Origin: Octopus vulgaris
Taxonomy: Eukaryota
DNA: 64,000 nucleotides
Assembly (NCBI GenBank): GCA_951406725.2
Contig: OX597814.1
Span: 22,568,001-22,632,000, forward strand
Direction of reading: 5' to 3'
Numbering within the stretch: position 1 is the stretch's first letter; every line of letters starts with the position of its first letter. Below, one piece after another: positions 1 through 64,000 of the stretch. Both the position numbers and the translations under genes were made by a program. The notes below the pieces were generated by a model. It worked only from the letters and a program-made list of their open reading frames with translations, did not search any database and was not told the DNA's origin.

Positions 1-1250
1 GAACGAGTGATAAAGCTAAGTTCTAACATATTTTTGAGATTTTTGAAACAGAAATTCTGAGGTCTAAGAGTTTGTGTTGAGAAAAATTATTTTAGCTATA
101 TAATATTAATAAGTAATGTAGTTGAGGCTACCTTTTGTGTGTATATCAATTATGTTTTTATGTTGGTAAAAGAAACCAAATCTCATTAGTGTATTGGGAT
201 GATAAGGTATGTTGTGGGGCGTTAGGTTACACACAAATGATACTTGTGTTCTGAAAATTAAGATAGGCTTAGGGTGATAATATTTGCATAGGAGTGTGTA
301 ATATAGTGTACACAGATTGGCCTTGAAGTACACAATCTGATAGATGGATTTGGAGAGTACATTGTTGGCATAAACTGAGATATATTTCTGTAGGCTGAAT
401 GTAGATACTATATGAAGACTTTGCTTCTCCGAGAATACTACTAACAGTAGCATCTTCATTGAGATGTGGTCAGCAGCAGATTCCTGAAATTTTGTTAGGT
501 AACGTAAGGAGCAAATTGTCTTGCAACAATTTACAACTAGAAAGCTGTATGATGCATTGAACTTATCTTTTGCGTTTTTGATGATTGTTTTGCTGGCGTC
601 TCAATTTTGAACGCACATTGTAATCTTTGACGGTGGTTTAGATGATTGCCTTCAGATGTTGGCACTTTTCATTACTCTTATTTATACATATATATATTGA
701 GTGGTTACCGACTTTGGTCAACTGAGGATTGAGAAGAGAATATTTAGGAGGATGGTTTTTATTGCCCACTTGGAGATTTAGATGGGTTACATATATACAA
801 TATTGCAAGTGTAGTCTGCATAAAACTTTTATTGTCCCGACAAGTTGGTTGACGTGTTGTACCAGACGATTTAAGATATAGATGATGTACAGTTGTTTGC
901 TTGATTAGGCAGTAATCAGAGATGGAGAGATAGAGAGAAAGAAAGAGAGAGAGAAAGAGAGAGAGAGGGGTGAGAGAGAGAAAGAGAGGAAGAAAGAGGT
1001 CAGCGGCTGAGCAAAGGCTGGAAATAGAAGTGGGATTGATATGGTGTCACATACGCCTGTTGGCCTCCCATGGATACGAATAAATGTGGTATTTAACTAG
1101 TGTAGGTCGTTCAGAGTAATCACTCTTTTTAGATACCTGGAACTGGATATCTCAGATAATAGGTTAAAAAATGCTGGTCGTGAAAGTGAAACTAAGAATT
1201 TCATAGATACAACAATTGTTAGTCGAACCACAAGCCATTAAACTAACCAA
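1..1250 (-). mobile_element. Possible degraded 5' portion of a Penelope-like element
   Basis: Minus strand near 1-95 reads NFSQHKLLDLRISV..LSFI, resembling the PLE N-terminal NLS..L..E..L.KGL.F motif. Possible decayed HHR at ~1088-1137 (-): ggtat/atacc stem, gagt-gatt-actc hairpin, mutated core. Confidence 0.3.
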
Positions 1251-1379
1251 TTTTAGAACAAAAGAAATATTAAATATTGGTGTTGTGATGAATGTGAGGA
1301 AGTCGGAGTATCGTTGTTATTCATGAGGAAATAGGGGGAGAGGTTTCCGTTGAAGAATAAAGGGAGATGCAGAGTCCGA

Positions 1380-1655
1380 AGAAATAGAATGAAAAGAAGT
1401 TGAGAAAGACGAAGAGAAGACGGAGACGACAACGACAAAGAAGAAGAAGAAGAAGAAGAAGAAGAAGAAAGAGAAGAAAACGAAGAAGTGGAAGAAGATG
1501 ATGAGGATGAGGAAGAAGAAGAAGAAGGAGAAGAAAAAGAGGAGAAAACGAAGTAGAAGAAGATCATGATGATGATGAAGAAGAAGAAGAAAAAGAGAAG
1601 AAAACGAAGAAGATGTGGAAGAAGATGATGATGATGAAGAAGAAGAAGAAGAAGA
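1380..1655. repeat. Compound (GAA)n/(GAT)n purine-rich microsatellite
   Basis: Directly visible; explains ORF 1253..1726. Confidence 0.9.
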
Positions 1656-2394
1656 GCTATCTGTTTTGTGGATATATTTTCAAATAACTCATATTTGAAA
1701 TAAATCTGCAAGCAAAGTGAATGCATTATATAGCAATCAGTTTTGTAAATAAATTTATAGATTCCGCAAAAGAATATGGTTTAGATGCAACGTGCACTCA
1801 TAAAGAAATGAAAATCCAGAAGACGAATAAAAGAAAATTGCGTTCTCATTTACATCTGTTCGTGTTTTCTTGCAACAAATGAGCGCTTCAGCAGCATAAC
1901 ACTGACAGCTTAAACATCTTATTTCATTGTATAATCTCATGGTTAAGACATACGCTATTCGACGTGCCTTACAAATAAGATTTCTTTTGCATTTCTATTC
2001 CAAATCAGTGTAAGAAAAACATGATAACTGACTTAAAGATCTTTGCAATTTTCACGGTGGACGATTGACATTTCAACTTGAAGAATGATTTTAGATGTTT
2101 TGCACGCAATTTTACAACAGCTGTATGAAGCAGAAACAAAAAAAATAATTTGACTATTAAAAGGAACACTTGGCAAAACACATGAAATGCTGTATGTTAG
2201 ATTTTTGTTGATAGTTTCCAAAAATATAAAACAAAATATGGTAAAGCATAAAGCCACATGATTATAATATAATTAAAAATTCCCTCCACAGTCGTTGTCT
2301 GTCAAGAATACATCCTTTGTGATACTATAAATCTTATCATAAATACACAAGTTTGCACGCATGCATACAATCAGACATACAGATATATTTAAAA

Positions 2395-2602
<208 letters not shown>

Positions 2603-2746
2603 TAATGTGTGTCTGTCTGTACGTGTAGCGGTTAAATGGAAACAGTGATCTTACGTTAATTTGTAATGCTGGGAATCTAACACATGTTCACCATATATAT
2701 ACGTATATATATATATATATATATGTGTGTGTATGTGTGTGTGTGT

Positions 2747-3045
2747 GGAAGCGCAATGACCCAGTGGTTAGGACAGAGGACTCGCGGTCGGAGGATCGCG
2801 GTTTCGATTCCCATACCAGACGTTGTGTGTGTTTATTGAGCGAAAACACCTAAAAGCTTCCCGAAGCTCCGGCAGGGGGTGGTGGTGTCCCCTGTTATAC
2901 TCTTTCGCCACAACTTTCTCTCACTCTCTCTTCTTGTTTCTTGAGTAACGCTGCGATGGACTGGCGTCCGTCCAGCTGGGGGGAACACATACGCCACAGA
3001 AACCGGGAAACCGGGCCCATGAGCTTGGCTAGGCTTGAAAAGGGT
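2747..3045 (+). mobile_element. tRNA-derived SINE with V-domain-like core
   Basis: A-box-like tgacccagtgg, B-box-like ggtttcgattccc, then ctgcgatggactggcgtccgtccag, typical of V-SINE cores. Confidence 0.7.
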
Positions 3046-3051
3046 GACAAA

Positions 3052-3099
<48 letters not shown>

Positions 3100-3103
<4 letters not shown>

Positions 3104-3700
3104 CGAAAACAAACGAGTTAAATATGCAAACGAGAGAAAAAAGGGGAAAAGGACAGGTAAACACAGAGAAACGACGCATCATCAGTTGTCGGCTGTCTAT
3201 CTACTCCTCATTTCGAGCATTCAACGACAAAATGAGTCTTGAAAGACAGTTATTTCCATAACTTTTAAAATAAAAATTTAGGATTTATGGACGGTCAAAG
3301 TCGGGAGCAAAAATAGGACAGTAGAGACATACAAGGAAACCGAACGAAAACAAACATGGAGGGTTGTTAGACCAGAACGAAAGGAATATAGTGAACACTG
3401 GGAGAAAAATTATCTTTTAAAAGAGAAAAGATAGAAGAGAAAGAAAAAGAAGCGAAAAAAAAGTTGTCCAGCCCTTTGAACGTCCGTGCAGGAAAAAAGA
3501 TGGTCACGTGAGGAAAAGAAAGACGGACGATGACCATATGTGAGCAACGAGAGAGACGAAAGAAAGAGGGAGAGAGTGTGACAGAGAGAAAACGATGAAA
3601 GAGGGAGGAGAAGGGAATTAGAGAAGGATGGAGGAAGAAAACAGTATAGAGTCGCATCAATAAGATGAAGATAAATTTACGTGGAAATGGATGTGTGGCG
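3100..3700 (-). mobile_element. Penelope-like element 3' terminal fragment
   Basis: Shares blocks (ccgtgcaggaaaa..gatggtcacgtg; aattagagaaggat..gaagataaa..ggaaatggatg) with 56170-56505, whose minus strand reads SPFGCNS, like the PLE endonuclease C-terminal P.GLN motif. Also carries a ccgacaaCTGATGA motif. Confidence 0.55.
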
Positions 3701-3759
3701 TTCAATTAAATGATTCAATTAAATGGCGTTCAATTAAATAATATATATATATATTATGC

Positions 3760-4431
3760 GCATATTCTTGGAATATTTTGTGCAACTCTGTCTCTTTCAT
3801 TTACTTTGCTTCTCCTACTTTTCTTTCTTTGTCTCTCTCTTTCTCTTTGTCTCTTTGTCTTTCTCTGTTACTCACCTCCCACTATCAAGTAACGCGTGAC
3901 CACCTAGGGTGGTGTCATTCTTTTTCGCGTTGCCTTCCACCGCACTGGACACGATTTTCTGAGCTCCTCACTGTACCACTCCCGTGTATATCGTCCTTTG
4001 GACAGTTTTTATATCTGCTTCGCCTTACCCAGTTTTGTCTCGTCATGCAGTTCCAAGGCTTTTTGTTTGTTGTATATGTATCATCATTATTAATTATTAT
4101 CTTCGTGTGGCTCTAAGTCTTTGTACTGTTTATTATTTTGTCCCTCGTCCGTCCACAAACGGTCGCGTCTCGAGCCCATCTCGTTTTGTTATGCCTTAGC
4201 CCCATTTCCGGCAATTTCTTTTGTCGGTGCCTCCAGAGTGGAAGTAATATTATCGATAATGGCTGAAATTGCGTTTGACCCTCTGGCCGATAACTGATGA
4301 AGAAATGGTGACCGGTTTATATTAGTTCAAATTCTGTCTTTGCTTTCTGGTTGATTATATGTTGATAGGACATGGATTACTAACGCTGTAGGATGCTATA
4401 CTTCCTTTACACCTGTTATTCGCTTTTTCTT
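3760..4431 (+). mobile_element. Penelope-like element 3' terminal fragment, divergent to the preceding one
   Basis: Starts with CNSVSFIY (compare GCNSLLY), then a pyrimidine-rich 3' region and a decayed HHR-like stretch ccagag...GAAA...ctctgg followed by ccgataaCTGATGA at ~4233-4300. Confidence 0.45.
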
Positions 4432-4443
4432 AAGTGAAAGTTG

Positions 4444-4764
4444 GTGAGGGCGCGTGGCTTAGTGGTTAGGGCATTCGGCTCATGATCGTAAGTTCGATTC
4501 CCGGCGACGCGTTGTGTCCTTGAGCAAGACACTTTATTTCACGTTGCTCCAGTCCACTCAGCTGGCAAAAATGAGTTGTACTTGTATTTCAAAGGGTCAG
4601 CCTTGTCACTCTCTGTGTCACGCTGATTATCCCCGAGAACTACGTTAAGGGTACACGTGTCTGTGGAATGCTCAGCCATTTGCACGTTAATTTCACGAGC
4701 AAGCTGTTCCGTTGATCGTATCAGCTGGGACCCTCGTCGTCGTAACCGGCGGAGTCTTTTTTAG
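4444..4764 (+). mobile_element. tRNA-derived SINE with 12-bp TSD
   Basis: A box tggcttagtgg, B box gttcgattcc, core gttgtgtccttgagcaagacact; TSD aagtgaaagttg at 4432-4443 and 4765-4776. Confidence 0.85.
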
Positions 4765-5415
4765 AAGTGAAAGTTGAACCACGAAGTACGAGTTGGCAAA
4801 AAACAAATCGCAACGTGAAAGTGCTGTTGCTACTATGAGAAAAGAACTACAACTTGTAACGAGTTAGTTGACCTATACATTGAAAGTGAAATGCAGTAAA
4901 CGAATGATAGAAACAGTATTAGTGATATTTCATAAACTGAAGTAAGTTTAAATGTTTGTACTTATGGTTTTAAATTGAAAATAGAGCCACTTTAACAGAA
5001 GTAATTAGAGGTGTCTCCATATTTTAAACACTATAGAAGAAACAAAGGGATATTTTTAAACATTCAAGTACTCTTACTTAAAACATACTCTAAGTTTAAT
5101 GTATTAGGTACAGGATTGCACAGGAACAGAATTGGAGAACAAAGGATTTTCAATGAGTCATTCAATATTCGAAAAAAGCAGCTAAATCTCCGTCGGATTT
5201 AACTTACCATATATCTGCTCGTTCATATCTGCCTGTACAAGAACATCAACTGATACAAAAGGTCCATATAATCTGGGCCTCAATACATAATACAAATAGA
5301 CTAATGTTTTGGAACCAGAAAACAAAAATATACAGTTTCATTAATAAAATATTTAAAACAAGGGATTTGTGATCGTAATTCTCAGACCTGTAAATTTATC
5401 AGTACAGAAAATACG

Positions 5416-5608
5416 TTAAGTCTTTTGATACCAATCTGCCTGGGACCGGTTCTGGTACTATAATACAAAATTCCTTCCTTTTGTATAGTGATCTAAGCAA
5501 AATCTTCCATCAAAATTTACCAGCTTAATACTCTCAATATTTTCCTTCGAAATTAATTGAAACGAAGGCAGTGTATTTCATCAGGAATACGGTAATAAAA
5601 GGATGAAG
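5416..5608. mobile_element. Possible old TTAA-type MITE
   Basis: ttaa-gtcttttgatacc ... ggtaataaaagga form imperfect terminal inverted repeats. Confidence 0.3.
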
Positions 5609-8600
5609 GGATAAAACATCAAGTGCACAAATGAATACTGAAAAAGAAAACAATGAGGAAGAAATGCGTGTCTAGTTAACATTAAATATTGCGCTAATTC
5701 CCCTAAACTGTTTTGGTAATACGTTATTGGAAAGAGTGAAAATCTCTTCCGTTTCATGGATTCTGATTACCTCCACACACAATAAATACAGATTTGTGAA
5801 AATGTTCATTTGAAAACATACGTACTCGCTCACACAAAACACACACACGCACACAAAAATATAGAGATGTATAAACGGAGCGCAGAGGTGCAGAAGTAGA
5901 AATTTTAAGCTTTCATTTAAATTTCTCAGTACTGTTATAGTATCTACAGCGGTTACGTACTTGGCAAATACTGCTAGTACTAACCAACACTTGCTCGTGA
6001 AAATAAGTTGCATGAAGCTACATTATTGATGTTGAGGTATACACAAACTTCTCATTAATTAAATTTCTATTGCAGTCAATATACGGATTTATTCTTACCG
6101 ATCTTTGTGAATCTAATGAATGAAATGTGTCTGCAGGAATTCTCGTTGAGTGCAGTCCACTGATGAAGGATTTTCCATTCTTTCAATCTCCTTATCTACT
6201 TTCATTTGAACTTCTACATTAAATTTAAAGAGCTGGAGTGAAGATGAAGAAACCGACAAAATTTTAGCTTCTTGCATATTGTAAGAAGCATATTATTAGT
6301 AATGAATAAATTTTATTGTGAACAAAATTCATTTTATTTCGCAGATGCCGCTCTTGATATTGCTGCCGCACAACGCACCTAACGGAACACGTACACAGCG
6401 ATGGCACATCTTAATAAACACGATAACAAAGTTCATTTGCTTGAGACACTGAAAATCTTTGAACAATGCCATTATATACACACACATCGATACATTCAGT
6501 TCTAATATATTCGAATGAGGAAAATATCGGCCTGCTGAGGATGTCTTTACTGAATGTGTTCATCGCCATACAACAGATAATTAGTCACGATTTAATGGCA
6601 TGGTTAACTGAAACTATTAAGACACCTGCTGTTGGAGTAACCTCTCTGAACATAAAGTATATGAACCAGAACTGGAAGCCACTTGAAAGATATTTTTCTT
6701 CATTAATTATTCAAAGTGATAAAGAAGGTAGGTGATGAAGATCTTCGCCATTTGCTACATAATTGTAATTTGGGATAATGCTCTGAAACTGTGTTGAAGT
6801 TAGCTTCTTCTCAGAATAAATTATATTACATTACTAATAATTTGGGTTAAATGACTGTGGACATGGTGAGTGGATATCTAATGGGATGGTTTCATAATGG
6901 GCTCATATAATTTCGAGTTTAGTTTAAGCATAATGTGAAAAAAGCTTACAATTATAAGGTACATTTCCACTGTCACTCTCAGGTTGTAGAAGATATATAT
7001 ATTTGAATATGCCAGGATATTGCACCACCCTGCCTACCATTCTTTACACACATTTGACGTTGGATACTAAAACAAATTGTATCTAAATACCGTTTGAAAT
7101 TTTAAAGTAAATGTTGATTAATTGTCTTTTAATGTCAGAAGTATATTTGGTAGTTGTTGGTAAAGTGTTCTCATTATAATCCCAGGATAGAACCTGAGAC
7201 GAATAATACCTTACGAATATGAACTGAACAGCTGAAACACGAAACTTAACACTTCCAGTATCCTTACATTTTTCATTCAAATCCCAAGCTACCATATTCT
7301 GACTATTTGGCATTCATATCATGCTTATAAAGTGACAAATATGTATGTATTTTACAAGATATCTAATACAAAACAAGAGGTTGGGACTTAACATTTTTGT
7401 GAAGGTAATGTGTGTGCAAACGTTACAAAAGGAAATTTTCATTTTCTATCAAACAGATAAATACAAGAAATATATATGATTGGTACATTGGGATAAACAA
7501 TCGGTTTTATCAAAGGAAGCAAATCCTTCGGAAAATACGCATGAGCAACATGAGGTCTCTCTCCAGCCTTGTAAGCGTTATTAATTGCAGTACTTTTTTA
7601 TCAGAATGTGATGTAAGTTATTCTAATGATTAAGCAAAATAAAATACATTTATTTTCATTCGAAGTAATAGTCAATAATGCATTTGATACTCTGCAATGA
7701 TATTCTTTTAAAATTTAACAATAACGAAATAAATGTAAAATATCTATTTCAATAAAGGAATGGCAAAGAAATAACTATGTAATGTGTAAACAAAATAAAG
7801 CTTAACTTTGTTATGTACGATGTACAGAAAACAATAATTGCAGTACAAATAAATAATGTTGAGAATTTAAATTCTAACTTAATAATTTAAAATTCATATT
7901 ATATCACTTGTAAATCTTTATATATGTCCTTTTGGTATTTGTGAAGAAGAGATATTAAATGCTTGTTGTTATTCTTTTTTTTTTTTAGAATACTTTCTAA
8001 GCTTGGCTTAGAGAATATCTCTGACTGTTTCGTGATATAGATGTATAATAGGTTTGAAGCATACATTACTAATCTTGATCACATAGAATTAAGGAATGTT
8101 TTGACAGCTAAGATGCAATATTACATTATATTGTTTCTCACTGACACTTGCTTATATTTATCGTGTTTGTCATGTCTGTCATTCTGACTTTACTTCAAAT
8201 TTCCGTTGCTCTAATTCCATCAATAACGATCAGCCATATTTTGTTTTGATTTTTAATGATCATGCTTCTGCTTTACCATTCTTGTCTTAATCTAAAACAT
8301 AACAACATAGTTTAGAAATATTTATTGAAGATATTATATTGCACTGTTTGCTTGTTATCGAAAAAATAAGCAGTTCATATTTTTTAGAGTTTTGACATTT
8401 AAAGAATTACAAAATCATAAGCAACACTGTTTAGTTTACATTTCATAATAAAGATATAATATTACGTTTTCGCAAAATATATAATATAACAATAATTCTA
8501 TCTTTACTTCAGATTTTTAATTGTATAACAATATGATTTGTTAATTCATTTCTGAATCGCAATAATAGATTATCTTTTATTTGTGAATAGTTAACGGACA

Positions 8601-10570
8601 TGAATACACTTTCTGCTGAATACGACCATGTACTTCTACAACAGCTTTTATAACAGAAAATATTACTCTCGACTTTACAAACAAGTAATCACCAACTAAT
8701 CTAAAATATCACTAACACAATCGATGGTGTTTATAAAAATAATGCAATCCTAATATCTGTCTTCTAAACACTTCATCTAAGTATGTTCTTATTTAGCCCT
8801 GTGACAACTTATTAGAATCATGTTATAATAGCAAATACTTCTCAGATTTTAAACGAGTGTTCAATGGCTTGTGTGCTCTCTACATCTCATGATTATGGTA
8901 TATAAAAGTCATTCATCTAAAATGTACCGACACTGACTTGCTTAAATTACTCTTGAAGTGGTTTTTTGCGGGAAATAACGCTTCACGAAGTACATTACAT
9001 ACCACTATACAGAATACCATGTAAATAATGGGTTGAAAACCCCTTTACGATAAAAATAATTTATTATTTTAGATTCTCTGGAAAGTTAACAAAATTCTTA
9101 TGACTTTTGAAAAGATTTTATTGAATTTAAGTTAAATAATTTTCTTTATAGTAACTATGTAATACTCAAAATGTATTGAAATGTACTACTGACATATAGA
9201 GTAACGAAGATAACGCTCGACGCAATTCATTCTAAATAGAATAAAATAAAGTACAAAATATTCTCTTAATTTCTAACATCTTGAAAATAAGAAGCTGATA
9301 AGCCTTGAAGAGTTGAAATAATATTGTGAAAATCATTCGAGTATAGATATTGATCGAAACATTTTAAAACTTCCCTTGACGTTTTTTTGATATGTTGTTA
9401 AATAATGTACAAATGCAAGCAAATCCCATGCCATCATGGCATGGGCAAATACATGTTTCATGTTATGCTATAATCCATAATCATACGAAAATCGACACAA
9501 AACTGCAAATTACTGTAATAATAAATTACAGTGTACATTTATGATGCAAAGACTTAGAATTGAACAGCATCTTAATTTATACCTAATTTTATAATTTGAT
9601 GGAGGTGCATATATTCCTTAAACACTTCATTATTCAGAAGATAAGTATTATCCAGTGATGTATACTAAAAAGTAATGCTACAGGTCCATAAATTGAGACC
9701 AATATTATTTCTGGTATTAAAAGACTGTTTCATATTACGTCTCTTTATATATTACGTTTTTCAATAGTATCTATAGCATATAGTACTAGTGAAACTGTAT
9801 TTAGATAGCCTCATAAAAGGAATAGCTACTGCATTTGATTCTTTATTTCAATTTCCTTTGTTATATTTGGTAAGCACTATTAAATTATCTTTATATGCAT
9901 AAAATGTGTACTGAAAAGCAAAATTATTCTTGTTTAGATATTAAATTAAAGGGAAAAAACCGTGTTTAAAACTTGGAATGATCAAAAATATTAAATACGA
10001 TTATAAAATTAAATACATTTCATTGTTTAAACTCACAATATTTCTCAAAGTGATCTGAGAATTATTGAAAATATTATTTGATAATAGAATTATATAACAT
10101 GATTTAAGCAAGTCACACCCTATACTAATTCACTTAAATAGACATATATTTCGGAAGTTAAATTTTAAAAGCTGAAATCTAAAACCTTAAAACAACTTTT
10201 GTTTGTATAGCTATATGAGCAATACTTCGAATTGTTAACAAGAACGTGTCAGGGGCAATATAACACGAGTTAACTATACGGTGAATCGAAATTTATGCTA
10301 TGTATAGCTGTTCGGAAAACGTAAACCTACTTCAATTACATTAGGAATGCAAATAGAAAAATACTAAAGCATTTCTATTATTCCATTTTCTGCTGGCTTT
10401 AATACAAAACATTTGTGCTTTGCTAAACGAAAACCTTTGTATAAATAGCCAATAATAAGTAATAATTTACTCAACGGCTGTTTCCATTATTACAGTGAAC
10501 TTGCAGAAATATAAACCATGTTCAGTCGACGCAGTTACGATGTAAAGATCGCAGTTTATTCATGTTATAA

Positions 10571-11756
10571 TACGATGGTGGGCTCGTATGAAGCAGTGGT
10601 ACTAGAGCTGTGAAATTTTGTATGAATTAATTTCAGTTCATCTTAATAATAACTGCTTTGTTTCTTTCCAGGTAAAATGACATCTGACTGTCAAAAGTAA
10701 CTAGTAGCGTCTTTCCTTGAAAATTGTCAAAATTTGGCATCGTATGTTATGAAGTACCTGAAAAAAACATTGATACTGACGTTGTTACGAAATTAGGGGA
10801 TGATGATCCAGCTTTGTCAACAGTGCAAAGGTAGGCAGCTAAATTTAGAAAGTGAAGGGAGAATCTTGAGATTGATCCAACTGCTACCACTGAGGAAACA
10901 TCGATCGAACTTACCACATGGTGATGGATGACAGACGATTGATGAGTCACATACTCAATGTTATTAGTATATCCTGTGAAAGAGTTGAGAATATTCTGCG
11001 CAAAGAGCTTGACAAAACGAAGGTTTCTGCTCGGTGGCTGCCACATCTTCTAATACAAAGCACACTAGGCTGATCACGGGAAAAGCTGGCATTGTTTGCA
11101 GCAGATTCCGCTGGTTTCCTTGAACTTTTTCTAAGCTAGGATTAGAAGATGAGTGTTGGATTCCAACACCTTGAGCCAAAAACAAAGAGACAATCCATGC
11201 TGTGGAAATACGCCTCTGCTTCAAATAAAGCGAAGGTCCTTTCGACTGCAGGGAAGGTGATAGCTTCAGTTTTTTGAGATGCAAAAACCATTGTCTTTAT
11301 TGACTATTCTCAAAAAAGGGTCATACCATCAATGGAAAGAACTATGCCATATTGCTGAACCAGTTACGAAAGCCTATCAAGAAAAAATGTATCAGGAAAA
11401 TGCTCCAACATACAAGTCCTTGACTTTGATGGATGTTGTGCGTGACTGTGGCTTTGAACTGGGGGATCATTCTCCCTATTTTCCTGATATGCCTCATCTG
11501 ACTATCATCTGTTCTCGAACATGAAAAAACACTTGACTGGGAATCAGTAGCGCAGTGATGATGACGTCATATCTGCTATTGATAACTTTTTTGACAAACA
11601 AAAAGACAGCTTCTTCACCCATGGGATGCAACAACGGCAATACCGATGGGAAAAGCGTGGGCGTCAAGGGGGACAATGTTGAAGTATAAACCTCATTTGG
11701 TTACATTCTATAAGAGTATCTTGGTCAGCCTATGAACTTTTCAGCCGACTCTTGTA
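10571..11756 (+). mobile_element. Degraded mariner transposon (transposase pseudogene)
   Basis: Frameshifted peptides KVSARWLPHLL, AGKVIASVF*DAK, TINGKNYA, ELGDHSPYFPD, SDYHLF, MKKHL..SDDDV match mariner motifs; TA at both approximate ends. Confidence 0.9.
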
Positions 11757-14476
11757 TACTTGAGAAAGGCATGAACGTCAACAATTATAACAACTCCGTA
11801 TCAAAACCTCACAAAAATTCGCACCAAAATCTGAAGCTAATTTACAAAGAACAGCTATAAAGAACTGTAGCTACACAGTACTTGAATGTATTATAAAAAC
11901 TTCGTTACATTTCTAGAATATAACAGCACTAAATAATAGAGTGGGAGCTTCAACTATATTGATATCAGAATATTTGGATGGTGATCTATCATGTGCAAAG
12001 CAATTAAACTTATATTCATTTATCTGTGTTACACCCCAAACTATATTATTCAGTTTTATAGCTACGGCTATATAATAGCGTTTAATACAGCAGCAGTAAC
12101 TGCTCCTGTAATTAGAAATCTTACTAGTAGTATATCGATAAAAGAAAACCATTAACAAAAGTAGCTAGAAGCACATCAGCAGTACTATTAACAACAACAT
12201 AAAAAGATAAACTGAATAAAATCAACAAAAGCAAATTCTAGTAAAATAATTAATGACTCTTTTAAGCTGAAACACTTTTCGTGATTTCTCTGCTATTGTT
12301 ATATTGTCAGTTAAAAAAAATAATGTGGTGTTCAATTAAAATCCATTAACGTTTCCTTCTTCGTGGTAACAGGGGCAGCAAACTTTCTAACGCCCCTAGC
12401 AACTTCATATGTTATTCCGTTTTGTTTGTATTGTTTAAATTCCCTTGAAATGAATACTACCTGATGTTCTGAAAAATCAATGCTATTAAATCAACTGTAC
12501 AAGAACAACAGTCTTGTTTGATATAATTATTTCAAACTGTGCCCTACTAGTGTGCACTTCTTAATATAAAATACATAGGGTTGACATTGTAGATTTCTCC
12601 ATCTTTCTACTATATTTTACCAAGTTTTATCGTGACTGTATAAAGTTGAATTGTTGGGACATTTGTATACTGAGTATTGAATTATTTTGGTTCAATTTCC
12701 TTCTATGAATATATAGGAACACACACATACACACATTTATTTACACTGCGAAGACATAAACTTGAAAACCTTAAATAAAATATATTTGCTCTGCAAGACC
12801 TAATTATTTTATTTAAAAAGAGCCTTTCCCGCATATTATAAAATATTTAACCCTACAATTTGTATAAGAAATTTTAATAAATTAAATATAAATAAAATTA
12901 GATAATTTCTTCTACTACGTTAAATGTTTCACGTAGCCAAGATCAGTCTTTAGTTCCAAATTAATTTTGTGGTTATTCTACATCTACTGAGGAACCGAAA
13001 CAGCTGTAGCTATGATAGTTCTTTCAAATGTCAATTAGTTTATTCTTTCTATTGCCTAAATATTCATGACCGATTCGAAACATGTAACTCAGTCTAGTAG
13101 CAGAAGAAAATATATTGTTCAGCTAAACATGTCTTGCGAAAGGTTTCTATTTTTTCAAGCATTCATAGTTTTTATATGAATATTTCAGTTACAGCGCATC
13201 GAACCGTTCTACTCTTACTACATTTGTGCAGAGGTAGTATTACATTTGTAACACGTTTGTGTTTAGCAGAATGCTTAACTATAGAATACTAGATGAAACC
13301 TAATCGTGTAGATGAAATATTGTAACTTTAGAACCAGAAATATATAAAAGAAAACTACTATCCACAAGAGACCAGCTTCACGTTTCATTAATCATTTCAA
13401 CCCAAAAGAGCCTTGACAGTTTAAGAGTTCAGACCATCTGATGCTACTGAATAATGTTAGGGTTTCGGAATTCAGAATATGGTATTCAAACTTTACTTGA
13501 TTATCTCTCTAAAATTGATTTATCAGAAGGGTTTCAAAAGAAATCAAATTAGTTACGTGATGCTGATCTTTAAGTGAAGAAAATATATTACTATCCAACT
13601 CTGCATATCAGTGTGATTTATGTACATCTTCCACGCTTATATAGATATTGAGGTTTGCCATGATACAAGGCAACGAGATTATTTCGATGAGTAACATATA
13701 TCGAGCCTACGCACGAGATACGAATAAATATAGTTATATGTATGAAGAACCTGTTTCAGAAAGAATCAACCCCTCCAACAACTATATTATGTTTCCAATA
13801 ACATGTTCACTCGGTAAAGATTATGTTTGCAAAATATGTTATAATAGGAATGTGATGCATCTATAAATAGATACACAATGAAAATGAAGAAAAGTTTACT
13901 AATGGAATAATATACATTAAAACAAAGTCAGAATTTGATTTCAAATACTTAAATCTTATAAAGTATCAAGACTGGAATTTTGTCAAGGGGGTCTCAGCTT
14001 ATCCTTCAGCTTCTTAGAAATTCAAACCCGTCAGTCTACATTTTCTAAATTCAAAACTTATCGTCTTAGTAAAAGTAAAGTTGAAAATGTTGCTCTGAGT
14101 GCACTGTGCAAGCAACAGAAGAAAGAGAAAAACTAGGTGGCCATAGCTACAACGCCCGAGGTCAGCACAGACCTGAAGAACAACAGTAGTAACAACAAGC
14201 AGAAATTCATAGGGAGAAGTAGAGTCTATTGAACTCAAATGCTTGCTATTTACCTTGTCAACTGCAGGGAAATATGACGCACGTATAAACGTAAGAAAAC
14301 GAAATCAGACATTCAAAGAATGTGTTTGACGGTTGAGTAGACAATAGAGATTAGATGTCAATTTTTTCTTGTGGGTCACATATGACTTCCTGAAGATGAT
14401 CATTACCATGAATTTCACTTAGAATTACTTGTTAGTATATATCTGTAACTGTAATTTCACTATATTCGTCGTATCT

Positions 14477-14669
14477 GAAGTCGGCAAGCTGGCAGAAACG
14501 TTAGCGTTCTGAGTTCAAATTCCGCCGAGGTCGACTTTGCTTTTCATCCTTTCGGGGTCGATAAATTAAGTACCAGTTACGCACTGGGGTCGATGTAATC
14601 GACTTAATCTCTTTGTCTGTCCTTGTTTGTCCCCTGTATGTTTAGCCCCTTGTGGGTAGTAAAGAAATA
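14477..14669 (+). mobile_element. tRNA-derived SINE (Meta/MESC-like core), internally deleted, 16-bp TSD
   Basis: Core gtcgactttgcttttcatcctttcggggtcgataaattaagtaccag; TSD tatattcgtcgtatct at 14461-14476 and 14670-14685; near-identical to 34893-35120. Confidence 0.9.
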
Positions 14670-17117
14670 TATATTCGTCGTATCTTAGAATATAAATAAT
14701 TCTTGACAATTGGGTTTTGACTGTCGCCTTTTCGAACGGTTGGACATTTTCTTTTTTCGTTATATATTGTAAACCTGAATTATTTCAGTTGCACCCACAG
14801 AGAATAATATAAGTTTGTCGTTAGAAAGTTTTTGAACTTCAATAAAACTCAATATGTTTTGAGGATAAAGGAAACTTTTACGTATATTTTCATATTACAT
14901 GAATTAAAGTGACAGCTCAGCAGTAGTCAATATATCAATAATCAGATGCAAATGATTGGGCGTGTATGTTGGCAGAAATATTTTGGCTACATTACAAGTA
15001 CGTTTTTTTAAAAACTGTAACAAGTTTCTGTACGAAATAATTGTACATTTATATATTTATTAAAGGTTGTTGTAATTTTAGAACATATTTAATTGTGCCT
15101 AACATTCCCAAAAGTTGTTATACTTTGTGAAGTTAATGAAACGATGAAAATAATTAGTTTGTAAATGCTATGTTCCATTAAAGAACCAAGTAAAAATAAA
15201 AAAAAAGTAGAACAACCATCAGTAACGTGCAATTTTACTGGTTTGGTTCTACTGATAAAACAGATCTTTTCTTGAAATCAGTACAAGTTATCAATGATAG
15301 AAATTAGTTGATGATGCTCTTGATCTCCTACCATTTTTAAGTTCAAAGGAAATTTGATGAATCTCATTAACACAATCTTTTTTGAAATATCACGTAAATA
15401 GTAAGATAAAGGCAGTCAATCTGGCAACCTATAATGAAACCTATCGATTTAGCTAATTAGTCGGATATATGTTTTGAACAGAAGGTCGATTGTAATTGCA
15501 AAAAATCAAACATTTAGAAAATTGATTGCTTTGTGAAAACAACAGAAAAGAAAAAAGAAGTAAAGCCTAGAAAGGCAAGATATTGTTAAATATCATATTT
15601 CAAACCTGACACGTCTCAGTGATCTGGAAACAAAGAGTGGTTCATTCTAAAAATGATGTATTCTTACGAGCTTTATTATTGATATTTTGACCAGTTTCAA
15701 GTTGTCCAGTTATTATATAAAAGAGTAAGATCAATGAAGTTGAACCCAATACATTGTTGCAATGTGGCTCTAGGTTGAAATCAATTCACTTCTACCCTCG
15801 TAACTGGTCAAGAAAATCATGAACAGTACTATGTCTGAAAAGATTTTGGCAAATTTAAAGAGACATAGATTATATGACATTTATTGCATCTTCCATTTTG
15901 ACGTAGAAAGTAAAAATCAATATATCGTCAAGTCATGTGTTTACGAATAAATGCAGCTAAATTTGTTTATCTAGAGATCCGAGAGGACTACACTAATATG
16001 GAATAACATTTACGTGATCTTCTGAATTTAGAAACGAATTAAACGTATAATGTTCAACAACTTTTTGTTGTTTGCAACAATTAAGCATTACAGGACAGTT
16101 TTGAAAATAACTATATGACAGAAATTCAATAATATAAATGCGATGGCAATTGTCTGGGGAAAATAGTTTTGAAACTCTTCCTCTCTGTACTAAAACGTGA
16201 CAAACATCGTCAGAAAATTTTATATACTTCAAACATTTCTTGCACTAATAATTACATTACAGTTTATAGTTTAATTGGTATTTTGATTAACATCCCAGGT
16301 TATACATTATAATTATTAGCTATGTATATAATATAAGTTAGAAAAATCGCAGGTAAAAAGACAGCACAATAATACAGTATTTACACCTGAAGTATGTTAT
16401 CATAACATTAATATAAATGAGGTTTTTATGTAAAATACCTGACTTAAATGAAGCAATTTTTTGATTTGTATGGGAAAAATGCGCAATATATTTCATATCT
16501 TTAAATACCGTCGGCAAGAAATACAATGACTAGAATAATTCCGGCATAATCCACTATAAATACAGTATATAGAAATATTTTCAGAAAAGCATTCATTAAT
16601 TGTTTAAAAATTAATTGCGTGCTTTAGTACTTCGTATATCATGAAATGTCAAACTAATATTTCTGAAAACATTTTGATATTTACTTGAATAATTAAAGCC
16701 TAATATTTTCCCATACGTGAATAACAGTATAAACAACGCGTGTATATAAGTTAACATTTCAATACATACACATGGTACAATAAACAATAATATTTCTTCG
16801 GGAATTTTGTTAACTTTTTAGATAGGTAATGCCATCCTTTTGTTTATTCCCGCAAGACATTTATGCGTATAGAAATAAGTTTTATTGATAAGTTGTGTGT
16901 TTTCTATAATTATATTATATTTTTGTGAATTTATAGCAATCACTGTCACTTCAAAAGTGATTCGGTGAGAATGAAGGTTATTGGGATCCTGAGGGAATCG
17001 CAGATCTTTTGAAGTTGGGCTGCGATAAAATCGTGGGCTTGTATGTTCGTGTATATTTCTTTAGGCTCTGTATTCAAGGTAAACGTGCGTAGCCGCTGGA
17101 TAAGGTAGTATGTTAAA

Positions 17118-17162
<45 letters not shown>

Positions 17163-17326
17163 GTGATGTGAAGAAGAAGAAAAGAAGCAGCAGCAGCAGC
17201 AGCAGAAGAAGAAGAAGAAGAAGAAGAAGAAAAGAAGCAGCAGCAGCAGCAGCAGAAGAAGAAGAAGAAGAAGAAGAAGAAGAAGAAGAAGAAGAAGAAG
17301 AAGAAGAAGAAGAAGAAGAAGAAGAA
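17118..17326. repeat. Compound (GAT)n(GAA)n(GCA)n microsatellite
   Basis: Directly visible; explains ORFs at 16946-17404. Confidence 0.95.
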
Positions 17327-17846
17327 ATTTGGCAGGAAGAGGGTAGTCGACTGGTACATGATGCTATTGCCATCGAAAGAATGTTATTGCCATCGAACGA
17401 ATGAAAGACAAAGTTGACAGCGGTGGTATTTCAACTCTGAATATAAAGTGCATGAAGTATAGTTTGTAAGCATTTGTTCGACGCGCTAATGATGTTGCTA
17501 GTTTGGCTCCCGAATGATAATAACAATAACAACAATGATAGTTTATTATTCAATCACAAGATTATCTATTTTGAGGGAATGGGTGTTGTCGAGGAAAAAA
17601 ATACCATTTTGAAATGTTTTAACTGGGGAAGTTCTCACATAATTTGATTCATTCGGTAGTATATATTACGCAGACCTGAAATATGCGTATTAAATAATTT
17701 CAAATTTCAAAATATCACTGATTTCATTATTACATATACATACATAATACATGCATACATACATACATGTATATATATATATATATATACATACATACAT
17801 ACATAAATTTAATAAAGTAATATTGCCATTATTAAATATAATAATG

Positions 17847-17917
<71 letters not shown>

Positions 17918-17919
<2 letters not shown>

Positions 17920-18353
17920 TAGATAGAGAAATTAAGGCCAACAGACCAGATATAGTTGTCAGAGATCATGAAGAAAAAAATGCTTTCTAATTGATGTATC
18001 AATACCGGCTGATGACAACGTGTCTCTAAAAGAAATGGAGAAACTCTCAAAATACAAAGACCTGGAAATAGAGGTAACTAGAATGTGGAATCTGAAAACA
18101 GAAACAATTCCTATCATAGTAGGTGCATTAGGCATGATAAAAAAATATTCAGACAAATACATAACAAAAACACCAGGACTTACAAACACATATAACATAC
18201 AGAAAATTGCACTACTAGGCACTGCACACATCCTACGCAGAACACTTTCCATACAATAACCATCAGAGCATCACAACAAATCACAGCACATACCCAAGGC
18301 ACACAGAGCTGTGCTCGGTAGTGAAGTGAAAGCACGCTATAAAAATAAAACTA

Positions 18354-18356
<3 letters not shown>
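17918..18356 (+). mobile_element. 5'-truncated R4/Dong-type RLE LINE inserted in (TAA)n
   Basis: DREIKANRPDIVVRD..FLIDVSIP..KLSKYKDLEIEVTRMW..PIIVGALG (PD-(D/E)xK RLE C-terminus); (TAA)n at ~17840-17917 and 18357-18457. Confidence 0.92.
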
Positions 18357-18445
<89 letters not shown>

Positions 18446-18947
18446 TAATAATAATAAGCGAACCAGCAAGCTTAATCCAAGTAGGCAAAATGTATACAAA
18501 TAAATTCGGGTACCGAAATACCAGCTTGCTAGAAATAGGAGTTAACACCTCAAAGCCGCAAATTTCACGTAATGAATAAACACACACAGTTAATGTAGCA
18601 AAAAAATAGGCCTAATGTTATAATAAAGAAAGCTGCTTATTACTTATCTACCAAATAAACTACGTCTTTGATTCAACAACTTTTTTTTACAACTAAAATA
18701 ACCTTGGCAACTAGGTTGGGTCGCACAGTTTTGAGTTCACTTTTGGACAATATTTTGATTTGCTTCTAATGTATCACTTTCGTCCGATGTTTCACACATG
18801 AGTAGAATTCCACTCAGACAAACATTTATGAAAATCTTCACATAAATATTATATTAAAATAAGCCACAACCAAAGAAATTGCATTAAAAGACATCAATAT
18901 TTCAATATGTTATGCGAAAATACAGCCTCACTCTCTCTTACTCACTC

Positions 18948-18981
<34 letters not shown>

Positions 18982-19099
18982 GCTCTCTCACACAGATAAA
19001 AGATGTATGCATGTGTATTTATGAGCGAAGGTCAAGAATACTCAGTCCCTCTGTTTAGGGTTACGCCGAAAACGGGTGGAGTGCGTATTCTTTACCTCT

Positions 19100-19135
19100 G
19101 CCTATTAATGTACGTGTATATGAAAGATAATGTAT

Positions 19136-19174
<39 letters not shown>

Positions 19175-20634
19175 TGAGTGACACTTCCACATACATGTAA
19201 AAAATGTTCATACATCACAACACACACCTTCACTCAATATGTCTCTCTTTCTCTCTCACACACACTCGTCCATTTCATATACACGTACATCTTACACTTT
19301 CTCCTCTCTTTCACATTCTCCTCTCATTTCAAAGCAAGTGTCGCCTTTTCGGTTTATCCTCTCTTTCAATTTCTGTTCTCTTCAAAGCATACAGAAATTA
19401 AAACAATTTTCCGGAAATTAACAAATGATCATATGATCCCATATATGTCGAGTTGACAACTTTGCTTCTTCAAATGAAAGAATTCCATAAAATAACTTCC
19501 TTTGACACACACACATGCGTACACACACTCTAGGTAAAAGTTCTGTGCGTATTATGTTAATCCTTGCAGTGTGCACGTGCAAATTTACAGCTCAAGCCCA
19601 AATGAAATGATCTTGTGTAATTTATGTTTGTGATGAGAGTATTTAAAAACATGATCTTCAATATAAACTCAAAAGAAAGTTTTCCCAGAAATCCTGTCCT
19701 TTACCTCTTCTTTCTAGCATATACGAGGTGACATTTCCGTTCCCACTTATTTTTTTCCTAAATTTCTTCCGATTCCTATGTTTGCGATGCAGGAGATTAG
19801 GATTTAACCCACAAAACACTTTCTCCCTCACTACACCAAATTAATTTTTAACTTTTTTCAAATTTTTATTCTCGGTAATCCATGGAGAAAAAAGAGAGTG
19901 CGAATCTTTAAGGATTTTACCCATCACCCCAACACTTTCAAAAAGCTACTCACTCCCAATGTTTCACTTTTAGCTTTTTGGAAAGCAGGGTAATTTCTTC
20001 AGAAAAAAATATCGATTACCTGTTGTTTCTAGCATGTCGGGTTTTCTAGAGGTGGTCCGGTATTTTTTAGGTCTACTATTTCAGTAGAATTCTACGTTTG
20101 CGGGAAACATTAGACAAAAGTGAAAGATTGTGAGATTTTAGCTTTTTGAAAGCTAGTAGATGTTGGTGGGCGAGGTGGAGAAGGGGCATTGAGTGTTTCT
20201 TTAAGAAAAATTAAACTATAATACAAACACACACACACATGCACACACACATTTCCCAGATTCGTAATCTTCGCACTTATCTACGTAGATAATAATAAGA
20301 AAAGAAAATGATTGAAAAAAGTTACAAATTAAGAAATTGCGATGGGGATAGAGGGAAAATAAAATTTTGAAAATGTGATTTCCGGACAAAATCATATTAA
20401 CTCCCTTTTATACGATGAAACAATACATATTCTCTGATCGTTCTTAAGAACAGAAAGTGCTTTCATGCAAACCCATGCAAATTGTACCTTCGCTCTTCAC
20501 TATTAAACAAGAAATATCTTTCATTATTCCCTTAACTATATATCAGCTGTGCCAATTCTACCCATTAGAACGAGCAAATGATACAATGTACTTTTAAGTC
20601 ATAAGACCCAGGCAACGCCGGGATGCATTGCTAG
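19100..20634 (+). mobile_element. Non-autonomous Helitron (3' end clear, 5' end approximate)
   Basis: Subterminal hairpin cccaggc-aac-gccggg at 20607-20622, then CTAG|T at 20631-20635; 5' boundary is a guess. Confidence 0.6.
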
Positions 20635-20684
20635 TGTATATATATATATTATACTGGAATAATTACTGTGAAGTATTCTGTAGA

Positions 20685-20972
20685 ATATATTGTATAAAAG
20701 GTCGTGGGTAAGGCCAAAACAATGCAAAGTAAATGCAAGGTAACTCACAAGAAAACAAATATGTGAATTAATGTAGACTTACCTTGTATTCAATATTTCG
20801 GGGTTTTGACACCATTTTCAACATATGTCAAGTTCTTGAAAATGGTGTCGTAACCTCGAAATATGGAATACAAATTAAGTCTACATTAATTCATGTATTT
20901 GTTTTCTTGTTATTTACCTTGCAATTACTTCGCAATGTTTTGGCCTTACTCACGTTCTTTTATACAATATAT
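20685..20972. repeat. Foldback, ~137-bp imperfect arms with 14-nt loop
   Basis: 20685-20821 is the reverse complement of 20836-20972; flanked by TA-rich sequence. Confidence 0.9.
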
Positions 20973-21231
20973 ATATATATATATATAGTCAAAAATTGTG
21001 AAGCATGACTGTCACCACTACTACATGAACCCGAAGATTGCAGAATTCAATGCATGAAAGTACTAGTTCAATCAGAATGAACATTTAACATTCTACTATT
21101 TCATTTTATTTTATTCAATTATAATATATTATCTTATAATATATCATTATAAGATTGTAAATAAAACGTGAAAATCAGACAAGGTTGGAATTCCTTTTAT
21201 TAATATATTCTTCTATACACAATCACACACA

Positions 21232-21285
<54 letters not shown>

Positions 21286-22699
21286 AAGGCGAGAGTATAC
21301 TCATAGAAGATGCGTAAGTGTTCTGTTTACTGAATATAAGTTTAAACCAAATCATGTTGTCTCTTAACCAGTATTATCAATAGAATTCAAGCTTTAATCA
21401 TAAAAACACACGTATATGGTCATTGACTGAGACTACTCAAATTATGGTAATTTTTAGTTTTAGAAATAAGAAGCCAATACACTTAGACCCCGCTCCCAAA
21501 CTATTGCCGTCGAGGAGATACTTGCGATATAATTAGCAATTAATGTATTAATGTTTTTTCTTATAATTAATTGTTGTCTTATAATTAATTTCATTCGTAC
21601 TTAGATGGAGCTACAGCCTTCTATGATATGTAAAAATATTCCATGTTAGTTTCAAAATATATTTCTTTAGTAAATTGAGAACAAAATGTATCTTTCTCTA
21701 GCTTGGTATCTCAAAGGTGTTCATTGCTTTCCAACTTTACGACTATAATCTATTTACTAACACATTGCTTCAAGCAAATTTGTTCGTAGCCGATAGCCTG
21801 AACTAATAATTCGTATAGTTCCGCTCTTGAAGTACGGTGTTTTATATTATTGTTACGTCTGCAAGTAGACAAAGAGTATAAACCCATGAAGATAAATGTA
21901 GCGTTATTGTCAACATCTATATAACAGAAGAATGTATAACAGTATCTTATCATTTGTATCAAGAGTATTTGGAAAAGGTATTAAAACAAATGATCAAAGC
22001 TAGATGTCTTTTGGGATGACTGGCTTTGGTTTAATTGTTTATACATTTCATATCAATGACGTTTCCCAATCAATATTCAATATTATAGGATCAGTATGAA
22101 TGCAAGACTGGAGTGCGGTCTAGTAGGTGTGTTACAGCATTACTTGTGATTTTACAAAGTTCTGTGTTTTAATTTCCCTCGGTTAAAAGTTTGGCTTTCT
22201 TTCGTCCTGTTTTCCATTCAGTGAGTATCAACGATATAACGAGGTTACAGTAAACGACTACACTTTTTCATCAGAACCCATACCCTTGCACTAGTGAAAA
22301 CAAACTTTTAATGCTAGTGTTTGTAATATCGTGTGAATGGTGGAAGTAGAGAAAACGACAAATAATCACACATGTAAAAGTTATATTACATTTGCATTGA
22401 ATATAGATTTATAAAACTTGTGTTTTTATTAATGCTCTTTTAATCAACTCACATGCATTTACACATATACATAAGCAGAATATATTTACTCAACATACTC
22501 GAGAACATTTACATATATACAAATAATATATTCCGAGAATAATACGGAAGATATTACTTTCAGTTTAGTTCCTTCTATTGATCCAGTATTGACTATCTTT
22601 TCTTTCTATGTTACTCTCAATATAAACATATATCACCTAACATTCTTTCTGTTTCCAAAGTATCAAATATACATACATGCATGCACACATGCACACACG

Positions 22700-22790
22700 T
22701 ACACACATACATACATACATACATACATACATACATACATACATACATACATACATACATACATACATACATGCATGCATGCATACATAA
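22700..22790. repeat. (CATA)n microsatellite
   Basis: Directly visible. Confidence 0.95.
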
Positions 22791-23284
22791 AATAAATACA
22801 TATAAATATGAGTAGTGAGTGTGTGTATATAAAATGTGTATACGTATGTTTACTTGTGTATGCAAACACTTCTGTATCTGTGCATATGTGCGAAGACTGC
22901 AAATTGTGGTTTAAGTTACCATACGCACGAGATCCTACCTATCTCCATGTATAATATTTACGCTAAAATATAAATAAATCTACTACATGCGTTTACATAA
23001 AGAAATAAATGAATATATGTATGCATGTAAATAACTATCTTTCCGTGTATCTATTCATCTCTCTCTCTCTCAAAGGTTCTCTTTCTCTGCATCTCTCTCT
23101 CTCTCTCAAAGGTTCTCTTTCTCTGCATCTCTCTCTCTCTCTCTCACTGTATATTTATATATACATATATATATACAGACATATATAGGTAGATATATAA
23201 TATGTATGTATACTATTCTACCTAGCTTTCTATCGATCTATATGTCTTTCCCTCTTCTATTTTGTCTGTGTGTGTGCGCGCGCG

Positions 23285-23562
<278 letters not shown>

Positions 23563-24419
23563 CGATTTTGCTATGTAACATGTTTGTCTTAAAAGTTATA
23601 ATTTTCTGTAAAACAGAAAAAAAAATCCTGCCTTTCCAGATTTCAATAAACAAGTGAATTAAATACACGCATAGCATTTGGTATGCATTAATCGTCTTGA
23701 GTATTTGACAAGTGTGGCACTGCCTCTGATATCAGAATACGAAATAACTATTCCAAACGATAAATGTTTCAGAGATCTATCATTATTGATTCTTTCGGCA
23801 ATTAAATCACATCTTGCTGCATTTAATTTTCATTCCATTTCTTCTTGTCCCTTCAATTGTGTATTCGCACAATTTTGTAACCTTTCTGAATTCTAAGTAT
23901 ATCTCAGTTTTGGAACCACAACATAAAGTTAAAGGCTAAATCTTTTCTGATTTTGATGCTATCAATCATTTGTAGCAACGATGCTACTTTCTCTAAAATG
24001 TACATTTTAAATTTGTTTGTCTTTAATAGAAAAGTAACTGAAAAATTGAAGAAAACAGAATCTGAGTGATTGCTTCTCTTAAATTTGGATTTCTGCCTAA
24101 TATATTACGAAACAATTTAAAATAATATATTTGTACTGTTTCCTTGACGAAGTAAATGTCTTGCAGTTTAAAAAAAAATTATGGCTACATCTTCTGGCAG
24201 GTTAATTGAAGCTAAGAGAAAATAAAAGTAAATATAGGCCAAAACACTTTAGAATTAACATGTATAAAGTTTGTAAAGATTTGAGTATATAAAATCGACT
24301 GCTTTCGTACATTATTTTGTTTGTAAAAATGTAGAATCTGTCTATCCATGTCTCCCTCTCTCCATTCTCTGTTTCTCTCTATTCCTCTCTCTCTCTTTCT
24401 CTCTCTTTCTCTCTCTTCC

Positions 24420-25535
24420 ACACAGCTCCATATGGCTGGGTTTTGAAACAATTGCTTGACCATTCAGATGTCAGCGTGATATACCTTGACTTTGCAAAGG
24501 AATTTGATAAGGTAGATCATGGCATGCTATGTTGTAAGCTGAGAGATTTTGGCACTACTAGTAAACTGGGACAGTGGATGCATGACTTCGTTAATGACAG
24601 AAGTCAGGCAGTTGCAGCCAATGGTGCCCTTTTGAGGGAACTCAAATCCTAAATGGCGTCCCCCGGGGAACTGTTCTGGGGCCATTACTGTTCAGAATAA
24701 CTCTCTTAGACATGCCCACGGTCAATCAGACAGCCACTGTCACTTGCTATGCCGATGATACGAAATTATCACAGGCAATAAAGAATTATGATGACGTCGC
24801 AAGATTACAGCGGGACCTGAATTCGATATACAAGTGGAACGAAGTAAACAGCATACAGTTTAATACTGGAAATTTTCAAGCACTGCACTATCAGGTCACA
24901 AATGCACTATAACCCTCATACACAGGACTCGAAGGCACTGCAGTCCCAGAGTCACAGAAAGTGAAAGACTTGGAGATCAGTATTTGCAATTATGCATCAT
25001 TTTATATGCACATTACCAAGATGGTAGCAAAGTGGCAGACAACTGGCAGGATGGATATTAATGTCCTTGAAGACAAGAGACCAAGAAACTATGCTGGCCC
25101 TATGGGGAACCTTTGTTCTCAGCTGTCTAGACTACTGCTCCTAATTATGGTCACCACATAGTGCCAAACCAAACTAACAGCGGATCTTGAAGCAGTCCAA
25201 CGCCACTACACTAAAAGGATTGAAACAGAGCAGTGGATGAGCTACAAGGAGAGGCTGAAAAAACTGCAACTTTACTCCCTGAAGCCAAGACGCGACATAT
25301 ATGTAATAATCTACATATGGAAATCTCTAGAAGAGCTAGTACCTAATTTCGACATTGAGAGTTATACAAATTCCAGAATTGGCCGACATTGTATTGTACC
25401 AAATGTACCATCTACACCATCTAAATTGAGGACCAGGTACTGCAATAGCCTAGGATTCAAAGGCCCAAATCTCTTCAATGCCCTGCCACAAAAATGAAGA
25501 AATCTGCATAAGGTGGAAGAAGATGTCTTCAAAAA
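24420..25535 (+). mobile_element. Degraded CR1-group LINE, RT domain to C-terminus
   Basis: VIYLDFAKEFDKVDH, GVPRGTVLGPLLF, YADDTK, LQRDLNSIYKW, SYKERLKKLQLYSL, FNALP across several broken ORFs. Confidence 0.93.
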
Positions 25536-25568
25536 GTGTACGTAGGCCGCTATATTTTATGTATAAAA

Positions 25569-25969
25569 AATACAAAAATGGGACAAGAACGCAAAACATC
25601 CAGATAGACGATACAAGGAAAACAAGAACGGGTCATTCGGAGTTTTCTATCCTCAGTCGAGTTCCAGATTATCTTTGCAATTTCGGTTGGTTATACTCGA
25701 GATTGCTCCAATCCTAATAATTGCATTTGTATTTGTGTACATTTCTCTGCTTTTTTCTGTCCTTGTTTTCGTATACATTCGCTGTTTTCTTCCAAGGAAT
25801 CTAATGCTCTTGGCTTAGTTTTTCCTTGGGGCTGGCCAGATTGGAGCAATCTCGAGTATAACCAGCCGAAATCTGGAACTCGGCTGAGAATAGAAAACTC
25901 CGAATGACTCGTCCTTGTTTTCTTTGAATGTTATGTCTGGATGTTTTGCGTTCTTGTCCCATTTTTGTA

Positions 25970-25971
<2 letters not shown>
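25569..25971. mobile_element. Foldback of a PLE-like terminus (inverted arms of ~130-145 bp)
   Basis: 25569-25713 is the reverse complement of 25839-25971, with one indel; carries a ccaga...GAAA...tctgg...CTGAG(G/A)A arrangement like 4233-4300. Confidence 0.6.
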
Positions 25972-26001
<30 letters not shown>

Positions 26002-26894
26002 TGGGCTTTCGACTTTATAAAATGTTGAGAAATCATATCTATTTATCATGTTTGTTTCAGATAACGAAACGTAGGTTGATTATTCGATTGACTTACATAT
26101 TTGTATTCTTAAGACATAAATATATTCATTTTCATGCAAATTGAGATCTATACACCCTAAGAAATATTTTCTAATTTTTGAAAGCCTTATTAGTTGTTGA
26201 TAAGTTACTAAGATGAAACTAATTTTTGCATCATTGATTGTCCATATATTCGAATTATCATGCAAAAGAATTCTTTCATCAAAGTTAATTTAAGAAAACT
26301 GTGTAACTGTAAAGTATCAAGTAAAATAATGAAACATTCATACAGAATTAGTTACGCTGTTTCATGGTCACTAGATTGTAAATATCAACAGAAAAGATTA
26401 CTAAAGGCTAGACACAGTTAATACCTTCCAACAAATATATGATAGATGAGGCAGGAAGTAGAGATGGCGCATGTAGTAGGAAAAATATCGATCATATGTG
26501 GTCAATGGTAGTTGTGCGAAAACTACTGTTTCTGAAATAACATTGTTGAACAAAATATTTATATTTTTTGTTTAGGTTGAAAATCATATTAAAGACTACG
26601 ACTAGGTCCAAGGTTAATACAAGTTTTTGATTGGAAGCTATTCAGTTCATGGTTTTTGTCAGGAAGTATGGGGATTACTTCAGAAAAATGGCAAATCATA
26701 GAAGGAAATCATGTCGACTCTTTGTGCAGAAACGAACATTTACTAACTTTTCAAGATGTAATTTCCTGTAAGTAATTGATGACAGCAATCATACTCAAAA
26801 TAATGACCTTAATTTACATAGAATCATTGACTAGAGGTTTGGGTTTGAATCAAAACACTTTAAAATAATTCAAAACCACTTCAAGTTCCTTCAG

Positions 26895-27345
26895 TCGCGA
26901 TTTGAGCTTATGATGCCGGTAGATAATGTTGGAACAGTGGTGGTGTGGCGTGCGTACCTGTTCAAGGAGGAAGCGCTCCGTCAGCTTCGGAACCCCATAT
27001 TCTATCGCCTCCTCCCCTCCGACCTCACCCTCTCCAACCAGCAGTGTGTGCACTCCACCATCCATGATCTCGTCTCATCTTCTGCTCCTCCTACTGCCAC
27101 CAACCTCATCGCCGGAACACACCGTACCTCGATATCTATTTCCTTTCCAAAATATACAAACCCTACATCCCCGGCCGTCACATTATTTCCACCTGTAACT
27201 ACCCCACAGAATTCATCTCCAAATATCTCGACCTCATACTTTCCTCTCTAGTCGCTACTCTCCCGTCTCATACATATGACACCAGCCCTTCACTTCTTCA
27301 ATTCATTTTCCTTCCCTCCCGGTCCTTCACGCCTCTTTTTCACTA
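26895..27345 (+). mobile_element. Penelope-like RT N-terminal fragment (pseudogene)
   Basis: PVDNVGTVVVWRAYLFKEEALRQL..FY..LPSDLT (compare PADKG..VV), then after a frameshift IYFLSKIYKPYIPGRHIISTCNYPTEFISKYLD (compare LPK.HK...P.RPI.S). Confidence 0.88.
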
Positions 27346-27688
27346 TATACATGAACATTTAGGTATATAGATATATAGACATACTAATTATAGAATATAG
27401 ATAAAAATAATAGTGCTAGATAAAAAAAAAACGTTTTTAAAAATATTTTAAATATAGTATAGTAATAGACATCAATAAGAGTTTTGGAGTTACATGTTAG
27501 AAGAGTACACTCTATTTTGGGGTACTCTATTTCTTCATGTAACCCAAAACTCTTATTAATGCCTATTACTATACCATATTTTAAATCTTTTTAAAAAACG
27601 GTTTTTTTTTCTATATTCCACTATTATATTTATCTATATTCTATTATTAGTATGTTTATATATCTATATACCTATATGTCCATGTATA
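27345..27688. repeat. Foldback, ~165-bp imperfect arms
   Basis: 27345-27509 is approximately the reverse complement of 27523-27688; abuts the PLE RT fragment. Confidence 0.85.
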
Positions 27689-27861
27689 TTTTTAGTATTT
27701 ATATATTTTTATGTCTCTAATATATCAATATATTTCAGTTCGGACAATCCTTATTTTATCTTACCTAACCCGTATATGTATGTGTTTATCGTAGTCTGCC
27801 TGATTTGAACTTTTTACATTCTATCTTTTTCCATTTTATCCATTCTATACTTATATATATA

Positions 27862-28259
27862 CTAGCAGTATCGCCCGGTGTTGCTCGGGTTTGTAAGGGA
27901 AATAACTATATAAGCATTTTTAGAGAGTTATAGCCAAAAAATAGCAAAAAATGCATTCAAAATGGAAAAAAAATGATGGTAAATTTTTTTTTAAATCGTT
28001 GACTCATCGTAGACATTTTTAGAGAGTCACTTCCCTTATATAATAGCGAAAGAAATGCATTAAAATGGAAAAAAATGATGGTAAATTATTTTTTAAATCG
28101 TAGATTCATCGTACACGCGCGCTAATACCCAGAAGGGCTCGATATGAATCACGACTATAAGATACCCGCTTTTGGTTACACTGCACCGCAAAATGTGGGA
28201 GTAGTTAGGAATCTAAATCGTAGGAGACAGACACACAACTTGACTTTTATATATAAAGA
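27862..28259 (-). mobile_element. Complete non-autonomous Helitron (~400 bp)
   Basis: Minus strand: A|TCTTTATATATAAAAG 5' end; cccgagc-aaca-ccggg imperfect hairpin then CTAG|T 3' end; internal ~105-bp-period duplication. Confidence 0.9.
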
Positions 28260-30479
28260 TATATATATATATAACGAGCCAACCAAGGAGTCTCTATGTA
28301 AGCGTTCTGTCTATTAGAAACAGCAGGTCAGTCATTGTCAAATGATACTCCATTGTTTTGAAAATACGTGTGATAATATGTTCCTAATTGTCTCAAAACA
28401 AGGCAGTCGTATCTGCAACACCTTTGATCATATGTATGCTACAAACATTGGTTTGTATCTCATTCATATGATTTATGAGCTGCGAGAGTATGGGGTGCTG
28501 ACATGATTCTATACCTTTAACTATAACTATTTTATCAATCATCGACAGATGAAACCAACGAGTTTGATGTTAGAATATATATTGATGATCCCTAAATACC
28601 CTAAAGCATTCTACGTTCTCTAGCTTACTGTTATTACTGTATCTACTACTACTCCTCCCCCTCCCCCTCCTCCTCCTCCTCCTCCTCCTACTACTACTAC
28701 TACAACAGCAACAACAACAACACATTTGTCTTCAAACACTTGATATTTCGGCCCACTCGAAATATCAACCATATTTCCGTAAATATATACAATGGTCACG
28801 TTTTGGACACCTTTGATCATAGGTCGCCTTGATTTCAATTCGCACAATGCTTTCATTTTCTGTTGTTACTAATGATGATTGTAATAATAATATTCAAAAT
28901 CATACGAGTGTGTGTTTATGAGGTTATAATAATAATAATGATATTACACTAACAAAAACCTTATCATTACAACAACAGCGGCTTGTGTTCTGCTGCTGTT
29001 TTTAATTTTGCATCACCTCTATCGCTATGACCGTAGTAACGACGCTACTGCGTGAGCTTCAATGGTCAGGTAAACACGCTAAACAATCAATTCTTTTTTT
29101 TTTACTATAGAGACGTGTGCACTAGGTAAAAATCAGCAGACAAAATTAAGTTCATATATTATTTTATCTCTGGGGAATAGCCGGCAACCGGTTTGTTTGT
29201 TCAGATGTAGATTTACTCAAACCTACACTGGCATAACATTTATTTGACAATCAGGTATGGTGGTTTTCTAGAAAAACCTAGATAGGAAAGCAATAAGAAC
29301 TAAAGCGTTTCACTTTCGTATATATTTTTTTATGTTAGTCATCACGACTATTGAACATTTCCTTCTCCCTTGGGCATACAGTTACAAATAAAAACATATA
29401 TTTATATGTTCTAGCTTTATTCCATTATGAGATTACTTTGCCTTGTGAACAAAATCACCAAAGTTAACCACTGAACATCAGCTACAGCTTATTATTAAGT
29501 GTGTCTATCCTATATAAATATAATGAAAGCTATAATGCTATTACTAAGAAATATACTATAATCTTTTTGAAGATAAAAATAGCAATATGAAGAAGATTTA
29601 ATGACAAAAGTATGGAGTTACCACTTTAAATAAATATATACCTTCCCGCTTATTTTATCTTAAGTTAAATTGATTTTTACCTAATGATATTTATTTACAC
29701 GACAAACATCGTACATCAAGATATTCAAATCCTAGTAGAGTAAGTTCACGGTGCTGTTAGTTTTGAGGGTTGACATCATATTAATGATAACATAAATGAA
29801 TGTCTCCAATTCTCAATAAGATTTTAACGTTTCATCTAAGAGAAGCAAAAATTTTCTTTGTCATTATGTAGCGTGCAGAGAAAGCGGAAATGTTTTCGTT
29901 ATTTGTGATTTTACATCAGTTTTCAGTACCCACAGAAATCATTTGCAAATTCATACTTGAAGAACTCTAACCACTATACCTTTTTCTGATAAACGATACG
30001 CTCAAGTGAATTTTCAAAAGAAAACAAGACATTTTCGTCCAATAAAATGATGTTCTGCTGAATATTTTACTGATACTAACGATGTTGCTTAACGGAATTA
30101 CTTCTTAAACATAAAAAGAATAAAGCATATTTTTGAAATAAAAAGTAATGAGTTTTGACGTCCTATTAAAACCTTAGGCAAAAAGTAGAATAACATTAAA
30201 AATATTTAAAATAACGTGTTAAAAGAAAGTGGTGCGTGCTAAGAATATTAAATGTGAACTAATAACAAAATCATAGTTTATGTAAGGGTAACATAATTCA
30301 TATGTGTAACTGTAATATATTAGTTGCCAGAAATAATAAATACCTCTTGTAAGAATTTTGTCACAAAATAGAAATTTAAATTTCGAAAGTAATTATGGAG
30401 GTGGATACTCTAGAATTTCGCCCGTTCTCACTTCCTGTTTTCCCTTTAGATATGCGTTGAGCAAAACAAATAAAATATT

Positions 30480-30710
30480 CTTTTCTACTGAAGGTACACG
30501 GTCTTGAAATTTTTTTGGGTGGGGTGGGTGGGGGTGGGTGCTAGTCGACTACATCGACCCCAGTGTTTCACCGGTACTTAATTTATCGACCCCGAAAAGA
30601 TGAAAGGCAAAGTCGACCTTGGCGGAATTTGAACTCAGAACGTAAAGACAGGTGAAATGCCGTTAAGCATTCCGCCCGGCGTACTAACGACTCTGCCAGC
30701 TCGCCGCCTT
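30480..30710 (-). mobile_element. tRNA-derived SINE (Meta/MESC-like core), alternative tail, 17-bp TSD
   Basis: Same head and core as 34893-35120 but a different 3' tail; TSD aaaacaaataaaatatt at 30463-30479 and 30711-30727. Confidence 0.9.
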
Positions 30711-30791
30711 AAAACAAATAAAATATTATTGGAAGTATTAATACCATGCTAATTTTGACACTGTCAATGGCTCTCTCTCTCTCTCTCCCAA

Positions 30792-31330
30792 AATCAAAGG
30801 GCCCCGTGTGATGTCGAGTGGAAAAAAATTGATTATCCAGGCCCGTATATTAATGGAAGTAATCCTTGCATGATCTGCATCTCGGAGAGAACCCAAATTC
30901 TTAAGGACTTTAAGAAGATGGCCGCATTAAACAGCCTTAAAGAAGTGGTTTCTAATTGTATCCACTTCTAGCGCTACTTACTAGAAAACTGGATCTCCCC
31001 GTTTGCTCGTTAGGCCTCTCCGAGTCTATAGAGGATTTCCCCACCTCTGATTAAGGGGAAATAACCCGTACTTATTAATATTTTTTCGTGTTCTTCGAGT
31101 TCTGAGCGTTTCCTTACGTCTGTGACGTAGATATTTAAAATTTTTGTATTCATATAGAGTCTGACGAGCTGTCCACAAGACTTTGGCTTTGTGGGTGCGA
31201 AACCTTGGGTAACTCTATATAAAATTTTGTTGTAATAATTATATATGATTTAAGCATTAAAATTTCAGTTGTATGTAATGGAATACTTTTCTTACCAGTA
31301 TGTTCCATTTATCTTTGCTTTTTCATTTTA
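30792..31330 (+). mobile_element. 3' end of a Penelope-like element (Naiad-like endonuclease C-terminus plus 3' UTR)
   Basis: 30792-31013 translates ..VEWKKIDYPGPYINGSNPCMICISERTQIL....LNSLKEVVSNCIHF*RYLLEN, matching the W.I...Y....C.LC..EK..I...LN...E....C.H pattern; HHR downstream; 3' boundary approximate. Confidence 0.8.
31152..31220 (+). ncRNA. Type I hammerhead ribozyme motif with intact core
   Basis: Stem I atatagagt/actctatat (9 bp); CTGACGA 31161-31167; stem II closed by G-C with a ccacaa/ttgtgg extension; GAAA 31199-31202; short stem III ACC..GGT; cleavage triplet GTA 31209-31211. Confidence 0.88.
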
Positions 31331-31717
31331 ACCTGAGACGTCTGTTACATTCTCTTGGATTTTGGTTCAAATGTCAGTCCATTAAAAACAACAAAACTTT
31401 TGCGAAGGAATCTAATGTCTGGTTTTAAAAACGTGATTTTGATTAAGTTAATGTAAGAGATATAGTAGTCCAGAAAAGTAAACTGGTTCATTCTAATGTA
31501 TAAATATTTTGTTTTTATTGGCATTGTTTTACAGCGTATAATATAATAAACTGAATCAATCAGACGGCAGGTTTTTCTAAACGCAAAGCTAAATTTTTTA
31601 ATATTTTACAATTTCTTTCGCGGAAAGTATTAGATTTGGAATTAGAATTTACTAAACACTTTATTGATAAGGGAAAAAGAAAATTAAAAGAGAAAACTAA
31701 AGTAAGATTAATAAATA

Positions 31718-31870
<153 letters not shown>

Positions 31871-31888
31871 AATATATACATACATACA

Positions 31889-32529
31889 TTTGCAATCCAA
31901 GAACAGGAAATATCAACCAAATACCTGATGTACAAAAGGAATAGATGTGCAGGAAAAGAAGTAAAATGTGACAACCGATACAGAGTGTGTGGAGGTAACA
32001 CCACAGATATCACCCACATCACAAGCAGTTGTCCAGTCATCATGGTATATTCTACCGGTGAGACATAATGTTGTAGCTAGGACACTCTTTAATGAAATCC
32101 CTCGGTAGGATAACTCCAAGGGCAAAGAAATAAGAACACACAGTATGGTCATAACCCTCATAATAAAAAGGAATACTGGTGGGACGTTCCAGTGAAAACT
32201 TCAATAGAATGTAAGTACAACAGACCTGATATAATGATTTGGAATAGAGAAGAGAAATTGTGAACAGTTGTGGAAATAAGCTGCTCAGCAGATGTTAACA
32301 TAAAGGTGAAGATCAGTGAAAAAGAGAATACCTACACTGAAATCTGCAGTTACTCTATCAAGATTATAAGTTCAGGTTTATACCTGAAATATATGGGGCC
32401 CTGGGATATATAACACATTGCCTAAATACCAATCTTGAGAAATTAGGCTTCTCAGAACCAGAAAGAAGAAAGCTAATCGGAAGACTACAGATCCAATCCA
32501 TCGATGGAGCTGTAAAAACCTGTAAAACT
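31889..32529 (+). mobile_element. Degraded R4/Dong-like RLE LINE 3' fragment, divergent lineage
   Basis: FAIQEQEISTKY..RVCG..DITHITSSCP, RHNVVAR, YWWDVPVKT..NRPDIMIWN..VVEISC, GALG; interrupted at its 3' end by a SINE. Confidence 0.85.
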
Positions 32530-32893
32530 TTACTCTCTTTTACTCTTTTACCTGTTTCAGTCATTTGACTGCGGCCATGCTGGAGCACCACCTTTTAGTA
32601 CTTATTCTATCGGTCTCTTTTTTTGCCGAACCGCTAAGTGACGGGGACGTAAACACACCAGCATCGGTTGTCAAGCAATGCTAGGGGGACAAACACAGAC
32701 ACACAAACACACACACATATACATATATATACATATATACGACAGGCTTCTTTCAGTTTCCGTCTACCAAATCCACTCACAAGGCATTGGTCGGCCCGGG
32801 GCTATAGCAGAAGACACTTGCCCAAGATGCCACGCAGTGGGACTGAACCCGCAACCGTGTGGTTGGTTAGCAAGCTACTTACCACACAGCCAT
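32530..32893 (-). mobile_element. tRNA-derived SINE with CORE-like domain
   Basis: Minus strand: tggctgtgtggtaag A box, gggttcagtccc B-box-like, cttgggcaagtgtctt core, tail ctgaaacaggtaaaagagtaaaagag. Partial copies at 32985-33210 (-) and ~47847-47890 (+). Confidence 0.85.
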
Positions 32894-32984
32894 GAGAATA
32901 CATACATAAAACAAAACACACAAATCTGCACACATACATACATACATACATACATACATGCATACATACATACATACAAACAAA

Positions 32985-33210
32985 CTTCTATCGGTCTCTT
33001 TGGCCGAACCGCTCAGTTACGTGGACGTAAACACACCAGCACCGGTTGTCAAGTGATACTGAGGGTACAAACACAGACACATAAACACACCCACACCCAC
33101 ATCCCCCCATATATATATACAACAGGTTTGTTTCAGTTTCCGTCTACCAAATCTTCTCACAAGGCTTTGGTCGGCCCGAGACTATAGTAGAAGACAGTTG
33201 CCACACAGTG
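32985..33210 (-). mobile_element. Partial second copy of the same SINE
   Basis: Matches 32604-32840 in the same orientation. Confidence 0.8.
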
Positions 33211-34892
33211 GGAAGATATATAGATAGATAGATCGATCGCTCGATAGATAGATGGAGAGAGAGAGAGAGAGATAGAGAGAGAGATAGAGAGAGTGAGAGA
33301 GAAAGACAGAGAGAGAGACAGAGAGACAGAGAGAGGGAGAATGACTATGAAGTATGAGAATGAAAGATATTGCAATAAGACATCAGAATTTACTAATTTG
33401 ACATCAATGATATGGCGGCAAACTTTGAATTATGTGGAAGGAAAATTCTGATTGTTTTACCTGTAATTCCTTAATGTCATATCGGCTAATTTTCTGGGTT
33501 TGAGTTTACGTGAGGGTTGACCAATTTTGAACAAGTAAAATGCTTTCGAGTTTATCTTAACTTCCACATCATTAACCAGTTGCGACATAGCATTCATACT
33601 GGTTAAAAGCTTAGAAGGTAATTAATTATACCACATCCGTGATAAATAGGTTATAATACGAATTAAGAATACAATAAAATAAGTTATATATCACCATATA
33701 TTAACTTAATAAAAAATGAATATGTGATAACTATAACGCCGAATTCCTTAAGAGAATGATTTTCTAATTATTGACCTTAAAATGGATATTTGTATATAAT
33801 GAAATCAATGAATTGTTACAGTGATAAAACAATAGAGAGCAATATAGAGTACAACAACATAAAATGATTCCATATTATTCCGATTGTAATATGCAAACCA
33901 TTTATAGTTCACATTCAAAGACCTGAATAATTGCTTGAATTTTCCTTTCTGATTAGATTAATTGTATTTCCAGGAGAAAAAATACTGTTCTTCTGGAAAA
34001 CCATTATTATTCGAAATTTTCCGGATGCAATATTGCTTCAATAACTATTTCTATTTTTGCTTAAGTTTCATTATCAATTAGTTCTGAAGTATAATCATTA
34101 CTCATTGAAAATTCAATTATCGATAAAAATTTGGGTAGGTGAAATCCCCGACAATTGAAAATGGATGGCATCAGGAATAAAATATTAAGAATTTAAAAAA
34201 CTTTATAATCTCATTTTTGTGAAAATTCATTCAATCAGAGTGATATTGAATTTCCATTGTAATTCCATTAATAATACACAATCTGTTTAAGATCTCTTAA
34301 ATTTCTTTCTGTTTTGTTCCACGAGGTAAAAATCAAAATAATTATATTAAATCAAACAATAAATTGAATAATGAATTAATGGATCGGTTTTGTTCCTCAG
34401 CAGTTTCCTAAAATACTATTAATCTTATAGAAATGGAAAAATAAGAAATTCAATAAACAAATACTTCTCTTCTAGAACTGAGATAAATACACTGTTTTGT
34501 GCACTGTTATAGTTTACAGTGTTCTACATAACATGAGGCTACATGGCACTTTGATAAAAGCAAATACATTATCAATAGAATGAAATGAATTTCAAAGAAG
34601 GCATAGAGCTGTCACTATGAACGACTGAACAAAGAAAGTGCAACTGGACTATTCTTTGTATCAGACTTTGTACTTCAGTAGCATTTTGTTGAAATATTCA
34701 TTGTACGCACATTTTCTAAAATTCAAAATATTCATAATAGAAATAAGCAAACCATCAATGAGTACTATGTGTATGTCTATGCATGTATGTATTTGCGCGT
34801 GTGTATGTATGTGTATGTGTGTGTGTGTGTGTGTATGTGTGTGTGTATGTGTGTGTGTGTGTATGCTTGTATGTTTATATATAGATTTCTGC

Positions 34893-35120
34893 GGCGAGCT
34901 GGCAGAAACGTTAGCACGCCGGGCGAAATGCGTAGCCGTATTTCGTCTGTCGTTACGTTGTGAGTTCAAATTCCGCCGAGGTCGACTTTGCCTTTCATCC
35001 TTTCGGGGTCGATAAATGAAGTACCAGTTACGCGCTGGGGTCGATGTAATCGACTTAATCTGTTTGTCTGTCCTTGTTTATCCCCTCTGTGTTTAGCCCC
35101 TTGTGGGTAGTAAAGTAATA
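34893..35120 (+). mobile_element. Full-length tRNA-derived SINE (Meta/MESC-like core), 17-bp TSD
   Basis: ggcgagctggcagaaacg..gagttcaaattcc head, core cctttcatcctttcggggtcgataaa; TSD tatatatagatttctgc at 34876-34892 and 35121-35137. Confidence 0.92.
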
Positions 35121-35449
35121 TATATATAGATTTCTGCATGTCTGCATATAAACATATATATATATATACATATATATATATGAATGTATATATGTAAGCA
35201 TGTAAGTATATACGAAAACGCTCATACATAGAAATGGTGACACAGAAATATTGTGTCTCTTCACATATACAAGTGTATGTGCGATAAACAGTGTAAAATT
35301 ATATTTTCTATGTAAACTAGTGCTCTCAGACCACTTATCGAGCAAATCTATTATCAAGACCAATCCAGTTGTTATCTGCCTTCTTTTTCGAATGTCAAGA
35401 ATTACATTATTCAATGTTTCCTATAATTTTTAATGACGGCAGAGAATAA

Positions 35450-36700
35450 TTTGGTGAAGAGGAGAATTGGGTTGTAATCTCTAGGAAGATGAGATCGGAG
35501 GCTACCTCAGTAGTTCGTTTCCCTTTCAGAGACGTTTCCCATGATGGCCGCACCTGCACCAAGTTTACTCTCCATGAATTTAACTTTGTTATTCATCTGA
35601 ATAGTTTTAAAGGTAATTCAAAAGCCTGTTATAATTGTTGTTCGTATTCTTGTTGTATTCTGACGATCAAGATTTTGTAGCTCAAACGGAAAAAGATATC
35701 CAGAAAATATTTAGCTTCTTCTCCAGTTACAGTACTTCTTTTTGACTTACAACTAGTCTGGAAAAAACATACAAAAAGCTGACGTGATGCTTAGCATAAA
35801 CCTACTCTCATCTGCCTTTGGAGAGATATGTGTTGACCGAAATATACTTGCTTTGGTAGCTTCTGTGCATTTTGGAGCTCTAGTATTCTTATTCGCCGAA
35901 ATCAACTTGAAGTAAGAAAAAGCTTGAATTGCGTTTGGGACACCGGAGAAACGAATCTGGTTAGAGAGAGTTGATTCATATCTATGAATCTAGGGCTGTC
36001 GATATCACGATCATACTCCTCTGAGACATATCCTATGTCAAAAACATAAAAATACTCGAAATTTTTCTTTAGATGTTTCTATGACATATAAAACATCTGT
36101 TTGAAATTTCGCCTCTAACATCGAAGTACTCTAAAAGGTGAAGTTTCTCAGTATGGAATCTCACCTCGCTGAGAACCACATGCTCGTAATGCCATCTATT
36201 TTGATCATTTCGTGCTTCCAAACCCAATACTTTTCGCCAACTAGTTTTCGGCAAGCGACCCTCAAAATTTCATGGCGTCAAAAATGACAATACAACGTTC
36301 TTGAAAATCAGTTCTGTTTATTGCTAACGACTTCAACCGAACAGAAAATAGTAACGGTCTATTGATACCCTTCTAAATGTGGCTATTCTGTTAGAACAAA
36401 CTGCGGTAGATACAATGAGAAATGCTCACATATTGGCTTTTGGTGCAAAAGTCTCCCTTATCTATATCACCAGCGAAGCAATAAGTCCCCGTAACTTCCA
36501 GGGCCGAGATCAGCTGGGAAAAGTAAATTTGAACTGCTGATCAAATTTTTAACTTAATACCCAAGGACTGTAGAATATTGGAGAAAATCTCACTTCCGTA
36601 GAATGTGATCGCATCACAGTCATATCTAAAGATTCATGGAAGAAATAGCATTAAACAAACTGCAGGCATGGTCATGAAATCGAGTCGACATCACTCAACA
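35450..36700 (-). mobile_element. Possible heavily degraded RTE-like LINE
   Basis: Only short motif resemblances (KLPKQVYFG; DVRGEISNR) and higher sequence complexity than the flanks. Confidence 0.3.
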
Positions 36701-36925
36701 TATATATATATATATGTAAAGAAAACAAAAAATGGAGATAACATTGAACAACAATTGATTTACATAAATTATTACTAATCAATAATTGATGAAAATCAAT
36801 TGTTGTTCATCTATGTTATCTTCATTTTCTGTTAAATTTTGATTCCTGATAAACTCCTGTTTAAAAATGTCTTTGCCTATAATTCATGAACGTAACATTT
36901 TGCCCATATTTAAATATAGGTAATA

Positions 36926-37823
36926 TACAAGCTTTCCACAAAGTCACTAATGGGTTTTAATTTTTTAATAACTCCCTGAAATTTACAAACAAAAAAAAAT
37001 GCATGACGTTTTGATACAATATAAAGGACATAATGTAAATTAGTATGTAGAAGTAAAAGTTTGCAACACCACTACATCACATATGAAAAGTGACATCGAT
37101 CAAATGGCAGCCATGTTCTGCTTCGCACGCCCATAGCCTTTCAAAAACTTGCACCATAACACAACTCAAGTTTCAGACCCCACTTCTCTGATTTCTCTAT
37201 TGCTTCAGTTGCGCAAGGGCCTCCTGCTTGTTGACGTAAGCTCCCTCTTTCAGGTATCACTACAAGAAAAAATCCGGGCTTGTCAAGTCTGGGGAATGTG
37301 AAGGCCAGTCGTTGAAATTTCCGTAGCAGGAGATTATTCTCTCTCCAAAGCACTGCCGTAGCAACTGCATTGTTTCTCTTGCGGTATAATAATTTCTCCC
37401 ACCTTGTTGGAACCATGTGTGAGGTCTACTTTGAATGGCTTTCATGTTCTGTAGATTTAACTTAGCTCGGATTTTGTCTTGTGGGGATACTTGAAAGTGA
37501 AGGTTTACATCAACAAATAGGAGACCTTGGTGAAAATGAAGGAGAACATCAATAACGAAATCAGTGAAGTGGGGTCTGAAACGTTTGGTTTGACGGTGTT
37601 ATGGTGCAAGTTTTGGAAAGAGCACAGGCATGCGAAACCGAAAATGGCTGCCGTTTAAGCGATGTCATTTTTCATGTGATGTAGTGATGTTGCACAATTT
37701 GACTTGTGCATATAAATTTTCATTATGTCCTTTATATTGAACCAAAATGTCATGCATATTTATGTAACGTTAAGGAAGTTATTAAAAATTGTAGCCCATC
37801 AGTGACTTTCGGGACACCCTGTA
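36926..37823. mobile_element. Tc1/mariner-superfamily derivative with ~230-bp inverted arms
   Basis: TA-flanked; right terminus gggacaccctg-TA; arms 36926-37162 and 37596-37823. Transposase C-terminal motifs WFQQ..WPSHSPDLTSPDFFL (-) and DFVLWGYLKVKVY (+). Confidence 0.85.
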
Positions 37824-37850
37824 TGCATACATACAAACACACACACACAC

Positions 37851-37924
<74 letters not shown>

Positions 37925-37999
37925 ATATATGTATGTATATATGTGTATGTGCGTGTATGTGCGTGAGGTATGTGTGTATATACTTATGGATATGCAAAT

Positions 38000-38066
38000 G
38001 TATGTGTGAATATAAATGTTGCGTAAATATGTTTGTGTGTGTATTTACATACGTATATACATGCCC

Positions 38067-38148
<82 letters not shown>

Positions 38149-38149
38149 G

Positions 38150-38201
<52 letters not shown>

Positions 38202-38736
38202 CAGTGGTGTTTTGAAATTCATACCGAATATTTCCCATGTGTATATATATACATTTTCATATACATGAATGTAATCTATATTTTAATAAATTCTCTGTCT
38301 CGGAAGACAGGTTGGTTGGAAATAAAATACAAAGAATGGTTTTGTACAGGAAGAGCTAGTTTCTGATTAATTAAATCAGTGTAGTAAGCGACACGAGTAT
38401 TAAAAATAGTATCATTATTAACTCTAGTGAAACTTAGTAGACACATCATAGAAAGACCACGTTTCGCACAGGATTCTGTGATACATTCAAAATCTATAAC
38501 TATTATTGGAGATGAGTTCACCTGTGAAGTAACTATTGAATGATTCAGATGGCTGATAGAGTAGAAAACAGAGACGAAAGGAAAAGTCTAAAACAATAAA
38601 ATAAAATAGCCAAGAATTAAAGTGCAGCAACTAATACTTAAAACTTTGATGAATATGAATGCGATTATAATTATTTATGTATGCAAGATATTGTTTGCGT
38701 ATGTACGCACACGCACATGCACCTCTTCCCCCATAT

Positions 38737-38818
<82 letters not shown>

Positions 38819-38933
38819 TATGTATATATGTATACATATATATATATATGTATGTATATATATATATATATACATACACACATATATATATATATATGTA
38901 TATATATGTATATGAAAATGTGTGTCTATTTGC

Positions 38934-38991
<58 letters not shown>

Positions 38992-39135
38992 TACACACAC
39001 ATATAAGTGTACATATGCATGAATACACCTGACTGTACGCAAATAACGTATGTACAACATTTAGTTGTTCAAACATATAGAAACACATACAAGTGCATAT
39101 GCATGTATGTATGTATATATATATATATATATATG
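38000..39135. repeat. Cluster of (TCTA)n, (TA)n and (TG)n microsatellites
   Basis: Directly visible; explains the many low-complexity ORFs. Confidence 0.9.
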
Positions 39136-39306
39136 TTTATGAAACTAACTCTTCACTCAAAATAATTCTTCATGTAAAAATATACAGAAAAATAGAATCA
39201 TATGCGTAGATATTCATAACGAAATGAGTATTCTTACAAGTACGTATACGGACAGTTATGGGTTTAAAGACAACAAAATTTATTTAAAATAAAAAAATTA
39301 ACAAAA

Positions 39307-39362
<56 letters not shown>

Positions 39363-39366
39363 ATAT

Positions 39367-39409
<43 letters not shown>

Positions 39410-39496
39410 AGTAGTAGTAGTAGTTGTACTAGTAGTAGTAGTAGTGGTAGTGGTGGTGGTGGCGGTGGTAATAATAATAATAATGATAATAATAAT
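39307..39496. repeat. (TAG)n/(TGG)n/(TAA)n microsatellite
   Basis: Directly visible. Confidence 0.95.
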
Positions 39497-40026
39497 GGAT
39501 ATGCTCAACTGGTTAAGGTCAAACAACTGACAAGCAAATATGTCGTATTGAGCAGAATATTTCAAAGATGGGCTACAATAAATATTCTGCTCAATACCAC
39601 AGATTTTCTTGTCAGTTGTTTGACCTTAACCATTTGAGCATGTCCCTTAGTGGCTGACGATATGTGCATCTCTGATCACGAGCAGAAGTAGTGGGGGAGC
39701 GCCATAGCCATGTATTCGGAGAATCTTTTGGGGTTCGACTAATTCACCTTTGGAAACATGGGTGTTTTGTTCATCAGCCTTAATAAAACCTTATTCAGGT
39801 ACCTTTTAAGCGAGATGGGCTACTCAACCTGTAGAAAATTCTAAATGGGCTCCACCTGCAGGTCATGCTCTGTTTACCTTGATGTAAGATCACCATGTCG
39901 CGCACATGTGATTATGATGCATGTGCCTGGTGTACCCTCATCAGATGGGTAGTCTTAATGGGTATATTGGGCTTCGTATAATTGTACCCCAGTGTCACTT
40001 TGATGGTGTGCACTGCTCTCTCACTT
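39497..40026 (+). mobile_element. Non-coding (TAA)n-inserted element, copy A, 5'-truncated with an inverted duplication
   Basis: 39564-40026 aligns with 61047-61509; (TAA)n on both sides. Confidence 0.85.
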
Positions 40027-40027
40027 A

Positions 40028-40100
<73 letters not shown>

Positions 40101-40103
<3 letters not shown>

Positions 40104-41508
40104 TCTGAACTAAATGCACGTAACAAGGTGTTAGCTATAAATTCCTTAGCAGTTCCAGTTGTTACTTATAGCTACAATGTGTTGAACTGGAATATGAGTG
40201 AAGTAAAGAATATAGACAGGAAAATACGCAAGCTGCTGAGTTGTAATAGGATGCACCACCCAAAGGCAGACGTAGATCGCCTTTACCTTCCCAGAGCCCA
40301 AGGAGGTCGAGGCCTGATCCAATTTGAACAAGCTTACAAAACAACCACAATTGGACTGGCCAAATATCTTGAAATAACGAATGACTGGATGCTAAAGCTC
40401 GTGGAAAATCACGAGAGACGAAAGAAGCTTCATTCTATCATAAAGGAAAGCAAAAAAATTGCTATTGATCTCGTGCAGGATACCCAAACTGAACAACCCG
40501 AGGGAAGTACGGCAACTATTGTTGCAAAGAAGGTGAAAATAATGGCAACGAAAAAAGCGCACGAGCAATTGGCTGATAGGTGGGAGGAGAAACCTCTGCA
40601 CGGCAAATATGTGGCCCGTAGCAAACAAGCTGATGTTGACCAGAAGCAAACCCATCAGTGGCTACGGAGCTCAGGGCTAAAAGCAGAGAGCGAAGGTTTC
40701 ATCCTGGCTGCTCAAGATCAAAGCCTATTAACCCGGAACTACCAGTCCAATGTAATGAAAAATGGAGCAGACCCAAAATGCCGATTCTGCAATGACATGA
40801 TTGAAACAGTGGACCACCTAATCTCTGGATGTAAAGTCTTAGCACCAGTGGAGTATAAATTAAGACATGACAGAGTTGGCCAATATCTACACTGGCTAAT
40901 AAGTCGGCATTACAATATCAAAACTGCCGACAAGTGGTATAATCACCACCCTGAAGCTGTAACTGAAGGAGAAAGTGTAACGATTCTGTGGGACTTTCCA
41001 GTACATACAGACCGAACCATCAAAGCCAATAAACCAGATATTGTTGTGAAAGACAAAAACAATAAAGTTTGCTTATTGATCGACATGAGCATCCCCTGTG
41101 ATCATAATATCTCGGCGTAAGAGTTTGACAAGCTCAGAAAATATAAAGACCTGCGCGTTGAAATTGAGAAAATGTGGCATCTCAAGGCGGTTACAATACC
41201 AGTGATCGTAGGAGCACTAGGAATGATCAAGAAGGGAACCGAAAATTATATGAGAATGATCCCTGGCTTACCATCCCTGCAAGAAGTGCAAAAGATTGTC
41301 TTAAATGGTACATCACACGTATTGAGAAGAGCATTGTTGCTGTGAGAACTATTACTACCCATGTAGTAATAGTTTTTTAACTTTAAAAAAAAAATGAACG
41401 AACTATTGAGTTTAGTTTAATGGCCTACCAATGTATACTATGAGTTTCTTTGCCCTAGGAGTCGGGAAGACACTCGGCAAGAAATGGAAGCAAATTTGAA
41501 AGAAGAAG
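40101..41508 (+). mobile_element. 5'-truncated R4/Dong-type RLE LINE inserted in (TAA)n
   Basis: ORF 40128..41120: RLYLPRAQGGRGL, EGFILAAQDQ, CRFC..ETVDHLISGC, RHD, KPDIVV..LIDMSIP. One premature TAA at 41118-41120, then in-frame KYKDL..GALG to TGA at 41345. (TAA)n on both sides. Confidence 0.96.
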
Positions 41509-41566
<58 letters not shown>

Positions 41567-42129
41567 ACTGGTACATGCAAATAAATGTGACTCTCAAATC
41601 TGGGCTGTTCTTTCTACATACAGCAACGAACTCTTTCCAGTTACAGGTTTGAAGAGAAGAATAAGTACATTAAGAAGGCAATAATATGAACAAATCACAG
41701 AATTAGTAATTCAAACAGAAAATAATATATGGTAGCCATTTCAATAATCTGCTTAACTCACCTAACTCTCACACAAGCCCCTAGCAATATTTGTTTTTAC
41801 ATTCAGCAAAATACCTTTCAAAACTTTGGGTGTATAATAGTTGCAAATTTTCGACAGGAAAAATCGTTTTCTCTACTGTAAATTTTGTTCTCCCCAAACC
41901 GCCAAAACGAATCTGCAAAACACATTTTCACTCAATTGTAACTGTCAAGCAAAATATATAGTATATAAGTATATATAGTATACTTTTGCTAATGCTCGCA
42001 ATTATACTTTGAATGAACCAATCCGTTTATAACGTGTTTACGCTGACTTTAGTTCATTACGTGAAATGCGATAATACTTTCTGGCACCTTTGAAATATAC
42101 CTTTGGTTACTTTTTCATTTAAAATCTCC

Positions 42130-42830
42130 AAACCACAATACAGCACTTATTGGGTCATTCATACCTTACTTATTACACTTTAGCAGTACACAGTTACATT
42201 TCACACAACAGGTCTTCCCTTCAGACCTCATGGCTCTTCAAACCGTTCCACTGGCTAGAAGTCCACCAGTTTTACGTCACTTATTCCAGGTATCACACAT
42301 GCTTCACTCCTGACCCACCAGAAACAGTTGGGTGGGTGACTGACAGCATACTTTCAGGAATGTCTCTTCCCTTCCAACAAAACATCAACAATGCTTCAAG
42401 TCAATCAAGGTGTTTACTTACACTACAGGTCTCCGGACAAAAAAAAACCCAAAGCGTACGGCGACTAGGAAATCTCCCTCACTCTCCAAAACAAGGTGAC
42501 GTTCACCCAACAGCGTAACCGTTACCCAGTATACAAAGGATCTCATACACATCACTCAATCTTCAAGTTTCTTCACCTTTCAAACTGCAGTATATGCGTT
42601 TGTTTCTTTGTCAAAATGACCTCACCAAATTTGCGGTCTCCTTATTTCCTTCTCTTAACAAACAATGTCGCTGTGAGCAGTACCTTCATGGAGAAAGCTT
42701 TCACCCTTGCTGCCTGTTTTGCATCGAACTACAAACTATATATCATTGGCCGATCTCCTTCAAATCTGCTCTCTACACTTCAATGGGATCCCTACACCGT
42801 ATACACACACGTTAAGTTCCGGCAAGAACA
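42130..42830 (+). mobile_element. Possible degraded apurinic-endonuclease (APE)-type LINE, endonuclease-RT linker
   Basis: C-rich segment with EKAFTLAACFASN, resembling the KA..F...F.S motif upstream of LINE RTs. Confidence 0.35.
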
Positions 42831-43282
42831 AACAGAGAAAGCTAATTTGATATAAATCATCGATATTACCACAAATAAAAGAAGGAACCCTAAGATAACT
42901 TAGATAACATCCAAATACACAAACACACAAATACTATAAATATTTCAAATCCTATATCCGATAAGATCAGCTATTCTTATCTAGATAAGATTGCAACTGA
43001 AAAACACATTAACACAGATCGAAAATATTTTATGTATCTCCTCAATGGGAGCTTGTCTAAACACAGTGAAATATCAAAATATATCTTTTGAACAGAACCG
43101 GAAGGAATTGCACAGGACTTATTAGAAATAATTTCAAATACCTTTACTACCACACTCATTTACATTCAGGGCAATTAATACTCAAACCGAAGTGAAAATT
43201 AGCTTGTGTAATCAGTTTTCCATCATAGCATTTCAGGGAGGTATACTAGTTTTCCAGCTACATAATCAGCCATGTAACTCAC

Positions 43283-43328
43283 CTTGAAGAATAAGAAACA
43301 GCTGGAGTTTCCGGGCGCACTGTTTCAT
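43283..43328 (-). CDS. Candidate first coding exon (MKQCARKLQLFLILQ, phase-1 intron)
   Basis: caaaATG context, basic-then-hydrophobic peptide, consensus donor AAG|GTGAGT at 43282-43277; lies in non-repetitive DNA; no partner exon identified. Confidence 0.35.
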
Positions 43329-46300
43329 TTTGCTTGCCTACCGTACCTCAAAAAAGAAAAAATGAAGCTTCCTTACGCAGCCCGTCGCACAGATCATCTG
43401 TTATACAAAGCGCTCTACTGATTTATATAAATTATGTTAGTGAATAACTTAATTCGGATATTTAGGCTTTTGATGACTCGTTTTTAATTAACCAATATCT
43501 GTTTTATGGACAACACAGTATAAATCAGAGGAAATGAAATAATCACAGTTCATCGCTGTGCGTAAATTAAGAATGTAAGCATATCCTTTCTGTGCTATAG
43601 ATGTGTGGGAAATAAGTGGAACATAATCTCTCCTGACTGACCGCTTCACTGATTATTCACTGATCCTCAAAGTAAGTGTATGTGTGTGTGTGTGTGTGCG
43701 CGTGTATTATATGAAGATAGAGAGAGTGAGAGAGAGAGAGACAGAGAGTAAGAAATGTGCGTGTTTGTGTGTATGGTTGACAAATAGTACTCGAATACCA
43801 AAGTTAGAGTTAAATGTAATGTTTAATTGAAGCAGAAAAAACTTTTATGGAACCGATCGTCTCACGGCAGTTAACTTTTGGAACAATACAGTAGTTTAAG
43901 TGGTTCTAAATGGTGCAAATGATGAAATACACATTTAATGGGATAGGACATGGAGTTATGACATTTCAAAATTAATGAGATTTATTGGAGAAGAGGATTG
44001 ACTGCATGTAAATAAACTGTATAAACATTAATAATGAGTGAAATAAGCTGAATAAAATTTCTTGCTGGTTATACAGCCACGCAGATGCTTACTCCAGTGT
44101 TAATATGAACTATATGAGTTTTCGACATTCCTATGAATTTTTATTAATACCTAATGCATTATACTACACTTAAACTAGCTTACTAATATATTTAGACTTC
44201 ACAATGTTGTGTGGAATAATTCACCATTTATACTTGCACATGTTGTTTAGTAACTTTACGCGTGGAACATTTTAAAAAACTAACGAAGTTATGATTTTCA
44301 TAGCAGATCAATACAATGGTGATAGACGGTTCATAATATAGAACTTGTGTAATGATGAAACCAGTAGAAAACTTTGCAAAGGGCCCGTATTACAAAGATC
44401 GAGTGGACCGTATATCAATGTATTTGGCCTGATCAGAAAAAGAAAAGAAAATTAAGGACATAATGTAGATTTTCATTTCTGTTACTGTGGAAAATTCGAA
44501 ACTACAAATCGTTTGTTGGTTTTGCCCATTATTGAATGTCTCTTGGTTGTATGATACGAGAAAGAACATAAATACTGCACAATATTACTTTAAAACGTGT
44601 TAAGATTTGATACACACACAAAATAATTAGCAAACACTTTTTGCCATTCTTTCCAACTTTTCAATAATTTGGTTGCATATTGTGCAATGTTGCTTCATTT
44701 TATGCAACTATGATACTACTTCTTTGAAGCAGGTGTTAAACATTAACTAAGAAAGGATGCGTTCAATTATTGCTTCAGCAGGTGTCTGGTAACATTTGTT
44801 ATATTAAGTGCGGATATCAAGGTCACTAAGCTGCTATTAAGTCACCATTACCTAGCATGTATCATTCATAAAGTGTTGTATTAACTACTTTTCTCCAGTA
44901 GCATCGTTGCTTATAATACTGAGATTGTATAATATCAAAGAACATGCAGGGAGGCACAATACAAATATTGAAAAGATATCTATTAATACAATAATTTTAA
45001 CTGTTCCATGTTGCTGAATGCTTCTAAGTAGTAAGGAATCTTCTTGTGATAACTCGTGTTTTCATATAATTCTATCTTCAAGCGCAAGGCAAATCAATTT
45101 CCTGCGAATAATATATTATTACATACAGAATAGGAACATTTTAAGAGTCTTTTATAAAGATCTATAAAGGGTTTATATCATAAAGTATTAAACATTTATT
45201 AAGAATCTAAACAAGTGAAACATGTATTGCACAGTGTTTTCTAGATAGAAAAGCCTGTATCGTGTAGCATATGGAAGTTTAATTCAATACAAGATAGCAT
45301 TTGCTATTTATTATCAAAACAACTTATTCGAGTCAAACTGGAAGACATTATGCAGTCGCTCGATATGTCAAAAATAGCTGCGAAATCATGTCCAATTCAC
45401 ACACTGCAGTTTTAATGCGAATTGGCTCCTGTTGCATTATTTTTGGACAAATGATTGGATGATCGTCACTACCAAAAAATTTTGATCATAGGCATCCTCA
45501 TTCGGAGCTGAATTTTGGCTAAACACAACAGACTTTAATAAGCAGGCACTAATATCACAAGGTAATACACAATTAAAAATTGACTCTGATTGCATTGTCT
45601 ACCGAATTACATTAAGTACATACACAATACAACACGTCTTTAAATGCACTCGTTTCTTGGTTAATGACTGCAATCTTCATTTGTATTAGAAATAATAGTT
45701 ATTTGTAACTTATATGCATATTTAGACATATGACAAATTGAATTATCACTGAACAATTACTTGTAGATACTTTATCAACCGTAGTAGAATGAATGCAAAA
45801 CCAATCTCGGCGCACTTTGATCTGCGGTTTAGTGAACTATAAAATAAATATGTAACTTTCCGATGACTCAATCACTGCATTTGTGAAATTATTATTAAAA
45901 ATATATATCGTGAAACGAACAATTAATGCAACTATTGACTTAATTATAATATACTTTCCATGAGTGGTGCAAGTTAATTCTGCGTAATTGGCTCACCTAT
46001 TCGCATCGTTATATCATTATCTCTAAACGATTCAGTAATAGACAGAATAAAAGACAATACTTTTAACAATTGTCGAAAAATAAAAGGGAAAATTACTAAA
46101 AGGAAAACATCAGAAAGTATCTTAATAAATAGTGTAGAGATGCTGTAGTTCTTTATTTCCTGTTGGTAAATCAATAAGTATTTACTACACCCATTAAGTA
46201 ACTGCATCAAAATTATGGCACTATATTTAGGACGAATAAAAGTAAATCAGCACTCAGTCTCACTACATGTAAAAACTAAACGCTAGCTCTATACCTTCAT

Positions 46301-48696
46301 ACTTTGTACTTACAGCTACCAAATACATTAGTTCAAATCCTACCAAGATCCAATGTTGCATTTTATGCAATTGGGGGTGGCTGAGATAAGTATCAGTTAT
46401 GGACCGTGTTAATTTATGCGGTTTACACAATCTCTGACAAATATGAAGCCTTATGAAAGTTTTTAAAAGAGCAACGATTTAGGGACTTTCAAAATCAATG
46501 TTTGTCTTATTAATCTCGTTATGTCTTAAGAGTTTGTGTCTAAAACCATAATGTTTTGAATGAAATTAAAATAATAATGAAGCATGAAATTTGCGGGATA
46601 AACATACCTTGTATTAGCATTAAGATGTTTCTTCTAGTATTGTTGTTTAGAGTGATGTGACTTTTGTCCATCGTGTATGCTTAATAAAACTGTTACTGTA
46701 TACGACCAATATCGGATATAATACTGAATTATTTTCCGCTTTTTATTCCTTATAAAATTGTTCTATCTATTTCATAAGAGACGATCATTGGAGTAAAATC
46801 ACAGAATGGTAATATTTTTGATCACGAACAAATTCTATGAGGGCATATTAAATGACAGAATCTAAATAATGTTTCAACTGAGACCTCGCAAGTTAAAGCA
46901 AGTTACCAGTAGAAATATATCGGTATAATTGTAAGCGTGAAAATTTCAGTTGCGCTCCCATAATCTGAAACCTTGAATTAACACACATCACACAACAACA
47001 CGTTCCTAAATTTTGGTATAAATATCTTTCGTTAGAGAATAGACACGAATTTCTTTTCACAACTGAATTTGTTAATTTATATTGTGATTTACATAAAATT
47101 AAACTTCAGATCAAGCTGCTTTATAAAAAGTGTGTCGACTTCTACTTTGTATTATTCCTATACCAAAATTCTTTAGTCATCAAAATCACTGCGATATTTA
47201 TATGAAACGAAAGTCATCAGTTTCACACCATTGGTAGTGTTTGCAATCTATAAAAAGAAATAAAAAAAAACATAGACGCAAACAAATCACTTCAAATGGC
47301 ATCGAGAATTTAAAGATACTTTGATCTGGCTTTACATCTAAACCAACTAAACGTGTTGGCTATAAATTATATCCCTGAATAGGTATATAACAACTGATGC
47401 ATGTACATATGTTAATAAAACCAACGAAACGAACAAAACGGGTAAGTTAAGAATATTAAGTGCAAAGTTTAGTTCCCGAATTCGTATTTGAAGGCGAGGA
47501 AATAATTTACAAATGTGTTAATCATAGCTTTATAATGGTCTGAATGTCTACAATGTATATATAAGAAAGGTAAACGGAAATAAATGAAACATAGCAAGAG
47601 AAAAGTAATTGTAAAGCAAAACAGAATTAAAACAACTTAAGAATACCGCTGAGAGATTTTGACAATATTTACCGATAATTAAATACAAGAATCAGAATAG
47701 TTCCTGTGCATTTTATTCTTTTGCCATAAATCCTTATCATGCAACCATATACATTAGGATACAAAAGATATAAGCTTCCTCAAAATTACACACTAGCCAT
47801 ACATGCATCTGAATATCTCTATATAAATATACATATAAATGTATGTAGCATGGCCTCAGTCAAAATGACTGAAACAAGTAAAAGAATAAGGGAAAAAAAA
47901 AATATATATGCATATATGTATAGATGTGTGAGAGTGTGTGTATATACTCATATATATATACATACATACTTACACAGTCATGACAGAGGTAAATAGACAT
48001 CCTTATAATCATTAATGTTTATTTAAATCTGGAATTATGCATTTAAATTATTTTATAATTACTACAATGTGAATATCTAATATTTAGTAAATCTGCCCTT
48101 TGCATTTTTCAATTCATGGATCCTATAAGGCATTGTACTGATCAAATGAATATTCTCTTAGGAAATTTCTTGCCAAGTTTCATACAGTAATCACAAAAGA
48201 TCTGGCTTTGAGGATGCCTTTTTGTTCTTCTTATGAAGTGTTCTGTCCATTGTGCCCCAGAGGCATTCAATAAGGTTCATATCTGGTGACTGGCTTGACC
48301 ATGGAAGTTTTTTAATGTAATTCTTTCCCAACAAAATCATCATTGAACAACATTATCCATGATAGGTACATATAGGAATAAATATTAAATTTATCAAAAT
48401 TAATACCTTCCATTCTTATTCCAAATCATATATTTTACATTATATATACCACGCGCGTTTCATGAGAACATATTCCTCAATATTGCTGAAATAGGTCTCG
48501 AAATACAATACCATATTAAAACGATTATATTGCCAATTTTCAGGTCTAGATTCTATGAACTTATTTTGCTATTTACATCCTATATGAAGACATGCCAAAT
48601 TAAGATTATATAAGTAGAAGTTGTTGGAATAATTTTACGTTAGTAAATAATGAACAGAAATGTGAAATAAAAGTAGGAAAAATAAATGTTAGTAAA

Positions 48697-48890
48697 AAGA
48701 AATAGTACTCGAATATCAGAGGTAGAGTAATATGCTATATTAAAATGCAACAAAATTATCACAAAAACTGTTACTCAGAGTTTCACGTTCTCGTTCGTCG
48801 GACAGTTTTGTTTAGTGTTTGATGAATGGGAGCGTGAAACCTTGAACAACAGTTTTTGTGATATTTTTGCTGCCTTTTAATAAAGTATGA
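48697..48890. mobile_element. Small foldback made of two inverted HHR-bearing termini
   Basis: 48737-48805 is approximately the reverse complement of 48816-48882; the left end aaatagtactcgaata..agagt recurs at ~43782-43811. Confidence 0.7.
48763..48809 (-). ncRNA. Minimal type I hammerhead motif (U4C core variant)
   Basis: aaaactgt-CCGACGA-acg(agaa)cgt-GAAA-ctctgag-TA-acagtttt: 8-bp stem I, 3-bp stem II, near-palindromic stem III, GUA triplet. Confidence 0.75.
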
Positions 48891-49391
48891 ATATATACGT
48901 ATATATATATATATTTTCAGTAAAAACAATTAAGATTCAAGTGAGTTCCAATGAATACACATGAATGCGGTACTTAACTTAGATGCACCAGAAAGCTATA
49001 TAGTATTAACCATAAAATAATGTGGGGTGATTATAAACAAGAAAAAAGCAACAAGAATGGATTAGTTGTTCAGTACAATTGTTTCATACGAAGAACATAT
49101 TTATTAAAAGCTGCAAATATTGCAGCAAATACAAGTGTCCCGTATTCATCAGCCAAAACACATATCAGTTTTCCAAACATCCTAGGGGGTGAGGGTACAC
49201 TCATGAAGTATCGAAGAGAGTTCTATGAAAAGCAAAGTTAGATTGTAAGCCGACTTCAAAAGTTCTCTAATGATGCACAGTTTTATAAAAGGTTTTTTAA
49301 AAAGTTTGTTAGCTTCACAGAAAAGGTAAATCCATCCATAATAATGCAGGTGTAATTTCAGGATCTATATTGATCTATATTGCTTTTTTCT

Positions 49392-49448
<57 letters not shown>

Positions 49449-49494
49449 TATATATATACATATATATAGATATAGATATATAGATATACATATA

Positions 49495-49537
<43 letters not shown>

Positions 49538-49540
49538 ATA

Positions 49541-49975
49541 ATAAAAGGCTAAAATTAATTAATTATTAATTAATTTTACCAAGTAGTGTTCAGTATGTAA
49601 GAAGAGCAATTTACGGTATATTTAAAACATTACGTTATATAATTACGGTTCAGTAAAATAATTTAGTTTACCACACACTGAACTTTTAGAAATAGCAGCC
49701 AAAAAATCTTAGCTATTTCTTCTACTATAAGCTGACGAAGGAAATGTTGATCTTTAAATTCAACTAATCTAGAAACGTACGTTCTCAAGTTATCTTATGC
49801 TCATGTGATCTTTTGTTATTTTTCCCTCCATACCTACGTGAATTATTTTTGAGTATACCTTGTCTGGGAGATTTTTCTTATAGTAGAAGAAATAGCTAAG
49901 ATTTTTTGGCTGCTATTTCTAAAAGTTCAGTGTGTGGTAGAGTAAATTATTTTACTGAATCCTAATTATATAACG

Positions 49976-49979
<4 letters not shown>
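49541..49979 (+). mobile_element. Diverged solo relative of the 562-bp unit, with an inverted terminus
   Basis: 49731-49979 is colinear with the unit from 55752 onward; 49631-49731 is the reverse complement of 49877-49977; embedded in (TA)n. Confidence 0.85.
49729..49786 (+). ncRNA. Hammerhead motif, probably inactive (GUU triplet, truncated stem I)
   Basis: CTGACGA 49732-49738; a-gga-aat-gttga-loop-tcaac-taa-tct-a; GAAA 49772-49775; palindrome ACGTACGT. Confidence 0.75.
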
Positions 49980-50030
<51 letters not shown>

Positions 50031-50053
50031 CATACATACATACATACATACAC

Positions 50054-50126
<73 letters not shown>

Positions 50127-51202
50127 GGTAAATGTAGGTAATCAAACGAAAGAAAGTAGCACTAAATGTGAATGGTGAATTGTAAGAATAAGACTCTAAT
50201 AGCAAGTTGACGCGCAGCTGCATATTACGCAGTTTCGCAGGCGCAGTTAGGTTTCCATATTCAGAAGAACCGAGTCACAGTAAGAATAATTTTAAAAGAA
50301 ACCATATGTAACCTATACCTATTTCTACCTATCTAGCGATACACACACGCACATACATATACATTTGTATCTAAACATATATGTACTGTTGTAGAGATAA
50401 GCTATCTAGGAAAAAGAGAACATTTATGACGAATTAATAATGACCTTCCAGCTCTTGTGTCCTGAGTAATAATTCTCACTTGTACCAACAAATTTACACA
50501 CAAACCTAGAATTACTCAGTTTCTCGGAGAAAGAGCAAGAAGAAAAAATCTGTACAAGTGATAATTTCTAAGGGATGTTATAAGATTCAACAACTAAAGT
50601 TAATATTAGTGGGGTTTCAACTCTTGACCGAAAAGGGGTAAAACTAAATAAAATAAACTATATGTGCCCAAACCAAACCACTTTAGTAAAACAACTGGTT
50701 GTTATAGTATTTGAATATTAAGATAAACGGTTTAGGTAGTTTTCGAAAGTAACTTTATAACCCCCATGTATGTTTACTATTAGTGAAACTTAATAAATTT
50801 AAGTCCCCTGCTAGCATATCTTAAACAGAAAACCACTTAAAAATTTACGATATGCCAGGCTTTTAGGTTATGCCCGTTAATGCGATGCTGGGTAGACCTT
50901 ATAAATAATACTTATACGTCATTTCGTTTAACAATTCATTTAATATTCAGCGAATTTACTGTCCACGTAATATACATATAGATTTATTAGATAACGCTAA
51001 TGAAATTTGTTTGCTATTTACACCCTCTAACATTTATCAGATTATCTGAGGTTTGAAGTCATTTAAGATTAATGACTTATTGTGGCTTATAGGCGCTAAA
51101 TAGTTAAATATCATTTATAACTTGCATCTTCATAAAGGTCCTATATTTCTTTTATCCTGAGATATTTCTCTCTAACTTTTAATACACACATACACACATA
51201 AA

Positions 51203-51257
<55 letters not shown>

Positions 51258-51685
51258 CAAATTTATCTTTCACCTTTCTAGTTATTATTATATGTTCTCA
51301 GATACAGTAGAATCTTTGGTAATGATCGAATCTTTTACGTCCATTTATTTCCATGGTGTATCTGTCAACTTTATAGTTCAGAATTTCCCATGATTCCCAT
51401 CATGAAAGTATTTCACTAAATTTCTCGTAAACTTAAGCAAATAAGCATGTACCATACTCTCGAATTTTACATTATACATCGTTTGATATGCTCAAGACTT
51501 GTAAAATAATTTATAAGCTTGGATATAACTTGATAAAAGTATATGTTTTATGGGCATTATATTTAGAAATTCACATACGTAATTCCTATTCTACACTCTG
51601 ACGTCTACTCTCCATCCTTTTCTCTCCTCATCTCTGTCTCTGCCTCTATGTACACGCACACACACACACACACTCACAAACACAC

Positions 51686-51731
<46 letters not shown>

Positions 51732-51974
51732 AGAGGCGTTTAGCTCACTTGTCATCTAAACGAATAGGTACGAATGAGTAATTACTATAGTTGGTCGACA
51801 GTTAGGTTCCAAGATCACAGCTAAGTAATCTGGAAATAAACTGAATAATGACATACATACACACACAGGGAGAAAGCCCAATAAACAGTTGACAGTACCC
51901 TATGTATATGACTGTCTCTGTCTGTCTGTATGTATCCATGTACGTATATATATACGACGACGCCGTGGTGATCT

Positions 51975-52309
51975 CACATCACAACATCATAAGCGGAAAG
52001 TGTAACCTCTCGAAAGAGCTGTTCTTCACTCCTGCTCCAGAGCGTCGGCTGCGGGGTCATTCCGGAAAGCTCTATCTGCGACGATTTCATCTCAATCGAA
52101 GGAGAGGGGCTTTCTCCGTCCGGGTTGCGGATCCGTGGAATAAGCTGCCGGACGAGATGGTGAAGATGCCGACGACCGCTCGGTTCAAAGTCTCCCTTGA
52201 CTACAAGTGGCCTGAACTCTTTACATGAACACCACCCTGTACATAATTCCATGTCCCCCTACGTGGCCTTGGTTTTTGCTTTTTGAGCCAAAAAAATTAA
52301 CTAACTAAC
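51975..52309 (+). mobile_element. 3' end of a CR1-group LINE
   Basis: LRGHSGKL..RRGAFSVRVADPWNKLP, typical of CR1/L2 ORF2 C-termini; short 3' UTR ending in (TAAC)n. Confidence 0.9.
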
Positions 52310-52327
52310 ATATAAAATAAAAAAAAG

Positions 52328-52730
<403 letters not shown>

Positions 52731-52819
52731 AATTTTTATTTTTTATACATCCAACTACGTGCTTTCACATACAGACTCTCTCACCTAAATTAGAGAGAAC
52801 GTCATTCGTGATGCTGTAA

Positions 52820-53240
<421 letters not shown>

Positions 53241-53404
53241 GTAAAGAAATTCACTTTACCACACACCGAACTTTTCAGAAATAGCAGCCAAAAATTTGGC
53301 TATTTCTTCAACTGCAAATAAAAGTCTCCAGACAATGCATACTCAGAAAATAACTCACATAGGTATAAGGGAAAAACAATGAAAGATCACATCCATATAA
53401 GATA

Positions 53405-53466
53405 CCCGAGGACAGCCTGTTTCTGGATTCGTGGGTTAAACGCCACTTTTCCTTCATCAGCTCAGA
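53405..53466 (-). ncRNA. Type I hammerhead motif, unit 1
   Basis: tctgag-CTGATGA-a-gga-aaa-gtgg-loop-ccac-gaa-tcc-a-GAAA-caggctg-TC-ctcggg; predicted cut between 53411 and 53410. Confidence 0.82.
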
Positions 53467-53966
53467 GATTTCTTCTGATTTAGATTTGAAAATACTAAGA
53501 ATCAAACATACCCGTCCGATATCTGTAACATCGGACAAACCATGCCAGACAACCAGTACTAGCGAATCCAAGAATACAAATGAGATCTATTATTCTCCCT
53601 GTCCACCCACGTGAGTCATAGAGTAGTACATTCCTACAGAGGCAAAAACTGTAGTTCAAATTCTTGGAGAGAAAGCATTATATTGTCAGTAAAAAAGGGG
53701 TAGAATTAATTAATTGTTAATCAATTCGACCAAGCAGTATTCGGTATGTAAAAAGACCATTTACGGTATATTTGAAGTATTAATTTATAAAAATATGGTA
53801 AAGTAAAAAAATTCACTTTACCACACACCGAACTTTTCAGAAATAGCAGCCAAAAATTTGGCTATTTCTTCAACTGCAAATAAAAGTCTCCAGACAATGC
53901 ATACTCAGAAAATAACTCACATAGGTATAAGGGAAAAACAATGAAAGATCACATCCATATAAGATA

Positions 53967-54028
53967 CCCGAGGACAGCCTGTTTCTGGATTCGTGGGTTA
54001 AACGCCACTTTTCCTTCATCAGCTCAGA
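53967..54028 (-). ncRNA. Type I hammerhead motif, unit 2
   Basis: Identical to unit 1. Confidence 0.82.
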
Positions 54029-54528
54029 GATTTCTTCTGATTTAGATTTGAAAATACTAAGAATCAAACATACCCGTCCGATATCTGTAACATCGGACAA
54101 ACCATGCCAGACAACCAGTACTAGCGAATCCAAGAATACAAATGAGATCTATTATTCTCCCTGTCCACCCACGTGAGTCATAGAGTAGTACATTCCTACA
54201 GAGGCAAAAACTGTAGTTCAAATTCTTGGAGAGAAAGCATTATATTGTCAGTAAAAAAGGGGTAGAATTAATTAATTGTTAATCAATTCGACCAAGCAGT
54301 ATTCGGTATGTAAAAAGACCATTTACGGTATATTTGAAGTATTAATTTATAAAAATATGGTAAAGTAAAAAAATTCACTTTACCACACACCGAACTTTTC
54401 AGAAATAGCAGCCAAAAATTTGGCTATTTCTTCAACTGCAAATAAAAGTCTCCAGACAATGCATACTCAGAAAATAACTCACATAGGTATAAGGGAAAAA
54501 CAATGAAAGATCACATCCATATAAGATA

Positions 54529-54590
54529 CCCGAGGACAGCCTGTTTCTGGATTCGTGGGTTAAACGCCACTTTTCCTTCATCAGCTCAGA
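54529..54590 (-). ncRNA. Type I hammerhead motif, unit 3
   Basis: Identical to unit 1. Confidence 0.82.
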
Positions 54591-55092
54591 GATTTCTTCT
54601 GATTTAGATTTGAAAATACTAAGAATCAAACATACCCGTCCGATATCTGTAACATCGGACAAACCATGCCAGACAACCAGTACTAGCGAATCCAAGAATA
54701 CAAATGAGATCTATTATTCTCCTTGTCCACCCACGTGAGTCATAGAGTAGTACATTCCTACAGAGGCAAAAACTGTAGTTCAAATTCTTGGAGAGAAAGC
54801 ATTATATTGTCAGTAAAAAAGGGGTAGAATTAATTAATTGTTAATCAATTCGACCAAGCAGTATTCGGTATGTAAAAAGACCATTTACGGTATATTTGAA
54901 GTATTAATTTATAAAAATATGGTAAAGTAAAAAAATTCACTTTACCACACACCGAACTTTTCAGAAATAGCAGCCAAAAATTTGGCTATTTCTTCAACTG
55001 CAAATAAAAGTCTCCAGACAATGCATACTCAGAAAATAACTCACATATAGGTATAAGGGAAAAATAATGAAAGATCACATCCATATAAGATA

Positions 55093-55154
55093 CCCGAGGA
55101 CAGCCTGTTTCTGGATTCGTGGGTAAAACGCCACTTTTCCTTCATCAGCTCAGA
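55093..55154 (-). ncRNA. Type I hammerhead motif, unit 4
   Basis: As unit 1, with one change in the stem II loop. Confidence 0.82.
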
Positions 55155-55746
55155 GATTTCTTCTGATTTAGATTTGAAAATACTAAGAATCAAACATACC
55201 CGTCCGATATCTGTAACATCGGACAAACCATGCCAGACAACCAGTACTAGCATTCCTACAGAGGCAAAAACTGTAGTTCAAATTCTTGGAGAGAAAGCAT
55301 TATATTGTCAGTAAAAAAGGGGTAGAATTAATAAAGTGGCGTTTAACCCACGAAATTTTTGGCTGCTATTTCTGAAAAGTTCGGTGTGTGGTAAAGTGAA
55401 TTTTTTTACTTTACCATATTTTTATAAATTAATACTTCAAATATACCGTAAATGGTCTTTTTACATACCGAATACTGCTTGGTCGAATTGATTAACAATT
55501 AATTAATTCTACCCTTTTTACTGACAATATAATGCTTTCTCTCCAAGAATTTGAACTACAGTTTTTGCCTCTGTAGGAATGTACTACTCTATGACTCACG
55601 TGGGTGGACAGGGAGAATAATAGATCTCATTTGTATTCTTGGATTGCACATCTGCAACGGGAGTTGGACGCAATATACAGGAGTGCTGACGGCAACAACA
55701 TGTATGTTTGATTCTTAGTATTTTCAAATCTAAATCAGAAGAAATC

Positions 55747-55808
55747 TCTGAGCTGATGAAGGAAAAGTGGCGTTTAACCCACGAATCCAGAAACAGGCTG
55801 CCCTCGGG
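55747..55808 (+). ncRNA. Hammerhead motif in the inverted arm, cleavage triplet mutated (GUC to GCC)
   Basis: CTGATGA 55753-55759; C at 55801 replaces the conserved U16.1. Confidence 0.75.
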
Positions 55809-56083
55809 TATCTTATATGGATGTGATCTTTCATTGTTTTTCCCTTATACCTATGTGAGTTATTTTCTGAGTATGCATTGTCTGGAGACTTTTATTTGCA
55901 GTTGAAGAAATAGCCAAATTTTTGGCTGCTATTTCTGAAAAGTTCGGTGTGTGGTAAAGTGAATTTTTTTACTTTACCATATTTTTATAAATTAATACTT
56001 CAAATATACCGTAAATGGTCTTTTTACATACCGAATACTGCTTGGTCGAATTGATTAACAATTAATTAATTCTACCCCTTTTT

Positions 56084-56155
<72 letters not shown>

Positions 56156-56169
56156 GCATATATGTGTCC

Positions 56170-56505
56170 AGGACGTCATCAACGGTGCAAATAACATGAA
56201 AAATGTAAACAACGAGAAAAACGCTTTATGAAAGCAGAAAAGGTAAAAGAGAGTAAGAGAGAGAAAACCACGGCCGTTCTTTTGAATATCCGTGCAGGAA
56301 AAGAAAGATGACGATGGTCACGTGTGACCAACGATACAGAGAGAGAGAGAGAAAAAGAGAAAGAAGGGAGAGACAGACAGACGGATAGAAAACGGAGGGA
56401 GGGGAGAGCAAAAGTGAATTAGAGAAGGATAGAGGAAGAAAATAGTATAGAGTAGGGAGTTGCATCCAAAAGGTGAAGATAAACTTACTTGGAAATGGAT
56501 GCCAA
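56170..56505 (-). mobile_element. Penelope-like 3' terminal fragment, internally deleted
   Basis: QVSLSSPFGCNSLL at its 5' end; homologous to 3100-3700. Confidence 0.55.
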
Positions 56506-56537
56506 ACGTAATGTAAAAATTTAAAAATATATTGATA

Positions 56538-56575
<38 letters not shown>

Positions 56576-57171
56576 TATCAAGAGCTTGGCTTATTAGTTA
56601 CCAGCGGAGCAACAAGTGTAAATTATAAATTTGTGTGAGTGCACAATGTCCTTAATTTTCAGTGATGTTCTTCCACGGTCAACGAGTGGACAACCATCCT
56701 CTTTGTATGTATGTATGTATGTATGTATGTATGTATGTATGTATGTATGTATGTACGTATGTATGTATGTATGTATTATGTATGCATGTATGTATGTACG
56801 TACGTATATATATGTATGTATTTATGCATGTATGCATGTATATATATGAATTCACACACACGCGTGCCCACGCGCACACACGCATATATATATATGGGAG
56901 TTGCCTATAATAAAAATGTCTTCTCATTGGCAAAAATTCATAACGTTGTTTTTATGACATCAGTATAGCTAGTCCACTGATTGTTTTTTAAGCCAACATA
57001 TTTTGAATGCTGTATTATTGTATTCCAAGTCACTCAACTGAAGCTCAAGTAATCTGTTTAAAGCAAGTTTGAATATCTTAATTTATTGATTCTGTTCTCT
57101 TCCTTTATTTTAAAAATACTTTTTTTATAGTATGTTATAGTGTTTAGTATATCAATGCTCATGCAGTTTTC

Positions 57172-57586
57172 GGATCTTTTCTGTTTGAACGGCAGTTTTT
57201 TCTAGCTGTGTCATATGACATTGTCACCCATAATTATGACCCTAGTATCGATCTATAGCATTTCTATCTGTTTTAGGGTTAGGGTTAGTTAGGGTTAGTT
57301 AGGGTGGGGGAAGGGTATCTTTTTTTCTTTAGAAATGTAAATAAACCCAATCTGTTTCTTAAACGAGGGACATATTCATACAGCACAGAATGTTTGTTAT
57401 CTCAATAGACGTCACTGATTGGTTGAAATTGCAGTAATTGAAGAAAAACAAAACAACAAATATCCTACAAACTATAGAATTTTCTCAATAAAGCCAAGAG
57501 AGAAAGACGTTTTATAAACACATTGTACCAGTATACGAAGTTTAAAATTTTTTAGTTACCTAGAAATTATGTTAAAAACTGCCGTT
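57172..57586. mobile_element. Non-autonomous DNA element with inverted repeats and internal TTAGGG-like repeats
   Basis: aacggcagttttt at 57188-57200 and aaaaactgccgtt at 57574-57586; TTAGGG/TTAG repeats at 57273-57304. Confidence 0.6.
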
Positions 57587-58357
57587 AGATAAAGTCGACC
57601 ATGGCATATGTCACAAACTGCGTGATATCAGAATAGTCGGAAAACTTTGAATGTGGTTGCATACTTTCTAAAAGATACGTGTCAGGCAGTGATGGCCAAT
57701 GTAGCCGCCTCCAAGAAAACACAAAAAGCAAGTGGTGTTCTACAGGACAGTCTTAGGGACTAATTTAGATACAGTAAAAGAGAAATGATATAGAACTGTG
57801 ATGGTGCACACATTTGTAAATTATCAATCAGAAAGGTTATCTATAAACGCAGATTATGGATTAAATTAGAAAAGAGAATTTGTAGTTGTTCCAGTGTAAT
57901 ATGGCTTAATTCCGATATAGTGTTAATATTGTCGCAGTGTCGAGGAGGAATTATTTAATTTAAAATTGTTGCTTTTGTTGCTGATGTTCAATCCCAGAGC
58001 AGTCCTGTTCGTGTAAACTTGTAATCGAAGATGTTTCAAAGGCCATCTTTCTTTTTCTTTCCTCGCATAATCTATCGAAGGTTGCATTAATATCTAATAG
58101 GTCGAGCGATAAGCATAAGTAATGAAAAAGATTGGGATTAATAGGCGTATTTAATGCGGATCTTTTAAACAAATAATGTGAGTTTGATAGCGTTAGAAAC
58201 TTCCAGGAGATTATTTCATCAACGTGGTAAATATTGGTCATGAATATCATGATGGAGGGAATAAAAGTCAAGTCAGAATTGATAGTATTAGTGTTGGATA
58301 AGTCAAAGCGTTTATAGGATTAAGGAAGAATTTAGAATTTTTGTCATTTCCGAGATA

Positions 58358-58680
<323 letters not shown>

Positions 58681-58759
58681 ATTATCCGCCTATGGGTTTG
58701 TATATTTATCTATTTACTTCTCTCTCCAATAATAATAACAATAATGATAATGATAATTA

Positions 58760-59060
58760 TTTCTTTTCTAACTTTCGTACAAGGCCGGCGGCTTTTTTAA
58801 GGAGGTGATAACATTACTTGACTTGTATGTTATTTTATACCCAAAAGATAGATGTCAAAGTTGACTTCTGTGGGATTTGAAATTAGAACGACAGGAGCCA
58901 GAAGAAATGTCGCTAAGGCGTTTGTAGATCACGTTAGCGATTATACAGCTCATCGCTTACATGATTACATAGATTCCAGTGCTTCACAGGTGCTTGTTTT
59001 ATCGACCCCGAAACAATGAAAGGCAAACTCCACCTCGGCGGTATTTGAAGTCAGAACTTA
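58760..59060 (-). mobile_element. Two degraded copies of the Meta-like SINE
   Basis: ttttatcgaccccgaaacaatgaaaggcaaa..cctcggcggtatttgaa, and a more decayed copy just upstream. Confidence 0.6.
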
Positions 59061-59107
59061 AAAGTGGAAAGATACGACTAATAATGTTAAAATATCTTAA
59101 TAATAAC

Positions 59108-59166
<59 letters not shown>

Positions 59167-60663
59167 GGCATTCAGAGATGAAGGAAAGGATCAGGAGAGA
59201 ATGCTATCGTAGAGTGAGAGCAATACTCAAGACAGAGCTGAATGCAAGAAACAGGATCGAAGCGATCAATGCATTAGCCATACCAGTCGTGACTTACAGT
59301 TTCAATATCGTTAACTGGTCAATTACTGAAATATGTCAGCTCGACAGAAAAATAAGAAAACTGTTGACAATGCATAGAATGCATCACCCTAAGGCAGATA
59401 CAGAACGACTTTATCTGCCAAGAAAAGAGGGAGGCCGTGGTCTTTTGCAACTGGCAGTAACAATGAAGATTGCTACAATTGGCCTAGACACCTACCTGAA
59501 AAAGTCTGAGGACTGGATGTTAAAACTTGTCTCAAAACATGAAAACAAGAAAGCATCATACTCAGTAACAAATCAGGCAAAGGAATATCTAAGTGAATTC
59601 CGAATACAACCAATTTCGGAATTAGAGATAGACATACAAGAAACAATCACAGAAAAAGCTAGGCGCATGAAAACCCGTGCCCAAACTGCGGCCTTAGATA
59701 TTCTGAATAATAAATGGCAAGAAAAACCTCTCTATGGCAAATACCCAAAGAGAGCGAATAATGCAGATATTGACAAAGCCCTGACCCATCAATGGCTAAT
59801 GGCCTCTGGCTTAAAATCTGAAACAGAGGGGTTTATCATAGCAGCTCAAGATCAATGCCTACCAACAAGAAACTACCAGGCCGACATATTAAAGAACGGC
59901 AGTAGCCCAACATGTCATGTATGCCGACAACAAAATGAAACCATTGATCATGTTGTCTCCAAATGCAGTCTTCTAGCGCCTACAGAGTACCTCAACAGGC
60001 ATGATAGAGCTGCACAATATATTCACTGGGTAATTTGCTAAAACCTGGATTTGCCACATGAAAAAAACTGGTGGGAACACAATCCACCTCCAGTGCTTGA
60101 AAATGACCACATCTCACTCCTCTGGAACTTCACCATTCAAACTGACAGAAAGATAGATGCAAATAGGCCAGACATAATATTGAAAGACTTCAGACAAAGA
60201 ACATGTCTCCTCATTGATATGACTGTCCCAATCGATATAAACGTATCTGTCAAGACCTACCAAAAACTGAGCAAATATAAAGATCTTGAAATAGAAATCA
60301 GCAGAATGTGGAAGCTGAAGACTAAAACAATACTTGTTGTCATAGGTGCCCTGGGAATGATAGCGAAAGGGACTGATTGCTACCTAACTCAGATACCAGG
60401 AAACCCCAAACTGGCAGAAATTCAAAAGATAGTGCTCATAGGAACTGCTCATATCCTACGCAAAATACTCTCTATGTAATCCCAAGGTTTAAAACAAACT
60501 TTTTTTTATGTATTAGACATTCACTAGTACAACACCAAAAAAGCCCCAAATATATGGAACACTAGGCATAACAACAACGTGAACTTCCAACCTGTTGTCT
60601 CTTGAGGTCTCTGGGTGAGACTTGGAGCCATCTTGTACAGACATAAAGCAAAAGTCAAACATA

Positions 60664-60665
<2 letters not shown>
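59167..60665 (+). mobile_element. 5'-truncated R4/Dong-type RLE LINE inserted in (TAA)n
   Basis: ORFs 59178..60041 and 60051..60479 are in one frame, split by a single TAA: RLYLPRKEGGRGL, CHVC..ETIDHVVSKC, RHD, RPDII..LIDMTVP, KYKDL, GALG. Confidence 0.96.
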
Positions 60666-60704
<39 letters not shown>

Positions 60705-60889
60705 GCAACAACAATAACATGAACAACAGCAACAACAACAACAGCAGCAGCAGCAGCAACATCAACAACAACAATAACAACAATAACAATAATAACAATA
60801 ATAATAATAATAATAATAATAGTAATAATAATAGTAATAGTAATAGTAATAGTAAAATTAATAATAATAATAATAATAGTAATAGTATT

Positions 60890-60955
<66 letters not shown>

Positions 60956-60956
<1 letters not shown>

Positions 60957-61509
60957 CCCTGATGCAGTACCAGGCAGTGGCTCTCATGGCTTCTGATCTT
61001 AACTGATTGGAAGTGTTATCATGTACATTGTTTTGTCTTGGTATAAAAGATGGGCTACAGCAAATATTCTGCTCAATACCACAGATTTGCTTGTCAGTTG
61101 TTTGACCTTAACCAGTTGAGCATGTCCCTTAGTGGCTGACGATATGTGCATCTCTGATCACGAGCAGAAGTAGTGGGGGAGCATCATAGCCATGTGTTGA
61201 GAAGGATTCTTTGGGGTTTGAATAATTCACCTCTGGAAACATGGGTGTTTCGTTCAACGTCCTTAAACAACCCTTATTCAGGGACCTTTTGAGCGGAATG
61301 GGTTACTCGATCTGAAGAAAATTCTAACTGGGCTCCACCTGCAAGGTCATGTGCTGTTTATTTTGATATGAGATCACGATGTCGCGCACATATGGTTGTG
61401 ATGCATGTGCCTGGTGTACCCTTATCAGACGGGTAGTCATGATGGGTATACTGGGCTTCGTATATTTTACCCCAGTGTCACTTTGATGGCATGCTCTGCT
61501 CGCTCACTC
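60956..61509 (+). mobile_element. Non-coding (TAA)n-inserted element, copy B, apparently full length (554 bp)
   Basis: Bounded by (TAA)n on both sides; homologous to 39564-40026; its first ~58 nt recur at 61629-61686. Confidence 0.85.
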
Positions 61510-61531
61510 AATAATAATAATAATAATAATA

Positions 61532-61598
<67 letters not shown>

Positions 61599-61686
61599 GG
61601 ATGATGATGATGATGATGATGATGATATGCTCTGATGCCGTACCAGGCAGTGGCTCTTATGGCTTCTTATCTTAACTGATTGGAAG

Positions 61687-61935
61687 GTAAAGTCGACCTC
61701 GGCGGAATTTGAAATCAGAGCGTAGTGACGGGCGAAATACCGCTAAGTATTTCGTCCGGCGTACTAACGATTCTACCAGCTCGCCGCATTCATAATAATA
61801 ATAATAATTGTAAAAGCCCTGAAAATTTGGTGGAGGAGACTAGACGATTACATCGATCCCAGTGTTTCATTGGCACTTTATTTATCGACCCAGAAAGGAT
61901 GAAAGGCAAAGACGACCTCGGTAGAATTTGAGCGA
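61687..61935 (-). mobile_element. Two fragments of the Meta-like SINE
   Basis: Head at 61687-61787 and core at ~61815-61935 match 30480-30710. Confidence 0.8.
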
Positions 61936-61941
61936 CGGGCG

Positions 61942-62007
<66 letters not shown>

Positions 62008-64000
62008 GGAGACACCGGGGACGTTTAAGAGGAGACACCGGGGACGTTTAAGATGTAAGAAGGAAAATACAGAGCTCCGAAATCTATCCACAAACATCGA
62101 AAACAAGGACACCCTATGGAGCCAAAGATTTACTAACAAAGAATTGGACTATATCCGAGTAAGTAATACTAATTGAAATTTATTACTATTTTCGAAACGA
62201 AATGATGTATTTTGACTCGATATTATCTCCACCTCTAACACAACACATGTAAACATGCGTGGAACAACACGATCATCCCCGACCTCAAACACCATGTACA
62301 AAGGAACTACGAAGAAATTAAATGCCACCGATACTATTCAACCCAAGAATAACAATCGAGCGGTACGTACATTAAACCTACAACAAAAAATGTACGAAAA
62401 ACTACACGTGCGAAATAATTTGGCAACAGAAATAAACGGACCGGTACCCTACGAAAATGACGACCGTCAAAATAATGGGCCGGACATTGTACCTCATGTC
62501 CCGCAATTAAAACCCAAAAGACGTAAATGGACACGTGAGGAATACATTTCTATCTTACACGCATACTTCACAGCAATGCTCTACCCACAAAATGAAAATA
62601 CAACAACACATACATATAAAATATGGAAGGAAAATAATAGAGATATAGACTTGGATACAGCAATGAACACTAATAAATTAGCTAACGTACGAAGATACAT
62701 TCTCAAAGCCCAAAAAATATCAGAATTAGAAATAGAACATTTAAAAGAAAAAAATACACCAGGAAAATGTAGATAGAAGCCACACAACAATGCCCAATAA
62801 TATAAACACTGAAACTGTAAAACACGAAGACAAACGCAACATTCCCAACAAACACGATGTAAACAACGAAGGGGAGCCTAATGATTATGATAATATAAAA
62901 AATAAAATAATCAAAGAACTGAAAACCACAGAGCTCAAAATGGACCACCGACCATACCTCCCAAGAACAAAAATAAACGCAATAACAACACCAATTATAA
63001 ACAACATAAACCTAGCCGTCACTGAACTAGCCACTGAAACAAAAAAAAGTGATATCACTGAACTAAATGACTTGATATACGCAGCAGCCACTACAGCCAC
63101 AAAAGAAGCTGGATACTCACCCAAACCCGCCCAAACAGGAGTACCACCACCCAAACAAACCCTGTGGATAAATAACATCCAAAACAAAATAAAAAAAATT
63201 AGAAAAGACCTGTCGATTCTTAATGAAATCAGCAAACAAGCAACGCTACTGAGCAACAAAAAGAGAACAAAAATGCTCCGCAAATATAACATCACAGAAA
63301 AAGATTTGCCGGAGATAAAAGAAAAGCTGAAGCAAGATATCCTTGCCAAAGCTCAAAGGTTCCGCCGGTACGAGAAACGCCAACGCTTCTTTGAACAGAA
63401 CAAAAAGTTCAACTCCGACCCCAAAAAGTTCTACCAAGAACTGGGCAAAAATAACATAGAAGTCACTGCAGCACCAACGGCAGAAGAATTGGAAGAATTC
63501 TGGAGAGAAATATGGTCGGCGAACGAACAGCCAAAAAAAAGGAGTATGAAAATAACAAACTCGGCATCTGAACAACTTTGGACTCCCATAACAACTGAAG
63601 AGGTCACCCAGGCACTGCAAAAACTAAGCAACTGGAAGGCACCTAGGCATGACAAGATCCCCAACTTCTGGTTGAAATATCTAACAGGAATGCACAAAAA
63701 GCTGGCTGAAAACTTTAACAGCATACTAGCAGAGCCAGAGACAATGCCTGAATGGCTCACGAAGGGGAAAACCATCTTAATTCCCAAATCAAATGAAGCA
63801 ACAAAACCAGAAAACTACAGACCAATAACCTGCCTCCCTACTATGTTCAAGGCATTTACTGCAGTGATATCGCAAAGGCTGAACAAGCACCTGGACGGAA
63901 ACAAACTGTTCCCAGAAGAGCAGAAAGGATGCCGCAAGGGCTCATATGGCTGTGAAGATCAACTAATGATTAATAAAGCCGTAACTGAAGACAGCCACAG
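62008..64000 (+). mobile_element. 5' part of a long R4/Dong-type LINE (frameshifted), runs off the window
   Basis: Follows (TAA)n. N-terminal KRRKWTREEY (Myb-like start), then RFRRYEKRQRFFEQNKKF, NWKAPRHDKIPNFWLK, PEWLTKGKTILIPK, NYRPITCLPT, EEQKGCRKGSYGCEDQLMIN (RT N-terminal motifs). Confidence 0.95.

What the first reader, a model, noticed from the sequence alone, without database searches (positions are those of the whole stretch)
55646..55701. Swappable ~55-nt cassette in the ribozyme repeat; one version reads as a CR1 reverse-transcriptase fragment
Seen: between the same flanks (ttcttggatt ... gtatgtttgatt on the HHR strand), units 1-3 carry a 53-nt segment (e.g. 53512-53564) while the inverted unit carries an unrelated 56-nt segment. 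The latter translates AHLQRELDAIYRSADGNNM, matching the CR1 RT motif present in this window as ARLQRDLNSIYKWNEVNSI (~24800). The 53-nt version reads RPISVTS on the plus strand (compare LINE YRPISLTS) and folds as gtccgat/atcggac. Inferred: the element acquires short pieces of other retroelement RNAs at a fixed position, probably by template switching. Speculatively, the array could act as a store of foreign TE snippets.
Basis: partly seen in the sequence, partly recalled or inferred. Interest (0 to 1): 0.75.

Follow-up and report, generated by a model that had tools for sequence, protein, structure and literature searches.

The report
One-off LINE patch in ribozyme repeat
One copy of a young repeat carrying a predicted self-cutting RNA motif has 53 of its own letters replaced by a 56-letter piece of an unrelated, older jumping gene; every other copy seen keeps the native letters, so this is likely a single slip of the copying enzyme and not a swappable cassette.

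Summary
The sequence observation holds. In the inverted unit of a 562-nt hammerhead repeat, 55646-55701 replaces the 53-nt segment of units 1-3. The 56-mer is a LINE reverse-transcriptase fragment (up to 52/56 identical, E 5e-17), in the ribozyme's sense, with microhomology at both joints.

The cassette reading fails. Of 169 flank-anchored copies genome-wide, 155 were displayed: 154 carry the native segment and only this one carries the LINE piece. The 53-mer shows no LINE similarity (RPISVTS is chance); it is the tip of the unit's predicted rod-shaped RNA. The patched unit has a damaged cleavage triplet and no second whole ribozyme in its arm, so it is likely a dead end.

Most likely cause: a double template jump during synthesis of this Penelope-style insertion, which has two other jumps (0.55). 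Rivals: later break repair (0.22) or an assembly patch (0.2). No exact donor is in the assembly, and the piece belongs to an old LINE subfamily, not the intact one.

The scan has noted related retrozyme families in this genome before; its index holds no note on such a capture.

The parts
53238..56087 (.). Whole insertion of the 562-nt hammerhead repeat: a direct arm of 3 full and 1 partial units (ribozyme on - strand) and an inverted arm (ribozyme on + strand), between (TA)n tracts
53238..53799 (-). Unit 1 (1 difference from unit 2)
53800..54361 (-). Unit 2, used as reference (q1-562 on the ribozyme strand); predicted rod fold, z -5.86
54362..54923 (-). Unit 3 (1 difference from unit 2)
54924..55251 (-). 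Partial unit 4, q237-562; ends at an internal jump from q237 to q171
55252..55333 (-). Rest of the direct arm after the jump (about q170 down to q89), ending at the inversion point
55333..55354 (+). 22-nt piece of the unit's own ribozyme stem II (q351-372) at the inversion point: a second internal jump (q503 to q372)
55353..56087 (+). Inverted arm: q503-562, q1-235, LINE patch, q289-562, q1-112
55646..55701 (+). 56-nt LINE reverse-transcriptase fragment replacing q236-288; differs from the majority of 11 LINE copies at 55682, 55684, 55690, 55692
55643..55645 (+). 3-nt microhomology (ATT) shared by unit and LINE at the left joint
55702..55712 (+). Right joint: 1 exact shared base and an imperfect match (8 of 11, one gap) to the LINE sequence that follows the fragment
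53512..53564 (-). Native 53-nt segment, unit 1 (q236-288): left arm and apical hairpin of the rod tip
54074..54126 (-). Native 53-nt segment, unit 2
54636..54688 (-). Native 53-nt segment, unit 3
55200..55251 (-). 52 of the 53 native bases in partial unit 4
53967..54028 (-). Type I hammerhead-like motif of unit 2 (CUGAUGA core, GAAA, GUC triplet), read by eye; same motif at 53405-53466, 54529-54590 and 55093-55154
   Evidence: no Rfam hammerhead match
55747..55808 (+). Hammerhead-like motif of the patched unit, with GCC in place of GUC at 55800-55802; the only GCC among 122 copies

Best explanation
One inverted unit of a young hammerhead-repeat insertion has its native 53-nt hairpin segment replaced by a 56-nt sense-strand piece of an old LINE, likely through a single double template jump while the insertion was being copied. 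Shown: the replacement, its LINE origin and orientation, microhomology at both joints, two further jumps inside the same insertion, and the absence of any other foreign segment at this site. Inferred: a Penelope-type reverse transcriptase copying the repeat RNA 3' to 5' paused at q289, the bulge at the base of the predicted 12-bp apical hairpin; its cDNA end annealed to an 8-of-11 match in a transcript (or exposed DNA strand) of an old LINE copy, copied 56 nt, and returned to the repeat at q235 through ATT. The product is likely a dead end: its arm has one whole ribozyme only, and that one has GCC at the cleavage triplet.
For: LINE origin: (RVT_1, 30.2 bits against a cut-off of 29.6, for copy L034). 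Same sense as the ribozyme strand. Microhomology: the right joint scores in the top 0.5-5% and the exact 3-nt left match in the top 1-2% of 1200 positions in each of 4 LINE copies. Jump-prone synthesis: this insertion also jumps q237 to q171 and q503 to q372; 8 of 77 loci show internal deletions, duplications or self-templated patches of 8 nt or more, counted by eye. One template molecule: all units here, the inverted one included, share a C at q228 that no other listed copy has, and units 1-3 differ by 1 base each. Penelope-style footprint: 33 of 77 loci have an inverted arm and 65 of 77 have microsatellite on both sides (PMC8557442 passages). Double jumps are described for LINEs (PMC2104539 section 8). 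One-off: 154 of 155 displayed copies native; 98 of 99 aligned copies in 69 loci; exact 33-mer of the patch found once.
Against: No donor was found: no other match within 2 mismatches of the 3' 31-mer, the 4 other hits of two shorter motifs are not LINE copies, and none lies in the window or in 10 kb upstream and 50 kb downstream. The fragment fits an old subfamily (pairwise identity 84%; 50-52/56) better than five identical copies with open frames over 1000 codons (47/56), so an active LINE mRNA is not the obvious template. The near-equal lengths (53 out, 56 in) are not predicted by a jump. Sense orientation has a 1-in-2 chance. The wider 12-nt left context is not unusual (12-37% of positions score as well). 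The 4 private differences cluster in 11 nt (P 0.016) and 3 of them match the native segment in one alignment register, which hints at mixing of the two sequences.
Confidence: 0.55

Rival explanations
1. Repair patch made after insertion: the array is a long inverted repeat with internal hairpins, broke near q236-288, and was mended by microhomology-guided synthesis from a distant old LINE copy (DNA or RNA template).
For: Microhomology at both joints fits this as well. The donor is an old subfamily, not the intact one. Inverted arms of 395 nt at 99% lie close together; long inverted repeats are break-prone (recalled). Distant templated insertions at breaks are described in yeast (PMC11724301, abstract). 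Clustered errors suit an error-prone repair polymerase (recalled).
Against: The array is very young (1 difference per unit), which leaves little time. The same arm holds another jump that is best read as made during synthesis. A DNA donor should be in the assembly and none is.
Confidence: 0.22
2. Assembly or polishing artefact: the patch, or at least its four private bases, was written by consensus calling in a hard inverted repeat.
For: No donor for the exact sequence. First 36 nt equal the LINE majority, then 4 differences in 11 nt, 3 matching the native segment. Near-equal lengths. The arm and unit 4 hold more differences than units 1-3.
Against: The native segment has no significant local similarity to the LINE loci, so LINE reads have no evident way to be drawn to this place (inference). 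The array keeps a private base (q228) in every unit, so it was not homogenised towards the family. 15 natural LINE copies with the same anchors differ from the majority at 0-3 of these 11 positions, so 4 is only just outside their range. A milder form, a real capture with a few bases altered by native-type reads, is compatible with the best explanation.
Confidence: 0.2
3. One reading: a fixed slot that takes up and swaps pieces of other retroelements, making the array a store of foreign TE snippets.
For: One foreign segment of near-equal length sits between intact flanks. A second jump in the same insertion ends 1-2 nt from the left joint.
Against: 154 of 155 displayed copies native, no third type. 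The native segment is not LINE-derived and pairs with sequence outside the slot: 98% of 1512 cells paired; 21 of 23 transition types keep the pair against 67% expected, P 0.007. The patch weakens the rod tip from -33.2 to -18.3 kcal/mol and has not spread.
Confidence: 0.03

Closest known systems
Tripartite chimeric retrogenes from double template jumps (Magnaporthe WEIRD/Mg-SINE/MGL; mouse B2/U6/L1; PMC2104539, abstract and section 8 read)
   Same: Pieces of different retroelement sequences joined in one insertion, in the same sense, explained by two jumps of the reverse transcriptase.
   Different: Here the enzyme would leave and return to the same template, skipping 53 nt; the piece is internal and only 56 nt; the carrier is a hammerhead repeat with a Penelope-style footprint, not a LINE; no target-site duplication can be read in (TA)n.
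LINE-1 chimeric insertions with small RNAs, Alu and mRNA pieces (bioRxiv 10.1101/2025.02.02.635956, abstract and outline seen)
   Same: Occasional uptake of unrelated RNA sequence by a retrotransposition event.
   Different: There L1 is the carrier and the foreign part lies next to it; here a LINE is the passenger inside a non-coding repeat.
Metazoan non-LTR retrozymes (PMC7229834, passages; bioRxiv 10.64898/2026.07.22.740005, part 1 of 5)
   Same: Dispersed tandem non-coding units, each with a type I hammerhead-like motif, proposed to be moved by Penelope-like elements.
   Different: The unit is 562 nt, above the 170-400 nt of expressed retrozyme RNAs given in PMC7229834; cleavage and circles are untested here; foreign capture was not mentioned in the parts read.
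Templated insertions at DNA breaks from distant loci (PMC11724301, abstract seen)
   Same: Short foreign segment from a distant locus with microhomology at the joints.
   Different: Here the patch sits in a very young retro-insertion that has other jumps, and it replaces a near-equal length.

Membership tests
   154 of 155 displayed flank-anchored copies native; 14 of 169 not displayed but bounded; 98 of 99
   score 28 against shuffled mean best 25.1, maximum 32; pairs with flanking unit sequence
   exact 33-mer found once; its unit has GCC at the cleavage triplet, 1 of 122
   no raw-read RNA run was offered
Double-template-switch chimera | Parts come from different elements, in the same sense | tested here: met
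Double-template-switch chimera | Joints formed within one insertion event (one target-site duplication around the whole) | tested here: inconclusive
   (TA)n on both sides hides a duplication; shared private base q228 and other jumps fit one event
Double-template-switch chimera | Donor is a transcript | not testable with these tools
   donor copy not found; old subfamily
LINE reverse transcriptase (CR1 group) as donor | RT domain with YADD in frame upstream of the fragment | tested here: met
   translations; RVT_1 above cut-off for L034
LINE reverse transcriptase (CR1 group) as donor | Placement in the CR1 clade by RT phylogeny | not tested
   the label CR1-group is recalled from motifs; no tree was built
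Non-LTR retrozyme | Tandem units, each with a type I hammerhead motif | tested here: inconclusive
   core pattern kept in 116 of 122 copies, but no Rfam hammerhead match at gathering score or at E up to 10, and the motif does not form in full in the predicted folds
Non-LTR retrozyme | Non-coding, dispersed, multicopy | tested here: met
   no ORF of 100 aa or more in the array; 2186 candidates, 118 matches among 40 scored
Non-LTR retrozyme | Monomer of about 170-400 nt (described range) | tested here: not met
   562 nt; range from PMC7229834 abstract; a described range, not a strict criterion
Non-LTR retrozyme | Self-cleavage and circular RNA | not testable with these tools
   needs a bench assay; rod fold z -5.86 is only suggestive
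Penelope-like insertion footprint | 5' truncation, partial tandems, inverted 5' arm, microsatellite targets | tested here: met
   33 of 77 loci with an inverted arm, 65 of 77 with microsatellite on both sides; features from PMC8557442
Penelope-like insertion footprint | Shared pLTR with an autonomous Penelope-like element | not tested
   no search for the partner element was made

The most novel reading that the evidence does not exclude
The Penelope-type enzyme that copies hammerhead RNA circles can leave its template at a hairpin, copy a short stretch of an unrelated cellular transcript and land back on the same circle, here perhaps at a nick near q236 where the other arm also jumped. Ribozyme circles would then sample host RNA at roughly one insertion in a hundred, a genomic record of the modular recombination proposed for viroid-like RNAs, with structure-breaking captures such as this one left as dead ends.
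Probability: 0.35. Interest if true: 0.45.

Novelty: new member of a known kind. Interest (0 to 1): 0.22.

Why it matters
As it stands it is one scar in one copy, with no sign of function. If real and made during insertion, it shows that the still uncharacterised Penelope-type copying reaction can jump to an unrelated template and back through short microhomology, and it names a substrate (the q229-321 hairpin plus a LINE RNA) for an in vitro test. It does not support an immune-like store of TE pieces. Searches for a printed case in retrozymes or Penelope-like elements (listings only) showed none, but double jumps are known for LINEs.

Tried and rejected
Sequencing runs: 24 listed, no RNA holder on record, all kept as contigs. 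Seven runs were laid (X1, X2, X3, X6; X4, X14, X5, X2). No listed contig bridges either joint of the patch or the other joints of this insertion, and 55690-55699 had no cover. Contigs drop rare variants, many records were not shown, and the insertion may be absent from those animals, so this is no evidence either way.

Donor hunt: exact 33-mer, 31-mer with 2 mismatches, two shorter motifs, anchored 11-nt catalogue, neighbourhood: none found. The window's own LINE at ~24800 rejected as donor. The intact young LINE subfamily rejected as donor (47/56).

RPISVTS as a LINE remnant rejected. Covariation of the rod tip: only 1 of 36 pairs has a two-sided change and the shuffle control is not exceeded (256 of 500 for the score); the support is one-sided changes only, and the structure was derived from one of the aligned sequences. 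Rfam found no hammerhead. The fold of 55702-55860 alone is not more stable than shuffles (z -0.33). Other foreign patches inside units: none in 66,611 aligned columns of 77 loci. One search timed out with no output and was redone. The 77 loci are the top hits and lean to young copies; the loci were not all fetched. No paper supplements were read.

Full report
1. Observation. The window holds an insertion of a 562-nt repeat at 53238-56087 between (TA)n tracts. Positions q1-562 below count along unit 2 on the strand that carries the hammerhead-like motif. The direct arm has three full units, each within 1 base of unit 2, and a partial fourth; the inverted arm runs q503-562, q1-235, a 56-nt foreign segment, q289-562, q1-112.

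2. The 56-mer is a LINE piece. A genome search gave 338 candidates, 40 scored, best non-self E 5e-17. Of 14 fetched copies, 11 align without an indel at 50-52/56 and 3 have a small indel; most read ...YADDTK...AHLQRELDAIYRWAEDNNMQFN... in frame. Copy L034 passes the Pfam RVT_1 cut-off. The label CR1-group is recalled from these motifs; no tree was built. The piece lies in the same sense as the ribozyme strand. The window's own LINE at ~24800 shares only 31 of 47 nt. The matching subfamily is old (mean pairwise identity 84% over 55 pairs, 3' of the piece). A young subfamily with open frames over 1000 codons exists, but five such copies, identical here, match only 47/56.

3. The site is not a variable slot. 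Two disjoint flank-anchored patterns found 55 and 114 copies. All 55 and 100 of the 114 were displayed: 154 of 155 carry the native segment with point changes or small indels, and 1 of 155 is this copy. A third pattern asking for any base but C after the left flank found 2 places: this one and a point variant of the native segment, which bounds the 14 not displayed. By alignment, 98 of 99 copies in 69 loci are native, and no other foreign patch appears in 66,611 aligned columns of 77 loci. The exact central 33-mer occurs once.

4. The 53-mer is native and structural. It has no DNA similarity to the LINE loci, which include their YRPISLTS region: best score 28 against a shuffled mean best of 25.1 and maximum 32. 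The unit folds into a long rod (-163.5 kcal/mol, z -5.86, 0 of 100 shuffles) whose tip is q229-321; the 53-mer forms the left arm and the 12-bp apical hairpin and pairs with q290-309 outside the supposed slot. Across 42 copies (a chosen set of mostly distinct variants) 98% of 1512 cells pair; 19 of 36 pairs vary on one side only, 1 on both, and the shuffle control is not exceeded. Of 23 transition types 21 keep the pair, against 67% expected (P 0.007), and 9 of 10 changes shared by 5 or more copies keep it. This fits selection on the fold but is not proof by covariation. The patch raises the tip's energy from -33.2 to -18.3 kcal/mol, though the whole patched unit still folds well (z -5.36).

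5. The carrier. The hammerhead-like core pattern is kept in 116 of 122 copies; Rfam gives no hammerhead match, so the motif is read by eye and its activity is predicted only. The patched unit is the only one of 122 with GCC for GUC at the cleavage triplet; U at that position pairs in the core (recalled), and its arm holds no second whole ribozyme, so the patched monomer likely cannot be released. Of 77 loci, 33 have an inverted arm and 65 have microsatellite on both sides, with recurring 3' ends near q33 and q121 and variable 5' truncation. This is the footprint described for Penelope-like elements (PMC8557442, passages), and animal retrozymes are argued to be their non-autonomous derivatives (10.64898/2026.07.22.740005, part 1 of 5; PMC7229834, passages). 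Earlier notes of this scan read related 359-, 485- and 490-nt families the same way; they came after this analysis and are not support. None concerns a captured fragment.

6. Mechanism. Shown: ATT is shared at the left joint (top 1-2% of positions) and an 8-of-11 imperfect match at the right joint (top 0.5-5%) in 4 LINE copies; the wider left context is unremarkable. The insertion has two more jumps: q237 to q171 in the direct arm, and q503 to q372 at the end of the inverted arm. Internal deletions, duplications or self-templated patches of 8 nt or more are seen in 8 of 77 loci (L014, L029, L053, L071, L080, L084, L106 and the window; read by eye). All units here share a C at q228 found in no other listed copy, which fits one template molecule. 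Inferred: the enzyme making the inverted arm paused at q289, at the base of the apical hairpin, moved to an old LINE sequence, copied 56 nt and returned at q235. Double jumps are described for LINEs (PMC2104539, abstract and section 8), and L1 chimeras with many RNAs are catalogued (10.1101/2025.02.02.635956, abstract). I give this 0.55.

7. What does not fit. No donor is in the assembly, although an old copy should usually be fixed (inference). The piece equals the majority of 11 copies for 36 nt, then differs at 4 of 11 positions (P 0.016 for such clustering); 15 natural copies differ at 0-3 there; 3 of the 4 bases match the native segment in one register. The donor may be on the other haplotype, the bases may be synthesis errors, or consensus calling may have altered them. 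Together with the near-equal lengths, this leaves later break repair (0.22; PMC11724301, abstract) and an assembly patch (0.2) open. I do not know how the assembly was made. The public runs could not decide the point.

8. Verdict. A real-looking, single chimeric scar in a retrozyme-like repeat; a new instance of a known kind of event, in a carrier for which my searches (listings only) showed no printed case. The swappable-cassette and snippet-store readings are refuted within this assembly. Interest 0.22; the boldest reading left open, capture of host RNA by ribozyme circles through out-and-back jumps, has probability about 0.35 and would merit about 0.45.

Noticed in passing
window 55251-55252 and 55645-55646: The jump in direct unit 4 leaves the template at q237 and the patch in the inverted arm returns at q235, so the two arms lack adjacent stretches (q172-236 and q236-288). 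A nick in one RNA template near q236 would explain both; single case, and 5' truncation points of other copies show no clear peak there.
   Followed up: partly
L053:2995-3056 (G000:C2, near 126160700): The 5' end of this copy (q376) abuts 62 nt from the end of another abundant microsatellite-targeting repeat (257 candidates, about 90% identical), followed by (TA)n; in one copy of that repeat (L118) a hammerhead-like core lies on the opposite strand. It may be a two-armed insertion whose arms come from two different RNAs, or plain nesting.
   Followed up: partly
L072:1935-2330: A 396-nt repeat has inserted into a unit near q20; its ends resemble Helitron-derived elements (recalled). It matches a flank of L036 at 93% over 289 nt.
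   Followed up: no
window 49535-49980: A shorter relative of the 562-nt unit (about 81-82% identical in two blocks), between (TA)n tracts, with a 103-nt inverted arm and a hammerhead-like core reading CUGACGA at about 49733.
   Followed up: no
L048:2630-2700: A variant of the family carries a short tandem repetition of a 16-nt motif near q150; a similar loose end appears in run X6.
   Followed up: no
L130-L134: A young LINE subfamily with open frames of 1015-1145 codons and identical sequence over the 56-nt region in five copies; likely recently active.
   Followed up: partly
window 26835-27370: Broken reading frames that resemble a Penelope-type reverse transcriptase by recalled motifs; Pfam gave no hit for 26835-27248.
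   Followed up: partly
window 40101-41120 and 59091-60479: Two related non-LTR retrotransposon C-terminal fragments; the second has a weak zf-RVT hit below cut-off.
   Followed up: no
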